From Eledone cirrhosa (Eukaryota): DNA of 64,000 nucleotides. Position 1 is the stretch's first letter, and each line of letters starts with the position of its first letter. Below the pieces are notes generated by a model. It did not search any database. It saw only the letters and a list, made by a program, of their open reading frames with translations, and was not told where the DNA came from. Position numbers and translations under genes: made by a program. Positions 1 through 64,000 of the stretch are shown piece after piece. The stretch is taken from positions 116,622,001-116,686,000 of the forward strand of contig OZ024745.1 in NCBI GenBank assembly GCA_964016885.1, read 5' to 3'.

Positions 1-815
1 TAGTACATGTATCTATGAGTACATTGTGCTATTTAGGTTTAACATTATTTCCACCTAGCTATTGTATCTCACATAATTCATCAACTCTGCCGATATAGAC
101 AGTTCATGTATTGTACGTGTTGCCTGAAATTTCTCTTCGTCATGTATTTCACATAATCTTCCCGGCTTTCTTTCCCTTCTATTCTCTTCTCAGTGAAATA
201 ATTTCTTTGTTTCGCTACCAGATGACGAGAACGTGCTCTCCTGCTCAAATTTTTCGACCAATGAAATAAATATTTTATACGTCACTCTATTGTTTTTTGC
301 TGCTAAAGAAGCTTATGATGTTATTCCATGAAAGGTTTTTAGAACATATATCAATAAATGGGTATTCGATTAGTTAATTAATCTTTAGGTAAGTTGGTTA
401 ATTAGCAGAATAATTAGTTAGTTGGTTTGTTGGGCAACTATTTGATTACTTCATTACTTAGCCTGTCAGTTTGTTAGTTAATCAATTAATTAATCAGGTA
501 GTTTGTCAATGAGTTGGTTATTCAATAAATGAATTATTTCGTTTGTAATTTCATTAGTTAATCAGGTAGTCGGTTAATTAAATAACTCGCTACTTTAGGT
601 AGTGAGTGAGTCAGTTAATTAGTTTGTTAGTAAGCGGTTTTATTAAAGACACCAACAGAAAGGCTGATTTATTAGTAAAACTAAACATATGAAAGGTAAG
701 TACTTCTATAAGATAACTAATAAATGTTTCATAAATAAGCTATGTGTTTGAGCTATATTAAGTTAGTGTGAAACATAACAATAGAACTAGAGCATTATTG
801 AATTGTTGGCATTAG

Positions 816-1005
816 GGCGGTGGATTGGCAGTATCGGTAGACGGCCGGACGCCATGCTTTGACGCATAGAGTTACGGCCCTTGCCATTCTGAGTTCAAAT
901 CCCGCCAAGGTTAACTTTACCTTTCGTCCTTACGGGGTCGATAAAATAAAGTACCAGTAATACACTGGTTAATTGCTGGCCTTGTGCCAAAAGTAGAAAC
1001 AATTA
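816..1005 (+). mobile_element. tRNA-derived SINE, family S1 (near full length)
   Basis: A-box-like TGGCAGTATCGG, B-box-like GAGTTCAAATCC, core CCTTTC(A/G)TCCTTACGGGGTCGATAAAATAAAGTACCAGT and tail GGCCTTGTGCCAAAAGTAGAAAC; about 15 copies in window. Core resembles the Meta-SINE type domain (from memory). Confidence 0.9.
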
Positions 1006-1234
1006 TGTTAATCTGCTACGGAGGGAAAACTACGGAAGTAATAATAGTATAAAACAAAAAAGAAGGAGCCGAACGTATTTACACTTAAACATAGGAAATA
1101 AAACTTGAGTATTAATTTCTCTCAAAAGAATCTAATAAACAAAATACCGTTGGTTTAATTACAAATGATGGCACCACTTTTAAAACATGTTCTTCCCTCC
1201 AAGATTACATTTGCACATTTTAATAATCCAGTTA

Positions 1235-1360
1235 TGGCGGCGAACGTCAGATAGAATACTTTTGCCGTAGTCATTCCGGCTTTCTACGCAATGAGTTCAA
1301 ATCCCGCCGAAGTCAACTTGGCCTTTCGTCCTTTCGAGATCTATAAAAAAAAGTACGAGT
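1235..1360 (+). mobile_element. Degenerate S1 SINE
   Basis: GAGTTCAAATCCCGCCGAAGTCAACTTGGCCTTTCGTCCTTTCGAGATC matches S1 B-box and core. Confidence 0.7.
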
Positions 1361-1554
1361 TTAGTTCTCGGGTCAAATCTTCCTCTATATCTCTTTCCCC
1401 TCACTATCTATCCTTCTCTGGAAGAAATCTGCTTTATTCAGACCTGGATCGGGAATGCCATGCATTTACAATCCATTACCATAACAATTTATTTTGTAAG
1501 TCTGTAATATTTGTACTAATATTCAGTAATAATATTTCTATTATCACTAATAAT

Positions 1555-1739
1555 TGTTTCTACTTTAGGCACAAGGCCAGCAATTACCCAGTGCATTACT
1601 GGTACTTTATTTTATCGACCCCGTAAGGATGAAAGGCAAAGTCAACCTCGGCGGGATTTGAACTCAAATTGTAAAGGGACGTAACTATGCTGGAAAGCAT
1701 GGCGTCCGACCCTCTAGCGATACTGCCAATCCACCGCCC
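1555..1739 (-). mobile_element. S1 SINE with target-site duplication
   Basis: Reverse complement of S1; flanked by direct repeat TATTATCACTAATAAT at 1539-1554 and 1742-1757. Confidence 0.9.
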
Positions 1740-1799
1740 TATATTATCACTAATAATACTACTTCTAATAGGAGAGCTACAACTTCTAATTGTTGAACT

Positions 1800-2212
1800 A
1801 ATACAACAACAACAACTACTACTGCTACTACTACTACTACTACTACCACTACCTCTACTATAACTACTACCACTACCTCTACTACTACTACGACGACGAC
1901 GACAACCACCACCATACTACTACAACTACTACTGTCGCTGCTGCTACCACAACCACCACGACCACCACCATCTCCACCACCACCACTACTATTACTACTA
2001 TTACTACCACCTCCATCATCACCACAACCACCACCACCAATACTACTACTACCACCACCACCACCATCACCACTACTACTACTACTACTACTATCACAAC
2101 CATCACCATCATTACTACTACTACCACCACCACCATCACTAGTACTACTACTACTTCCACAACCACCACCACCATCACCATTATAACTACTATTTTTATT
2201 ATCATTATTATT
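1800..2212. repeat. (ACT/ACC/ACA)n trinucleotide low-complexity tract
   Basis: Visible directly; source of the poly-Val ORF 1888..2205. Confidence 0.9.
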
Positions 2213-2327
2213 ATTTTAGACTTTAATTTCCATATTTTGGCTGATGATTAAATCAAGCCCCATTCAGGCTTAAGTGTGGATACAACATTTTACATTCCTT
2301 ACCAGAAATGATGACATTAACATATCT

Positions 2328-2525
2328 AGCAGTGGATTGGCATTATTGGTAGAGCGTCAGACACCATGCTTTGCTGCATAGAGTCATGTCCGTTTAAGTT
2401 CTGAGTTCAAATCCCACCGAAGTAAACTCTGCTTTTCATATTTACGGCGTCGATAAAATAAAGCACCAATAACACACTGGAGTAATTGCTGTCCTTGTGC
2501 AGTAAAAAAAAGTAGAAACAATTAA
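2328..2525 (+). mobile_element. S1 SINE
   Basis: Collinear with 816-1005. Confidence 0.88.
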
Positions 2526-2658
2526 ATTATTTAGCACTATGATAAATATTTAACATAATTGACATTTAACATATTTAACATAACGACTATTGACGTAATC
2601 TGGATGTCTGCAAAAACTTAGTTGGTTTCTTATGAATCTCTAAAATAAACACTTACTC

Positions 2659-3054
2659 TGTGGTGAATTGGTCACCGTTACATTGTTCTCTTTACAAAAA
2701 CTGCCCTGAACCAGGGCAGTTGGCTACCTACAGATGTGAGCCTTACGAGCTGGGATGGCTTTCCAGAACGTCTCCGTCACCATCCACTGGGGAAACACCT
2801 TCTCTATTCTCTCTGCTGGGGCCGCGGGGTGACCAGCACGTGGGCCTCTATTTGCTCACAATAGTGAGAGATGGGAAGAGTGGGAGATACGGAGGCAGTG
2901 ACAGTGGGAGTTTGGTTCCTTTGAGTTCAGACTTGTTCGGTATATGTATGTTTCACAGTATATTATGTGCATTATACATCTGTGAACTCGAACAATATCT
3001 TTGTAAATTTATAAGTTCTTTCTTTTCAACTTCAGCAATCCGGTAACGACTACC
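2659..3054 (+). mobile_element. LTR-like dispersed repeat (possible solo LTR), family L
   Basis: TG...CA ends with weak inverted similarity. Internal blocks CACCATCC-GGGGAAAC-CCTTCT and ATTTGCTCAC..AGAGATGGG recur at 44449-44560 (+), 28495-28600 (-) and 14600-15052 (-). No TSD seen. Confidence 0.45.
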
Positions 3055-3501
3055 ATTTATAACATTTCAACTACTATATCCTCTGAGCACTATCAATTGT
3101 TAGCTTAATTACACCATACAACATTAATTTAGTTGTATTTCACCGTAGTTCAGCTTCTAATATATTCTGTGAATGTATTGATGCGGATATCGCCTCTGGT
3201 TTTCCATATCTTTTTACAAATCGAACAGAATTTCTCATGTGACCAATAGTATAATGTTGATAATCATTTATTTAATTGCATTGTAATGTATTGATGATCT
3301 TCTCTTTGTACTACTATAGTTCAGACAATCGTAACTGTCTGACATGTTTGTACTTGTTAACTACTCTACATCCCCTTACTATATTTATTTATTTTTATTC
3401 TTTATACATATCTTGTATTATTACTTTTATTTATTTTTTGCCCGTTAAACTTTTACCCTTTCTTGAGGAGTTTTTCAAATATTTTACTATGTTTTAAATT
3501 G

Positions 3502-3569
3502 CTTTGTGTGACGAACGAATGCGGACGTTTCTTGTATCCGTCTTATTCGGGAAACCTCTGGTAATGAAG
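3502..3569 (+). ncRNA. Degenerate type I HHR (C3 changed to G)
   Basis: ctttgt-GTGACGA-acgaat...attcgg-GAAA-cc tct gg-TA-atgaag; just 5' of (TA)n. Confidence 0.5.
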
Positions 3570-3600
3570 TAATTATAGTGTATTGTTTATTATACATTAA

Positions 3601-3676
<76 letters not shown>

Positions 3677-3699
3677 ATCTTAGACAGAAACAAAAACAG

Positions 3700-5416
3700 A
3701 GAGGCAGTACAAATATGAGTTTATTAGGTTCAAGCTTTTGAGAGTGGGGGGGGGGGACGTTTCGGGCAGAATCCCTTCATCAGGAGAAAAGTGGGTAGGA
3801 AGAGAGTTCCGAGGATGTGTGGGGAGTGGTGGGAAGACATTTAAAACAAGGGGGGAGAAAAGGGAGGTAGAATGATTTTAGAAGTACAAATAAAAATGAA
3901 AATAAACATAAAAATAAACAAATGGTGGAAGGGTGTGGAGCGTGTAGGGGTGGCGGCGGGTGGAATTGGGAGAGGGAAGCGGGGGTCCGAGCGGGGAGGG
4001 CTTAAGGTGGTGTTTGTGTATGTGTGTAGGTGTACGTGTGTCTGTGTGTATGTGAATGTGAGAGTTGGGGGAAGAACGAGGTTCCATGTTCAGGTAAAGA
4101 AGAACCGGTGTGTACATGGGTGGGGTGTAAGTCGGCGTGTGCGTGCGTGTGGATTCCGGAGGCGGAGTGGGTGTGTATGGGGATACGCATGTGTGTGTTT
4201 GTGTTTATACGTGGTGTGGATGTAGGTGGCGTGGTTCGAAAACAAATGTGAGTGTTTGTTCGTGGGTATTTTCCTAAAGTAGTTCCGTGCAGTGTGCGAT
4301 ATGATGTTGGATATTTGTCATGTTATGGAGTTGATAGCTGGAACGATGACCGGTGGTGTGGAATCCATTTGTGGTGGTGCGGAAGTGGAGAGATGTGGGG
4401 TGCGCGCGCAACGGGAAGTGGTCAGAGGGTCAAGACAGGGTGAAGAGATAGCAGTAGAGGAGGATGACAGGTGAAGAAAGGGTGGACTGTGTGTCTGTGT
4501 GGGCTGAGGTGCGGTGGACAGGGGAGAGGATGGGTAGGTGTGAAAGGTGGAGGGGGAAGGTGGTGATGTGGGGAGATGGGGTGTATATTAGTGGAGGTGT
4601 TAGTGGGATGTGTGTGTGTGAAGGGGTGTAGATGGAGCGGGGAGAGGGAGAGGGATAGAAAAGGTGATGGGGACGGGGGAGGGTTTGTAGTGTACTGGTG
4701 TGTGTGTGCGTGTTTGGATGAGTGTGTGTGTGGTAAAGGGGGTGTTAGTGGGTGTTAGGATACTGGTGGTGGGGAAAGGATTAATGCGGGTGGGTAAGAG
4801 GAGGTTAGTGGTGGTTGGGTGTGTGTGTGATGGTGTGTGTTCGGGTAGATGGGATCGGGGGGTGGGGGTGTTATTATTATTAGTTGTGGGTGGGCCAAGG
4901 GGATGAGGGAGGTGAAATGGAGGAGTGCGTTAGTGGTGTTAATGGAGTGTGTGAGGGGGAAAGGTGGGCGGTCGAAGGCTAAAGGAATAGGGGTGAGGAG
5001 TTCAGGCCGAGAGAGGGGGGGGGGGCGTTAGGGTAAAGATGGTGTGTTGTTCGACCGTAAGGCGGGTGGCGGGTGTTCCATGGCAATGGAGCAGGCCACA
5101 GACTGTGAGGTGTTGGACGGAATGTCCAAGGGAGCCAAAGTGGCTGGCGATGGGGGAACTCCCGCCGAGACGAATACCACGGAGGTGTTCAGTGAAACGG
5201 TCCGCCAGGCGACGTCCAGTCTGTCCGACGTAGGTTGCCATAGACTAGGTTGGAGGAGGTGGAGCGGAAGGCGTGCCGGACAGAGAGAGAGTGGCCGTTG
5301 GGACCCTGGAGGGTGGTGGTGTTCGTGATGTGCGGACAGGTGTGGCAGCGAGGCTTGGAACAGAGAAGGGAACCGGGGAGGGGGGAGCCCAAATTACGCC
5401 GTACAGTGCTCGGCAA
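3700..5416 (-). mobile_element. 5'-truncated Penelope-like element (GIY-YIG end plus low-complexity 3' UTR), Neptune-like
   Basis: ORFs 5189..5416 and 5002..5241 (-) give CSKPRCHTC linker, SSNLVY, YVGQTGRRLADRFTEH, PIASHF, with a frameshift/deletion; HHR core near the 3' end. Confidence 0.85.
3756..3790 (-). ncRNA. Minimal HHR core in PLE 3' region
   Basis: Minus strand: CTGATGA-a-ggg attctg ccc-GAAA-cgTC; stem I pairing not recoverable. Confidence 0.6.
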
Positions 5417-5451
5417 CCATCGTCGCCCTTTTGTTCACCACTGACACAGGA

Positions 5452-5494
5452 ACGATGTACTAGTTTCAAGCTTATTAGCTATCGTCAGCATCGT
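5452..5494 (-). ncRNA. Intact minimal type I HHR
   Basis: Minus strand: acgatg-CTGACGA-t agct aata agct t-GAAA-c ta g-TA-catcgt; perfect 6-bp stem I, GUA site. Confidence 0.85.
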
Positions 5495-5904
5495 ATACCT
5501 TTCTGTCAGATGATTGAACGTTTGAAAGTATATACTTTCCTTATGCATATTAACGGGTGAGCAGTCTAATTTGCATATCGAGTGAGTTAGTCAGCCGATC
5601 GCACCGAAAACGATAAATGGAAAAGAATGAAACGAAATTTCATTTTTCACTCTTAGTATGGCTGATACCTAAATATAAATACGGCGTAATTCGGGCTGTT
5701 TGTTTACAAACAAACCGAACGTTATAATAAATGTTCGGTAAACCCATACGTACATATATATATTTGTGCATGTATGTATATATATACATACTACTGTACG
5801 TCTGTACACATATATGTATGTACGTATAAATACTTATATTTAGGTATCAGCCGTACTAAGTGTGAGAAATGAAATTCCGTTTCATTCTTTTCAAAGTTCT
5901 TTGA

Positions 5905-6171
5905 TAAACTATATATATGTGTTTGAGTCTATATTGTATCTGTATTATTTTTTACCGTTGGTCAGTCAATGGCAACATTGAGGACCGAATTAATTAGATT
6001 ACCAATATAAAAGACACAGAAGCGAAAAGCGAAAACCAACCAAACAGTGAGTGTGTTCTGTTATTAATTCTGGCAATATTACACAAATATGACCCTCCCC
6101 AAGTATAACAATATTTGTTTCGACACACGATTTCATAACGATTTCGACACACGATTTCATCAAAAACCTCA

Positions 6172-6178
<7 letters not shown>
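5905..6178 (+). mobile_element. 3' terminus of PLE family E abutting (TA)n
   Basis: Matches 59725-59815 (+) and 22085-22275 (-); ends TGACCCTCCCCAAGTATAAC...CACAAAATATATA. Confidence 0.75.
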
Positions 6179-6206
<28 letters not shown>

Positions 6207-6339
6207 GATAAATCAACCAAGAGTTTACGGTAGTGTCCAATCCGTATGAAGAACTCAATGTAATCCGGATATCATGGAAAGAAGAGATGCAATGAAAAAT
6301 CACTTTCGGTGAAAGATAAACGGAATACAGAGTCAAGAT

Positions 6340-6519
6340 AAAATATTAAAAAAATAATGAATAAAACAATGAAACAGTTCCTTATATTAAACAAAAAAAG
6401 TTCATTATTTAACGATCTAAATAATGAATCGTTAAATAAAGGATCGTTAAATAATGAACTTTTTTTGTTTAATATAAGGAACTGTTTCATTGTTTTATTC
6501 ATTATTTTTTTAATATTTT
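6340..6519. repeat. Inverted repeat, 78-bp arms, next to (TA)n
   Basis: 6340-6417 is the reverse complement of 6442-6519. Confidence 0.9.
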
Positions 6520-6523
6520 TTTA

Positions 6524-6577
<54 letters not shown>

Positions 6578-6764
6578 AAAGAATAGAAGTGTAACACACG
6601 GACGCTCTATCTCAAAATTATTTTTGAAAAGCATTAGAAATACGCAACCGGTAAAACTTGAAACCAAAACTGAATACCAACCAATACAATTACTAATTCT
6701 CACTTATTCCTAATGAAACTATTTTTCACTGTGAACAATTTGTCAGCATTTTCTATTCCGTTTA

Positions 6765-6849
<85 letters not shown>

Positions 6850-7454
6850 TACAATGTTTGTATGTATATACATATGGCAGGATATTTTATAACATTCGTT
6901 GTTTATAACCAATGTAATGAAATAGAACATCTCGCACTGAGATTTGTTCTGTGCTTAGAACAGCCTGAAGATTCTTGTCATATATAAGGTGAAGTGCATT
7001 CACATTGATACCTTCATATTATGCCATTTCTTCTCTACTTCCTTCGCTACAATAGATTTTCAATATATTGTATAGCTTTTTGTCAGTTCTTATTGATTTT
7101 ATCTGTGTTTTGCGTTGAACTTTGTTTTTTGTTCAGACCTATTTATACAAGTTTGCTCGCTTTTTATTTGTGTGAGCTTTTCTGAAGCGGCTCAATTACA
7201 TTTCTAACCAACAAAGAGATGAACTATGGTAAAATACCCTTAACAAGACATGCTCAACATCGATGTATCTCTATAGATGCTGCAGCCCTAGCACTTGCTT
7301 GCTATTATCAGTCTAAGTCTGCAAATACCTCCATATTGTGTCCGTTACGTGTAGATCAACATTCTGACTAGCGGAACAAGAATATATGGTAGTTCACATC
7401 AACGTATCCGACGTTATGCTCAGAAAGAAATTGCGTATTTGGTGATGTTTAATT

Positions 7455-8385
7455 ACTAATCCACTTCAAAGTCGTCCCCTTTTGACTCCCCACACTTAGT
7501 CCAGCAATACGTCTACTGTTCCAAGTATGGCTGAAATGCCTCTTCCGGAATAGCTCTCAGTCCCGCCGTTGTTGTCCACATGATGACGAAGTTTTCAAAT
7601 TGGGAGCATTTCAGTGGCATCTTCATTTTTGGGAACAGGAGGCATGTCTGGAGAATAGGGAGCCGGGTGAAGGAGCAAGGAGAGGAATGTCTTTTTTGCC
7701 AAAGAAACTTTAGATCAGGGTGTTGTCGACTCAAAGATCCGGTCTCTTGCCCCATACTGCATCACGAAGACGCCGGAGAAATTCCTGATAGCACTCCTTC
7801 AGGACTATTTGTCCTTCTAGTGCGTATTCATAATTGTTTCTACTTTTTTGTTTCTACACAAGGCCATCAATTATCTCAGTGTATTACTGGTACTTTATTT
7901 TATCTACCCCGTAAGGATAAAAGGCAAAGTTAACCTCGACAGGATTTGGACTCAGACCATAAAGAGAGGTAACTCCATGCTGAAAAGCATGGCGTCCGAC
8001 ACTCTACCGATACTGCCAATCCACGTATTTATAATGCACAACAATTAGGTAGTCAAAGAAACAGCCAGCATCCTTTTGATTTTAGTTGGTATCTGCTGTG
8101 ATGGTAGGGCTTCTGTAAAGTTGGATGATCCCATTCAGTTTTACGGATCGTACCCGGTCAACCACGTCTCACCTTCATTTATCACGGTATTCCAGAAGTC
8201 AAGTTCCTTGTTCACAGGATCGGACGGATTGAAAATACGACGAGTAAGGAATACAGCTCATCACACGTGACTGCCTGGCAGGGACTGACGCATCTACTCA
8301 ATGTAATCGGCTCCACACTGCGCACATTTCTCTGATAGCCTCATTACTTCTGGTACCCGGAACGTTATGAGCTTGCCGTTTCTAG
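7455..8385 (-). pseudogene. Decayed mariner transposase interrupted by a SINE
   Basis: Minus-strand translations FWNTVINEGETWLTGYDP (ITGDETW-YDP motif), YQEFLRRLRDAV, LFPKMKMPLK...IPEEAFQ...WTKC.ESKGDDFE; stops and frameshifts. Confidence 0.8.
7830..8024 (-). mobile_element. S1 SINE nested in mariner relic
   Basis: Reverse complement of S1 consensus. Confidence 0.85.
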
Positions 8386-8877
8386 AATGTTCCATTTATA
8401 TTGTTCCATTTAAATATTGCTCCGATGGCCTCAGAGTTCCCCAATGAACCGGAACAGGGAAGGGGAAATGTCTATTCCTGCACCTTGAAGAATTCTTATT
8501 ATGGATGAATCTACTTCTGAATTTTCCGCTAATCCACTCTAGCTATAAATCATAATTTCAATTTCTCTCTGCTCATTTAATATATTTTAATAGACTTCTA
8601 GTAATTTCCTACTGTCAATTACATCACCTTTTCCCTTCTAATGTAAACATACCCATATTGTCATCAATTTCTCCCATTGAGTTTTAAATATTTACAAACG
8701 CTTCTTAAGGTAGTTGCGGTGAAATTGAGTGATATATATCACCAACTGATGTCAGTATGTAAGATAAGACTGACATGTTGTTTGTCGATGTCCTTGTATT
8801 TCTGAAAATATTCAACACAACACACGTAAAACGTGTGCCTAAAGGGTGCCCGGACTCGAGTTTCTGCCGCACTATTG

Positions 8878-8947
<70 letters not shown>

Positions 8948-8949
<2 letters not shown>

Positions 8950-9089
8950 TAAGTTATTCCGGGCTGAATCGGGGGTAAACCACAGTAAGTAAGGTACTCA
9001 ATATATAGCAGAGTATAAAAGTTTTAATATAGATGATTTCTAAAGAATGAAACAGTTCTAGTCCTGTAGAATCTTGTCTATATTAAAAC

Positions 9090-9090
<1 letters not shown>
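8948..9090. mobile_element. Family C TA-inserted element (inverted two-arm copy with partial HHR)
   Basis: 8948-9030 matches the reverse complement of about 32532-32612; 9033-9070 ATGA-tttc taaa gaat-GAAA-cag ttctagtc ctg-TA-gaa matches the family C HHR; (TA)n on both sides. Confidence 0.75.
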
Positions 9091-9122
<32 letters not shown>

Positions 9123-9123
9123 G

Positions 9124-9227
<104 letters not shown>

Positions 9228-9872
9228 CGTATGTGTATATATATATTATATATATTCACGACATCTTCTACATTTAGACCCTACCATTGAGTGGTAGATT
9301 TATCTGTGTATCTGTATATATATATAGTTACAATTTGCTTACAAACTAAAGTTTTAATGTTGAAGGCGTTTAATAACTGACAATCGTTTCTTCCCTCGCA
9401 GATATACCACATACACCAAATATAGCAAATCTTTTTTGTTAACAATTTGCCCTTAGTGAGCATAGACTATGGGTGTCACTAACGTGTAATTAAAATACTA
9501 ATACAAATCACTCAAGAAAAAAACATAATATATATCGCTCATCAAAATATCAAGCTAAAAATAAATACAATTACAAACATAGTTCAGGGAATATCTAGTC
9601 CAAAAATATAGTGTCAGTTGTACTAAATGTTGTTTGGAAGAAGTATTTCCTAGAACGAATTGGAATTTATAGTAAAAAAATGGTGTTATTTGTTTCTAAG
9701 GTTTTGTAAGAAAATTGTTTCTATATAACGCTTCTGCATGATCCTGTCATTGTGTTGAGCTAAAATACACCTAATAAATAATTAATATTTACTCTCATTA
9801 ATATTACTATTATATATATGAAATAGAGGCCAGTAGGTTAGAATATATCTCATTTTATTGATTACATAATCG

Positions 9873-9962
9873 CTGCTATACGTATTTCGACGGTAACTGT
9901 TATATAACAGTTATATAACTGTTATATAACTGTTATATAACAGTTACTACCTCGTCATACAA
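9873..9962 (-). ncRNA. Degenerate HHR with long palindromic stem II
   Basis: Minus strand: ttgt-ATGACGA-ggtagtaactg...cagttaccgtc-GAAA-ta cg ta-TA-gcag; C3 changed to A. Confidence 0.5.
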
Positions 9963-12295
9963 ATATTACGTGAACAGAAAATTACATGTATAAAATAACA
10001 TCAACAGAAATAAAATGATTAATAATTATTCATGCAGTTTCACGAGTGGATTATTGGTGTTGTTCAGTCAAGCCCTTTTGATATCGTTCTCAGATTTTGA
10101 ATATTATGCTTTTTATCCGATATATTTTGCCTCCTTTAAAGAAGGGGATATAATTTCATGTGCCAGCAATAACTATTTTCTACTGCTGCTTGGAGAGTAC
10201 AAGCAAAGCCCTCGTGGTATTGGTAATACTGTGGCAGTCTAGCACAGTCATCCATCTGATGAACATAATGCAATGATGCTTTTTTTGCATTCGGCACCTA
10301 GGATTCTCTTCTTAGAAAATATATTTTCGAAAGATGGACTGCAATCTGCATTCGAAAACTATTCGTTTGACAAAACATATTCACATATCCTTGTTGTTGC
10401 TGCTGTTGCTACTGCTGTTGCTACTGCTGTTATTTTTGTTGTTGTTTTAGTCCATCGAGATTTCAGTATTGTTACTAGTTTCGTGAAGAGCGCGATATCC
10501 CCCGCCAGTAATCCTCTATCGGCTGGTAAGGGTCCCTGGTTTATTGACTACATTCCTATTGCTTGGCGCTACTTCTCGATCTTTGCTTGACCCAGGACTG
10601 CTCCTCCGTTACGGAGACGGACTCGGGAAGCACGTGTCTGGCGAACAGTATATAAAATTGGAAGAGAGGAATGTCTATACAATCGACCCAGCAATTATTT
10701 TTAATGCTCTGTTGTTATAATAATAACACTCGGCCGTCCTACTATTAAAGATAATACTGAAGATGTGATACAAACTGCCCTGGTAAAGTACAGGTTACGG
10801 TAAGTAATGTGATATATCTAATTCTATATAAAGTTCGTTAGACTCTTGAAATAGGCAGGCTTTATTAAATAGTGAAATTCACTGTATAACACTTTTAATG
10901 AGTCAGAATGAAATATGCAAGCCTCGTGTAATTACACCAAACAAAAATACTACTGTTGTATTTGTTGAAGCCCTTAATATTTCGTTTTCCTTGTAAGTAC
11001 TGTGGAATATCGACTGCTTCAAGTTTCGAAATAAGTTCCAATCACGTAAATTTAATAACTCGCGTATATTTAATAATAGTTTCCACCCAAGAAACATTGA
11101 GAGTGTTATTTTGATGATGTTGAAAGATATGGAAACGTTGGACTCTATAGTGAGCTACGTAGACGTTGTTTATATTCTTAATTAGTATTATTTCCCTTTG
11201 TTTACGCAACTAATACTATTGACAAAACTATGAGTTACCCACATTTTAATTTCGGCTTTTCTGTAGCATCAAATGTGTAGTAAACCTATAATAAATCAAT
11301 GCTTTTCTTCCTCCACATTTCACTAATATTTAATCCAAATGTTAAAACAACAAATTTAATTGATTTAATTTTGTCTTTCAGAAAATATTCATTTTTCTTT
11401 TCCGTATTAGTATTATTGGAATATTTATTTCCTTAAAACTTAATGCATACGGAGTATGAATATTTCTAATCAATATCACAATGCATTTAGTATTGTAAAA
11501 GAAAAGGAAACCTATCAATTTTCTTCCGTCTAATTCTTCCAACTCTTTAACTGAAATTTCCTGAGACCTGCCAAATCTTTCTTCTGTGTTCAGTTCATAT
11601 CGTGTGATCAGAATTACAAAACGTGAACTTGCATTTACGCATTTAGGAATAATATTGCCATTTAGATTAGAGGCAGTTTACGTGATACAAACGATTACAG
11701 GCTTAAATGTAAAAATAATTTGACACGTTTGGTTTTATGTCTTAACAAAGAATTATAGAAGAGTTTTACAACAGAATTTCAATGCATTTCAGAAATGAAA
11801 ATTTCTATTTTTTGGGTCATCATTAAATCAATATCAGATAAAATAGAATACATAATAATAGAAACTTATGCTGATGTAATAACCGGATTCTTCATTTGTT
11901 AAAAGAAATAAAATTAATTACTACGATATCCATTTTATTTTATTTTTAAATTCTATTTTTAAATTTATAAAAATTCTCTGAAAGAGAAAATTCATCCCAA
12001 GTATTTCTCAAATGATTTTAAATTTTTCTTCTTTCAAAATCTTAATTACTCACTTTGAATCTCATGCATATGTTCTACAATATTCATAAATATTAACTTA
12101 AGTAAACATCGGACGCTGAAATAAAAATATAAATATATAAATATATGAACAACATAATATTTTCATATGGGAAAAGTTAGATAAACATGCAGGATTACGA
12201 AGTCTTCATAATAAATTGCAATGTCCTTCACGTAAAAACCTGTATATATATATGTGTGTGTGTGTGTATGTATATATATATATATATATATATAC

Positions 12296-12612
12296 TTCGT
12301 TTTTTTTTGCAAGATTTCTTGTCTGAAAACGTGTGTTGAAACGGATATTATTATAATTTGGGAGGGTCAGGCTACTAATAAAAACACACGCACCTTTGTT
12401 TTAAATTCAATTTATTACAAAAGCAGGAGGGTGTAGACCAGAACAAAGGAGAAACACAAAATATGAAATCAGTCACTGAACAGATCACAGAATGTATGGA
12501 GAAAGAGCTTTGACAATGAATAAACAACTATCTGGGAATTTGTAATACATTGAAGGAAAAAGCAACAGGTGCATGTGTTTTATTGGCAGCATGACCCTCC
12601 CAAAGTATAACC
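12296..12612. mobile_element. Family E-related termini in inverted orientation within (TA)n
   Basis: 12351-12394 is an imperfect reverse complement of 12567-12610 (GGGAGGGTCA / TGACCCTCCC motif shared with 6090, 22092, 41660). Confidence 0.7.
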
Positions 12613-12666
12613 ATATATATATATATATATATATATAAAGAATTTTCGCTCTACATGGCTGAATAC

Positions 12667-12962
12667 AATAAATGTAATCTGAGTTTTTCGAATATTAATA
12701 ATAACATTTGCAATTATGCAAAGAAGCTTCATTTTTAAAGCAATGTCATTAGCTCTGACTGTTGGCAGGTGAAAAGTGAGCTGTACTTATGAATGGTGAT
12801 ACCCAGAAACATTAGTGTCTGCAGTTCTGTTTATATACCACCACAAGAGCGAGAATGAAGTGTTCATTCTACCGACATGGCTTTAAAAATGAGGCTTGTT
12901 GGCATAATTGCAAACGAATTGAATGTTATTATTAATATTCAAAAAACACAGATTAAATTTAT
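12667..12962. repeat. Imperfect inverted repeat within (TA)n
   Basis: About 12667-12748 pairs with about 12874-12962. Confidence 0.7.
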
Positions 12963-12965
12963 ATA

Positions 12966-13016
<51 letters not shown>

Positions 13017-13020
<4 letters not shown>

Positions 13021-13104
13021 GAAAATCCGAAGGCAAGGTAAAATTCCAATCATTTAACCACGACACATGTTTCAATAAGAGATAGATCGATTGTCAAGCC
13101 ATGG
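13017..13104 (-). mobile_element. Family F terminal fragment carrying the GAAA half of an HHR
   Basis: Near-identical to 51317-51404; stops in the stem II loop; abuts (TA)n. Confidence 0.8.
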
Positions 13105-13661
13105 AATAGAGAACAAAAAATAAAGAAAAGATAAATAACGTTAAGGAAGCCGGAGAGTTAAAAAGTGTGTAAAAATAATAAATAAATAAAAGTTAAGAAC
13201 GCTGGTTACTTTCTCTCTCTCTCTTTCATCGTCTTTCTCTCTCATCCCCTTACTCTCTTTCTTTCTCTCTCACATCCCCTTACTCTCTCTCGCCCATCTC
13301 CCACTCTCTCTCTCTCATCCTTTACTCTCTTTCTTTCTCTCTCACATCACCTTACTCTCTCTCCCACTCCCACTCTCTCTTTCTCTCTCATCGCCTTACT
13401 CTCTCTCCAATCTGCCACTCTCTCTCTCTCTTTCTCTCTCATCTCATCCCTCATTCTCTTATCTATAGACTGGAGAACATAAAAAAACAAAATGGATGAT
13501 CTCTTTTGATATTCATTAGAAAATAAGATAAATTGAATTTAAATGAATTCCTTGCTTTGCAAAGTAAAACATTTTCGACCGTTACCTGTCCGAGTGTATA
13601 GTGAATATGTACATGTAATTTTGAGGAGTTTGGTCCGGTAGTTTGCTAGTTTTAGACGGAC

Positions 13662-13663
<2 letters not shown>

Positions 13664-13700
<37 letters not shown>

Positions 13701-13824
13701 TATTTCTTTATTAGCCACAGGGGCACAAAAGAAGGGGACAAATACAAAGGGGGAAGTTTACATACAATAAAAACGTGTAAAATGTTATCACAGATGGAAT
13801 TTAAAAGTTAGTCGATTTTCCCCA

Positions 13825-13870
<46 letters not shown>

Positions 13871-14214
13871 GGATAGATAGATAGATTTCTTTATTAGCCA
13901 CAAGGGCGCAACAAGAAAGGGGACAATACAAAGACATGCCGGGGATTTTACATACAGTCGTGTAAAAAATATAAAAACAAACAATTTCAACAATCGAAAT
14001 CCCCAATAGGGGGGAGGCGCCACAAATGGGTTGTTTAATACCCCGTCGATAGAACAACCCTCAACTCAAGGAGTGTGTTGTGCAAGTGCTCCTTTCTTCC
14101 TTTTGCTCTCTTCCTCAACCTACAGGCTTATAAACAGAGAAGGCCCAATCACTCGGGCCATTTTCGCTTCATTCACCCACCTTTCAGTAAATTTACTGGG
14201 GTGCAGTGCCTCTC

Positions 14215-14290
<76 letters not shown>

Positions 14291-14323
14291 GGATAGATAG
14301 ATAGATGGATAGATAGATAGATG

Positions 14324-14413
<90 letters not shown>
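13664..14413 (-). mobile_element. Two 3' ends of an L1/Tx1-like LINE embedded in (GATA)n
   Basis: TTTCTTTATTAGCCACA-GGGC-CAA start repeated at about 13703 and 13886 (minus-strand AATAAA). 14120-14212 (-) translates [21 protein letters not shown]...L*, like a Tx1/L1 ORF2 end. GATA tracts at 13664, 13826 and 14215-14413. Confidence 0.6.
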
Positions 14414-14414
<1 letters not shown>

Positions 14415-14656
14415 GTATTTTCTTGTGTTCCATGTGAAAATATTGCAGAGAAAATTCCAAACATCTTATTAAGCCAACTTTGATGTATCTGTGGGTCAAG
14501 GTTACAAGATCTAATCGAGAACTTGTTTTATTCATTGAATTCAGAGATTTGATGACCTGATCGTAATTATAACTCATACATCTTCAATCATTGACTCAGT
14601 TTAAGTGGGTGACTGTGAAACATATACATGTACACCAGGTCCAAACATAAAGGCCT

Positions 14657-15007
14657 CGGCAGATTAGTCGTCAAGCGACTCCAGCAGACTAGCCATCAAG
14701 CGACTCCGGCAGACTAGCCATCAAGCGACTCCAGCAGACTAGCCATCAAGCGACTCCAGCAGACTAGCCATCAAGCGACTCCGGCAGACTAGCCATCAAG
14801 CGACTCCAGCAGACTAGCCATCAAGCGACTCCAGCAGACTAGCCATCAAGCGACTCCAGCAGACTAGCCACCAAGCGACTCCGGCAGACTAGCCACCAAG
14901 CGACTCCGGCAGACTAGCCATCAAGCGACTCCAGCAGACTAGCCACCAAGCGACTCCGGCAGACTAGCCATCAAGCGACTCCGGCAGACTAGCCACCAAG
15001 CGACTCC
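14657..15007. repeat. 25-bp minisatellite, about 14 copies, inside a family L copy
   Basis: Unit CC(A/G)GCAGACTAGCCA(T/C)CAAGCGACT. Confidence 0.95.
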
Positions 15008-15498
15008 CGGTGGACAGAATTGAGAAGACGTTTCCCCGGAGGATGGTAAGGGTGAAGCGAGCAATATGATAGTAACGTGTTGTGATACGAAGGCTATCGT
15101 AAAGGAGAAGAATGAAAATAAAAATTATCCTGTTGTGTAAGGCATACTGTAGATCTCTTTGATACAGGGCTGAAGCCTGCAAAATGTTAAAACATGCTAT
15201 GACACAATATAGAAATTGTTTAATAGCTTCAGTTCAATTCCCAAGCGGTGAGAGACATAGAACATACACTTTGTTGTTTCACAGCATAACATATAAAAAG
15301 TAAGACGAGGAAATGATTGTGTGAGTAATTAGATTGTGTGAGAATTGCAGTTATAGAATTTACCGAGCTTACTAATTTGATAACGGAATATAACTCTGTT
15401 CATCAGAGTATACAAAGTACTTGGATAACTTTGAATGCGTAATAAAGTAAGTTGATTTGAAATGTTGCCGACAACTGGCCACAACTTGCTTACGTAAA

Positions 15499-15539
<41 letters not shown>

Positions 15540-15549
15540 GCATATATAT

Positions 15550-15743
15550 AACGAAGGAAATGTGGTAAGGAACCAGGTGGACCATAACGCACCAAAGTAC
15601 TCAATACTTGAGGTAGTAGAGTGGGTAATAGGAACCAGTAAGACCCCGACAGCTGAGCTCAAGCCGTTTCGACGGCTAATTCTGTCCAGAATTAGCCGTC
15701 GAAACGGCTTGAGCTCAGCTGTCGGGGTCTTACTGGTTCCTAT
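15550..15743. mobile_element. Family A fold-back element in (TA)n
   Basis: 56-bp arms 15628-15683 / 15688-15743; each holds the HHR 3' half GAAA-cggc ttgagctca gctg-TC-gggg; copies at 31561 and 52928. Confidence 0.9.
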
Positions 15744-16240
15744 GCATATATATATATATATACACAGACACACAGACACACAAACAGACACGCGCACACA
15801 CGCGCGCACACACGCGCGCACACACGCATGCTTATATATGTATACCAGATACATAGCAGTTGCATAGCAGAGGACTATGGTTACGTATGTAGGAACATGA
15901 CAATGTGGTTCCATTTACTTTTGATGACTTCTGTATTGTATGAAGCATCAAATGCATCCGTCTTCACCTCTCGCCCTCCCTCTCTCTCTCTCGTTCTATC
16001 TCCCCCCTCTCTCTCTCTCTCTCCGTATGTGTATATATATATGGGGGAGGTTTATGTGTGTGTTTAACTGCAAGAATTTTAAGAAGTGCCAGACTACGTG
16101 ACAATAATGAAGCCAGGCATAGTTACAGTGAGGAGTTATTTATATATTGTTCCTTACAAGTCATATATATATATATATATATACATATCAACAAGAAGTG
16201 TAAGTTAACAGGTTAAAATTAACTTAGTTTATTCATAGCC

Positions 16241-16291
16241 GCTGTTATATATATTTCGGAGATAACAATTATGCAACAGCTATCAGGCAGC
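16241..16291 (-). ncRNA. HHR remnant with deleted core
   Basis: Minus strand: gctgc-CTGATAG...gttatctcc-GAAA-tatata-TA-acagc; lies between TA tracts. Confidence 0.35.
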
Positions 16292-16350
16292 TAGAATTTG
16301 GACAGAAAAAACAGTAAAAGAATGATGGAATAAAGCTTACTTCTGTTATT

Positions 16351-16420
<70 letters not shown>

Positions 16421-16446
16421 CATATATATATATATATATATATGTA

Positions 16447-16525
<79 letters not shown>

Positions 16526-17199
16526 TTCAAGAGAGAGATGGAGATAGGAGAGGAGAAGAGAGATTGGTGAATTACTTGATCGTTGTTATATTTTTTAGTC
16601 ATACCAATCGATCTTCTTCTCATATTCAATATTCCTATATTGTATCTAATCCAAATACATTTGGGTATCTCTTCTTTATGTAATCTCCTTACGAATGTCC
16701 CTTCTTTTCTATTTAGCTATATCATTATTAGTGATACGCAGTATTTAAAATGTGGTACAACTGCTACTTTTATAGCATTTTAATCTTTTTACTTGCAATA
16801 CAACTTTATTATATCTATGCCGCTATATGTACGTATTTGTTCTGCAGCCTCATGTGTTTTATTTTGATCATCTGTATCGCATTAGATGCTATTCTGCTAT
16901 TAGCTAAACAACTGATAAACCTGTGTACTTTTGGCGAAATATTTCAGTTCCCGACTCATTGTTGTTGGCTTTTTTCGTCTGCATTTCTTCTTCCATCAGG
17001 GCGTCTAGATCTACTATTACTCTGAAGCAATTATTTCTGAAGTAAAGCCTAAAAATAAAATAACAGAACTTACATATATATGTACAATATATGGTAGTTT
17101 ACTATATTGTAAACTTCTTTACCCTTGTTGAGATATTTCTATTTAATAGAGGACACGCCAAAACGTTACAACAATGCGCTAACTTAAGGCTGCGTGACA

Positions 17200-18420
17200 A
17201 TGTGCATACACTATAATAGTATATGTACATTATATGAGATATTGAAACATGTTACCTCGTAATTTGGGGGTGTTGATTTCAAAACTGAAATCTCTTTTTG
17301 CGTCATGATTTGTTAGCATTCCTGGTATTGTCACCATCGTAAGTAAATAAAAAGCATAACACTTGAGCAACTTTCACTATTTCCAATCTATCCAGTTTTA
17401 AATGTCATGATGATGACAGAAATGTCCTTTATAGAATTAGATGTTGATGAACAAAACATTTTTTTGTGGTCTGTGACATCACACATGTCTCATTCTTCAG
17501 CATAGATGATGATTTTCTTTATTGTAATGCCTCATGGCTGCCATGAAGTGGGAATAAAATCCAGAAGACTGGAGGATTTTTATAGACTGTTGAAAAACTA
17601 ATCTTTAGTATGTTCAGCTACATAACAATATGTTTGCTTCTATAGCAATTGGACATTATATAACACTAAAGGAAAACTACAACTGTATGAAAATAGTTCT
17701 GGTAAAGATAGGCTATGAGGAGCACAACTTGAATATCATTGGGTTGCTTCTTGGTCTACAAGATGGTTATACTAACTATCCTTGCTGTTTGAATCTTTGG
17801 GACAGCTGAGGAAAATGTAACCGCTAGATAAGAAAGACCTGGGCAAACAAAAGGGAGTTGAAGGAGAGAACAGGCTGCAGGTTAATCCCAGGAAAGTTTT
17901 GCTTATTCCATTGCATATCAAGCTTGGACTGATGAAGCCTTTGGCCAGGGTGATAACTGTTTCAAATGAATAACCAGAAATGTTTTAGCCTTTCAGTTTG
18001 ACTGACCACAGATTAGGCGCCTATTGGAGGACGAGCAGTTTTTTGGAGACTATATCTGGTGTTGTAAAAGAAGTATGGAATGCTTTTGGTGCGGCTGTGT
18101 CTGATCTGCTGGGGTATAAAGGAAAAAGTTCACTCCTTGAGTAACTGAAACTCTAGTTTGACATAGATATTTATCCTACAATTTGTAATTAAATAGTTTA
18201 TGTAATATATTTATTAAACAATAAAAAGTAGTATTTGTTTTGTGTTACTATCTTATTTCTGTATTGCATATAATGGCGAAATAGACATTTTTAGTAAAGC
18301 AATGAATTAACAAAATCTTGAAGTTATAGAAAATTTCTCAACTCAGCACCATCAAATTATATAGGAATAATTGTAAAAAGCAAGACAATTAAACATTTTT
18401 AGAAAATGTTCCCCAATGTT
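17200..18420 (+). mobile_element. Decayed DNA-transposon-like element, superfamily uncertain
   Basis: Peptides PEDWRIFID (about 17560), LLGLQDGYTNYPCCLNLWDS (about 17745) and LIPLHIKLGLMK (about 17902) match a widespread metazoan transposase-like family (WRLFIDSS..LPPLHIKLGLMK); weak subterminal inverted similarity. Confidence 0.7.
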
Positions 18421-19057
18421 ATTTATTATATTGATTCTGAGTTTATGTTCTCAGTTCTCAGGAGCTGGAATAGAGATAATGTTGAATATCTTTTAGCTGT
18501 TTTCATTTTTAAATCCATGGCTATTGAAATAAGGAATTGCTTGATAAGTGGTCAAAATGCCATTTTCATTACCTAGTAGCTCCATAGTGGTCAATTTTAA
18601 CTATAATACACAAACTGTGAATGAACATTAAAGGCATCACTTAACCGGTGTTGATCATATGGTTTTCACATCACTAATTTTTAAATTAACTGAAAATACA
18701 CTTAAAGAAATTTGACAGGTGTAAACTGTCATGAAATTCCTAATGTTCCTTTTAAGAAGAGTAGTTTGTCAGCCATTTTAATAGTCTTTAAATTGCAATG
18801 CATTCAAATAAAATTTGGAGATTGTGAATTGAATGTGTACGTTGAATGTGTGTACATATGTAAGTTTAACTGTGTATAACTATATATACGAAATACGGTA
18901 TGTAGTTATGCAAGAGAATTTCTGTCTTTATCTGTCCATTATTGCATCAATTTTACTTGTTATAATTTGTATGAGAGTATGTTTCGTCCATATAAAATGT
19001 TATAAGAGAAGTATACGCTAAGGTGATTGTATTTATTTAGTTCTATTTATTTCTCTT

Positions 19058-19285
19058 TTAACCATTTAGCATTTAAATCGGCGGTACCCAGCTAGAACTC
19101 GCTCGCCTTTTTCTGTTCAAACTGGTCATAACTGGCCACTCATACTGATTTTAGGTATTGTTCTCAAAATAAATAATATCAAAATCTCGTAGATTCGATA
19201 TTATCTGACATAATTATATGAGGTAAAGCCTTTAACATGAAAATACAATAGTAAATATCGAGTAATTTAAATGCTAGAGGGTTAA
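19058..19285. mobile_element. MITE with TTAA TSD (piggyBac-like)
   Basis: TTAA-CCATTTAGCATTTAAA ... TTTAAATGCTAGAGGG-TTAA; 14/16 TIR match. Confidence 0.75.
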
Positions 19286-19377
19286 ATATTTAATTCATCA
19301 ATAAGGTTGAAAGTTATTTACTGAATAATTCTATGTATGGCTTAAGTTATTCCTTTATTTTGATTATGGTTTCTGAT

Positions 19378-19572
19378 TTAGATACAAGACAAACAATTCT
19401 GAGTGGGGAGAAAGTCGATTTAATCGTCCTCAGTGCTTTACTGGGACTTTATTTTATCAACCCTCGAAAGGATGAATGGCAGAGCTAACCTACCTCGGCG
19501 GAATTTGAACTCAGAACGTGAAGGGCTGTAACTATATGTCGCAAAGCATGTTATCCGACGCTCTACCGATAC
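19378..19572 (-). mobile_element. S1-related SINE
   Basis: Reverse complement of core and B-box. Confidence 0.8.
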
Positions 19573-20456
19573 ATTTACATTATATAATAATGCATTTATA
19601 ACTAGTGCACTTATTTCACATTTGCTTCTACTTATATCATTATACAAGATAACCATCTTTTTTCCTATTTTTCTGTGCAAACAAAAAATATTCATTGGAT
19701 TTCTAGCGTTTCTCACTCAGTTAAATAAATGTACTTTTTAAGGTCAGATAAGAAATATTTACCCTGAAGTATATTTCCAAAATTTGTATTCAGGAATCAG
19801 GAGCAATGATGGTAGAGATGACCTTAGCAACCAAGATAATGGTCTCTATCTGAAAAATCCGTGGCTGGAAGGCTTTTACAACTTTTAGAAAGGAATGAAA
19901 TTTCAAATTTAACTGAGATTCCTTCTGATTTCTTTACACAAAGAGAAGAATTTTTTAATATTTCTTTTTTTTAGATTTTTTGTTTGTTTAGTGTTTTTCT
20001 GTTTCAAGCACTTAACTCTTTCTCACTTTGTTATGATAATATATCACAGATATTAGCTTGGATAACTGAAAAAGTATGGTAAATGCTCGTAGCAAATTTC
20101 GCTTGTGCACGTTCTTTTATTAAAGTATTTTTGGCAAGATCAAAATCATTATGCTCATATCTCCAGCAACCTGTATGAAATAGTAGTTCATAAACATTTT
20201 GTCTAACCATAAGGAGGTTTTGGCTGCTGGAATGAAAATTGTGTTATGCAAGGTTTCTTAAAAGCTTCCAAAGTAGAATGGAAGTTTCAAACCACATCAA
20301 TTACGTGTTCATGGGACATATTATTGATATAATATATTATATATATAAACGTTTGGAGTTAGAAGGCCAGAACAATGAAGGTTTGGATATAGAATATAAA
20401 TACAAATACAAAAGATAACGCCGACAATTAGTCTTTTACCTTAATTTATTTATATA

Positions 20457-20493
20457 TTCTGATATTTCGAGATAATATCTCTTCGTCTGAGAA
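20457..20493 (-). ncRNA. Minimal HHR with U4 changed to A, in PLE 3' UTR
   Basis: Minus strand: ttct-CAGACGA-a gagat att atctc-GAAA-ta-TC-agaa. Confidence 0.65.
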
Positions 20494-20745
20494 AAGTAAA
20501 GGGGTTAATCCAGTGTTCTGAGTGGGTTGCTAATTCATGCTGAGAGGAAGTAGTATAGAATTCTATTCTACTTCTAATGTCAAAGAGTGCAGGTTAAGTG
20601 GATAAAGAGCTGTCTCCCTTTAAATTGTTTGGACATGTATGTCTAAGTGTGTGTGTGTGTGAGAGAGAGAGAATACGTACAGGTGTAAGTATGCGTGTGT
20701 GTGAGAGGATACGTGGAGATGTAAATATGGGAGCTAGATGCTCTA

Positions 20746-21837
20746 TCATGTTAAACATTGGGTGTTGAGTTCTAATCTATTATTGATTGGTGGTTGCTTT
20801 TTGTCTATAATTAATGCTTCTTTAATTCTAAGATTGCCGAAGTTTCTTTCCTTAGCTTCTATCCTAACTATTATGTTTTTCTCCAGATGTTTCTTAAATG
20901 AGGAAGCATTAGTGTTGAGGTGTTCTTTTATTTTAACGTGATGTTGTCTGCTGGTTCTACCCATGTAGAAACTGCTACATTTGTCGCACTCTAATCTGTA
21001 GACGACGTATGCCTGGTGGCAGAGGTCTGTGTCGTCGATGGGGTAGTTGGCCAGCGTGCAGCGCCTGTCTTGTCTGGTGGAGTGTCTCTTAGCTATCTGT
21101 CCGCGCAGAGAAGGTCCTGAGTGGGATAGCTGGATATCTAGTCCCTCTCGTCTGATAGCCCAGCGGATGGCTGTTGTAGTTTCGTCACTGAAGCGTGGGA
21201 GCTTCAGGAAGCAGGTGTTAGTGCTTCGGCTGTGGTGTCCTCTGTTGTTTCTGGCACGGTTCGTGGTGGACGTCGGGTATCCGTTCAGTGTAAGTACTCC
21301 CAGGAAGTGTGTGGTGTGTGTGTCTCGGTCTCTTGCATCGGTGCATTTGTTCCGTATACGTGTCAGTTCGTTCCTTATGTATCCGAACTGGGAGGGCTGA
21401 CCTAAAATGGACGAACAGGGCCCTGCTGGCAGCTTCTTTATAGAAGCAGGTGTGGATGTCGCCTTCCTCTGGAAGTCTAATAGGGATAGGGATCCACGGT
21501 CATCGGGGTGTTCCATGCTCAACTTTATATTGGGGTCCATACTGGAGAATGTCATGTATATTTGATTCGGTTCTTCACGAGATGATGTAAGGATGAGTAT
21601 GTCATCTACATATCGAGTGAAGAAGGTATAGGAATGGCAGGTGTTGAGGGCTCGGCATTCCAGCTGGTTCATATAAGTGATGGCCAGCAGGCCCGATAGG
21701 CTGGATCCCATGGGTAATCCTGTTTTCTGTCTGTATGTGTTGTGGTGGAAGGTGAAGTATGTGTTGTCCACCGTAAAGGACAAAAGCTGGTGTATGTCCG
21801 TCGGATGGAGGCCGTAGCTGTGGTCCAGCTCAGTCAA
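20746..21837 (-). pseudogene. Penelope-like element RT plus GIY-YIG endonuclease, 5'-truncated
   Basis: YRQKTGLPMGSSLS, RYVDDIL, LSLLD RT motifs; VVYRLECDKC..FYMGRTSR..KIKEH and EAL.I..KQP.IN endonuclease motifs; thumb region looks deleted or frameshifted. Confidence 0.9.
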
Positions 21838-22036
21838 AATCTTTCCCTGAGTTCAGTCTATTTCGTTGCTATGGCAAGGCGGCTGGACTGCCGGTCGCTA
21901 TATTGGATTTTCAAAGCTGTCTAAAGGTATTGTTATAACTCTGGGGTATTATTCTCCATCGAATGCTAAATCTACATTCCGAATCTGCATTTGTTAGCTT
22001 AGCCGCAGCCTAAAGCTTCATTAATGCTGTACTAAA

Positions 22037-22084
<48 letters not shown>

Positions 22085-22086
<2 letters not shown>

Positions 22087-23133
22087 ATACTTGGGGAGGG
22101 TCATATTTGTGTAATAATATTGCCAGAATTAATAACAGAACACACTCACTGTTTGGTTGGTTTTCGCTTCTGTGTCTTTTATATCGGTTAATTAAATTTA
22201 TTCGGTCCTCAATGTTGTCATTGACTGGCCAACGGTCAAAAATACAGATACAATATAGACACAAACACATATATATAGTCCATCAGAGTTCTTTCGTTGC
22301 ACATCTACAACCTCGTCAGTGGTGCTATTATGTTTCCTCCCGTTCCGTTCCATTGTATGCTTACGCCATCTTTATTTAGTGTTTATTTATTTATTCATTT
22401 GTTTATTTTTTGTCTTCTCTGCGCATGCGTTTGCGTGTGTGTATAGTGTTTTGTTTGATGTGTGTTCTTGTTTGGGTGACTGTGTATTGGTTAATGTATT
22501 CTATCTTAGTTTACTAGTGTGTATTTATATGTGTTTGTTGTTATTGTGCTTGTGTATGTATTTATTTATTTATTTATTTATTTATTTATACTTCTCTTAG
22601 GTCAGTGTTGTTTGTTTGGGTGTTTTTGTTATTTCATCATTTTTTCTGTTTAGCCTTGGCCTTCTAAGTTTTATTTCGCTGGCCTCTCTGATTTGCCTAT
22701 CTGCTGGGTCATTTCTATGTTTAGATATTATTCTAACTTCTATGTTGTCTATGTTACCGTTGTGTTGTTGTCTGGCATGTTCGTATAGTACTGAACCGTT
22801 TTTTCGTCCTTTTAGTTCCCCCCAGTGTTGGTCTATCCTTTCAACTATGCTACGAGCTGTCTCGCCTATGTATGTTGTTGTCATATTTCTGCAAGTACCC
22901 TTTGTACATCTTATGCTATAGACTACGTTTCTAGTTTTACAGTTTATCCGGGGGTTTACTCTACATATGATACATTTCCTATTAGTACAGTGGGTTTTCT
23001 TAAAAGGGTAGGTTTTGCTGATCAGGGATTTTATGGTGGTTCCTAGCTTTTCTACCACCTTAATCTTTAAGTGGGTCTTTCTCAGGGCCTTTCTACACTG
23101 GTTAGCTAATTTCCCTCCGGAGGTAGCATCCAT
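22085..23133 (-). mobile_element. PLE family E 3' part: GIY-YIG ORF (22597..23133), 3' UTR and terminus at (TA)n
   Basis: CTNRKCIIC linker, NVVYSIRC, YIGETARS..RIDQH, RQIREA..LNRK; UTR shared with 59430-59815. Confidence 0.9.
22281..22324 (-). ncRNA. Minimal type I HHR, family E
   Basis: Minus strand: cacca-CTGACGA-g gttgta gatg tgcaac-GAAA-g aa c-TC-tgatg. Confidence 0.75.
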
Positions 23134-23147
23134 TCACACCAACACAT

Positions 23148-23219
23148 GATGTGTTGGTGTAAATGGTAGCACAGTGGTCCGGATAACCAAAGATGGAGGT
23201 TCGACTCCCATGTACGTCA
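23148..23219 (+). pseudogene. tRNA-like sequence (pseudo-tRNA or SINE head)
   Basis: GATGTGT/GTACGTC acceptor with wobbles, D arm GTGT-AAATGGTA-GCAC, TGGT/ACCA anticodon arm, GGTTCGACTCC; lacks U33 and has an imperfect T stem. Confidence 0.55.
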
Positions 23220-23361
23220 ATACCCATCTTTTTCCATTTCTCCGATGGTTCTTAACCCCACTATCAGGCTAAATAATTTCTTTAATTTCTTTAGTCAAAA
23301 TAGGGCGATAGCTTACATTTCTAATAATTTCAAACCCACTCGCTGTTTCGAAAATATTCTC

Positions 23362-23394
<33 letters not shown>

Positions 23395-23785
23395 TATTTA
23401 TATTTATATATGTATATGCATGTATGTATATATATATATGAATATATATATATATATATATTCATATATACATATATACATATATATATAAATACATACA
23501 CACACACTTATTAGTTATCTTCATTTAGGAAATGCTTTTTTCCGTTCATTGCCAGGGAACGTCCTCACCAACCAAAGTATCGTATTCCTGTTTAACTTCG
23601 GTTGCAATGTTTTTCGAAATATTTACTTCTGCGTTCACAGATTGATTTTTTTAGTTTCAGAAGATCCCGTTAAAGGTGAAAGCAGCGATTCTTTGCTTAA
23701 ATTGTAATCTGCTGTCGTAGTGGATTTCGCTGCATGCATCTGCGAGCACCGTGCTCCAGCAGGTTTCCCTTGCCAGAGGCATATA

Positions 23786-25894
23786 TTAGCTATCTGGAGG
23801 TGGAGGGTAGTTAGCTGGAGGTGGAGGGTAGTTAGCTGGAGGTGGAGGGTAGTTAGCTGGAGGTGGAGGGTAGCTTGCTGGAGGTGGAGGGTAGTTAGCT
23901 GGAGGTGGAGGGTAGTTAGCTGGAGGTGGGTGGTAGTTAGCTGGAGGTGGAGGGTAGTTAGCTGGAGGTGGATGGTAGTTAGCTGGAGGTGGAGGGTAGT
24001 TAGCTGGAGGTGGAGGGTAGTTAGCTGGAGGTGGAGGGTAGTTAGCTGGAGGTGGGTGGTAGTTAGCTGGAGGTGGAGGGTAGTTAGCTGGAGGTGGAGG
24101 GTAGTTAGCTGGAGGTGGAGGGTAGTTAGCTAGAGGTGGAGGGTAGTTAGCTGGAGGTGGAGGGTAGTTAGCTGGAGGTGGAGGGTAGTTAGCTGGAGGT
24201 GGAGGGTAGTTAGCTGGAGGTGGAGGGTAGTTAGCTGGAGGTGGAGGGTAGTTAGCTGGAGGTGGAGGGTAGCTTGCTGGAGGTGGAGGGTAGTTAGCTG
24301 GAGGTGGAGGGTAGTTAGGTGGAGGTGGAGGGTAGTTAGCTGGAGGTGGAGGGTAGTTAGCTGGAGGTGGAGGGTAGCTTGCTGGAGGTGGAGGGTAGTT
24401 AGGTGGAGGTGGAGGGTAGTTAGCTGGAGGTGGAGGGTAGTTAGCTGGAGGTGGACGGAGCTTGCTGGAGGTGGAGGGTAGTTAGCTAGAGGTGGAGGGT
24501 AGTTAGCTGGAGGTGGAGGGTAGTTAGCTAGAGGTGGAGGGTAGTTAGCTGGAGGTGGAGGGTAGTTAGCTGGAGGTGGAGGGTAGTTAGCTGGAGGTGG
24601 AGGGTAGTTAGCTAGAGGTGGAGGGTAGTTAGCTGGAGGTGGAGGGTAGTTAGCTGGAGGTGGAGGGTAGTTAGCTGGAGGTGGATGGTAGTTAGCTGGA
24701 GGTGGAGGGTAGTTAGCTGGAGGTGGAGGGTAGTTAGCTGGAGGTGGAGGGTAGTTAGCTGGAGGTGGGTGGTAGTTAGCTGGAGGTGGAGGGTAGTTAG
24801 CTGGAGGTGGAGGGTAGTTAGCTGGAGGTGGAGGGTAGTTAGCTAGAGGTGGAGGGTAGTTAGCTGGAGGTGGAGGGTAGTTAGCTGGAGGTGGAGGGTA
24901 GTTAGCTGGAGGTGGAGGGTAGTTAGCTGGAGGTGGAGGGTAGTTAGCTGGAGGTGGAGGGTAGTTAGCTGGAGGTGGAGGGTAGCTTGCTGGAGGTGGA
25001 GGGTAGTTAGCTGGAGGTGGAGGGTAGTTAGGTGGAGGTGGAGGGTAGTTAGCTGGAGGTGGAGGGTAGTTAGCTGGAGGTGGAGGGTAGCTTGCTGGAG
25101 GTGGAGGGTAGTTAGGTGGAGGTGGAGGGTAGTTAGCTGGAGGTGGAGGGTAGTTAGCTGGAGGTGGACGGAGCTTGCTGGAGGTGGAGGGTAGTTAGCT
25201 AGAGGTGGAGGGTAGTTAGCTGGAGGTGGAGGGTAGTTAGCTGGAGGTGGAGGGTAGTTAGCTGGAGGTGGAGGGTAGCTTGCTGGAGGTGGAGGGTAGT
25301 TAGCTGGAGGTGGAGGGCAGTTAGTTGGAGGTGGGGTAGTTAGGTGGAGGTGGAGGGTAGTTAGCTGGAGGAGGGTGTAGTTAGGTGAAGGTGAAGGGTA
25401 GCTTGCTGGAGGTGTAGGGTAGCTTGCTTGAAGTGGAGGGAAGTTAGCTGGAGGTGGGGTAGTTAGCTGGAGGTGGGGGTAGTTTGCTGGAGGTGAAGGG
25501 TAGCTTGGTGGAGGTGGAGGGTAGTTAGGTTCAGGTGGAGGGTAATTAGCTGGAGGTGGAGGGTAATTAGCTGGAGGTGGGTGTAGTTAGGTGGAGGTGG
25601 ATGGTAGCTTGATGGAGGTGGAGGTGGAGGGTAGTTAGCAGCAGGTGGAGTGAAGTTAGGTGGAGGTGGAGTGTAGCTTGCTGGAGGTGGAGTGTAGTTA
25701 GGTGGAGGTGGAGGGTAGCTTGCTGGAGGTGGAGGTGGAGGGTAGTTAGCAGCAGGTGGAGTGAAGTTAGGTGGAGGTGGAGTGTAGCTTGCTGGAGGTG
25801 GAGTGTAGTTAGGTGGAGGTGGAGGGTAGCTTGCTGGAGGGTAGTTCTTGTGACGTCCTTTCCCCGTGCAACACCACATACGCTCACTCGACAA
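23786..25894 (-). CDS. Possible Pro/Tyr-rich extensin-like repeat exon, frameshifted
   Basis: ORF 25463..25894 reads NYPPASYPPPPPNYTPPPASYT...; array reads (PANYPPP)n and ends PPDS* at 23786; several 1-nt indels break the frame. Confidence 0.3.
23789..25850. repeat. 21-bp minisatellite, roughly 95 units, degenerate at the right end
   Basis: Unit GGAGGTGGAGGGTAGTTAGCT with variants TAGCTTGCT, TAGTTAGGT, CTAGAGG. Confidence 0.97.
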
Positions 25895-26046
25895 CTAGTT
25901 TATTGTATAAATATTACCATTGCTTCTGTGTATATGGGTGTATGTGTGTGTGAGTGTGTGCCTATATGTGTGTGTATGTGTGTGTCTGTGGTTGTGTGTA
26001 TGTGTGTATGTGTGTATGTGTGTTTGTACCTGTGTATGTGTCTGCC

Positions 26047-26084
<38 letters not shown>

Positions 26085-26430
26085 TCTGTATGTGTGTCTG
26101 CACCTGTGAGTGTCTGTGTCTATGTCTGTGTATGTGTGCCTGTACTTGTGTGTGTCTGTATGTCTGTGTGTCTGTGTGTCTGTGTGTGTGTCTTGTCTGT
26201 GTGTGTCTTGCCTGTATGTGTCTCTACCTGTGTATGTATGCATATATAAATATAGCTACTCTCTCTAATACTATCCACCATTATCGTTTCTTTTCATTTC
26301 TCTTCCTTGAGGACTTGGTACACATTATGTTACCAAGGAAGGTCAGCAAATGATGAAACTCTAAAAAATTATTCCCAATCATACTAGATACGTAACAATA
26401 AAATCTAAGAACAATAAAAACTGTTATTAT

Positions 26431-26980
26431 TGGATTGGCAGACACCTTGCTTTGCAGCATGGAGTTATGGCCCTTTATGATCTGAGTTCACATCCCACCG
26501 AGGTTAACTTTCATTCTTACGGGGTCGATATAATAAAGTACCAGTAACGTACTGGGGTCGACTTAATCGACTGTCCCCTCACCCACATTACTGGCCTTGT
26601 ATACTAGAAATAATTATTATTAAAGCGGTGGATTGGCAGTATCGGTAGAGCGTCGGACGCCATGCTTTGCAGCATAGATATACGTACCTTTACGTTCTGA
26701 GTTGAAATCCAGCCGAGGTTAACTAAACCTTTCATCCTTACGTAGTCGATCAAATTTAATACCAGTAACACACTGCGATCGATTTAGGGTAATTAGGGTG
26801 TTTGTTTATTAAAATCGCGAAAGCATTAGACAGAGGCTTTGATTTATTCGTTCCAATTTTTTACGGTTTGAGTTTAAATCCCACTGAATCAACGTTCCTT
26901 TTTATCCTTTTGTTGCCAATAAAAATCTACTTTGCTCGATATAATTTGCTGGCGTTGAGCCAAAATTAAAAATAATTATT
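26431..26980 (+). mobile_element. Three tandem S1-type SINEs
   Basis: Copies at about 26431-26620, 26625-26790 and degenerate 26815-26980. Confidence 0.8.
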
Positions 26981-27181
26981 TATATCTTATTCCTTGAAAT
27001 TTCGTTTATCAGAATTTTGCCTCAAACTATTTTTCAATCTTTTTTATCAATTTACTACTTCTCTCATAGAGATGTATTTTATAACATCAAACTTACTTCT
27101 AGAACCAAGTAACGATTGGAACAGATTTATCTCTATTACAGTTATTCCAGTTTCTTCAATTAAACATAAGCTAGCTGTTCA

Positions 27182-27430
27182 GGAGGCAGGTGGCCTAGTG
27201 GTAAGTGCGTTGGACTTACGATCATAATGTCGTGGGTTCGATTCCTGGGCAGAGTTGCGTGCTGTCTTCTTGAGCAAAACACTTCATTTCATGTTGCTCC
27301 AGAATACTCTGCTGAAAATGTGTACCAGCAATATCTGACATCCTGTCCAGGGAGAGTCTTGTACTTTCAGTTGTTTCACGCCATGAAATCGCGATAAGTA
27401 CCAGACTAACAAGCCTACTGGTTTAAGAGA
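27182..27430 (+). mobile_element. tRNA-derived SINE, second family
   Basis: TGGCCTAGTGG A box, GGTTCGATTCC B box, then TTGAGCAAAACACTTCATTTCATGTTGCTCCAG. Confidence 0.8.
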
Positions 27431-27579
27431 GACTTAACTGTTCATAAGTAGAAACCAACAGAAATTGAACGAGTACTTCGCATTAGTAAAGTAAAATAAG
27501 AGCTTTGAAACTTAAATATATGCTGGTTTACTAATATTAACTTTCATTATACTATCATAATTCTAACGTCGGTGCGAGG

Positions 27580-27825
27580 TTTCCTTTAGCAAGAAACTTT
27601 ATTTCCCGTTGCTCCAGTCCACTCAGCTGGCAAAAAATGAGCTGTACCTGTAATTCGAAAGGCCAGCCTTGTCACATTGTGTGTCACGCTGAATCTCCCT
27701 GAGAACTACATAAAGGGTATGCGTGTCTGTGAAATGCTCAGTGACATTAAATTTCACGGGCAGGCAGTGCCATTTATTATATCAACTGAAACACTCTTCG
27801 TCGCAACCGACCGAGAGCCAGTTAT
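27580..27825 (+). mobile_element. SINE body lacking most of its tRNA head
   Basis: AGCAAGAAACTTTATTTCCCGTTGCTCCAGTCCACTCAGCTG resembles 27272-27320. Confidence 0.55.
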
Positions 27826-28459
27826 AATTCTAGCATATAACAATATTGTACGACGGTTGTTTCATTAAACAAAACATACAGTTTTGATAGACAAGCATCA
27901 AAAAGAAATTCCCATAGAAATATGCTTACTGTTTCAATATTTCTTGAATATCTGTCCAAATGCTCAAGTGCTTATGTGAAATGTTAATTAAATTTAAAAG
28001 AAATCCACAGAGGAAATCTTATTAATGAATTAATTAAAATACATTCCTATTAAAGAACTATTAAAGAATATTGAATAAACAAAATAGTTTCATAGTTTAA
28101 TGTAGTATGAAAATATTAATGACGTTTTCTTTTCCTACAATGTTCTACATATATTAAATTAATTAATCATCCCTAATTCAATTATTATGACAAATTTATG
28201 AATTTCTATTAAATATACTTTCAGTGTGAAAAATATTCGATTCAAATTTCCCTCTAGAGATAAACTAAAACATTCGATTCAATCTATTTACTCCTACTTT
28301 ACAGTAGAACAATTACAACTCTGTTGTTTTGTGAGGAATATAAATTTGGGAACTTAATATCATGCTCTGAATTTCGAATCCTAACTGATATAGGTGTCTT
28401 AGGTAGAAATATAAGTTGTAGACTCAACCCAGAAGTATAGAATTATACAATTTTTTTCT

Positions 28460-28620
28460 GTTTGTTTAGAGAAGAGCCGAACTCCTACCATCATCACCCC
28501 CATCTCTCTGTATAGTGAGCAAATGGGGTCCCACTTGCTTGCCGCCCCCCAGCCCCGGCGGACAGAATGGAGAAGGCGTTTCCCCGGGGGATGGTAAGGG
28601 AAATCAAAGCTTGGTTAAAA
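28460..28620 (-). mobile_element. Family L fragment
   Basis: Shares CCCATCTCTCTGTAT.GTGAGCAAATG and CCCGGCGGACAGAAT...GGATGGTAAGGG with 44449-44560 (inverted). Confidence 0.6.
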
Positions 28621-30544
28621 GGCGCGTTGTATTTTTAAGAGCAATGTCAGTTTAGAAATGCTGCAACTTATTCTAAGGTGTGTTTTCTGTTGTTGATATC
28701 TTTGTTGCCCCAAGATTGCATTGACCAACTTGTCATGTTTCATATAAATAATCAATTGAAAGTGTATCATGATTGGATCTACTATCTCAAAACTTAGGAT
28801 ATATTGTATGGGGTGTAGTGTGATAGTCAAAGTATGTTCGATTTCTGGTAGGTGCTAATCGGTTCTTATAGGTTATGATGATAGTTACAGTAGAGAACTG
28901 TGATATTATTGAGAATTCACTTGCCGTGCAATATTGAAATCATTGTAAGTACTCGGTGTTTGTTCCACATGTCCAGGTTTAATTTCATATTATTTCATAT
29001 TATGTAAACACCGTTAATTAAAATAGTACATAAATTTAGATTAAACGCTAATTAGAAACAGCTATTTATCTTAATATCTGTAATATTGTAACTATAATTA
29101 TATATAATTGGCTTGCCAATGTTGTAATAGATCTAATTAAATACAACCATATTAGACATTATCATTTGTAAAATACCGAGAACATTATACAAGCTATAAA
29201 AACATAGACATTGACGTTTAACAGTAAATGCTGCTAACATGCTTCCAATTAATTATTTTGGTCAAAATAAATGCTTTATAATATGCAAAACTGTAATTAA
29301 TACTTAACACCCGACTTGATTCAGCACAATATCACTTTATATAGACAATTAGCCCGGCGTTGTTCTTTATAATTTTCTAAATAAACTCATTATTCATAAA
29401 ATCTATTATAACTGAAATTTAATTTTACTAATGCTTTATTTGTTTATGAAAATATGATATATCCTATTAAAGTATATACTCAATATAAATATTAAATTAT
29501 TTGATTAAAACTTTGTAACTTTAATACGTCTATATTTTATCAGTACATTATTTTTCCTTAGTAGAATCAATCCAAAACATACACACAATTGTTTACAAAA
29601 TATTTTTTATATCAATTCCATTTTCTATTCAAGTTAAAATTAACCTGATGCGGGATATAATTAGTATTTGTTTTCTGAAATTACTTTAATCCCATTTGTC
29701 ACTTATGTTAGATACTAAGTTAAATAATCGAGTAAACAATTCAAGACTGTTATTATCTTTATGCAGAGGAAAACAGAAAACAATTAAAATTATTTTCATT
29801 TTTTGTCCATTAAGCACCTTCGTTTAATAAATGAAAATAAGAGAGCTAGTAAAAGTGAAATTGAAATTGATCATTCAACTGCTAAAGATATACATCACAA
29901 AATTGAACTAGAGACTTTGTGGTATGGTAGGCTATTAATGACAAATATATTCACTATTCAGAGACTGAATGCTGGTGAGTTTTCCTATTGCCATCTATGT
30001 CCACATATATGATCTTGAAGGCTTCTCTTTTAAATAATGAAGCACTCGTCCATTAAGGATTAACACTTCTTATGATAGTATGTTGTGCTACTTTATGGAT
30101 TCAATTTCTAAACCTTTCACGTCACTGAGACAGCGAGAAGTCTCATTGGTGTTTTGCAAACCACGTGCTTCTCCTGTTAGTCTCTGTTCTGTATATCATG
30201 CGTGTAAGTTCAGATAGGTCGATTTCCTTCATTAACGATCCTGATCGATCATGATAGATAATTGGTGAAATGTATTCATAGCTATAGAGGGATACGTGCA
30301 AAAGAATATAAATATCTTTTGCCAGGTATCTCTATTTGAAATTTCTTTGTTAAATATTAATATGTTACCTTACCAAACTATGTGTTCTTACTTCTATACA
30401 GATTATTTTCTGTTATGGTCTGATAGGTTATTTTATGTATGTATGTTATTCAATATATGTGTACATATATATTGTATATATATATGTATATATATATGTA
30501 TATATATATATGTCAATCAATGCTCGGATTTATTCCTCAGAATC

Positions 30545-31218
30545 TCTCTTCGAGCTTCTTCTCAAACATGGCATATATATTTATACACACATACATACAT
30601 ATACCTTGAAATGGGATATACTTTCCAGCGCTAGTGCATATCGGAGTGGATTGAATACTGTAGGTTATGTAACCTTGAACTCTTTTACATCTTAAAATCC
30701 AAAAAGAAATTCTAAATGATAGAATCGAACGATCATTATACTGCAACCACAAATTGAAGACTAAATTACCTCACTATAAAATAACTTAACATTCGAACCC
30801 GTAACTATAACATTGCTTTCTAGCTAACCACTTTCTCTTCCCCCACACTACAAGACAATACCCTGCTTATCACTATAAATGGAAACTTAGTGCAATTTGT
30901 AGACTACTACTATGAACTCAGTGTAGACCCATCCTATAGCTTTCGTCTGTCCCCTCTCTATCTCTCCCTCTCTATCCATTCCTCTCTCTCTCTCTCTCTC
31001 TCTCACTCTCTCTCTCTCTCTCTCTCTCTCACCCTAGGTCCACCTCCCTCCTTCTCCACATCTATGAACCTGCCCTCTGGGGCAATAAATAATTCCAACC
31101 TTGACTATCAACGCATCGCTTACGGTGGTCGCTTTAAGAGTAACCAGTATAATATAACCCCTACCACAACATGTTGATTAAGATATCTACAAACTACTCT
31201 CTCCCATTTCTCCAACCC

Positions 31219-31249
<31 letters not shown>

Positions 31250-31520
31250 TCCCTCTCCCTCTCTCCCTCTCCCTCTCCCCTTCTTTTCACTCTTCCTTTT
31301 CTACTCTCTCTTCCTCAATAACCTCACTTAAGGGAATTTACATTTTACATTTTAACCATTCTGCTCTGATGATACAGTGGTCACAGGATTTGATAATTGA
31401 GTTTTGCAAATAGATATACATTTTCACATAGCATAACTAGGCTGTATAACCACCGTGGAAACATTTGTAAGCACACAGAATAAAATACCTTTTTATGATG
31501 TCTACCTGTTATTATTCATT

Positions 31521-31525
<5 letters not shown>
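30545..31525 (+). mobile_element. PLE 3' fragment: GIY-YIG C-terminus, UTR, HHR, ends at (TA)n
   Basis: Frameshifted LKWDILSSASAYRSG..CRLCNLELFYIL..LNDRIE..YCNH matches the W.IL..A..Y..C.LC..E..I..LN.R.E..C.H end of some PLE endonucleases. Confidence 0.65.
31362..31473 (+). ncRNA. Type I HHR with long stem II insertion
   Basis: tgct-CTGATGA-tacagtggt...accaccgtg-GAAA-ca tt tg-TA-agca. Confidence 0.75.
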
Positions 31526-31934
<409 letters not shown>

Positions 31935-32372
31935 GTATATATATAAATATATATATACATATATAAGTAGAAGTGGTATTAAATTTGTTGGAAGTCCGAC
32001 AAATATAAATGTTTATAACTGATTTAGAGCACTCAACAGTGTACTGGAGTAAATATTCAATGATATTAAATAAATGGAAACTATATTTATAAAACCATAT
32101 TTATTTTATTATATATATTTCAAAATTAAAATACATTCGACAGATAACACAGATAATGCAAGAGGATAGTTTGATAGTCAGATCTAGTAGGTAGTGTATG
32201 CGTTAATTACACATGGAGCATGCAAGTGTGTCTCATTTTTATACTATTATTGTGTGGCAGGGTGTTACATGTAATGCAAGCACTTTAAGCTTGTAAGCAA
32301 GATTATGTTTAGGGTTTAAAATATACATAACTATAAAAAGTTTTAATATATACATAACCATAAATAGTATCC

Positions 32373-32425
<53 letters not shown>

Positions 32426-32429
<4 letters not shown>

Positions 32430-32614
32430 TATTTTATAGAAGGAGCTTCTACAGGACTAGTACTGTTTCATTCAGATGAAATCTTCAGGAAGCATCTGAA
32501 TGAAACAGTACTAGTCCTGTAGAAGCTCCTTCTATAAAATAAAAAAATTTTACTCTGCCATGTATTGAGTACCTTACTTACTGTGGTTATCCCCGACTCA
32601 ACCCGGGACCTACG
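32426..32614. mobile_element. Family C fold-back element in (TA)n
   Basis: Arms 32426-32478 / 32493-32545, longer 3' extension to 32614; related to 8948-9090. Confidence 0.85.
32446..32492 (-). ncRNA. Intact type I HHR, family C
   Basis: Minus strand: cttc-CTGAAGA-t ttc atct gaa t-GAAA-cag tactagtc ctg-TA-gaag. Confidence 0.8.
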
Positions 32615-32623
32615 TATATATAT

Positions 32624-32658
<35 letters not shown>

Positions 32659-32810
32659 AATATATATATATATATGTATGTATGTATATATATATATATA
32701 ATGTGTCTTGGTACCCTTGAAATATATATAATGAAATAAATATGGTTTTATAAATGTAGTTTCCATTTATTTAATATCATTGTATATACATATATATATA
32801 TGTTATAGAT

Positions 32811-32871
<61 letters not shown>

Positions 32872-32884
32872 GTGTGTGTGTGTA

Positions 32885-32932
<48 letters not shown>

Positions 32933-33590
32933 ACTAGTAGTAATTAAACATCGTAAATATATCAGTTCACCTGTACCAGTACGATTCAACCATCATGAGC
33001 CCAATGAATTACTTCACACCAATTCCATTATCATTTAGTGGTAATAAACAACGGCATAAACTAGATGGAAATATTCCACTGGATTTCTGATATTTCAGAT
33101 TTATTTAATCACTTGTGTCACAGAGGAAAATTACATTTGACAACTATAAAACTGTTTTGACCAGATGAAGAGTTTAAACATTTTCAACAGCCATGGGAGA
33201 TGTCAATTTCATGTAACTGCTGAAGATTATGGAGGCTTAGCCTGTTGTCCCTTGCAAGCAAAAGAAACAGACAAACACATCTGTTTGACTCCAACAACTT
33301 AACAAAATGAAGCAGGTAGCATCTGAAAGAGTGACGTCGCTCAAACTTCATTCCATTTCAACAAGGAGAGAAGTTAAATTGATTAATTTATGAACCAATT
33401 ACAATGTTTGTTCCTTAATTACATTGAAATGCTCTACTTTTTCTTAACATTAAAATCGTTGTCAACATCATTATTAATGCTGCCATGTTTATTATACATT
33501 TTGTCATTATTATTTTCTCGTCAGCTACGAAGTTTTTATTATCTCTATTACTGCCACTAATAGCATGATCATCATTATTACAGTTATAAA

Positions 33591-33741
33591 GGGCGGTGGA
33601 TTGGCAGTATCGGTAGAGGGTCGGAGGCCATGCTTTGACGCATAGAGTTACGTCCCTTGCCATTCTGAGTTCAAATCCCGCCGAGGTTAACTTTACCTTT
33701 CATCCTTACGGGGTCGATAAAATAGAGTACCAGTAATACAC
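33591..33741 (+). mobile_element. S1 SINE truncated by a minisatellite
   Basis: S1 head and core up to GTACCAGTAATACAC. Confidence 0.9.
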
Positions 33742-35200
33742 CAACACCAACACTACTCCCAACACCAACACTACCCCCAACACTAACACTACCCCCAACA
33801 CCAACACTACTCCCAACACCAACACTACTCCCAACACCAACACTACTCCCAACACTAACACTACTCCCAACACCAACACTACTCCCAACACCAACACTAC
33901 CCCCAACACCAACACTACTCCCAACACCAACACTACTCCCAACACCAACACTACCCCCAACACCAACACTACTCCCAACACCAACACTACCCCCAACACC
34001 AACACTACTCCCAACACCAACACTACTCCCAACACCAACACTACCCCCAACACCAACACTACTCCCAACACCAACACTACTCCCAACACCAACACTACCC
34101 CCAACACCAACACTACTCCCAACACCAACACTACCCCCAACACCAACACTACTCCCAACACCAACACTACTCCCAACACCAACACTACTCCCAACACTAA
34201 CACTACTCCCAACACCAACACTACTCCCAACACCAACACTACCCCCAACACCAACACTACTCCCAACACCAACACTACTCCCAACACCAACACTACTCCC
34301 AACACTAACACTACTCCCAACACCAACACTACCCCCAACACCAACACTACCCCCAACACCAACACTACTCCCAACACCAACACTACCCCCAACACCAACA
34401 CTACTCCCAACACCAACACTACCCCCAACACCAACACTACTCCCAACACCAACACTACCCCCAACACCAACACTACTCCCAACACCAACACTACCCCCAA
34501 CACCAACACTACTCCCAACACCAACACTACTCCCAACACCAACACTACCCCCAACACCAACACTACCCCCAACACCAACACTACCCCCAACACCAACACT
34601 ACCCCCAACACCAACACTACCCCCAACACCAACACTACCCCCAACACCAACACTACTCCCAACACCAACACTACTCCCAACACCAACACTACTCCCAACA
34701 CTAACACTACCCCCAACAACAATACTACCCCCAACACCAACACTACCCCCAACACCAACACTACCCCCAACAACAATACTACCCCCAACACCAACACTAC
34801 CCCCAACACCAACACTACCCCAACACTAACACTACTCCCAACACCAACACTACCCCCAACACCAACACTACCCCAACACTAACACTACTCCCAACACCAA
34901 CACTACCCCAACACTAACACTACCCCAACAACAACACTACCCCCAACACCAACACTACCCCCAACACCAACACTACCCCCAACACCAACACTACCCCCAA
35001 CACCAACACTACCCCAACACTAACACTACTCCCAACACCAACACTACCCCAACACTAACACTACCCCAACAACAACACTACCCCCAACACTAACACTACT
35101 CCCAACACCAACACTACCCCAACACTAACACTACCCCAACACCAACACTACCCCCAACACCAACACTACCCCCAACACCAACACTACCCCCAACAACAAC
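33739..35200. repeat. 18-bp minisatellite, about 80 units; 17-bp units appear after 34810
   Basis: Unit CCAACACCAACACTAC(T/C)C. Confidence 0.97.
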
Positions 35201-35380
35201 ATTAACGTTATGGTTTTGTTTCACCCAACACCAGCTCCGACATCGACTTCAGTGAGGACAAAACTATGATTGTGATGCAATATAACTTTCAATGTTTTAA
35301 CAGATGGAGGGTAAAAGGAAATATATCAATATATCGATATTGATATCTTCGTTCTGTATATCATTATCATTATTATCATC

Positions 35381-35566
35381 GGTGGATTGGCAGTATCGGT
35401 AGAGCGTCGGACGCCATGCTTTCCAGCATAGTTACGTCCCTTTACGATCAGAGTTCAAATCCCGCCGAGGTTGACTTTGACTTTCATCCTTACGGGGTCG
35501 ATAAAATAAAGTACCAGTAATGCACTGGGTAATTGCTGACCTTGTGTCTAAAGTAGAAACAATTAT
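35381..35566 (+). mobile_element. S1 SINE
   Basis: Collinear with 816-1005. Confidence 0.9.
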
Positions 35567-36339
35567 AATATATCATCGTCATCATCATTGTAATGATATA
35601 GTTGTTTGTAATCAACTCCGCCTTATCTATTTAAACATGTAAATGATAACAATGATTGTCGTGGTAATCATCATGATCATCATCATAATGATTAACATTA
35701 CATTCATCATTCACAACATCCACATTATTAACAGAAGCACCAGCAGTCATTGACATTATTCTTTCTATTTCATTCACATAATTATGTGGAAACTGTTATC
35801 GTTTCAAACCTAATTCATTGTTCCGTCAATTCCCTTTAGTTAGCTGTCACAATTCATCCTTATATTAATCTTCCCTTGGCTCTACTCCTTTAATTTGTCA
35901 GCTTCTTTTATTAACTTTCATTAGAGTATGAAATCTAAAATTCTGACAGTCATCTCCACAAGACATGGAAAAGTTAATATTTCAAAGCTGTTTTACATTT
36001 ACAATTCCTGGTTAAATACTGCTAACTGTAAAACATTGTATTTTATTTTTTAGTATGTGTTTCCACATGAATAACGTCTAGACACAGGAGAAATAAGTAA
36101 TATATAATTAACTGGTACTGACACACGTAATATTTCATCTGAAAAACAAAAGAAGTAATGGGGTAATGGAAAAACGGATTCTTAGACTGAGCAAATTCTA
36201 GAGCTGCTTTGTATCAGCCTACTTCAATGTGGCTTTATTTTTCAACCTTCTACAAGTAAATATACAACGTGTCTAAATTAGCGTTGATTCGGTAAACTAG
36301 TTTTCCTATTAGAGTAAAAGTTTTAAAACATTATTCGAT

Positions 36340-36650
36340 CACGAATGGCGGCGGGATAATCACCGAGAACGTTCTCCTGCGGGGTACAATCTGGGCAAGT
36401 TTGTTTGTGGAACACCAACAGCTGCTCATGCATACCGGTTCCCCTCTCCACATCACCAATGTCATCCCAGGGAAAGGCACTTGCCGATACAGCTTGGTAC
36501 CAGTGACATCGGAACTCATTTCTACATCTGAGTAAACTGGAACAACGTGAAATAATGTGTCTTGCTCATGGACAAAGCGCATCATTATCTCAAAGTCAAA
36601 CTGCCAACGTTACGAGTGCAAGTCCAACACTCTAACCACTAAGCCATACA
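36340..36650 (-). mobile_element. tRNA-derived SINE, second-family-like
   Basis: Minus strand TGGCTTAGTGGTTAGAGTGTTGGACT head, then TGAGCAAGACACATTATTTCACGTTGTTCCAG. Confidence 0.7.
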
Positions 36651-38619
36651 ACTTCAATATCCATTAGAATAATAAATAATTATTGTATTTTAATTTTGAG
36701 TCGGACACTTTGAGACAAATATCAGTCGTTAAAATAGGGCGATTTGTGGTTCTATCACACATCATTGTTTATTTGCATCTTCCCAAGATATGTTTTATAT
36801 TTCCCGAGAATGACACTAGCCTGAATAATTGATAACATCAGTACAAATAACATATTATTGAATTGAAACTTTCCTTCGGTTACAACGATACAAAGGCAAT
36901 TATATAACAGAAAGGAATAAAAATCCATGTAAAGTATAATCAAGAATTAAATAATCAGGTTAATTGACTTTATTATCATATAAACGGCCTTTGTTTAATT
37001 TATGTTCATACATAGTATCCCTGTTTGAGATATAAAATTTTGATCGCATGAGAGCATACCACAGACTACCAGTTTCACAGTATATATGAACAAGTAAATG
37101 AGTCAATAAAAACATTAAAGGAAGTTTGTGAAATCTCATGAGGATATGTGTCATGTGAACTTCCATTACAATTAAATAGTTAATTGTTATAAAGAAATCT
37201 ACAGATGCTAATAAAAATATACAAATATAGGATTTAGAACGTTTCTAGTTATGAATCGTAAATCATGCTGCAAGTTAAATGTGTAAACCTATAACTGTTT
37301 CAAATGAATGAAGCATATGTTGAAACACCATATTTAACTTCTATAAAATTGAAACATTGTCTTTTGTAGCTGGTAAACTTAAATCAGTATTCCCCTTGGT
37401 CCTTGAGAAAATATACAGAGAAATATGTGAGATCTCGGTGGATGTTCTCGACGCCTCGTTACATTTTCTATTTTAAGCTATTTAACCTTATAAGTGCTAC
37501 CCTACGACAATATCAATTCCGTATTTCCTCTCCCTATAAGCAAGCCTCCGATTCCGAATGGCCAACTGTCAGTAGAGGGGCACCAAGGATCCATGACTTG
37601 GATGCAACTCGGCCCCCTCAGAGTATAAGAAATTAAGGGCCGAAACACTCGCTTGAGTGGGGTTTCTCTTCTGAAACCTTCTGCTGTCCAGCTAACCTGA
37701 GAGTTTCTTACCACTGACATATGGCTTCACCATTGGCTTCCAAGAACAGGCCAGATGACGTCCAGGAGAGACCGGGTGGTGCTAAGAAAGACTAGATCTA
37801 CAGGCTCTGTGGGTTAGCACCTCTCTTTGGCTCTATTATATTGCTACAAGTTCCAATAATGAAGGATGCTCCCAGGATTAACCGAAAAGGAAATAGAATA
37901 ACGAATCCACTGTCATCATGTTAACAACCCTAAATTCTCAACGGACTACGATTACTGGACAAATGCCATTCCCATGTGTCTCTGGAATTATATTATCCAC
38001 TGTGCGTGGCATGAAGATCCACCGTACGAAAAAAGGCCGTGCGAGGACTTTGTCGAATGAATAGCAGTGCATTGCTCAAGTATATAAGATGTCTGGAAAT
38101 CTTTGTTTTAACATGGGGTGTTTCATAAACTCCTATTTTAGTATTCAGGCTAGCTTAGTAGAGTGTATTAATCCATATGGTGTATCCAGTGGAGGAGTAA
38201 AACTCAGAACCATGAACTGACAAAATGCTACTGTATACAGTATTGAATAGCTTATACCCTTCCATACCTATTTTCTTTGGGGTAAACTGTGCACATGAAG
38301 GTAAAATTATTTGACTATTGAGGGAGTTTGTGGAAGCAGTTGAACTCCAAATATTTGAACTAGTCGTTTGAAACAAATGAACTACGATATTCGTGTCCTT
38401 CTTTATGCTAGTATATGTATTAAACAATTGTTTTATGTATTGGTGGGTTTTAGATTATTTAATTGTGAACAATAATGACTGTGGTTTCATGCTTTCTATA
38501 GGCCAAACACTGGTTCACGTTATTTCTGACGGTGCAAATAACAAGGAAATGTTACCTGGGTTTCGGTTTCTTACCGATATTGACCGGCGAAAGATATACA
38601 CATATATTCCTATACAACG

Positions 38620-38762
38620 AGCTTTCACGCAGTTTCCTTCTACACGTTATTGGTTAAACCGACCATATGATAAAAGACGCTTGCCTGACGTGCCGCCCAG
38701 CAGAATCGAACCCGGAAGCACGTGGATTTGAAGTAAACTTCTCTGCATCATAACCATGCCTA
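38620..38762 (-). mobile_element. Degenerate tRNA-derived SINE, third family
   Basis: Minus strand GGCATGGTTATG...CCGGGTTCGATTCTGCTG..GGCACGTCAGGCAAG. Confidence 0.55.
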
Positions 38763-38842
38763 CTCTCATAATTAATATGATTTTATCGCTGCACAACAGG
38801 TATTTATTTATTTATCAAATACAAACATATACGATATACATC

Positions 38843-39328
38843 ATATTACACAAATGTTTTCGATAACTCACAGTCCTGCAACAGTCCTCTTAAATTCCAC
38901 ATATCTTACCATACAAGTATTTACAGTGGAGGGTAAGGAGCGGTGTTAGGGTAAAATCATTATTTACGAACGTGATATGGTTAAACTGTTGATATTAGTA
39001 TCACCTCTAATATTACACAAATGTTTTCGATAACTCACAGTCCTGCAACAGTCCTCTTAAATTCCACATATCTTACCATACAGTGGAGGGTAAGGAGCGG
39101 TGTTAGGGTAAAATCATTATTTACGAACGTGATATGGTTAAACTGTTGATATTAGTATCACCTCTAATATTACACAAATGTTTTCGATAACTCACAGTCC
39201 TGCAACAGTCCTCTTAAATTCCACATATCTTACCATACAGTGGAGGGTAAGGAGCGGTGTTAGGGTAAAATCATTATTTACGAACGTGATATGGTTAAAC
39301 TGTTGATATTAGTATCACCTCTAATATT
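38843..39328. repeat. 157-bp tandem repeat, three copies
   Basis: Units start at 38843 (167 bp, 10-bp insertion), 39010 and 39167; otherwise identical by eye. Confidence 0.95.
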
Positions 39329-39355
39329 TTCCTGTTGTTCCTATGTTTACATCAG

Positions 39356-39530
39356 GGTGGTGGTGTTACGGGCAGAAGGTTTTACAGCATTCGTTTCGAC
39401 TCATGCAGACCTGTGTTCAAATTCCACCGAGGTCAATTTTGTCTTTCATCCTTTTGTGTTCGATAAAATAAAGTAGCAGTCAAATACTGGGTCGATGTAA
39501 TCGACTGTTACCACGACATTGTGTTTAAAT
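39356..39530 (+). mobile_element. Degenerate S1-type SINE
   Basis: GTTCAAATTCCACCGAGGTCAATTTTGTCTTTCATCC core. Confidence 0.7.
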
Positions 39531-39905
39531 TAGAATCTCGTTATTAATGTTTAAATGTTCATACTTCTGCAAATAGAAACAAATTGCATGGAATATGCCA
39601 TGAAGGTCGTTTTCTTTTGTATATGGGTATGTTTATATTTACAGTTCTGAATGTGTCTCCAGTTCTTTGACACAGTGACAATAAACTGAACAGCTTCATT
39701 AAGACTAATATTGCACTGTGTTCAGTATTAGTTTGTTAGGAGAAGAGAAGCAAAATAGAAAATATTACTAGTCAACAACAGCAACAAGACAAATAACAAA
39801 TATTTATCAGTAATGCAAACAACAGTCTTTCCTTGGGCAGAGAAAAGAAGGAATCATTAAAATCTGACAAAAATATCGTGTACTTGCAAAGATAAATACG
39901 CAAGA

Positions 39906-40029
<124 letters not shown>

Positions 40030-40205
40030 GATATATATATATATATGGATAGATAGATAGATGCGAGATAAACCACAAACCCTCCATCTCAATTCTACTT
40101 TTGAAAAGCATAAGAACTGTGAAACCGGTAAAGTCAATAAATAAATATTCTTAAAAAGACTATTTGCATTTTCGATTTATTTTCCTTATGTATATATATG
40201 TATAT

Positions 40206-40240
<35 letters not shown>

Positions 40241-40242
<2 letters not shown>

Positions 40243-40972
40243 CAATAAAGGGAGAAGAATACAGATACATACACATCTGTATTCAGATTATAAGGGACCA
40301 AAATTTGTTATGTTGAACAGTATACTAACTATAAACAAAACGGTCTGCCAGACTCAATTAAAAGAAAACAATGGTGACAACTATTGATAACATCCAGACA
40401 GTCTTTGGTAAATTGTTTCACATTAATTGAAGGGTATTACCAATTCTTCTGCTCGTCAGTGGATGTAAGGAATTAGTAAACTCCTTAATTCTAGGTATCT
40501 TACAAGACTAAATGAAATGTGCATTTAGAGTGACGCACATGGCATTCAGAACCCAGCGTGATTCGCAAAAAACCTGTACTGCTAAAAATAGCAGCCTGGT
40601 TTACGGGACGATTATTTAGCTCTACAAAATTAAATTTAAGGAGCCGTACATCAAAGTATATATTGAGTTAGAAACTCATTAAGGTCCATTAAAACTAAAA
40701 TTAGCTCATGGAAAAAAAATTAATTTCCTGACCGTTCAATAAAGAGAGCATGCAGATATGTACTATGTACACATCTGTATTCAGATTATAAGCGACCAAA
40801 ATTTGTTAGTATGAACAGTATACTAACTATAAACAAAGCGGTCAGACAGACTCAATTAAAAGAAAACGATTAAGAAAAAACAAACAGCCCGGAATTTTTT
40901 TTTTTTTTCCTTGAGCTAATTTTAATTGTAATGGACCTTAATGAGTTTCTAACTCGATATATACTTTGATAT
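40241..40972 (-). mobile_element. ORF-less HHR element, family D: about 495-nt unit plus partial tandem and inverted tail
   Basis: 40241-40368 repeated at 40735-40867; 40649-40718 inverted at 40901-40972; starts at (TA)n. Confidence 0.75.
40391..40465 (-). ncRNA. Type I HHR, family D
   Basis: Minus strand: catcca-CTGACGA-gca gaag aattg...caatt aa tgt-GAAA-caattt acca aagactg-TC-tggatg; perfect 6-bp stem I, GUC site. Confidence 0.85.
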
Positions 40973-41451
40973 ATACATTTTTGGAAGCAACAGGGAGCTG
41001 TGTAATTACTTGATAAAGTGTATTTAGAAATAAAAGGAAAGCACAAGCTTTTAACTCTTTCCCTTTCTTTCTCTCCCTCCCCCCCTCTCTCTTTGATATA
41101 TCTATGCTTTGCTTTGTCTTACATTTTTGGGGGTTTCCGGGATTTTTGTTCCTTTATTGTTTTGTATTTTTATATTTATCTCTTTTCTTATCCCTGTATT
41201 TTTGTACTTTTTTATTATTTTTTTATTATTTTCTTATTGTTTCTGATCATGCTGAGTAATACCCTCACTCATCCCTTGCTACCCTCCCCCAACCTGTGTT
41301 TATTTTTATTTTTAAGACATTTTATGACATTATATGCATCATGTATTCTGTCTTCTTCCATATAGCGCTGGCATCGGGACCCCCTGCTGGTCCTTTAACC
41401 TTGTTCTGGTGACGCAGCTCGATGGAGCATGCAACTATTGATATACTCTTG

Positions 41452-41510
41452 TTTATAGGCTCTGATGATTCTTGCCATGGTGTATGGATGAAACACTGTT
41501 AGCTAATAAA
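41452..41510 (+). ncRNA. Type I HHR before (TA)n
   Basis: tttataggct-CTGATGA-ttcttgc catggt gtatggat-GAAA-ca c tg-TT-agctaataaa; terminal 41517-41540 is inverted at 41567-41590. Confidence 0.7.
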
Positions 41511-41535
41511 ACAATGTATTTGGTTATTCCTATAG

Positions 41536-41574
<39 letters not shown>

Positions 41575-41647
41575 TAGGAATAACCAAATATATATATATA
41601 TATTTATATATATATATATATATAGATATATATATATATATATACAT

Positions 41648-42210
41648 ATTGTTATACTTTGGGAGGGTCATTTTGCCAATAAGAAACACAGGCACCAGTT
41701 GCTTTCACTCCAATGTATTATAAATTAAATCATAAATTTAAAAATTTATAAATTTCCGGTTAGTTGGTTGGTTCCACAACTGCACGGTTGTTCATATATT
41801 GTCAAACTGCTTTCGTCACGCATTCTGTGACCTCTTCAGTGACTGGGGATTATTTTCTTTATTTTGTGACTCTCCTTTGTTCTGTCCATCTTGTTTTTGT
41901 GTGTGTTGTCTGCTTAGTTTGCGCATGTGTTTCATCCGGGTGTCTGTGTGTGTTTTTATTTGTTTATTTATTTGTTTATTTACATGTTACTAGTGGTTTT
42001 TTGTTCTATGTGTGTGTATTTTCATTTTTTCCTTAATTGTAAGTTGTGATGTTGCTATTCGATTCATGTTTTCTATTTAATTTTGATTGGAGTTCATTTA
42101 TGTTTATTGCCTCTGTGATTTGTCTCAACATTGCATCTTTTCTGTGTGTAGATTTTATTTTTATTTAGATGTTCTCTAATTTGCCCTTATGTTCTAATTT
42201 AGCATGTTGA
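41648..42210 (-). mobile_element. PLE 3' fragment related to family E
   Basis: Minus strand QHAKLEHKGKLENI*IKI..HRKDAMLRQITEAINI..LNRKHE; GGGAGGGTCA terminus at (TA)n. Confidence 0.75.
41801..41843 (-). ncRNA. Minimal type I HHR
   Basis: Minus strand: gtca-CTGAAGA-g gtcac agaatgc gtgac-GAAA-gcag-TT-tgac; stem III poorly paired. Confidence 0.65.
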
Positions 42211-42214
42211 TCTG

Positions 42215-42590
42215 TGGTGCTTTACCAAGTAGGTTCTGAAAATGTTGGGTTACAAAGGTTTTGTAAGTCTCAGGATTGGTATTCAGAACTGCCCAGTTGT
42301 AAGGAGTAGCATTTGCAGATTTCTTTTTATCCACTCGGAGACCTAATCGTATCTTAGCCGAGACTATGCGATGATCCGAGGCAACACCAACAAATGAGTC
42401 ATATGCTCAGCAGTTTTTTGCGCTGTTCTTCCATTTTCGATTGATTTTGATATAATCCAGTTGTGTCTTGTCGCCATTTGGAGATTTGTGTGTCCACCGC
42501 TGGCCTGGTCTTTTTTGGAATATGGCGTTGAGACATCGTAAATTGTTCTCACACAAGTAATCTTTTAGCATACAATCGTTTCTATTGGTT
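42215..42590 (-). pseudogene. LINE APE endonuclease fragment
   Basis: LNAIFQKRPGQRWTHKSPNGDKTQLDYI...SDHRIVSAKIRL (LDY and SDH motifs), internal stop. Confidence 0.85.
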
Positions 42591-42594
42591 TGTG

Positions 42595-42930
42595 AATGGT
42601 ATGGGAATTTGAATCCATCAACTACTTGGTCGATTCAGGGCTTTACTACCTCGCTCAGAACGCAAATGTAGCCATCGGTGTTCAGCTTGAGGCCCTCAGG
42701 GAAGAAGTGAGGTGACATGACGTCAGCTTGACTGCTGACGACACCTAAGACCAATGTTGTCGCTGGAAACTTTGTCTGCATGACTCTGGGCACGTCTTTG
42801 GATGAGACAGCGAGCCACCTGTTGTTCTGGGAGTTGATCTTCTGGTTTTATTTGTCCTCCCGGCGCGGATTCCAAGAACTCCGTGTCTCTTCCACAAATT
42901 TGGAGGTTCAAAATTATTCATTATCAATTA
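42595..42930 (-). pseudogene. maT/DD37D-like Tc1-mariner transposase fragment
   Basis: KDVPRVMQTKFPATTLVLGVVSS..DVMSPHFFPEGLKLNTDGY and N-terminal WKRHGVLGIRAG. Confidence 0.75.
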
Positions 42931-44099
42931 TTCTGAAAATAAATAATGGAAATATAGTCACTGTTTTTATGAAGACAAGAGTGACAACGGAAGTAAAAAA
43001 AAATTGCATAAAATTAGCAGTTGAAAATTGCGAACAAATATCGTTCACACCCTCTATGGGCATATGTATGTGCATGTGTGTATGTGCATATGTATGTGCA
43101 TGTGTGTATATGCATATACATACATTTATATGTATAAGTATATAAATATAAATGCGCAAGCACAGACACAGAAAAATACACTCACAGATATACATTCACA
43201 CATATACACATTCACACAATCACACACATACATACACAGAATCAAACACACACATTTACACAAGCACTCACACACAGCGTAGCACATGAAACGTCAACAG
43301 CTGTTTTGATACAGTTTTTCACCATCCACTTCCTTCCTTTTACACACACATACATTCACACATAGTGTGATGGACGGAAGTCTCTGAAATTTATATATAT
43401 GTGTGTGTGTGTGTGTCTGTGTTTGCGGGTGTGCGTCTGTGTTGTGTGTGAATGTGTATACGTGTTGTGTATGAGTGTGTTACTGTGTATGTCTGTGTGT
43501 ACGTATATATAGCCTTGTAGAATTAAACATCAAGTATTGAACAAAAATATATTGACATTAGAATTCCTGCAATACAAACATTATACTACTACTACAAATC
43601 CTTATATTTATCCTCCTGTCAAACCTAGTTGATCTGTTACATATAAAATGTTGATCATAAAATCTCTGTTAAAACCACACTTAATATGATCCAATCAATT
43701 TATATGCCATTCAAATATTTGTGGAATAAACAGTTTTTAACATTTAGAGCAAAACATATGAACAGAGTGTTATAGGAGGATTTAAGAACCTCAAATAGCT
43801 AGAAAAAGCGAAAAACGTATATCAAAAGTCAGCCATTAAACACCACACAAAGATATAGAAATAAAATACCGAACAAATGTTGCGGCTAACCATAATTGCA
43901 ATCCCTTCCGTTCATTAAATGTCTAAAAAGCAACAAGTATTTCTAAAAGAGATGAAACGTTTCACGGCCTGAAAGAAATTTCAAAAACTCACCTAAGACA
44001 TGTAGGCAGGAAAGGATACTGACCAAATACCTATGATCTGAAAAAGACATAATATCCTCGTTTCCCTGAGGCTTGGCCTCCGGATATGCGATACACATA

Positions 44100-44402
44100 A
44101 ATGTCGCTGTGGATCCATCATGGACTCTTTCGGCCTCCACCTGCTTTCTTGTTTCCACTGTGCCGTACGCCTTCCACGCCCTGCTGCCCTCAACGAGGTC
44201 ATAAATCATGGCTTGGATGCTGCAGGCTTCCCCTCCCATCTCGAGCCGGTGGGGCTGGACCGAGAGGACGGCAAAAGGCCAGGCGGTATGACTATCTTCC
44301 CGTTCCGCGGTGACAAACTCCTCGACTGAGATGCCGCTTGCAGCGACACTTTCTCCAGCCACAACCTGGTTCAGTCTGCGACTAACCCAGGTTCTGCTTC
44401 AC
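44100..44402 (+). pseudogene. CRE-clade non-LTR fragment (Zn knuckle plus restriction-like endonuclease)
   Basis: CRCGSIMDSFGLHLLSC..R..ALNEVI..LEPVGLDREDGKRPGGMT. Confidence 0.8.
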
Positions 44403-44419
44403 GAGTTAGAATAGCCTCA

Positions 44420-44700
44420 CGAGTTAGAATAGTTCTTCCAGCGCATCTCCCTTACCATCCTCCGGGGAAACGCCTTCTGCATTCTGTCCGCCGGGTCTGT
44501 AGGGAGGCCACCATGTGGGACAGCATTTGCTCACCATACAGAGAGATGGGGAGGGCGAGAGAGATGGAGGCGATGACAGTGAGTGTTCGGCTCTTCCACG
44601 TTCGGACCATATGCTTGTGGTTGTGTTCATTATCTATAAAGTTCATTCTCCAGAACTCTTCTGCTTATCTCTTAAATTCACTCACTGACATACACAAATC
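44420..44700 (+). mobile_element. Family L copy
   Basis: Blocks shared with 2770-2890, 15006-15052 and 28495-28600. Confidence 0.55.
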
Positions 44701-45377
44701 TAAATCGCAACAAAAGATTAAATGATGTATTATCTTATAGACTAACTGCCTGCTTATGCCCACATCACATGTTTTAGAAAGACTTATCATTAACGTCATT
44801 AGCTGAAATATTCACTTCTCCAAATTACAGGACGGATTTAGATTACTAGTTGCAACCCTTACATTAATCATGAACCTATCGCAGGAGATGATTAGCCCTT
44901 GTCATCTCACCAGGGCTTGTACGCTTTGATGTTTCACAAATCTATTCCTGACTAATTGGGGATCAGCCATATTCGATACAATAATTTTAAAATTGGCAAT
45001 TATAGTGCTTAGATTTTTTTTTATTTAGTATATTTAGGCCCATGAAGAATTTTTGTCCGCCCCGCGAACAGATCTTAGGCTAGACGATCCCTAAAAAACT
45101 GCTCTGAATTATTTTACCGGCTAGAGAACACGTCTAGCTACAAGACTCACTTAGCTGAACATAATGTTTTACGCGAGATTAACAAACAATCAAACTCAGA
45201 CAGATATTATCTCATTAAACAATTTACCATTTCTGTCTGTATAATATTGGTAGTAAGGAATGTCATTAAAGCAATATCACATAAAATTCATTGTTCTTCT
45301 TTCAATCCCGGGATTAAGGTAGCCTTCTGGACAGAGCAGAGTAAGGTCGAGCAAATTTGCTATATTTTCATATCAAC

Positions 45378-46545
45378 GCCCGCCTGAGACACTGCATAGC
45401 AATGTGGCCCGCCTGTGAGACACTACATAGCAATGTGGCCCGCCTGTGAGACACTACATAGCAATGTGGCCCGCCTGTGAGACACTGCATAGCTATATGG
45501 CCCGCCTGTGAGACACTGCATAGCTATGTGGGCCGCCGACAAGACACTGCATAGCTATGTGGCCGCCTGTGAGACACTACATAGCAATGTGGCCCGCCTG
45601 TGAGACACTGCATAGCAATGTGGCCCGCCTGTGAGACACTGCATAGCTATATGGCCCGCCTGTGAGACACTGCATAGCTATATGGCCCGCCTGTGAGACA
45701 CTGCATAGCTATATGGCCCGCCTGTGAGACACTGCATAGCTATATGGCCCGTCTGTGAGACACTGCATAGCAATGTGGCCCGTCTGTGAGACACTGCATA
45801 GCTATATGGCCCGCCTGTGAGACACTGCATAGCTATATGGCCCGTCTGTGAGACACTGCATAGCTATATGGCCCGCCTGTGAGACACTGCATAGCTATAT
45901 GGCCCGCCTGTGAGACACTGCATAGCTATATGGCCCGTCTGTGAGACACTACATAGCAATGTGGATCGCCTGTGAGACACTGCATAGCTATATGGCCCGC
46001 CTGTGAGACACTGCATAGCTATATGGCCCGTCTATGAGACACTGCATAGCTATATGGCCCGCCTGTGAGACACTGCATAGCTATATGGCCCGCCTGTGAG
46101 ACACTGCATAGCTATATGGCCCGCCTGTGAGACACTGCATAGCTATATGGCCTGTCTGTGAGACACTACATAGCAATGTGGATCGCCTGTGAGACACTGC
46201 ATAGCTATATGGCCCGTCTGTGAGACACTACATAGCAATGTGGCTCGCCTATGAGACACTGCATAGCTATATGGCCCGCCGACAAGACACTGCATATGTA
46301 GGTGGCCCGCCTATGAGACACTGCATAGCAATGTGGCCCGCCTATGAGACACTGCACAGCTATATGGCCGCACATGAGACACTACATAGCTATATGACCG
46401 CCTATGAGACACTGCACAGCTATATGGCCGCACATGAGACACTACATAGCTATATGGCCGCCTATGAGACACTACATAGCTATATGACCGCCTATGAGAC
46501 GCTGTATAGCTATATGGCCGCCTGTGAGACGCTGTATAGCTACGT
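45378..46545. repeat. 31/30-bp minisatellite, about 38 units
   Basis: Unit GCCTGTGAGACACTGCATAGCTATATGGCCC; 30-bp units after about 46340. Confidence 0.97.
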
Positions 46546-47108
46546 GACCCACACATCCCACGACCCCTGTTCTATCAGATGAAACAGTCTTCAACATACT
46601 TTTTCTCATTTTCTTTTTTGTATGAACACAAATTGGCTCCGAATTTTTACTGACACTTCATAATTTGTTCGTGGTTCCCCATAACTAGATGGCCGTATGT
46701 TTGTGCTAATTTCGTACTCAAGGCTTTCCCCGATATTTCATAGTATGTAAGTTCATCGAACATAAAATTCGATAAAGTAGTTCCTTTCTATACGCCCCGA
46801 TAATTTGATCGCTACCCGTTAGTATTGAGTAACCTCCATAATTGTGTGGAATAATAGTGTATAAACAAAATACATCAAACAAAACAATAATTATGTTTTG
46901 ATTATACTTTCAGGTAAGTGGTTGAGTATATCTAGGTCGTCACAAATAAAGCTTGGTATATATTGTATGAAATCTGTGTATTTTCTTTTTTTTTCTCATA
47001 CGCGTTTGTTTTTATTGTATGTACCTAAATCTGTTCTAAGCGAGCTGACCATAATCCACGTACATTTTACTATTATTTCAGACATACAGTCATGTATATA
47101 TCGCTATT

Positions 47109-47286
47109 TCAGAGCACCAATTCTAATTTTCAATTTTTGCTGGACCGGCAATCGCTCCCTATAATCAATTTCTGATAATTACTGGAATTCTATAAGAATC
47201 CAACATCTATAATTTTCAACAGGCATCAGCGAGTGCTAAGCTCTGATGATTACCCACAGTATGAAACAGATCTGTCAGAGCACCAA

Positions 47287-47293
<7 letters not shown>
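47109..47293 (+). mobile_element. 166-nt retrozyme-like unit with terminal redundancy
   Basis: TCAGAGCACCAATTCTAAT at 47109 and 47275 (166 nt apart); second copy spans the HHR cleavage site and runs into (TA)n. Confidence 0.75.
47234..47282 (+). ncRNA. Intact type I HHR
   Basis: tgct aag ct-CTGATGA-t tac ccaca gta t-GAAA-cag at ctg-TC-ag agca; GUC site after 47276; bulged stem I. Confidence 0.85.
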
Positions 47294-47384
<91 letters not shown>

Positions 47385-47480
47385 AGAGATGCCAACATGA
47401 ATAGACCTGTAATTTTTATCTAAAGACATTTTTTCCAATTCCACCCCGCCTGTCCCTTCAATTTATCTTATTTCTCATTC

Positions 47481-47520
47481 TTTCTTCTGATGAAGGACTA
47501 GCGTCCGAAACGTTAAAACC
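47481..47520 (+). ncRNA. Minimal HHR core
   Basis: CTGATGA-a ggac tagc gtcc-GAAA-cgt-TA; weak stem I. Confidence 0.6.
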
Positions 47521-47754
47521 CTCTTCCGCCTATTTCAAACTAATATATTCCTTCCATATACTGTACCGAATGTCTTGTTATTTCTGTTTACCTTTTACAT
47601 ACATATATAACAGAGTGTTGTAGTTTGCTTGAAGCATTGTTGAATAGGAAATATAAATTTAAATAATTTTAAATTACATACAATTTCCGACCGGACCTTC
47701 ACAGGGATACTCCCTTGATAATGGGTTTTTAAGATATTATAGATATCTAGTATA

Positions 47755-47880
47755 AAGCAATGTATATATATATATATATATATATATACATTGCTTTATA
47801 CTAGACTGTTGTAATACTGCTAAAACTTTAGATATATACATTGCTTTATACTAGACTGTTGTAATACTGCTAAAACTTTA
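47755..47880. repeat. Short inversion around (TA)n plus 50-bp tandem duplication
   Basis: CTAGTATAAAGCAATG / CATTGCTTTATACTAG flank the TA tract; 47783-47830 is repeated at 47833-47880. Confidence 0.8.
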
Positions 47881-48939
47881 GTCTTCATTCTTATTATATA
47901 CCCACATTTAAAACAAACTATTGAGGTTGTATATGGTGTCATATGAGATGGAACATTGGAAACTTCATTATAGCTACCAGAGGTTCTGTTTTCAACTCTA
48001 CTCTAAAGGTCTGAACAAAAGTAGAAACTGAGATAATTCGGTGTAAAACATTAAACCACAATAGTTTTGAAAATAAATTATTATCGTTATAACTCCCCGT
48101 GGAAATTTTGATATGTAATAAAATTGTTTCAAGTTTCTTTGTTTTCCATTTATTCTCCTCACGTCTATAGTATGTTTCCGATGGCTATACTACAAGTCAA
48201 TGGAAAATTTGACATTTGTACAGCACTTCTATTTATGACAGCTGTAATTAAACGTGCTTTACCATTTGTATATTTCTTTCTAACGAGATGTGAACGTCGT
48301 AGAAACCCGTATCTAAATACCGCAAAGTATTTGGTCCGACGCTCTACCGATATTCACAATCCACCATATATATGTATGATAATATAAGATTTGATTAACG
48401 TTTAACAGATTTTTGTCATAGGAACAACTTAGCTCTTGCGGCAGAATTAGAACCATTTCGTCAGAGAGTATGTCAGAAACTGTCTAAATAGCTAGTATCA
48501 TTTCAAGTTCAGTCATAGATTTTCTATTAACGTAAAATTCTAATTTTAGTTTGAACATGATAGCAATTGATAAAAGAAGATTAATGGCTAAATAATGTAT
48601 TGTCACTTAGGAAAAACCTATTGCAATTCGAGATAAGTGACATGTTCAAGAAAATAAGCTATATCTGTAGGGGAATATAAACCTTATCTGATCAATGGAA
48701 CTTTACGTCTCTCGTTAATCATTAAATAATGTCCCACAGTCTATTATTTGTGTTAATCAAAGGAGTAGCAAACTCCGAGACAATAAAAATTAAGCGCAAA
48801 TTAAAACTAAACCAAGTCTAAATGGACTTTATGGAAGATACTTATTAGGAAATGATTTAGTAGAAATGCGAACAGAATCATTGAATAATATGAGAACGAT
48901 AGAAATATTAGTGTATAATAATTGTCGCAATGTTCTCTA

Positions 48940-49832
48940 GCATCTCCTCTCATCTGTCCCGTAGTCTGGTGGACCATTGGAGCGCTAGCTACAGATGACT
49001 TGGCATCCACCTGTTTCCATTCCTGTCACCTCTCCGCCCTCCTTATAGTTGCACCCAGTTTCATGCCTGTCCATTCCGGCAACTTGTCCTCCCATCTCTT
49101 TTTCTCTGCTTCTCTTCCCCCTTCCTTGTACTGTTCCCTGCAGGTCGGTCTTGGAATCCCTGAAGATCTTGTCACGTGCCTGTACCATCTCAATGTGCGT
49201 TGTTTTACAATGGTCAGTATGTCTTCATAGGGCCCGATGTCTTGCCAAATTCTGTTTGGCATCTCCTCACTGAAGATGCCGTCTCTGTAGATGATGCTAA
49301 GAAGCTTTCTGAAGTATCTCATCTCCATAGCCTGTATTCTTCTTTTCAGATCTGCTGTTATTGTCCAAGACTCAAACACATGGAAGGATATGGACATGAG
49401 ATGAGAGCATCAGTCTAATCGTTGAGCTGCCGGCTATATTTTTATCATTCCAGTTTATCTTAATCTTTGTAAGTGTTACTGTGATCTGGGTAGATCTGGC
49501 GAGTATTTCAGGTTTAGATCGTTCATCTATAAAATTTGTCCCCAATTATTTGAAACTGTTGACGGTCTCTAGATTCTCGCCGTTGACCCTGATGTCAGTG
49601 CTGATGCTGTTGGTATTGTTGGTTATCACTTTGGTCATAGATGCACTGATCTACATGCCGTAGGTGGTAGAAGTCTTGTCAAGACGTTCCACTAGGTTGG
49701 TTAGCGCCTCTTCCTTCCCTGCTGGACCATCTATGTCGTCGGTTAAACGCAAGTTTATAATAGTCCTGCCTCCAATGCTGACTATCCTTTCAGTCTTCCA
49801 ATACGTCTGTTATAATTCGCTCTAAGAAGATT
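48940..49832 (-). pseudogene. RTE (BovB-like) LINE 3' fragment
   Basis: SIGGRTIINLRLTDDID (RT), ESWTITADLKRRIQAMEMRYFRKLL, LRWYRHVTRS, KKRWED; stops and frameshifts. Confidence 0.9.
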
Positions 49833-50364
49833 CCTGATGTTAGGTACATTGGTATTGATGGTGATGTTTATCAGTGTTAGGAGTTGGTTTGGTACTTTTG
49901 ATAATAAAATTATGAAAATGATGATGATGATGATGATGATGATGAAGAAGATAAGGCGGGGAGGGCGGAGGATGGAGGAGGAGGGTGGAGAGGAGGAGGA
50001 GGATGGCGAGAATGAGGAGGGGGTGGGGAGGGGGAGGATAAGGAGGAGTGGGAGGAGGAGGAGCAGTAATCATCATCATTATCATCATGGATTTAGTCGT
50101 CCGTATCAACATCAGTACTTAATTTGTTTTCTTGTTTGATATTTTATTTTATCGATCACCTTTTGTCGAACCGCTAGTATATGTGACAGAGACATTGACA
50201 CACAAGCACATATATGTATATGTTACGGTCTTCGGCAGTTTCCATCATGCAAGTGTTATTCGCAAGACATTGTTTAACTCGAGTCTCTAATAAAAGGCAT
50301 CGAATGGATAGAAAAATATTTAGGTTTTATATTTATATTTATCCAGTCAAAATATATAGTGTTA

Positions 50365-50578
50365 GGGTGATAGTGTCGGTAGAGCGTTGGACAACATGCT
50401 TTGCGGCATATTCTTTCGTCCATTTGCGTTCTGAGTCAAACATCCTGTCGAGGTTATCTTTGCTTTTCATCCTTACAGGGTCGGTAAAATATAGTACCAG
50501 TAACGCACTGAGGTCAATTTAATCGATTTCCAGCTAAACCAAGATTGGTGGCCTTGTGCCTAAATCAGAAACCATTAT
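50365..50578 (+). mobile_element. S1-type SINE
   Basis: Head, core and tail recognisable. Confidence 0.8.
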
Positions 50579-51358
50579 TTTAGTCGTATTATAAAATTTA
50601 TTTAAATATACATCACCTGTCTACTTAATATACAATGCAAATATTTGTCTAATAAGGTAAAATGCGAGGAGTAGAAATGAAACATAAAATTTGATTTATA
50701 TGACAGATTTTATTAAGCACCATCAGAAATATTATTACGGTTAGTATTACTTCAAATGTTAATACTGAGAATATTTGAATGTTAATCATGATGGAAGTTT
50801 TAGAGAAATTCACGACGAGACTATCAATAATGGATGATGAAGTGATAGTACAAAAAACAATACTGAAATGATTTGAAGTAGAAATATCAGATGTACAAAA
50901 TGTAATCAGAAAATGAAAACGGTAGATTTTACTTTGGAAACAAACAAAAAAATGCTACATTTTTTCTGTGTATATATGTAGATATATACATATATATATA
51001 CACACACACACACACCTATATATATATATAGAGAGAGAGAGAGTGAGAGAGAAAGAAGGAGAGAGTAATAGGGAGTGAGAGAGAGGGTGATAAATGGATG
51101 GCATTGGTAGGTAGCTAAAGACAGAGTGAGATAAATATGTGTATGATATATATATATATATGTATATATATAATTGTTATATAGTACGGTGCATTATTGG
51201 TTGTGTAAAATGGTCCAATAACTTTATGTTAGCAATATTAAGTTTTCCACGCTTTTGTATATCTCCAATTCCATTCAAGGGAACAGCTAGATGATGTAAA
51301 ACGGAGTATAAGTATCAAAATGAAAATCCGAAGGCAAGGTAAAATTCCAATCATTTAA

Positions 51359-51432
51359 TCACTACACATGTTTCAATAAGAGATAGATCGATTATGAAGC
51401 CATGATCGATTATCACTGATCTCATCAGATGA
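51359..51432 (-). ncRNA. Type I HHR, family F (left arm)
   Basis: Minus strand: tcat-CTGATGA-long stem II-GAAA-ca tg tg-TA-gtga. Confidence 0.75.
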
Positions 51433-51945
51433 AAATGAATTGTCTTCAAATTCTTGATATGAGGGAGTAAAATAACGATGTTCTCTCACAGAATTCATTC
51501 CCTCATATGAAGACACACCAGTCAGTCAGAGACACGGCGACTGCTATTAAGTTCAGTTGAGGTCATACAAGTTTTCAGATTTCTATCGCTGCAAAAGACG
51601 CTGGACATCAATCAAATCTGTAGGGATACAGTCAGTCACAGTTAATGTGAGTGGATACACACACATTCCACACCCACATACACCGGCTCGAGGTCAAAGA
51701 AAAATATATACATATATATACACACATCAACACAGTATTAAACCTGTAGAGTTAGTGTGGGTGGGTACACGCACACTATCACATACACCAAAGCGATGTC
51801 CGAGAAAAAACGAATATAAGAAAACAAATATAAGAATGTACCAACACAGCACTCACCGAAAGTTAGTTCACAAAACAACAGAAGCTATATTGGTCAAATC
51901 TCAATTTGACGATGTAAATTGGAAATATTGGGTTAACCAACACCC

Positions 51946-52002
<57 letters not shown>

Positions 52003-52719
52003 GCAAGTAAGTTCAGTTCAGTGTTCTGCTATACGTGTATAGATTGAATTGTAACATCCATATCTTCAAGTGTATGTTATGGTATATATACACATCCGAA
52101 TCGTCCAAAAAAGGAGGTATGTCCGGGTATATACACATCATTGTGAAGAGCAAGCAATCAGCTCATATGGAACTCAGTATGTACCGCTGTCCCATTGAGA
52201 ATCCGAGTCACCAAATCCGTGCGTGCAATATTTCCAATTTACATCGTCAAATTGAGATTTGACCAATATAGCTTCTGTTGTTTTGTGAACTAACTTTCGG
52301 TGAGTGCTGTGTTGGTACATTCTTATATTTGTTTTCTTATATTCGTTTTTTCTCGGACATCGCTTCGGTGTGTGTGAGAGTGTGTGTGTACCCACTCACA
52401 CTAACTCTACAGGTTTAATACTGTGTTGATGTGTGTATATATATGTATATATTTTTCTTTGACCTCGAGCCGGTGTATGTGGGTGTGGAATGTGTGTGTA
52501 TCCACTCACATTAACTGTGACTGACTGTATCCCTACAGATTTGATTGATGTCCAGCGTCTTTTGCAGCGATAGAAATCTGAAAACTTGTATGACCTCAAC
52601 TGAACTTAATAGCAGTCGCCGTGTCTATGACTGGTGTGTCTTCATATGAGGGAATGAATTCTGTGAGAGAACATCGTTATTTTACTCCCTCATATCAAGA
52701 ATTTGAAGACAATTCATTT

Positions 52720-52793
52720 TCACCTGATGAGATCAGTGATAATCGATCATGGGTTCACAATCGATCTATCTCTTATTGAAACATGTGTAGTGA
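52720..52793 (+). ncRNA. Type I HHR, family F (right arm)
   Basis: tcac-CTGATGA-gatcagtgataatcgat...atcgatctatctcttatt-GAAA-ca tg tg-TA-gtga. Confidence 0.8.
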
Positions 52794-52854
52794 TTAAATG
52801 ATTGGACTTTTACCTTGCCTTCGGATTTTCATTTTTATATATATATATTTTTTT

Positions 52855-52927
<73 letters not shown>

Positions 52928-52929
<2 letters not shown>

Positions 52930-53017
52930 CGAAGGAAATGTGGTAAGGAACCAGGTGGACCATAACGCACCAAGCCGTCGAAACGGCTTGAGCTCAGCTG
53001 TCGGGGTCTTACTGGTT

Positions 53018-53022
<5 letters not shown>
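52928..53022. mobile_element. Family A short inverted two-piece copy in (TA)n
   Basis: 52928-52973 equals 15550-15595; 52973-53022 equals 15694-15743. Confidence 0.85.
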
Positions 53023-53067
<45 letters not shown>

Positions 53068-53068
<1 letters not shown>

Positions 53069-53424
53069 GAGGATCGGAATTAAGAGTATTCCGCAGTTCA
53101 CAGTAATAATAATAATATTAGCTCAAAGAAGAATAGAGAATTTTCTTCTGAGCTTAAATACAGATATATTACCCAACGAGAAGTGTGTTACACAGTGAGA
53201 TGTGTGTAAAGAATTATTACAAGTGAGTTTTACCATTACTATTCTCTATACAGTAACAGTAAAACTCACTTGTAATAATTCTTTACACACATCTCACTGT
53301 GTAACACACTTCTCGTTGTGTAATATATCTGTATTTGAGCTCAGAAGAAAATTCTCTATTCTTCTTTGAGCTAATATTATTATTATTACTGTGAACTGCG
53401 GAATACTCTTAATTCCGATCCTCG
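53068..53424. repeat. Inverted repeat, 166-bp arms, in (TA)n
   Basis: 53068-53233 vs 53259-53424, two mismatches seen. Confidence 0.95.
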
Positions 53425-53440
53425 TATATATATATATATA

Positions 53441-53901
53441 TACAATATTAAATAAATGGAAAACTATATTTATAAAATCATATCTATTTCATCATATATA
53501 TTTCGGGGATATCATATTAACAATATGCTATGCCTTCATCAGACAAAATACAATATAAACAGTTTTATAGATAAATATATTCGACATACCGTAATAGACA
53601 TCAACTTCATTTGAAGAGGTTTACTCTAGCAGAGTAAACCTCTTCAAATGAAGTTGATGTCTATTACGGTATGTCGAATATATTTATCTATAAAACTGTT
53701 TATATTGTATTTTGTCTGATGAAGGCATAGCATATTGTTAATATGATATCCCCGAAATATATATGATGAAATAGATATGGTTTTATAAATATAGTTTTCC
53801 ATTTATTTAATATTGTAAATATACTCCAAATATTTGTCGAGTGCTTTTATATCAGTTATAAATATTTACTAGTTGTAACCCAACAATTTTAAATATAACT
53901 T

Positions 53902-53905
<4 letters not shown>
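53441..53905. mobile_element. Family B fold-back element, 187-bp arms, HHR with G at the cleavage position
   Basis: 53441-53627 / 53631-53817, 3-nt spacer; ttttgt-CTGATGA-aggcatagcatatt gtt aatatgatatcccc-GAAA-tatata-TG-atgaaa at 53710-53771, mirrored at 53487-53548. Confidence 0.9.
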
Positions 53906-53969
<64 letters not shown>

Positions 53970-54018
53970 AGAGAGAGAGAGAGAGAGAGAGAAAGAAAAA
54001 GAGAGAGAGAGAGAGAGG

Positions 54019-54049
<31 letters not shown>

Positions 54050-54585
54050 AGATAGAGAGACAGATAAATAGATAGATAGATAGATTGATTGATATGTGTA
54101 AAATTATATATGCATATATATATATAAATATATATATATATGTGTTTGTGTGTGCATATACATATACGTATATATATATATATACTGTGTATATGTATAT
54201 AAATATATGCATATACATATACGTATATATATATATATGTTTTATATATATATATGCGAACATATATTTATATATATAAACACGCACTTTTCTCTCTATG
54301 TATATGGGTGGGTGTAATTGTTTGTGTTTGAATATATACCTACGTATTTGTGTATGAGGTAGACATAATTTACAAAGCTGAAGTCAAATCAATACATTTA
54401 TTTTCCAAAATCTTATTATGTTAGTCAGAATGAACAACTATTTCCCACTTTGCAATGTCTACTAATATATCCCTACTAGAGCAATAAACAAAATTGAAAG
54501 TAACTCATGAGAAAAATGACACAAAACAAAGACGAAACAAAGTAACTATGTTTCAATCTCCAGGCATCTTCGTAAACATTGTACG

Positions 54586-54650
<65 letters not shown>

Positions 54651-54713
54651 AGATTTGTAACTATATACATACTTACATGTAAATATTTATATTTCTTTAT
54701 ATATATATATAAG

Positions 54714-54756
<43 letters not shown>

Positions 54757-55029
54757 TTCTATATGACACTTACAGATTTCTTTTACATTCAACAAGAATA
54801 TTACCTTAGTGTATAAACTTTAGCAAAGACCTCAAGGAAATAGAGAAAAATAGTATAATGACAAAAATAAATATGTAGCTTAAAATGTATTATAGGAGAA
54901 TAATATCTCAGATTACTGCGTTGCCCAAGCGATTTGGGGGTATTGTCTTCTTAAGTGTTCGTCCCTCTCTCTCCCCTGCTTCCTTTCGTCCACCTACGCT
55001 TGCTCCACCCTGGTGAGCAGCATCCTCTC

Positions 55030-55900
55030 CTCTCCAACTTAGACTAGTTCCAACGGGGAGTTGGGTGAAGCTCTCCAGCAATGGATTCAGTTGGGCTTGT
55101 CTCTCCCTGAGAAGATGGAGAACAGTCGAAGTCAAAGAGCTTGGGACAGCATAAGTTCGAAGGCCACCTTCTACTCCCTCTTCGTCCAGTCAGATCAGTT
55201 TGCAAGATGCCGCTTACTATCTGCCAGCGCCAAATACTCAGGCGACTGGGTTGATGCCCGACCCGTGGCCAATGTCGGTGGCCTACTCAGCCTAGACGAA
55301 CTTCGTGTCTCCATCGCCCTCAGAGTGAGAGCTGACGTCTGCATGGCTGCCGATGCGGCAAACTCCTCGACTCCACAGGCCTCCACGGTCTTTCTTGTCG
55401 CCTGAATGCCGGCCGCTTCGCACGTCACGCGGAACTAAACCTCATCCTCAAGAGAACTTTGACGCGGGAGAACATCCCCTCGGTCTTGGAACCATCTGGG
55501 TTGTCCTGAAGTGACGGAAAAAGGCCTGACGGCCTTACCCTGTGGCACTGGTCGAGAGGCAGGTGCCTTGTCCGGGACGTCACTGTTAGTGACTCTTTTG
55601 CTCTCTCCCACATCCTGGATACTGCGGTTAGGACGAGAGTCACAGCTTCCGCAGCCGAGCGGAGTAAGACCCTCAAATACTCTTATCTGTCGGCCAGCTA
55701 CCTTTTTCCGCCTCTGGGTTTCGAGACGTTTAGGGGAGTCGGGCCGCTGACTGCGAGGGTCCTCTCTTCACTGGCCGCTCGCCTAATAGAGGTAACTGGC
55801 GAATCTTGCGAGGGCGCTTGGCTGTTCCATCGCATTAGCCTCGCCATCATCCGAGGCAACGCTGCGAGTGTGCTGGCTTGCCTCAAAGGTCATTAGTGAG
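55030..55900 (+). pseudogene. CRE-clade non-LTR retrotransposon 3' fragment
   Basis: QRAWD..RLLSA..SGDW..P..LSLDELRVSIALR, CRCG..GLHGLSC..RH..LN, DGKRPDG.T..W..DVT, AERSK..KY, FETF, LFHRISLAIIRGNAASVL; frameshift and stop. Confidence 0.9.
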
Positions 55901-57174
55901 GTCGCCCAGTACCACTCGCTGCTGTTTTTTGCACTGGTGTTGGCTCGGTTGTTCACCCGTTCCTTTATATTTTCTTTACTGTTTTAAACAAGGATTTGTT
56001 CGTTTGTTTGTTTTTTAGTACTGTTTCCACACAGTTTTTTAAACTCTCCACTTTTATTTAAACATTGCCTTTCTCCTTTCCCTTCCCCTAAACCTTTTCT
56101 TTACTTTCGTTATTTAATTATTTTTCCATCTTTCTTTTTCTTTTTGTTATTGCAAACATTATATAACCGAATTGAAATTTGTCGAATAAATAAAACTCGA
56201 GAAATGTATATATATATATATATATATGATGTATAGTGGTAAAAAAAAACGGGAGGTTATATCCGTAGTAGGTAGAGAATTCAGTCCAGAAGACGAGTTT
56301 GGTATAGATTTACTTACATAACAAATTCGCAAACCATACTCGAGGACGCGCGTTTCTCCCAACAGATTCTCAACTCGAGTGAGATTGAGCTGAAAACGGA
56401 AGTGTATATCATCTGACTGGTTTCTCTTTGCATGGCCGCTATTGCCCCGTCCGGCATGGTCAGGTTTGCCCAGGACTTCTACCGTTTAATTAGCCTCCAC
56501 GCCTGGGCCAACTGTTCGGCTTTATCGCTAATATCAATATTCAATAAGCGCTTTGTTTTGCTGCTGCTGCAGCAAATGTGGTGTCTTTGTTGCTCTTGTT
56601 GTTGGTGTTGTTGTTGTTTTGTTTGCTGTTGCTGTTGCCAACGCCATCCGTGTTTACATTGAAGCTGTCGGTGTTATTGTCGTTGTTGTTCTGAGTTGTT
56701 GTTGTGGTGGTGGTGGTGGCGGTGGTGGTGGCGGTGGTGGTGGTGGCGGTGATGTCGTTTTCAGATGAAACACAGAAGAGAGCGGTTGTGATGGTAGCTT
56801 TTGTGTTTTGCCTTCATATTCAGTGGAATGGTCGACACACATGTCTGTAGTAGTCGTAGTTGTGGTGAGATCTACAGTGGCTGCTTTTGAACTTTCGACC
56901 TGAACTTTGTTTACCGTTTCAAGGTCAAAAATTTCCATTTTTTTTTGGTGCGGAAGCGATTTTTTTTCGAAGTTTTTAAAAATAAATCTGAATATTCGGG
57001 CTTAAAGCCCGAATATTGAGAGGTCTCCCTGCCTTGAAATCAAGGTGGGTACCTTATGTTTCGTTAACGACAAGAAAATACAAAAAAAATGATACTTTAA
57101 AACAGCTTAAAGTTACGAACCTTTTCCCCCGCAGACTTTTACGTCTTCATACATGTGCGTCCAATGTAAATAAT

Positions 57175-57615
57175 GAGAAATAGTAATAATAATAATGGTA
57201 ATAATATTAACGATAGGCAGAACAACAACAACAACCACGATAATAATAATAGAAACATTAACGACAGACACAACAACAACAAACACAGTAGTAATAATGG
57301 AACTAATACGAGTAACAACAACAACAACCACAGTAGTAATAATGGAAATAATACGTGTAGGAACATTAATGATAAACACAGCAACAACAACAACAACAAT
57401 AAACATAATAATAAAAGTAGCAACCACAATGGTAGAAATAACAGTAACAATAACAATAACAATAGAGAAAGCAACAGCAATACATCTAACAATCATAACA
57501 ACAATACATCTAGCAATCATAACAATAATAATAATGTTAATGATAGGAACAACAACAACCACCATAATAACAATAATAGCAACACACACAACTATGACGA
57601 TAGACATAACGACAA
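57175..57615. repeat. (AAC/AAT)n-rich low-complexity tract
   Basis: Visible directly; in frame with the downstream PLE ORF as poly-Asn. Confidence 0.9.
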
Positions 57616-59815
57616 CCCCTTAGAGAAACTATTCTTCAATCCAGCTGACAAAACATATCAGATGGGTAATATTTATCCTACGAGGTTACCCTTTAATAAA
57701 AGGGTTTGTATATCACAACAAGTAGATGACGAGACAGAGGCACAGTTCACCATAGCTAGAAATAAGATTAGACAAATAGTAGACCGATATACTAAGAGAC
57801 AGAGCAGACCAGAGGTCCAACAACTTGGGGGGAAACCTGTAGAAGGCTTGGTTAGCATCAAGCAGTGCACAAGGGATGGTGAGGTAGTGTGTCTACCCAC
57901 GGATAAGTCTGGTAGGATGTCAATAGACAGCATGCCGAACTACATCAAGGCTATGCAACCCCACATTACCAACACGAGCGAAATTACACAGCAAATAAAT
58001 GAGGGGAGAGAGAAGATGCTCAACGCTCACATGATGATGTGAACCCACATCCTAAAGCCAAGCAGACGTACTGCCAACAACTTCCAGGCGTCTAACAATG
58101 ACATACCACACTTGTATGGGCTCCGCAAAGACCATAAGACAGTCGACGACCCGACAACAGGACCACCGACAAGACCTGTATGCGGAGCCAATATCGCTAG
58201 CAACTACAGGATCTCCTACTTCCTCCCAATGGTTATATGCCCCATAATCAAGATGTCCCCGTAATCAAGATGACAGTACAGAGGACCTCCTCAGCAGAAT
58301 CAGTGAGTGCAACAAAAACAAAAACCTATCCAACTGCATAATTGGCAGTGTGGACGTGGTATCACTATATCCATCCATTAACATTTATTTTGCTGTGGGA
58401 AAATGTGTGGAGATGATCAGTGAAAGTGAGGTGGAGTTCTCCGACTTCGACACAGACGAAATGGGCCTCCTACTTAGACTTAACCTATGACACCGAGTAC
58501 CTAGACAGCCATGACCTTAGCCGTTTCTGCCCCAGTAGACCCATAAGAAGTAGATCCCCTTCACCATAACCTTAATGGCAAAAAAGACTCCCATGAGAAG
58601 GTGAATTGGGTGGACCAAAGCCATACGGACCCCCAAAACAATGATCAGGTAAGAAAAATGATCGCACACATGCAATAGGGGCTAGTATTAAAACTACCCT
58701 AAAGAGCCACATATTCAAATTCAACGAGAAGAGGTACACCCAAAATGAGGGAGCAGCCATTGGCGTCAGCATAGCTGGTGACGTTGCCAACCTTTTTATG
58801 GTATGTTGGGAAAAGTGACTCAAAGATCTACTTGATGAGAGTGAGAGCTCCATAGACCTCGTCATGTACTCTCGTTACGTAGACGACATTAATATAGTAG
58901 TAAGGACACCCCCACAAGAGAGTACTAACAAGTATGATTTAGAATGTAGCACAATGAAAAGCATCCAGCAGATAGCTAATTCCATACACCAGAGTATAAC
59001 TGTAACTATCGACTACCTTTCCAAACAAACTAACAATAGACTACCTGTATTAGACACGGAACTCTGGATTAACACTATAGACGAGAGAGCCCAAATTCTC
59101 CACTCACACTACGCTAAATCCATGGCCTCCAAATACCTGATACTCAAAAACTCAGCAATGTCCAGTAGTGCTAAGTTTAATATTCTGATCGCAGACTTGG
59201 TACGAGTGATGAAGAATGTGTCCCGCATGTGCAACCCAACAGAAATGGAAAGACACATCCAACACTTCATCAACCGCATGCAGTTCTCTGGCTACAACAA
59301 AAGAGACAGAATCAGAGTATACGAAGGAGCCACGGAGGAGTATAAGACCCTCATAGAACTGGACATGAAAGGAATTTGCCAATTATACAGGAGCAAATCA
59401 TGGAATATAGCTTAGATAGGACTAAACATAAGATAGGGAAATATAAATAAATAAATAAATATATACAGAAGCACAATAACAACAAACACATATAAACACA
59501 CACTAGTAAACTAAGATAGAATACAATAACCAAAACACAGTCACCCAAACGCGAACACACATCAAACAATATACAGACACGCAAACGCATGCGCAGAGAA
59601 GAAGACAAAAATAAATAAATAAACAGATTGAATAAAATGGCGTAGACATACAATACAACAGGAGTAAACATAATAGTACCACTGACGATGTTGCAGATGT
59701 GCAACGAAAGAACTTTGTTAGACTATATATATGTGTTTGTGTCTATATTATATCTGTATTTTTGACCGTTGGTCAGTCAATGGTAAACACGGAGGACCGA
59801 ATAAATTAACTGATA
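57616..59815 (+). mobile_element. PLE family E: degenerate RT, endonuclease deleted, 3' UTR with HHR
   Basis: PTDKSG, LYGLRKDHK, TRPVCGA, GSVDVVSLYPSI, YTQNEGAAIG..AGDVANLFM, RYVDDIN, RLPVLD; jumps from the thumb region to the UTR shared with 22200-22596. Confidence 0.9.
59677..59720 (+). ncRNA. Minimal type I HHR, family E
   Basis: tacca-CTGACGA-t gttgca gatg tgcaac-GAAA-g aa c-TT-tgtta; homologue of 22281-22324. Confidence 0.7.
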
Positions 59816-60094
59816 TAAATGAATTTGTCAGAAATATAAAACATGTCTCGGATTTTTACTGTACTATGTTTATAGTAATAGCGTCTAGAATTTACAATGA
59901 TCACAGTGGAATATGGAAGAAATAAAACTAAAATATCTATCAGTGGCACTTAAAATGACTTTTACGTCTAGAAATATTTTACGTTCCTTATTGTTTTGTT
60001 AACTACATTTTCCAATAGAATTGAAATAGAAATAGAAGCCATCTTGTTCCGTTCAGCGTCCCCATTATTAGACTATATTATTTAATCATTGTTA

Positions 60095-60192
60095 ACCAAG
60101 GTTAACTTTGCCTTTCATCCTTACGGGGTCGATAAAATAAAGTACCAGTAATACACTGGGTAATTGCTGGCCTTGTGCTAAAAGTAGAAACA
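60095..60192 (+). mobile_element. 5'-truncated S1 SINE with 18-bp TSD
   Basis: ATTATTTAATCATTGTTA at 60077-60094 and 60193-60210. Confidence 0.9.
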
Positions 60193-60599
60193 ATTATTTA
60201 ATCATTGTTACGGCGTATCTTCTATTTCTATTTCAATTCTAAAATTTCGTTCACCGCTTTCTAAACATATTTCCTTTGTTTCGGTTAGAAATCCCATTTT
60301 TATTTTATTTTAAAACTTATTCTATTTTTTAAATTATTCCCCAAGATAATATATTTACAAAATCATTCTATGACCATTTGTTTCGCTAAAACAATTTTAA
60401 TGAAGTCTTTACTCCTATTTTATTAATCTTGAAGATAGACATCAGTAGAATTTGAATACAACAGGCGTTTATGAATCTAACATTCTATGAATTCTGGAAT
60501 TGATTCCCATGCTTTTATATTTGGCTGTATATTACTCTTTCTCTTCTTCAATCTATATACTACTAAAACTCTGTGATTTCTTGGTTATTTGCTTGTCTG

Positions 60600-60747
60600 T
60601 AATGTAATACAGCCAAAAAGGCGCATAATGGGAAAATACTTTGAAAGCAAGTTGTCCCTGAAATGGGAATACAAATGGAATAAAACAAGTTTCACGTAAA
60701 TCGGAGAACAGGTCCCGAGATATGGAGTTTTTCCGAGTACCTTCATA
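60600..60747 (+). mobile_element. Possible mariner 3' end with TIR
   Basis: Approximate AHNG.YFE C-terminus; ends GAGTTTTTCCGAGTACCTTCATA, like a mariner TIR plus TA. Confidence 0.35.
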
Positions 60748-60973
60748 AACAGAGAGAGAGATAGAGAGGAAGAGATAGTGGTTGTGAGAGAGTAGATTGA
60801 AAGAGAGACATAGAGAGAGAGGAGACAGAAATGAGAATGGGAGAGAGAAAGAGTTGGTGGTGTTGTTGTGTATATATATGTGTGTGTGTGTGTGTACATA
60901 TATATATATACACACACATGTGTGTGTGTCTGTCTACGACCAGTGTATATAGATGACAGACACCCACGTATGT

Positions 60974-61044
<71 letters not shown>

Positions 61045-62536
61045 TACACACACATTTATATATGGGCTTTCCAGTTTCATTTCACATTATATACCTGTCT
61101 GTGGATACTTTAATTATTTTTAAATAATTTTTAATTGAATGTGACTCGGTCACGGGTGGTCTAGTAATGTGGAAGTACAAGAGAGATGGAGTGAATGAAT
61201 GTGGGGTGAGAAGGGGAAATGCGTGACGTCCGAACGAGTACCCTCCACCTCCAACTAACTTATCCTCCGTTTCTGGGTCCCAGCTGACAGGATTGACAAT
61301 ACATTACCCAGGACGACGTGCTGAACATCCACTCCACCTCGTGGGGTTCGCACCTGTGGGTAGCCAACTCCCTCCATTAGGGACGTGGTCCGGGGGGCAA
61401 GAACGCCGGAAGTCTCTACTGCTATTTCCTCTGCTTCTTCCCACTCGATAATTGTTGTTCGTCTAATAAAATTCCATGCTTTAATAGTTTAAGTATTTTC
61501 TTCCTTTTCAGCTTCATTTATTTTTATTCTCACCCATTTCATATAAACTGTCATGTCCCTCTATAGTTCGTTATCCTAAATGTAGTAATTATCACTGTTT
61601 ATAGTGAAATGATAATATAATACGTCCCTTTATAGTTTCTTTAATGTAGTAATTAGAATTATGTTTATAGTGAAATGGCAACAAAATTCCTTTAGACATA
61701 ATTAATTTGAAGTGATTTACGAAATTTTAGCCCATAATTTACTCAAAGCCTATAGAACCACAATACCACGGCTCCTACCGATTGTAGCTTAGAAAATAAA
61801 TCCAACTATGTGGAAATAATTAGAGAATTTATATATGCATTTCAATACTGAATGGGTCCCTATAGTGTTAGTTTTATTGGAATTGTGTTGCTCTGTATAC
61901 GATAAATATCAAATGCTGATTGAAAATCAAAACAAACTTCGTTCGTAGCAAACAAGAGATTGTAAGAAACCGTAATCCAAATAGTTTATCCGATTTACTA
62001 TATGCAGCGTTCATAAACTATAGTTCTCGGATGTATAGAAAACAACTTCAAACAGGGAAATAGTAAATAGGTTTTATCTAAGAAGAGAAAATGCAAACAT
62101 TTTATCAATTAATGGATCGTTGTTTTTTATTATTTGAAAAGAATTCTTAGTGTTTTCTTTGAAACTAAAAACACTACAATTGTAATAAAATAAAAAGTAC
62201 AAAAGAAAGTTTTAGATTGACATAAAATAATCAATCAAAATAATGTTAAACAAACTTTTCCCCACAAGAATTCAGAAATGTTTGTAAAAGGGTTGGAAAC
62301 AATATAAATGTTTTCATAAAATGGAATAAATTAAATCATGAAGAAACCTTCAAAGGAAGACGAAATTGAAGGTGATCACGTTCTTTTGTTAGATGAAAAA
62401 CGTGCTAATGGTGAATATGAATACAATAAATAAAACAAACCCGGAAACTTCAGTTTTATCTCCGTTAACACTCTCTTTCCAACATAACATATTTTGATAG
62501 GCATTTTATGTCCAAATAAACGCCTGTTTGAGGTTG

Positions 62537-62715
62537 GGCGGTGGATTGGCAGTATCGGTAGAAGGTCAGACGCAGCAAAGAGTTACGGCCCTTTATGGTC
62601 TGAGTTCAAATCCCACCAAGATTAACTTCGCCTTTCATCATTACAGGGTCGATAAAATAAAGGACCAGTAATACACTGGGATAATTGCTGGCCTTGTGCC
62701 TAAAGTAGAAAGAGT
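62537..62715 (+). mobile_element. S1 SINE
   Basis: Collinear with 816-1005. Confidence 0.88.
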
Positions 62716-64000
62716 TATTTCACAAAGACACTCAATACTCCAGCAGGATCGTAGCTCCTTCATATGAATGAGGAACATATATTAATGATTATAATTGCAA
62801 CCGACATAGGAGATACATATAATACAATGCAGAAACACTTTTGTTAAATATTTCTCAAAAATACATGTTTATTTCAACAAACACACACACACATGGATAG
62901 AGCAGCATAAAATATTAGACGCCAAATTTGACAATATGTTCCTCCATTTCATAATACCCCCAATTCTTTTTTTTAACAATCCAACAATCTCTTATTTTGA
63001 ATATTTTAAGATCATTGGTGTTGATAAAACTTCATGAATAATGCTAAGTAATATTGCCTCCTTATTATTATACCACCATCACATAGATTGTACATACGAT
63101 TCAATTTTATGGTCTCTACTGGTTGCTTTATCGATTTCTGTTATTAGTGTACAGTCAATAGCAATCCGCACAAAGTAATACTGTGCACGTTTTCAGTTAA
63201 AAAACATATTTAATATCTCAGTTTGAATTCATGAATAGACTGAGATGAGATCAATAAAAATTTACCTTAACCACGCAAGAAGTTGTTTCAAAGTTAAGAG
63301 ACTAATTTATTTAGGAGCTTAGATAGCCGAATTGAGAAAATAATAACTATAATCTAAAGGGTAGGTATTTCATAGTATGTTAGTAACACTGCTGTGCTTT
63401 CACGTGTATGATAAGTTAATACTCACATTACTGACTTTGGCTAGTTTTAAACATTTATACATTATGGTAGTTATAACTAACTTCTGTAATCAGTAAAAGA
63501 CTTAATCCATTTTCCATTAGATTCCAATATTCATTGTATTCCGATCGGTTTTAATCCAGTAGGTTCACGGCCAAAAACCTTCTACTCGTGACTGTCCTAT
63601 TTCTTCTATAGACAGAAATACATGCCCGATGTGTTCCCTTCATATTTCTCTCCTTTTATTTATGTCTAGAGTGAGAAGGCAAGGTTCTAAAGAATACATA
63701 CTAGGTTCTTATTTGGCTTAGTTTTTATTCATATTTAAGGAACTTTGATGTGGGTCTACACCTGCAAAATATTATAATGGGAAGCTGATTAGTTTGGACA
63801 AATGTATTTATTATGGTGATAAAAGAGATCTGGCGCTTTCGAATTTCCAAATAAAAAATAACATGAATAGTTTACTAGACGAGACATTAGTCTCAAAATG
63901 TCAGACCATTCTTTTCACATCCTAAGCACTTATTCAAGCTCATGAACATTACCGTTCAAACATTTTATTAAATTGTAATAGCTTCTCCACTACATACATA

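Follow-up and report, generated by a model that had tools for sequence, protein, structure and literature searches.

A hammerhead-bearing, ORF-less element with a partial tandem repeat and an inverted arm, most likely a decayed non-autonomous PLE-type insertion

Our analysis of a 64-kb stretch of animal-type DNA (the window; all coordinates refer to it) showed that positions 40241-40973 hold an ORF-less element with a single hammerhead motif, a partial tandem repeat and an inverted arm, which is most likely a decayed non-autonomous PLE-type insertion. Read on the minus strand, i.e., in ribozyme sense, it consists of an inverted segment A', a 14-nt junction, R2, A, U', the hammerhead, a short link, R1 and a (TA)n run. 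That it was integrated in the manner of a PLE is highly probable. On balance we favour the view that an ORF-less unit, mobilised by a PLE and working like a non-LTR retrozyme, was inserted here long ago.

The 3′ end of the element abuts the (TA)n run at 40209-40240 (called as a tandem array at 40187-40239), which is the likely target site. R1 (40241-40372, minus strand) forms the 3′-terminal 132 nt of the unit, ends 156 nt past the hammerhead cut and contains an 11-bp subterminal hairpin. The hammerhead itself, a type I motif at 40390-40466 (minus strand), has a GUC site with the cut between 40397 and 40396. Beyond it lie U' (40467-40646, minus strand), a single-copy non-coding segment with local hairpins (z −3.8), and the 89-nt segment A (40647-40735, minus strand), which comes next after R in tandem order and may represent a long 'tail' between two reverse-transcription starts. 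R2 (40736-40870, minus strand) is a 5′-truncated second turn, or pseudo-LTR, which ends ∼24 nt before the ribozyme-cut position. The 14 nt at 40871-40884, where the main copy meets the inverted arm, are assignable to neither side. They are followed by A' (40885-40973, plus strand), an inverted copy of A whose 3′ end faces outward into a short TA-rich stretch.

An earlier note made from the sequence alone had described a ∼495-nt unit in about 1.25 tandem turns, with 40241-40368 recurring ∼495 nt further on and an inverted copy of 40649-40718, and its coordinates proved right within a few bases. The direct repeat joins 40270-40372 to 40768-40870 (92% identity over 103 nt, spacing 498). The distal parts of R, 40241-40271 (31 nt) and 40735-40769 (35 nt), align only with indels, and nhmmer unites both parts of R2 in one match (40736-40869, E 2e-21). 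The period is thus 495-498 nt, and 40241-40870 corresponds to 1.27 turns. The inverted repeat pairs 40647-40719 with 40901-40973 (93% over 73 nt), and with nhmmer the arm reaches 40885, which corresponds to the start of A. As the first bases of A are thus included, the arm sets in at the point where R1 stops; it is a copy of the 89 nt that follow the element's 3′ end in tandem order, and not of the 3′ end itself. The locus has a single hammerhead, which is not included in the duplication. Neither nhmmer nor repeat comparison revealed further copies of any segment in the 64-kb window. A start of R2 at the ribozyme cut site was unsupported, the junction aligning equally well in 1,368 of 5,000 shuffles. 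The junction region (40878-40896) also matches 5688-5705, in the interior of an inverted-repeat element at 5620-5892, at 18 of 19 nt (E 0.58), which is probably due to chance.

PLE insertions carry a signature of a partial tandem, an inverted 5′-truncated copy and a 30-40-nt tail, and (TA)n is targeted by several PLE clades (both from parts of PMC8557442 and PMC3846280). At our locus the partial tandem is present as a pseudo-LTR (R2, R1), the inverted 5′ piece as A', which comprises the extension only, and (TA)n stands at one end of the element with a short TA stretch at the other. Together with PLE remnants with hammerhead ends elsewhere in the window, these features bear out the PLE-type integration proposed in the earlier note. 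The candidate extension measures 89 nt, compared with the 30-40 nt of the PLE tail; in the Neptune-like family described below, alternative ends lie ∼97 nt apart. The (TA)n run also borders an unrelated repeat to its left (40031-40190), and this left-flank repeat recurs at 6557-6820. No target-site duplication or empty site was resolvable at the locus: in an empty-site comparison with the paralogue at 6557-6820 the right flanks differ, and 68 of 300 shuffles did as well.

The lack of a demonstrable target-site duplication or empty site would also suit an origin without any retroelement, namely a local DNA duplication and fold-back inversion beside the unstable (TA)n, around an older solo hammerhead repeat. 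Many short palindromes, and clustered differences in R1 that form perfect palindromes, as template switches would leave them, point in the same direction. However, the breakpoints occur in the order that a PLE insertion predicts, with R1 ending at the (TA)n and the arm starting at the end of R. Moreover, the strict hammerhead core pattern occurs eight times in the window, compared with 0.61 expected (none of 100 shuffles reached eight), and many of these cores sit in similar structures. We therefore regard local rearrangement as very improbable.

The favoured PLE-type insertion might have proceeded as follows. A PLE RT-endonuclease would have acted in trans, once and long ago, on an ORF-less RNA of ∼495 nt, its endonuclease nicking both strands of a TA-rich site. 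On one of the 3′ ends synthesis would have started at an internal site, 156 nt beyond the ribozyme cut, and run for 630 nt along a template of more than unit length, either a tandem transcript or a circle, giving the product R1-hammerhead-U'-A-R2. The opposite 3′ end would have primed 89 nt further downstream and copied segment A alone, halting where the first arm began, and the two cDNAs would have been joined head to head at 40871-40884. Two-start priming would thus make the inverted arm an extension instead of a 3′ end. There are precedents for several of these steps: purified Poseidon protein cleaves AT-rich DNA on both strands and extends them, and it initiates internally at two sites bounding the tail, with ribozyme cleavage not required (PMC11167929, in part), while cDNA of more than unit length from circles has already been proposed in a review (PMC7761336, in part).

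According to a curation guide, the full-length copy is the one that has a truncated tandem copy after it (PMC8969392, in part), and by this rule the unit comprises 495-498 nt. We lean towards accepting such a 495-nt unit as native. Were it native, a circular template would be somewhat less than an even prospect. The most specific version, in which the locus is the fossil of two-ended PLE priming, with starts separated by 89 nt, on a retrozyme RNA circle of 495 nt, is unlikely.

The description of the element as ORF-less held up. Inside 40241-40973 the longest stop-free run is 55 aa, a length reached by 746 of 1,000 shuffles, and none of seven candidates was a homologue of this frame, which is weak evidence. 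A reading of U' as the end of an ORF was dropped, as it had no homologue and the frame length was at chance level. Within both the R1/R2 and the A/A' pair, stops are common to the two copies in all three sense frames, indicating that the template itself was non-coding there; the non-coding RNA template of the earlier note can thus be upheld for R and A. Searches with tblastn of 59 of 59 PLE-type proteins, the set retrieved with the Penelope-type ORF and hence one without Neptune-clade proteins, gave nothing better than E 4 against the element, and no similarity to PLE proteins was found in U'. A query with the Neptune-like endonuclease for longer relatives found none among 215 candidates. The element thus lacks the ORF with RT and GIY-YIG endonuclease that distinguishes an autonomous EN+ PLE. 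It is non-coding with a GC content of the unit of 0.337, below the 50% that delimits non-LTR retrozymes.

Coding PLEs are well represented in the window. A Penelope-type ORF with RT and GIY-YIG region lies at 20749-21852 (minus strand; 368 aa stop-free; Pfam RVT_1 E 3e-10; tblastn E 9e-119), with a best database match of 55% identity; the best named relative of a window RT is an Octopus bimaculoides protein (51% identity). A Neptune-like family is found at 57170-59820 (plus), 22081-23133 (minus) and 5893-6114 (plus). Its member at 57170-59412 (plus strand) is a long, interrupted ORF whose N-terminus is rich in asparagine, and 22600-23133 (minus strand) holds an endonuclease fragment with a CX4CxxC linker, as given for Neptune (PMC8557442, in part). 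The 515-nt non-coding end of this family (22083-22597) contains a bulged hammerhead core. Two copies terminate at the long 3′ end (22081 and about 6111) and one at the short (59819), ∼97 nt apart. At 23148-23219 (plus strand), a tRNA-like Rfam match of 29.7 bits, just over the threshold and doubtful, overlaps the palindrome where the Neptune-like fragment breaks off on its 5′ side.

These coding elements offer an alternative origin for the locus. It could be debris of a coding PLE, in which two 5′-truncated pseudo-LTR copies (R2 plus A, then U' plus hammerhead plus R1) came to lie in tandem, accompanied by an inverted truncated copy; or a full element could have been deprived of its ORF when an internal stretch was deleted here. 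The 495-nt period would then be an accident of a single junction, and internally deleted copies are on record (PMC3846280, in part). Neptune-like remnants in the window have non-coding ends of 515 nt and ∼408 nt with hammerhead cores, and the spacing is close: 278 nt from stop to core and 236 nt from core to end in the 22083-22597 family, 276 and 218 nt in the unit. Since the non-coding ends of coding PLEs in the window match the unit in size and are similar in ribozyme position, the absence of an ORF says little. The two 3′ ends ∼97 nt apart in the Neptune-like family are comparable to the 89 nt of A, and A and A' terminate at one point, as two copies sharing a terminus would. ORF-less inverted hammerhead repeats are also known from 51307-51930/52226-52845, 53435-53823 and 12345-12636. 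Against debris, this origin requires an extra junction, which would lie wholly within non-coding sequence, no trace of an ORF was found on either side of it, and the type of ribozyme and the degree of folding are unlike those of the coding families in the window. Furthermore, comparison with 14 other window regions revealed no significant similarity, except for a marginal 42-column match to two Neptune-like ends (scores of 34 against null maxima of 30 and 33). Taken together, the two forms of debris are the main alternative, a possible though somewhat unlikely account.

Several other structures in the window combine hammerheads with (TA)n or inverted repeats. Only 700 nt from the element, 41649-42160 (minus strand) ends in a hammerhead-core 3′ end at (TA)n; its endonuclease-like tail is weak (E 0.08), and over the final 30 nt it is similar to the Neptune-like family. 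A relative lies at 12439-12614, accompanied at 12345-12421 by a short inverted piece of its own 3′ end. The 624-nt inverted arms at 51307-51930 and 52226-52845 are 97% identical. Each bears a hammerhead that faces outward and has a long stem II and a palindromic loop III; a 3′ fragment is also present at 13003-13103. Adjacent long palindromes at 53435-53823 and 53033-53457 have (TA)n at their bounds, the former being 98-99% perfect with hammerhead cores in both arms. At 41462-41593 (plus strand), a small hammerhead core with minimal helix III precedes an inverted repeat centred on (TA)n. An ORF-less hammerhead unit of 166 nt at 47109-47293 (plus strand) shows a 19-nt exact direct repeat and a palindromic loop III; it extends from the cut-site position to 17 nt beyond the next cut, ends at (TA)n, and is a cleaner retrozyme-like monomer than 40241-40973. 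The window is also rich in microsatellites and dispersed repeats. Among them are a SINE-like repeat of ∼190 nt (811-1006 and about 12 other places, 72-96% identical, with a partial copy at 39411-39506) and a 157-nt tandem array at 38843-39328 with 2.6 identical copies plus a 73-nt piece, in which scans detected no canonical hammerhead and folding gave no signal (z +0.65).

The hammerhead claimed in the earlier note was recovered on the minus strand with its GUC site, but stem I comprises 7 bp where 6 had been given. Both core boxes are intact. Stem II consists of 3 bp closed by G-U in place of G-C, an internal loop and a further 6 bp, and helix III of 3 bp, a mismatch and 3 bp, and is non-palindromic. 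Apart from the G-U closing stem II, the motif is a type I hammerhead of canonical build. When the 733-nt element was dinucleotide-shuffled 20,000 times, a stem I of at least 6 bp together with a stem II of at least 3 bp never arose; at a looser cut-off (at least 5 and at least 1 bp), 13 of 20,000 passed. The motif lacks an unpaired base between core and stem II, as is present in minimal PLE ribozymes (PMC4209133, in part), and unlike the cores at 22319, 59682 and 41839 it is not bulged. Canonical type I motifs have been tied to retrozyme repeats and minimal ones to PLEs (PMC7229834, in part).

The present copy appears decayed, with ∼7-8% divergence between the repeats and a stem II that now closes with G-U, and is probably inactive. 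In structure prediction the constrained active fold reaches −6.8 kcal/mol, compared with −14.4 kcal/mol for the rod, i.e., 7.6 kcal/mol above the predicted minimum, so that the predicted share of active fold is ∼1e-6 (tertiary contacts left out); a competing 7-bp helix pairs 40443-40437 with 40411-40405. The G-U at the base of stem II could reflect CpG decay of the usual G-C. No loop 1-loop 2 contacts were identified, and no Rfam hammerhead model matched here at the gathering score or at E≤10. Two 10-11-nt ribozyme motifs were absent from the portion of the PMC8557442 supplement that was available, which is weak evidence. Two further ideas were dropped. One saw a selected anti-ribozyme feature in the pairing of the core with R1 through two 8-bp helices (p about 0.9), but 691 of 1,000 shuffles paired equally well; the other placed a 52-nt intron of Penelope style at 40503-40452, across part of the ribozyme, a pattern present in 262 of 3,000 shuffles.

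As the ribozyme lies outside the duplicated part, it could also be cargo: R, with A, would then be the sole PLE cis-element, and U' and the ribozyme an unrelated RNA captured between pseudo-LTRs and moved in trans. Non-coding sequences between solo pseudo-LTRs, with two direct repeats and one inverted, have been described in Adineta (PMC3846280, in part). However, with its core 218 nt from the terminus the ribozyme falls inside the 189-236 nt seen in the coding families of the window, and thus looks native to the terminus. Such a capture is highly unlikely.

The earlier note had proposed to fold the monomer as a circle. With either of the two possible unit stretches closed into a circle, folding beat all 60 shuffles (z −4.3 and −3.9) and paired 58-64% of bases, but the signal is mostly made up of local hairpins and the opposite (plus) strand folds as well (z −4.1); a Neptune-like 3′ end gave +0.3. 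In linear folding the unit scored z −3.5; three Neptune-like 3′ ends scored +0.9, −1.3 and +0.7, and a Penelope-type 3′ end −2.4. Four of 63 background tiles, which covered the window to ∼61.9 kb with microsatellites and large arrays left out, had a lower z than the unit in the linear test. Minus-strand folding of tiles 496-990 and 30196-30690 (z −5.9 and −4.3) was stronger than that of the unit. A and U' share no helix with p>0.5, and a native A-U' junction is therefore without support from the fold. These predictions suggest an RNA structured beyond what is usual for a pseudo-LTR in this window, and folding does not establish the circle form.

The two R cores have diverged at 8 of 101 sites (six of them transversions, clustered), the A cores at 5 of 73. 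A divergence of ∼7-8% between repeats agrees with the view of the earlier note that the insertion is not recent. Its other suggestion, two separate events, is less favoured than one old event, because both pairs are about equally diverged. R1 and R2 each retain an 11-bp subterminal hairpin, but with different sequences, the distal hairpin having been remodelled; this difference may stem from a template-switch mutation in DNA or from variation between template units. The clustered changes between R1 and R2, together with the remodelled hairpin, exceed what one pass round a single circle would leave at insertion.

Compared with animal non-LTR retrozymes, the element is likewise non-coding, with a GC content of 0.34, a canonical-like type I hammerhead, a more-than-unit arrangement and, by prediction, possibly a self-paired circle, and PLEs are present in the same genome. 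In contrast, its unit exceeds the 150-450-bp repeats quoted in PMC7229834, and it has a PLE-style inverted piece. A preprint (10.64898/2026.07.22.740005, in part) gives retrozyme consensus lengths of 51-972 bp and reports that solo monomers exist, derives retrozymes from PLE pseudo-LTRs by homology, and states that an active retrozyme requires two consecutive ribozyme-bearing units. With 1.27 turns and one ribozyme, our locus differs in this respect: release of a monomer from it would be impossible, and we therefore class it as retrozyme-monomer-like, not as an active retrozyme. The 'retrozyme family' of the earlier note is accordingly not borne out, as there is one locus with one hammerhead, and the ORF-less length of 495 nt matches that of non-coding 3′ ends of coding PLEs here.

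EN+ PLEs of the (TA)n-targeting clades Neptune and Hydra, as portrayed in parts of PMC8557442, PMC3846280 and PMC4209133, share with the locus the partial-tandem pseudo-LTR, the inverted 5′ piece, the 3′ end at (TA)n and a sense hammerhead 150-250 nt before the end. The locus differs from them in having no RT-EN ORF, no minimal bulged ribozyme and no junction palindrome, and its inverted piece does not copy the main 3′ end but comprises the downstream extension alone, with 89 nt where a tail of 30-40 nt is usual. Non-autonomous Chlamys elements such as MRC1 offer another parallel, being PLE derivatives with pseudo-LTRs and head-to-tail insertions. Unlike our element, they are algal, most Chlamys lack canonical hammerheads, and their partner was identified by 3′ similarity, which yielded none for our locus within the window (Chlamys data from part of PMC8557442).

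In Octopus vulgaris, 31 recently active PLE families have been counted (PMC13282606, in part); the word 'ribozyme' is absent from the available part of that paper, and the present family may already be catalogued in its curated octopus repeat library (Zenodo). Our search of the open-licence full-text literature found no paper on cephalopod retrozymes.

Published work already includes non-autonomous PLE derivatives of this size; the two-start geometry is a new detail, modest and testable. If the locus is a truncated coding PLE, it is a matter of routine repeat annotation. The mobility of animal retrozymes by PLEs has so far been inferred from common ribozymes, co-occurrence and pseudo-LTR homology (PMC7229834 and 10.64898/2026.07.22.740005, both in part). 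PLE-type insertion scars on an ORF-less unit would be a more direct line of evidence, and further copies would map the starts of reverse transcription. Should two-ended priming on a circle be true, a cephalopod family would provide direct genomic proof that PLEs integrate retrozyme circles, with both start sites mapped on a non-coding RNA.

Follow-up and report, generated by a model that had tools for sequence, protein, structure and literature searches.

A 166-nt hammerhead unit in Eledone cirrhosa is probably an inactive, internally deleted copy of a ~316-nt family, a likely non-LTR retrozyme that Penelope-like enzymes would mobilise in trans

Non-LTR retrozymes of animals are described as low-GC tandem elements with units of ~300 bp, each carrying a type I hammerhead ribozyme, and their RNAs measure ~170-400 nt (PMC7229834, Cervera and de la Pena 2020). 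They have been proposed to be non-autonomous derivatives of Penelope-like elements (PLEs), and in vitro, eight out of nine dimers of Xenopus retrozymes failed to cleave (bioRxiv 10.64898/2026.07.22.740005, Li, Clavereau and Pollet 2026). The family described here, with a unit of ~316 nt, shares with these elements a hammerhead in each non-coding monomer of ~300 nt, a GC content below 45%, thousands of copies, an occurrence as monomers, dimers and short multimers, and the company of autonomous PLEs. RNAs have been reported for the described retrozymes. The failure of the Xenopus dimers to cleave would, by analogy, count against assuming activity in the 316-nt family. The retrozyme papers argue for mobilisation by PLEs from co-occurrence and pLTR homology, whereas the 316-nt family shows the insertion marks themselves.

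PLE insertions are marked by partial tandems, an inverted 5'-truncated partner, a tail of 30-40 bp that is often one-ended and a bias toward (TA)n (PMC8557442, Craig et al. 2021), and the tail has been found in vitro to sit between two internal start sites of the reverse transcriptase (RT) (PMC11167929, Frangieh et al. 2024). EN+ PLEs have in common with the 316-nt family the truncation, partial tandems, inverted arm, one-ended tail, (TA)n and two start sites; unlike it, they carry an RT-GIY-YIG ORF. Start sites were alike on both strands in vitro (PMC11167929), whereas the two arms of the 316-nt insertions usually differ. The MRC1-type non-autonomous PLE derivatives of Chlamydomonas are likewise non-coding, pLTR-forming and multicopy in head-to-tail order, but they have 3' sequence in common with an autonomous family that is known, and they belong to a clade without canonical hammerheads (PMC8557442); for the 316-nt family no such partner was seen among 50 GIY-YIG loci. 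The text of bioRxiv 10.64898/2026.07.22.740005 makes no mention of a tail, and among the matches listed in our literature search no paper was centred on PLE insertion marks in a retrozyme, with the proviso that supplements may list similar structures.

The locus examined here lies in a 64-kb stretch of the Eledone cirrhosa genome, the whole of which we call the window (Table 1). An earlier note had read it as a candidate minimal circular retrozyme, a 166-nt unit running from one cleavage site to the next. Several of the observations behind that reading are borne out: a hammerhead core with a predicted cut after C47276 is present in the sequence letters, with a 3-bp stem II that has T.T at 10.1-11.1 and a palindromic stem III at 47266-47275, and an exact 19-nt repeat (47109-47127 and 47275-47293) has the 166-nt spacing, its second copy entering (AT)45.5. 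The start of the element does not lie at 47111, as had been proposed. Positions 47084-47108 match family positions 292-316, which moves the start ~27 nt further upstream, and the loose ends of related contigs at 47082/47084 put the true 5' end of the insertion at ~47082-47084. A core-motif scan found no hammerhead core in front of 47111, so this position is not a cleavage site and the unit does not extend between two of them. The copy instead opens with family positions ~292-316 and goes on with 1-170; ~150 nt are then skipped at a TCAG word, after which the remainder of the 19-nt motif follows. Because it ends at one of the two 3' end sites of the family (site B, below), the 19-nt "terminal redundancy" is, by comparison with other copies, the end of the family's 34-nt tail. 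On the same comparison the first copy at 47109-47127 is family sequence, neither a cleavage product nor a target-site duplication; the latter source of the repeat, which the earlier note had also considered, is thereby ruled out. The (AT)45.5 tract was likely the insertion target. An Rfam search of the window at the gathering threshold returned no hammerhead family and a single tRNA match.

Table 1. Coordinates of the deleted copy and of other features of the window.
Feature	Position	Strand	Basis or remark
5'-truncated piece of preceding monomer (family ~292-316)	47084-47108	+	BLAST to natural monomer
Family positions 1-170 of ~316-nt monomer	47109-47278	+	7 differences from commonest column letters, 42 aligned copies
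Tail-end motif, internal copy (19-nt repeat, copy 1)	47109-47127	+	overlapping 17-mer, 6,500 exact matches
Long hammerhead stem I, 5' arm; partner arm deleted in window copy	47213-47242	+	alignment, pair counts
Type I hammerhead core	47243-47276	+	CTGATGA 47243-47249, stem II 47250-47262, GAAA 47263-47266
Deletion junction, 4-nt TCAG microhomology, cleavage site joined to next monomer's start	47275-47278	+	~150 nt lost
End of 34-nt Penelope-type tail, family 3' end site B	47279-47293	+	3'-end comparison of family arms
(AT)45.5 microsatellite, family's usual 3' neighbour	47292-47382	.	repeat scan
Second, unrelated hammerhead-bearing repeat, directly after (AT)n	47383-47609	+	core at 47487
Further hammerhead-core motifs (five of eight)	3783, 5488, 22319, 32488, 41839	-	core-motif scan
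Further hammerhead-core motifs (three of eight)	41462, 42735, 59682	+	core-motif scan
Broken PLE reverse transcriptase remnant	46578-46971	-	43-59% identity to this genome's PLE ORFs
PLE-type RT remnant ORF	20746-21852	-	Pfam RVT_1, E 2.9e-10
GIY-YIG-like frame	22597-23133	-	judged by eye
RT-like frame	58819-59415	+	judged by eye
tRNA-like match beside GIY-YIG-like remnant	23148-23219	+	Rfam, 29.7 bits, just above cut-off
Tandem repeat	38922-39328		period 157 nt (2.6 exact copies)
Tandem repeat	45378-46542		period 31 nt
Tandem repeat	33741-35201		period 18 nt
Tandem repeat	23787-25840		period 21 nt

The junction that creates the 166-nt spacing is peculiar to this locus. We searched the genome from which the window comes (3.0 Gb, 1,796 contigs) and found by exact matching one occurrence of the junction and 314 copies of the normal 22-mer; with a pattern admitting all subfamilies that share the stem III frame, the junction again occurred once, against 4,179 normal continuations and 12 matches of a control. 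A subfamily of 166 nt is ruled out by this single match with each of the two patterns. A search with 47109-47293 gave 1,669 candidates, and among the 40 scored every match other than the window copy ended by query position 171. The sequence following the cut had been taken for the released product. All 29 close relatives continue differently there, with the true stem I arm (CTTATC..., ATTATC in one), and in most of the 29 the family sequence also goes on at the upstream side.

Natural tandem copies of the parent family have a period of 313-319 nt, and the 46 monomers that reach the unit end measure 295-334 nt, with modes at 313-319. The unit is therefore ~316 nt long, and the supposed 166-nt unit, or minimal circle, is a single-copy deletion of it. 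GC content is 29-40% and pairwise identity 68-98% over 109 copies, and a 17-mer taken from the tail is matched exactly 6,500 times in the genome (control, 0). Each monomer bears a type I hammerhead, and the units are short and stand head to tail, from monomers to arrays of up to ~7 units (L193). The arrays sought on the earlier note's suggestion thus exist at 316 nt; no 166-nt tandem was found. The family is non-coding, with GC under 45-50% and no framing of LTR type, as judged by its (TA)n arm ends. That no credible ORF is present also held up, since a natural family dimer contains no stop-to-stop frame longer than 41 codons. A frame of 30-40 codons starts at an ATG within the hammerhead core. 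The broader classification first given to the locus, a non-coding tandem hammerhead retroelement of the non-LTR retrozyme kind, thus fits the family, which by its sequence is likely a previously undescribed member of the known animal non-LTR retrozymes. Several loci (L166, L168/L172, L185, L186/L193) hold complex arrays of the family, 1.9-3.5 kb long, in which partial units recur and inversions occur, and these are possible source loci of multimeric transcripts.

The ribozyme of the family was compared in an alignment of 55 copies, 54 of them distinct, made up of 54 of the 69 motifs found and one diverged copy. It is a type I hammerhead whose stem I is long and interrupted, and 93.9% of its cells are paired in the 54 distinct copies (43-51% in slid controls). 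Both sides have changed in 10 of the 32 pairs. Values as high as these two are reached in 0-1 of 500 shuffles, although these shuffles ignore relatedness and the double changes track a few subfamilies. This is good evidence, not independent for each copy, that pairing has been kept by compensatory changes. A palindromic stem III and a U3-A8 core are both known from dimer-cleaving hammerheads of metazoans (PMC4209133, Cervera and de la Pena 2014); among 137 parsed motifs we found a fully palindromic stem III in 81 and the U3-A8 variant in 10. The metazoan type I and PLE minimal hammerheads further share with the family a proximal helix I of 6 bp and a helix II of 3-4 bp. Unlike the canonical forms, the 316-nt family has a helix I of ~24 pairs with compensatory changes, and T.T or A-T at position 10.1-11.1, which is usually G-C. 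That position is unpaired in 38 of the 54 rows, which speaks against activity, and the commonest stem II of the window's subfamily has T.T there.

In the window copy the hammerhead is predicted to misfold because the deletion removed the 3' arm of stem I. Its hammerhead fold has a predicted energy of -1.2 kcal/mol against -17.5 for the minimum free energy (MFE) structure, where the strand of the catalytic core is taken up by the new 3' sequence (pairing probability 0.87-1.0 when folded as a circle). The core of the hammerhead proposed at 47234-47282 therefore stands, and the stem I drawn for it does not: it is a weak substitute pairing of 2+5 bp, and by computed energies the ribozyme does not fold with a stem I of its own. 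In an intact copy the corresponding values are -23.5 and -27.8 kcal/mol, the lower by 4.3 belonging to a shifted, non-catalytic register, again a point against activity. A role of the tail motif as an anti-ribozyme in the intact circle found no support: when six natural monomers were folded as circles, their core regions stayed unpaired with the tail motif; the two pair in the deleted form only.

The insertion structure of the family was studied in 229 unique arms of at least 45 nt from 151 loci, which were picked through similarity searches and first matches on one contig and are not a random sample. The 3' ends of 107 arms fall near position 301 (site A) and those of 90 near 316+19 (site B, ~335), with 32 elsewhere. 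Sites A and B lie 34 nt apart, and the sequence between them forms a tail within the 30-40 bp seen in PLEs. Seventy-three head-to-head pairs of 5'-truncated arms occur among the 229, and (TA)n or a related microsatellite adjoins the 3' end in 106 of 142 arms by a loose test that misses several tail ends; 5' truncation with an inverted partner arm and a (TA)n bias are thus found together, as in a PLE-mobilised element. The two arms of a pair tend to end differently. In 50 pairs each end could be assigned to A or B; the combination A+B was seen in 43 of them, and a hand check, which set five of the 50 aside and moved one, left 40 of 45 clear pairs as A+B. When ends were split separately into tail and no tail, exactly one arm carried the tail in 53 of 72 head-to-head pairs (34.4 expected, p 8e-6) and both arms in 2 of 72 (11.3 expected, p 5e-4).

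Arms with a forward skip of at least 30 nt number 10 of 229 by hand count (~4%). Eleven of 144 arms span two cleavage sites. Their template would have to be a circle or an uncut multimer, unless the enzyme jumped between templates, and the data do not separate the three. No pile-up of 5' ends was seen at the cleavage site (positions 166-172), where 8 of 229 fall and ~5 are expected, a point against the retrozyme reading given below. A mild cluster of 25 of the 229 5' ends lies at 180-199, the foot of stem I (~14 expected, confounded by ascertainment), and a second at ~18-27, about one turn from site B, with ascertainment uncontrolled; both could be marks of RT stalling.

Taken as a whole, we consider it probable that the window locus is an internally deleted, single and predicted inactive copy of the 316-nt family, and that this family is a likely non-LTR retrozyme mobilised in trans by PLE enzymes. 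Read-through transcripts of tandem copies would cleave themselves into monomers, possibly circles; dimers are probably the cleaving form, given the short and in many copies palindromic stem III. A PLE RT/GIY-YIG protein would then nick (TA)n DNA and begin the cDNA inside the RNA, at site A (~301) or at site B (~335), as a rule with one start site per target strand and the two strands differing. The window copy would have been primed at site B and run for ~1.15 turns, which agrees with the earlier view that reverse transcription had gone slightly beyond one turn (~27+316+19 nt before the deletion). The ~150 nt between two TCAG words may have been lost during reverse transcription or later through microhomology repair.

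The same junction could instead be a fossil of self-cleavage in vivo, in which an RT primed at site B copied 17-19 nt and then jumped to the ...GUC 3' end of a cut RNA with the help of 2-4 nt of pairing. We regard this as an unlikely origin. The 4-nt microhomology does straddle the predicted cut exactly and template skips are common in the family, but this is one case among 4,180, and the copy was chosen for the coincidence; with thousands of copies, ~4% of them with skips, such a find comes near to chance. The 5' product of hammerhead cleavage ends in a 2',3'-cyclic phosphate, and the cut RNA would have offered the enzyme such an end. It is uncut RNA that a PLE RT has been shown to use in vitro (PMC11167929).

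A further question is whether the unit belongs to an autonomous element. We sought PLE enzymes with a GIY-YIG domain profile, which gave 10,597 candidates in the genome, 150 of them scored. Two long open frames, one of 938 codons with RT and GIY-YIG matches (L115:3306-6122, minus strand) and one of 1,096 codons with an RT and a C-terminal nuclease region (L117:1275-4565, plus strand), both have a CxxxxCxxC motif before the nuclease region and are candidate recent PLEs, Neptune-like by the motif given in PMC8557442. The 316-nt unit might be the pseudo-LTR of such an autonomous PLE, with the copies as its 5'-truncated insertions and partial tandems. Every insertion mark of the family is indeed a PLE mark (PMC8557442), the genome is rich in PLE remnants, and our comparison covered 50 GIY-YIG loci, a small part of the 10,597 candidates. 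Against this, a profile of 109 family monomers found in those 50 loci one independent insertion and one weak stretch only, and long arms enter the previous monomer, up to ~7 units, and never a shared non-unit sequence. The 46 ORFs taken from the 50 loci gave a hit within ~1.5 kb at 31 of the 151 family loci; in two of these 31 (two of all 151) the hit lay upstream in the same orientation at no more than 400 nt, and the proteins matched were different. The sole family copy near a GIY-YIG gene begins as an inverted arm set in a (TA)n tract of its own. We therefore judge the pseudo-LTR reading improbable. No RT/GIY-YIG ORF is joined to the repeat in the 151 family loci or the 50 GIY-YIG loci, so the unit is not always the tail of a coding PLE, the possibility that the earlier note had kept in view. 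Since no ORF is linked in the loci compared, the arms run into monomers and the profile detected no shared PLE end in the 50 GIY-YIG loci, the 316-nt unit is most likely non-autonomous.

A genuine 166-nt circular retrozyme, copied slightly beyond one turn, would sit at the known lower edge of such elements, given the reported RNAs of ~170-400 nt. The repeat and its spacing are real, the substitute stem I can be drawn, and the junction is present in sequencing contigs: in two of three public runs, 82-nt contigs match 47221-47293 without difference, private variants included. All three runs come as contigs from a single sample, its kind unrecorded and perhaps the assembled one itself, and have no bearing on expression. 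The junction, however, is a single copy without a flanking ribozyme pair or tandem form, its contig depth (7.3-8.4) is like that of the unique flank (6.5-6.6), i.e. approximately single-copy, and the new 3' sequence would occupy the core strand. One turn of a 166-nt circle would moreover place stem III before the first repeat, where family positions 292-316 stand instead. With one ribozyme and no stem I partner, the locus, as judged from its letters, cannot free a 166-nt monomer or circle through double cleavage, and we hold the 166-nt circle to be highly implausible. An assembly error, conceivable in a high-copy repeat adjoining a long (AT)n, and with contigs that may stem from the assembled sample and reach 15 letters past the junction, below a 31-letter bridging rule, is hardly credible given the match of those contigs to the private variants.

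The deleted copy lies among other traces of ribozymes and PLEs. The core-motif scan of the window gave 24 overlapping matches at 10 sites (6.7 expected), so hammerhead motifs are common in it; several of the eight further motifs recur in GIY-YIG loci elsewhere in the genome. The unrelated repeat beyond the (AT)n has 4,486 candidates in the genome; its copies are ~90% alike and finish with ...TTTTACATAC followed by (AT)n. It is probably the 3' end of a PLE, since in L126 a GIY-YIG ORF has a diverged relative downstream. The broken RT remnant ~110 nt upstream of the element is in the opposite orientation and is unlinked to it, and the tRNA-like match is possibly the head of a SINE.

As the proposed minimal circle fails, the window locus itself is a case of ordinary decay, and the value of the parent family is modest, the one-ended tail having already been described for PLEs. 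A non-coding unit with a ribozyme that shows the tail, the two start sites and the inverted arms of PLEs nevertheless bears on the mobilisation of retrozymes by these elements, and the rule of one tail per insertion (53 of 72 pairs against 34 expected) bears on how PLEs form tandem and inverted insertions. A bolder reading, which we put forward as speculative and rather doubtful, takes the family for a circular-RNA parasite of a PLE. The dimeric enzyme of that PLE would prime the two target strands at different sites of the RNA, with and without the 34-nt tail, and the junction would record a jump onto a ribozyme-cut end. If true, this would offer direct genomic evidence both for the cutting of retrozyme RNAs in vivo and for their copying by PLE enzymes, as well as a protein-free substrate of 316 nt for studying how PLEs build inverted, one-tailed insertions.
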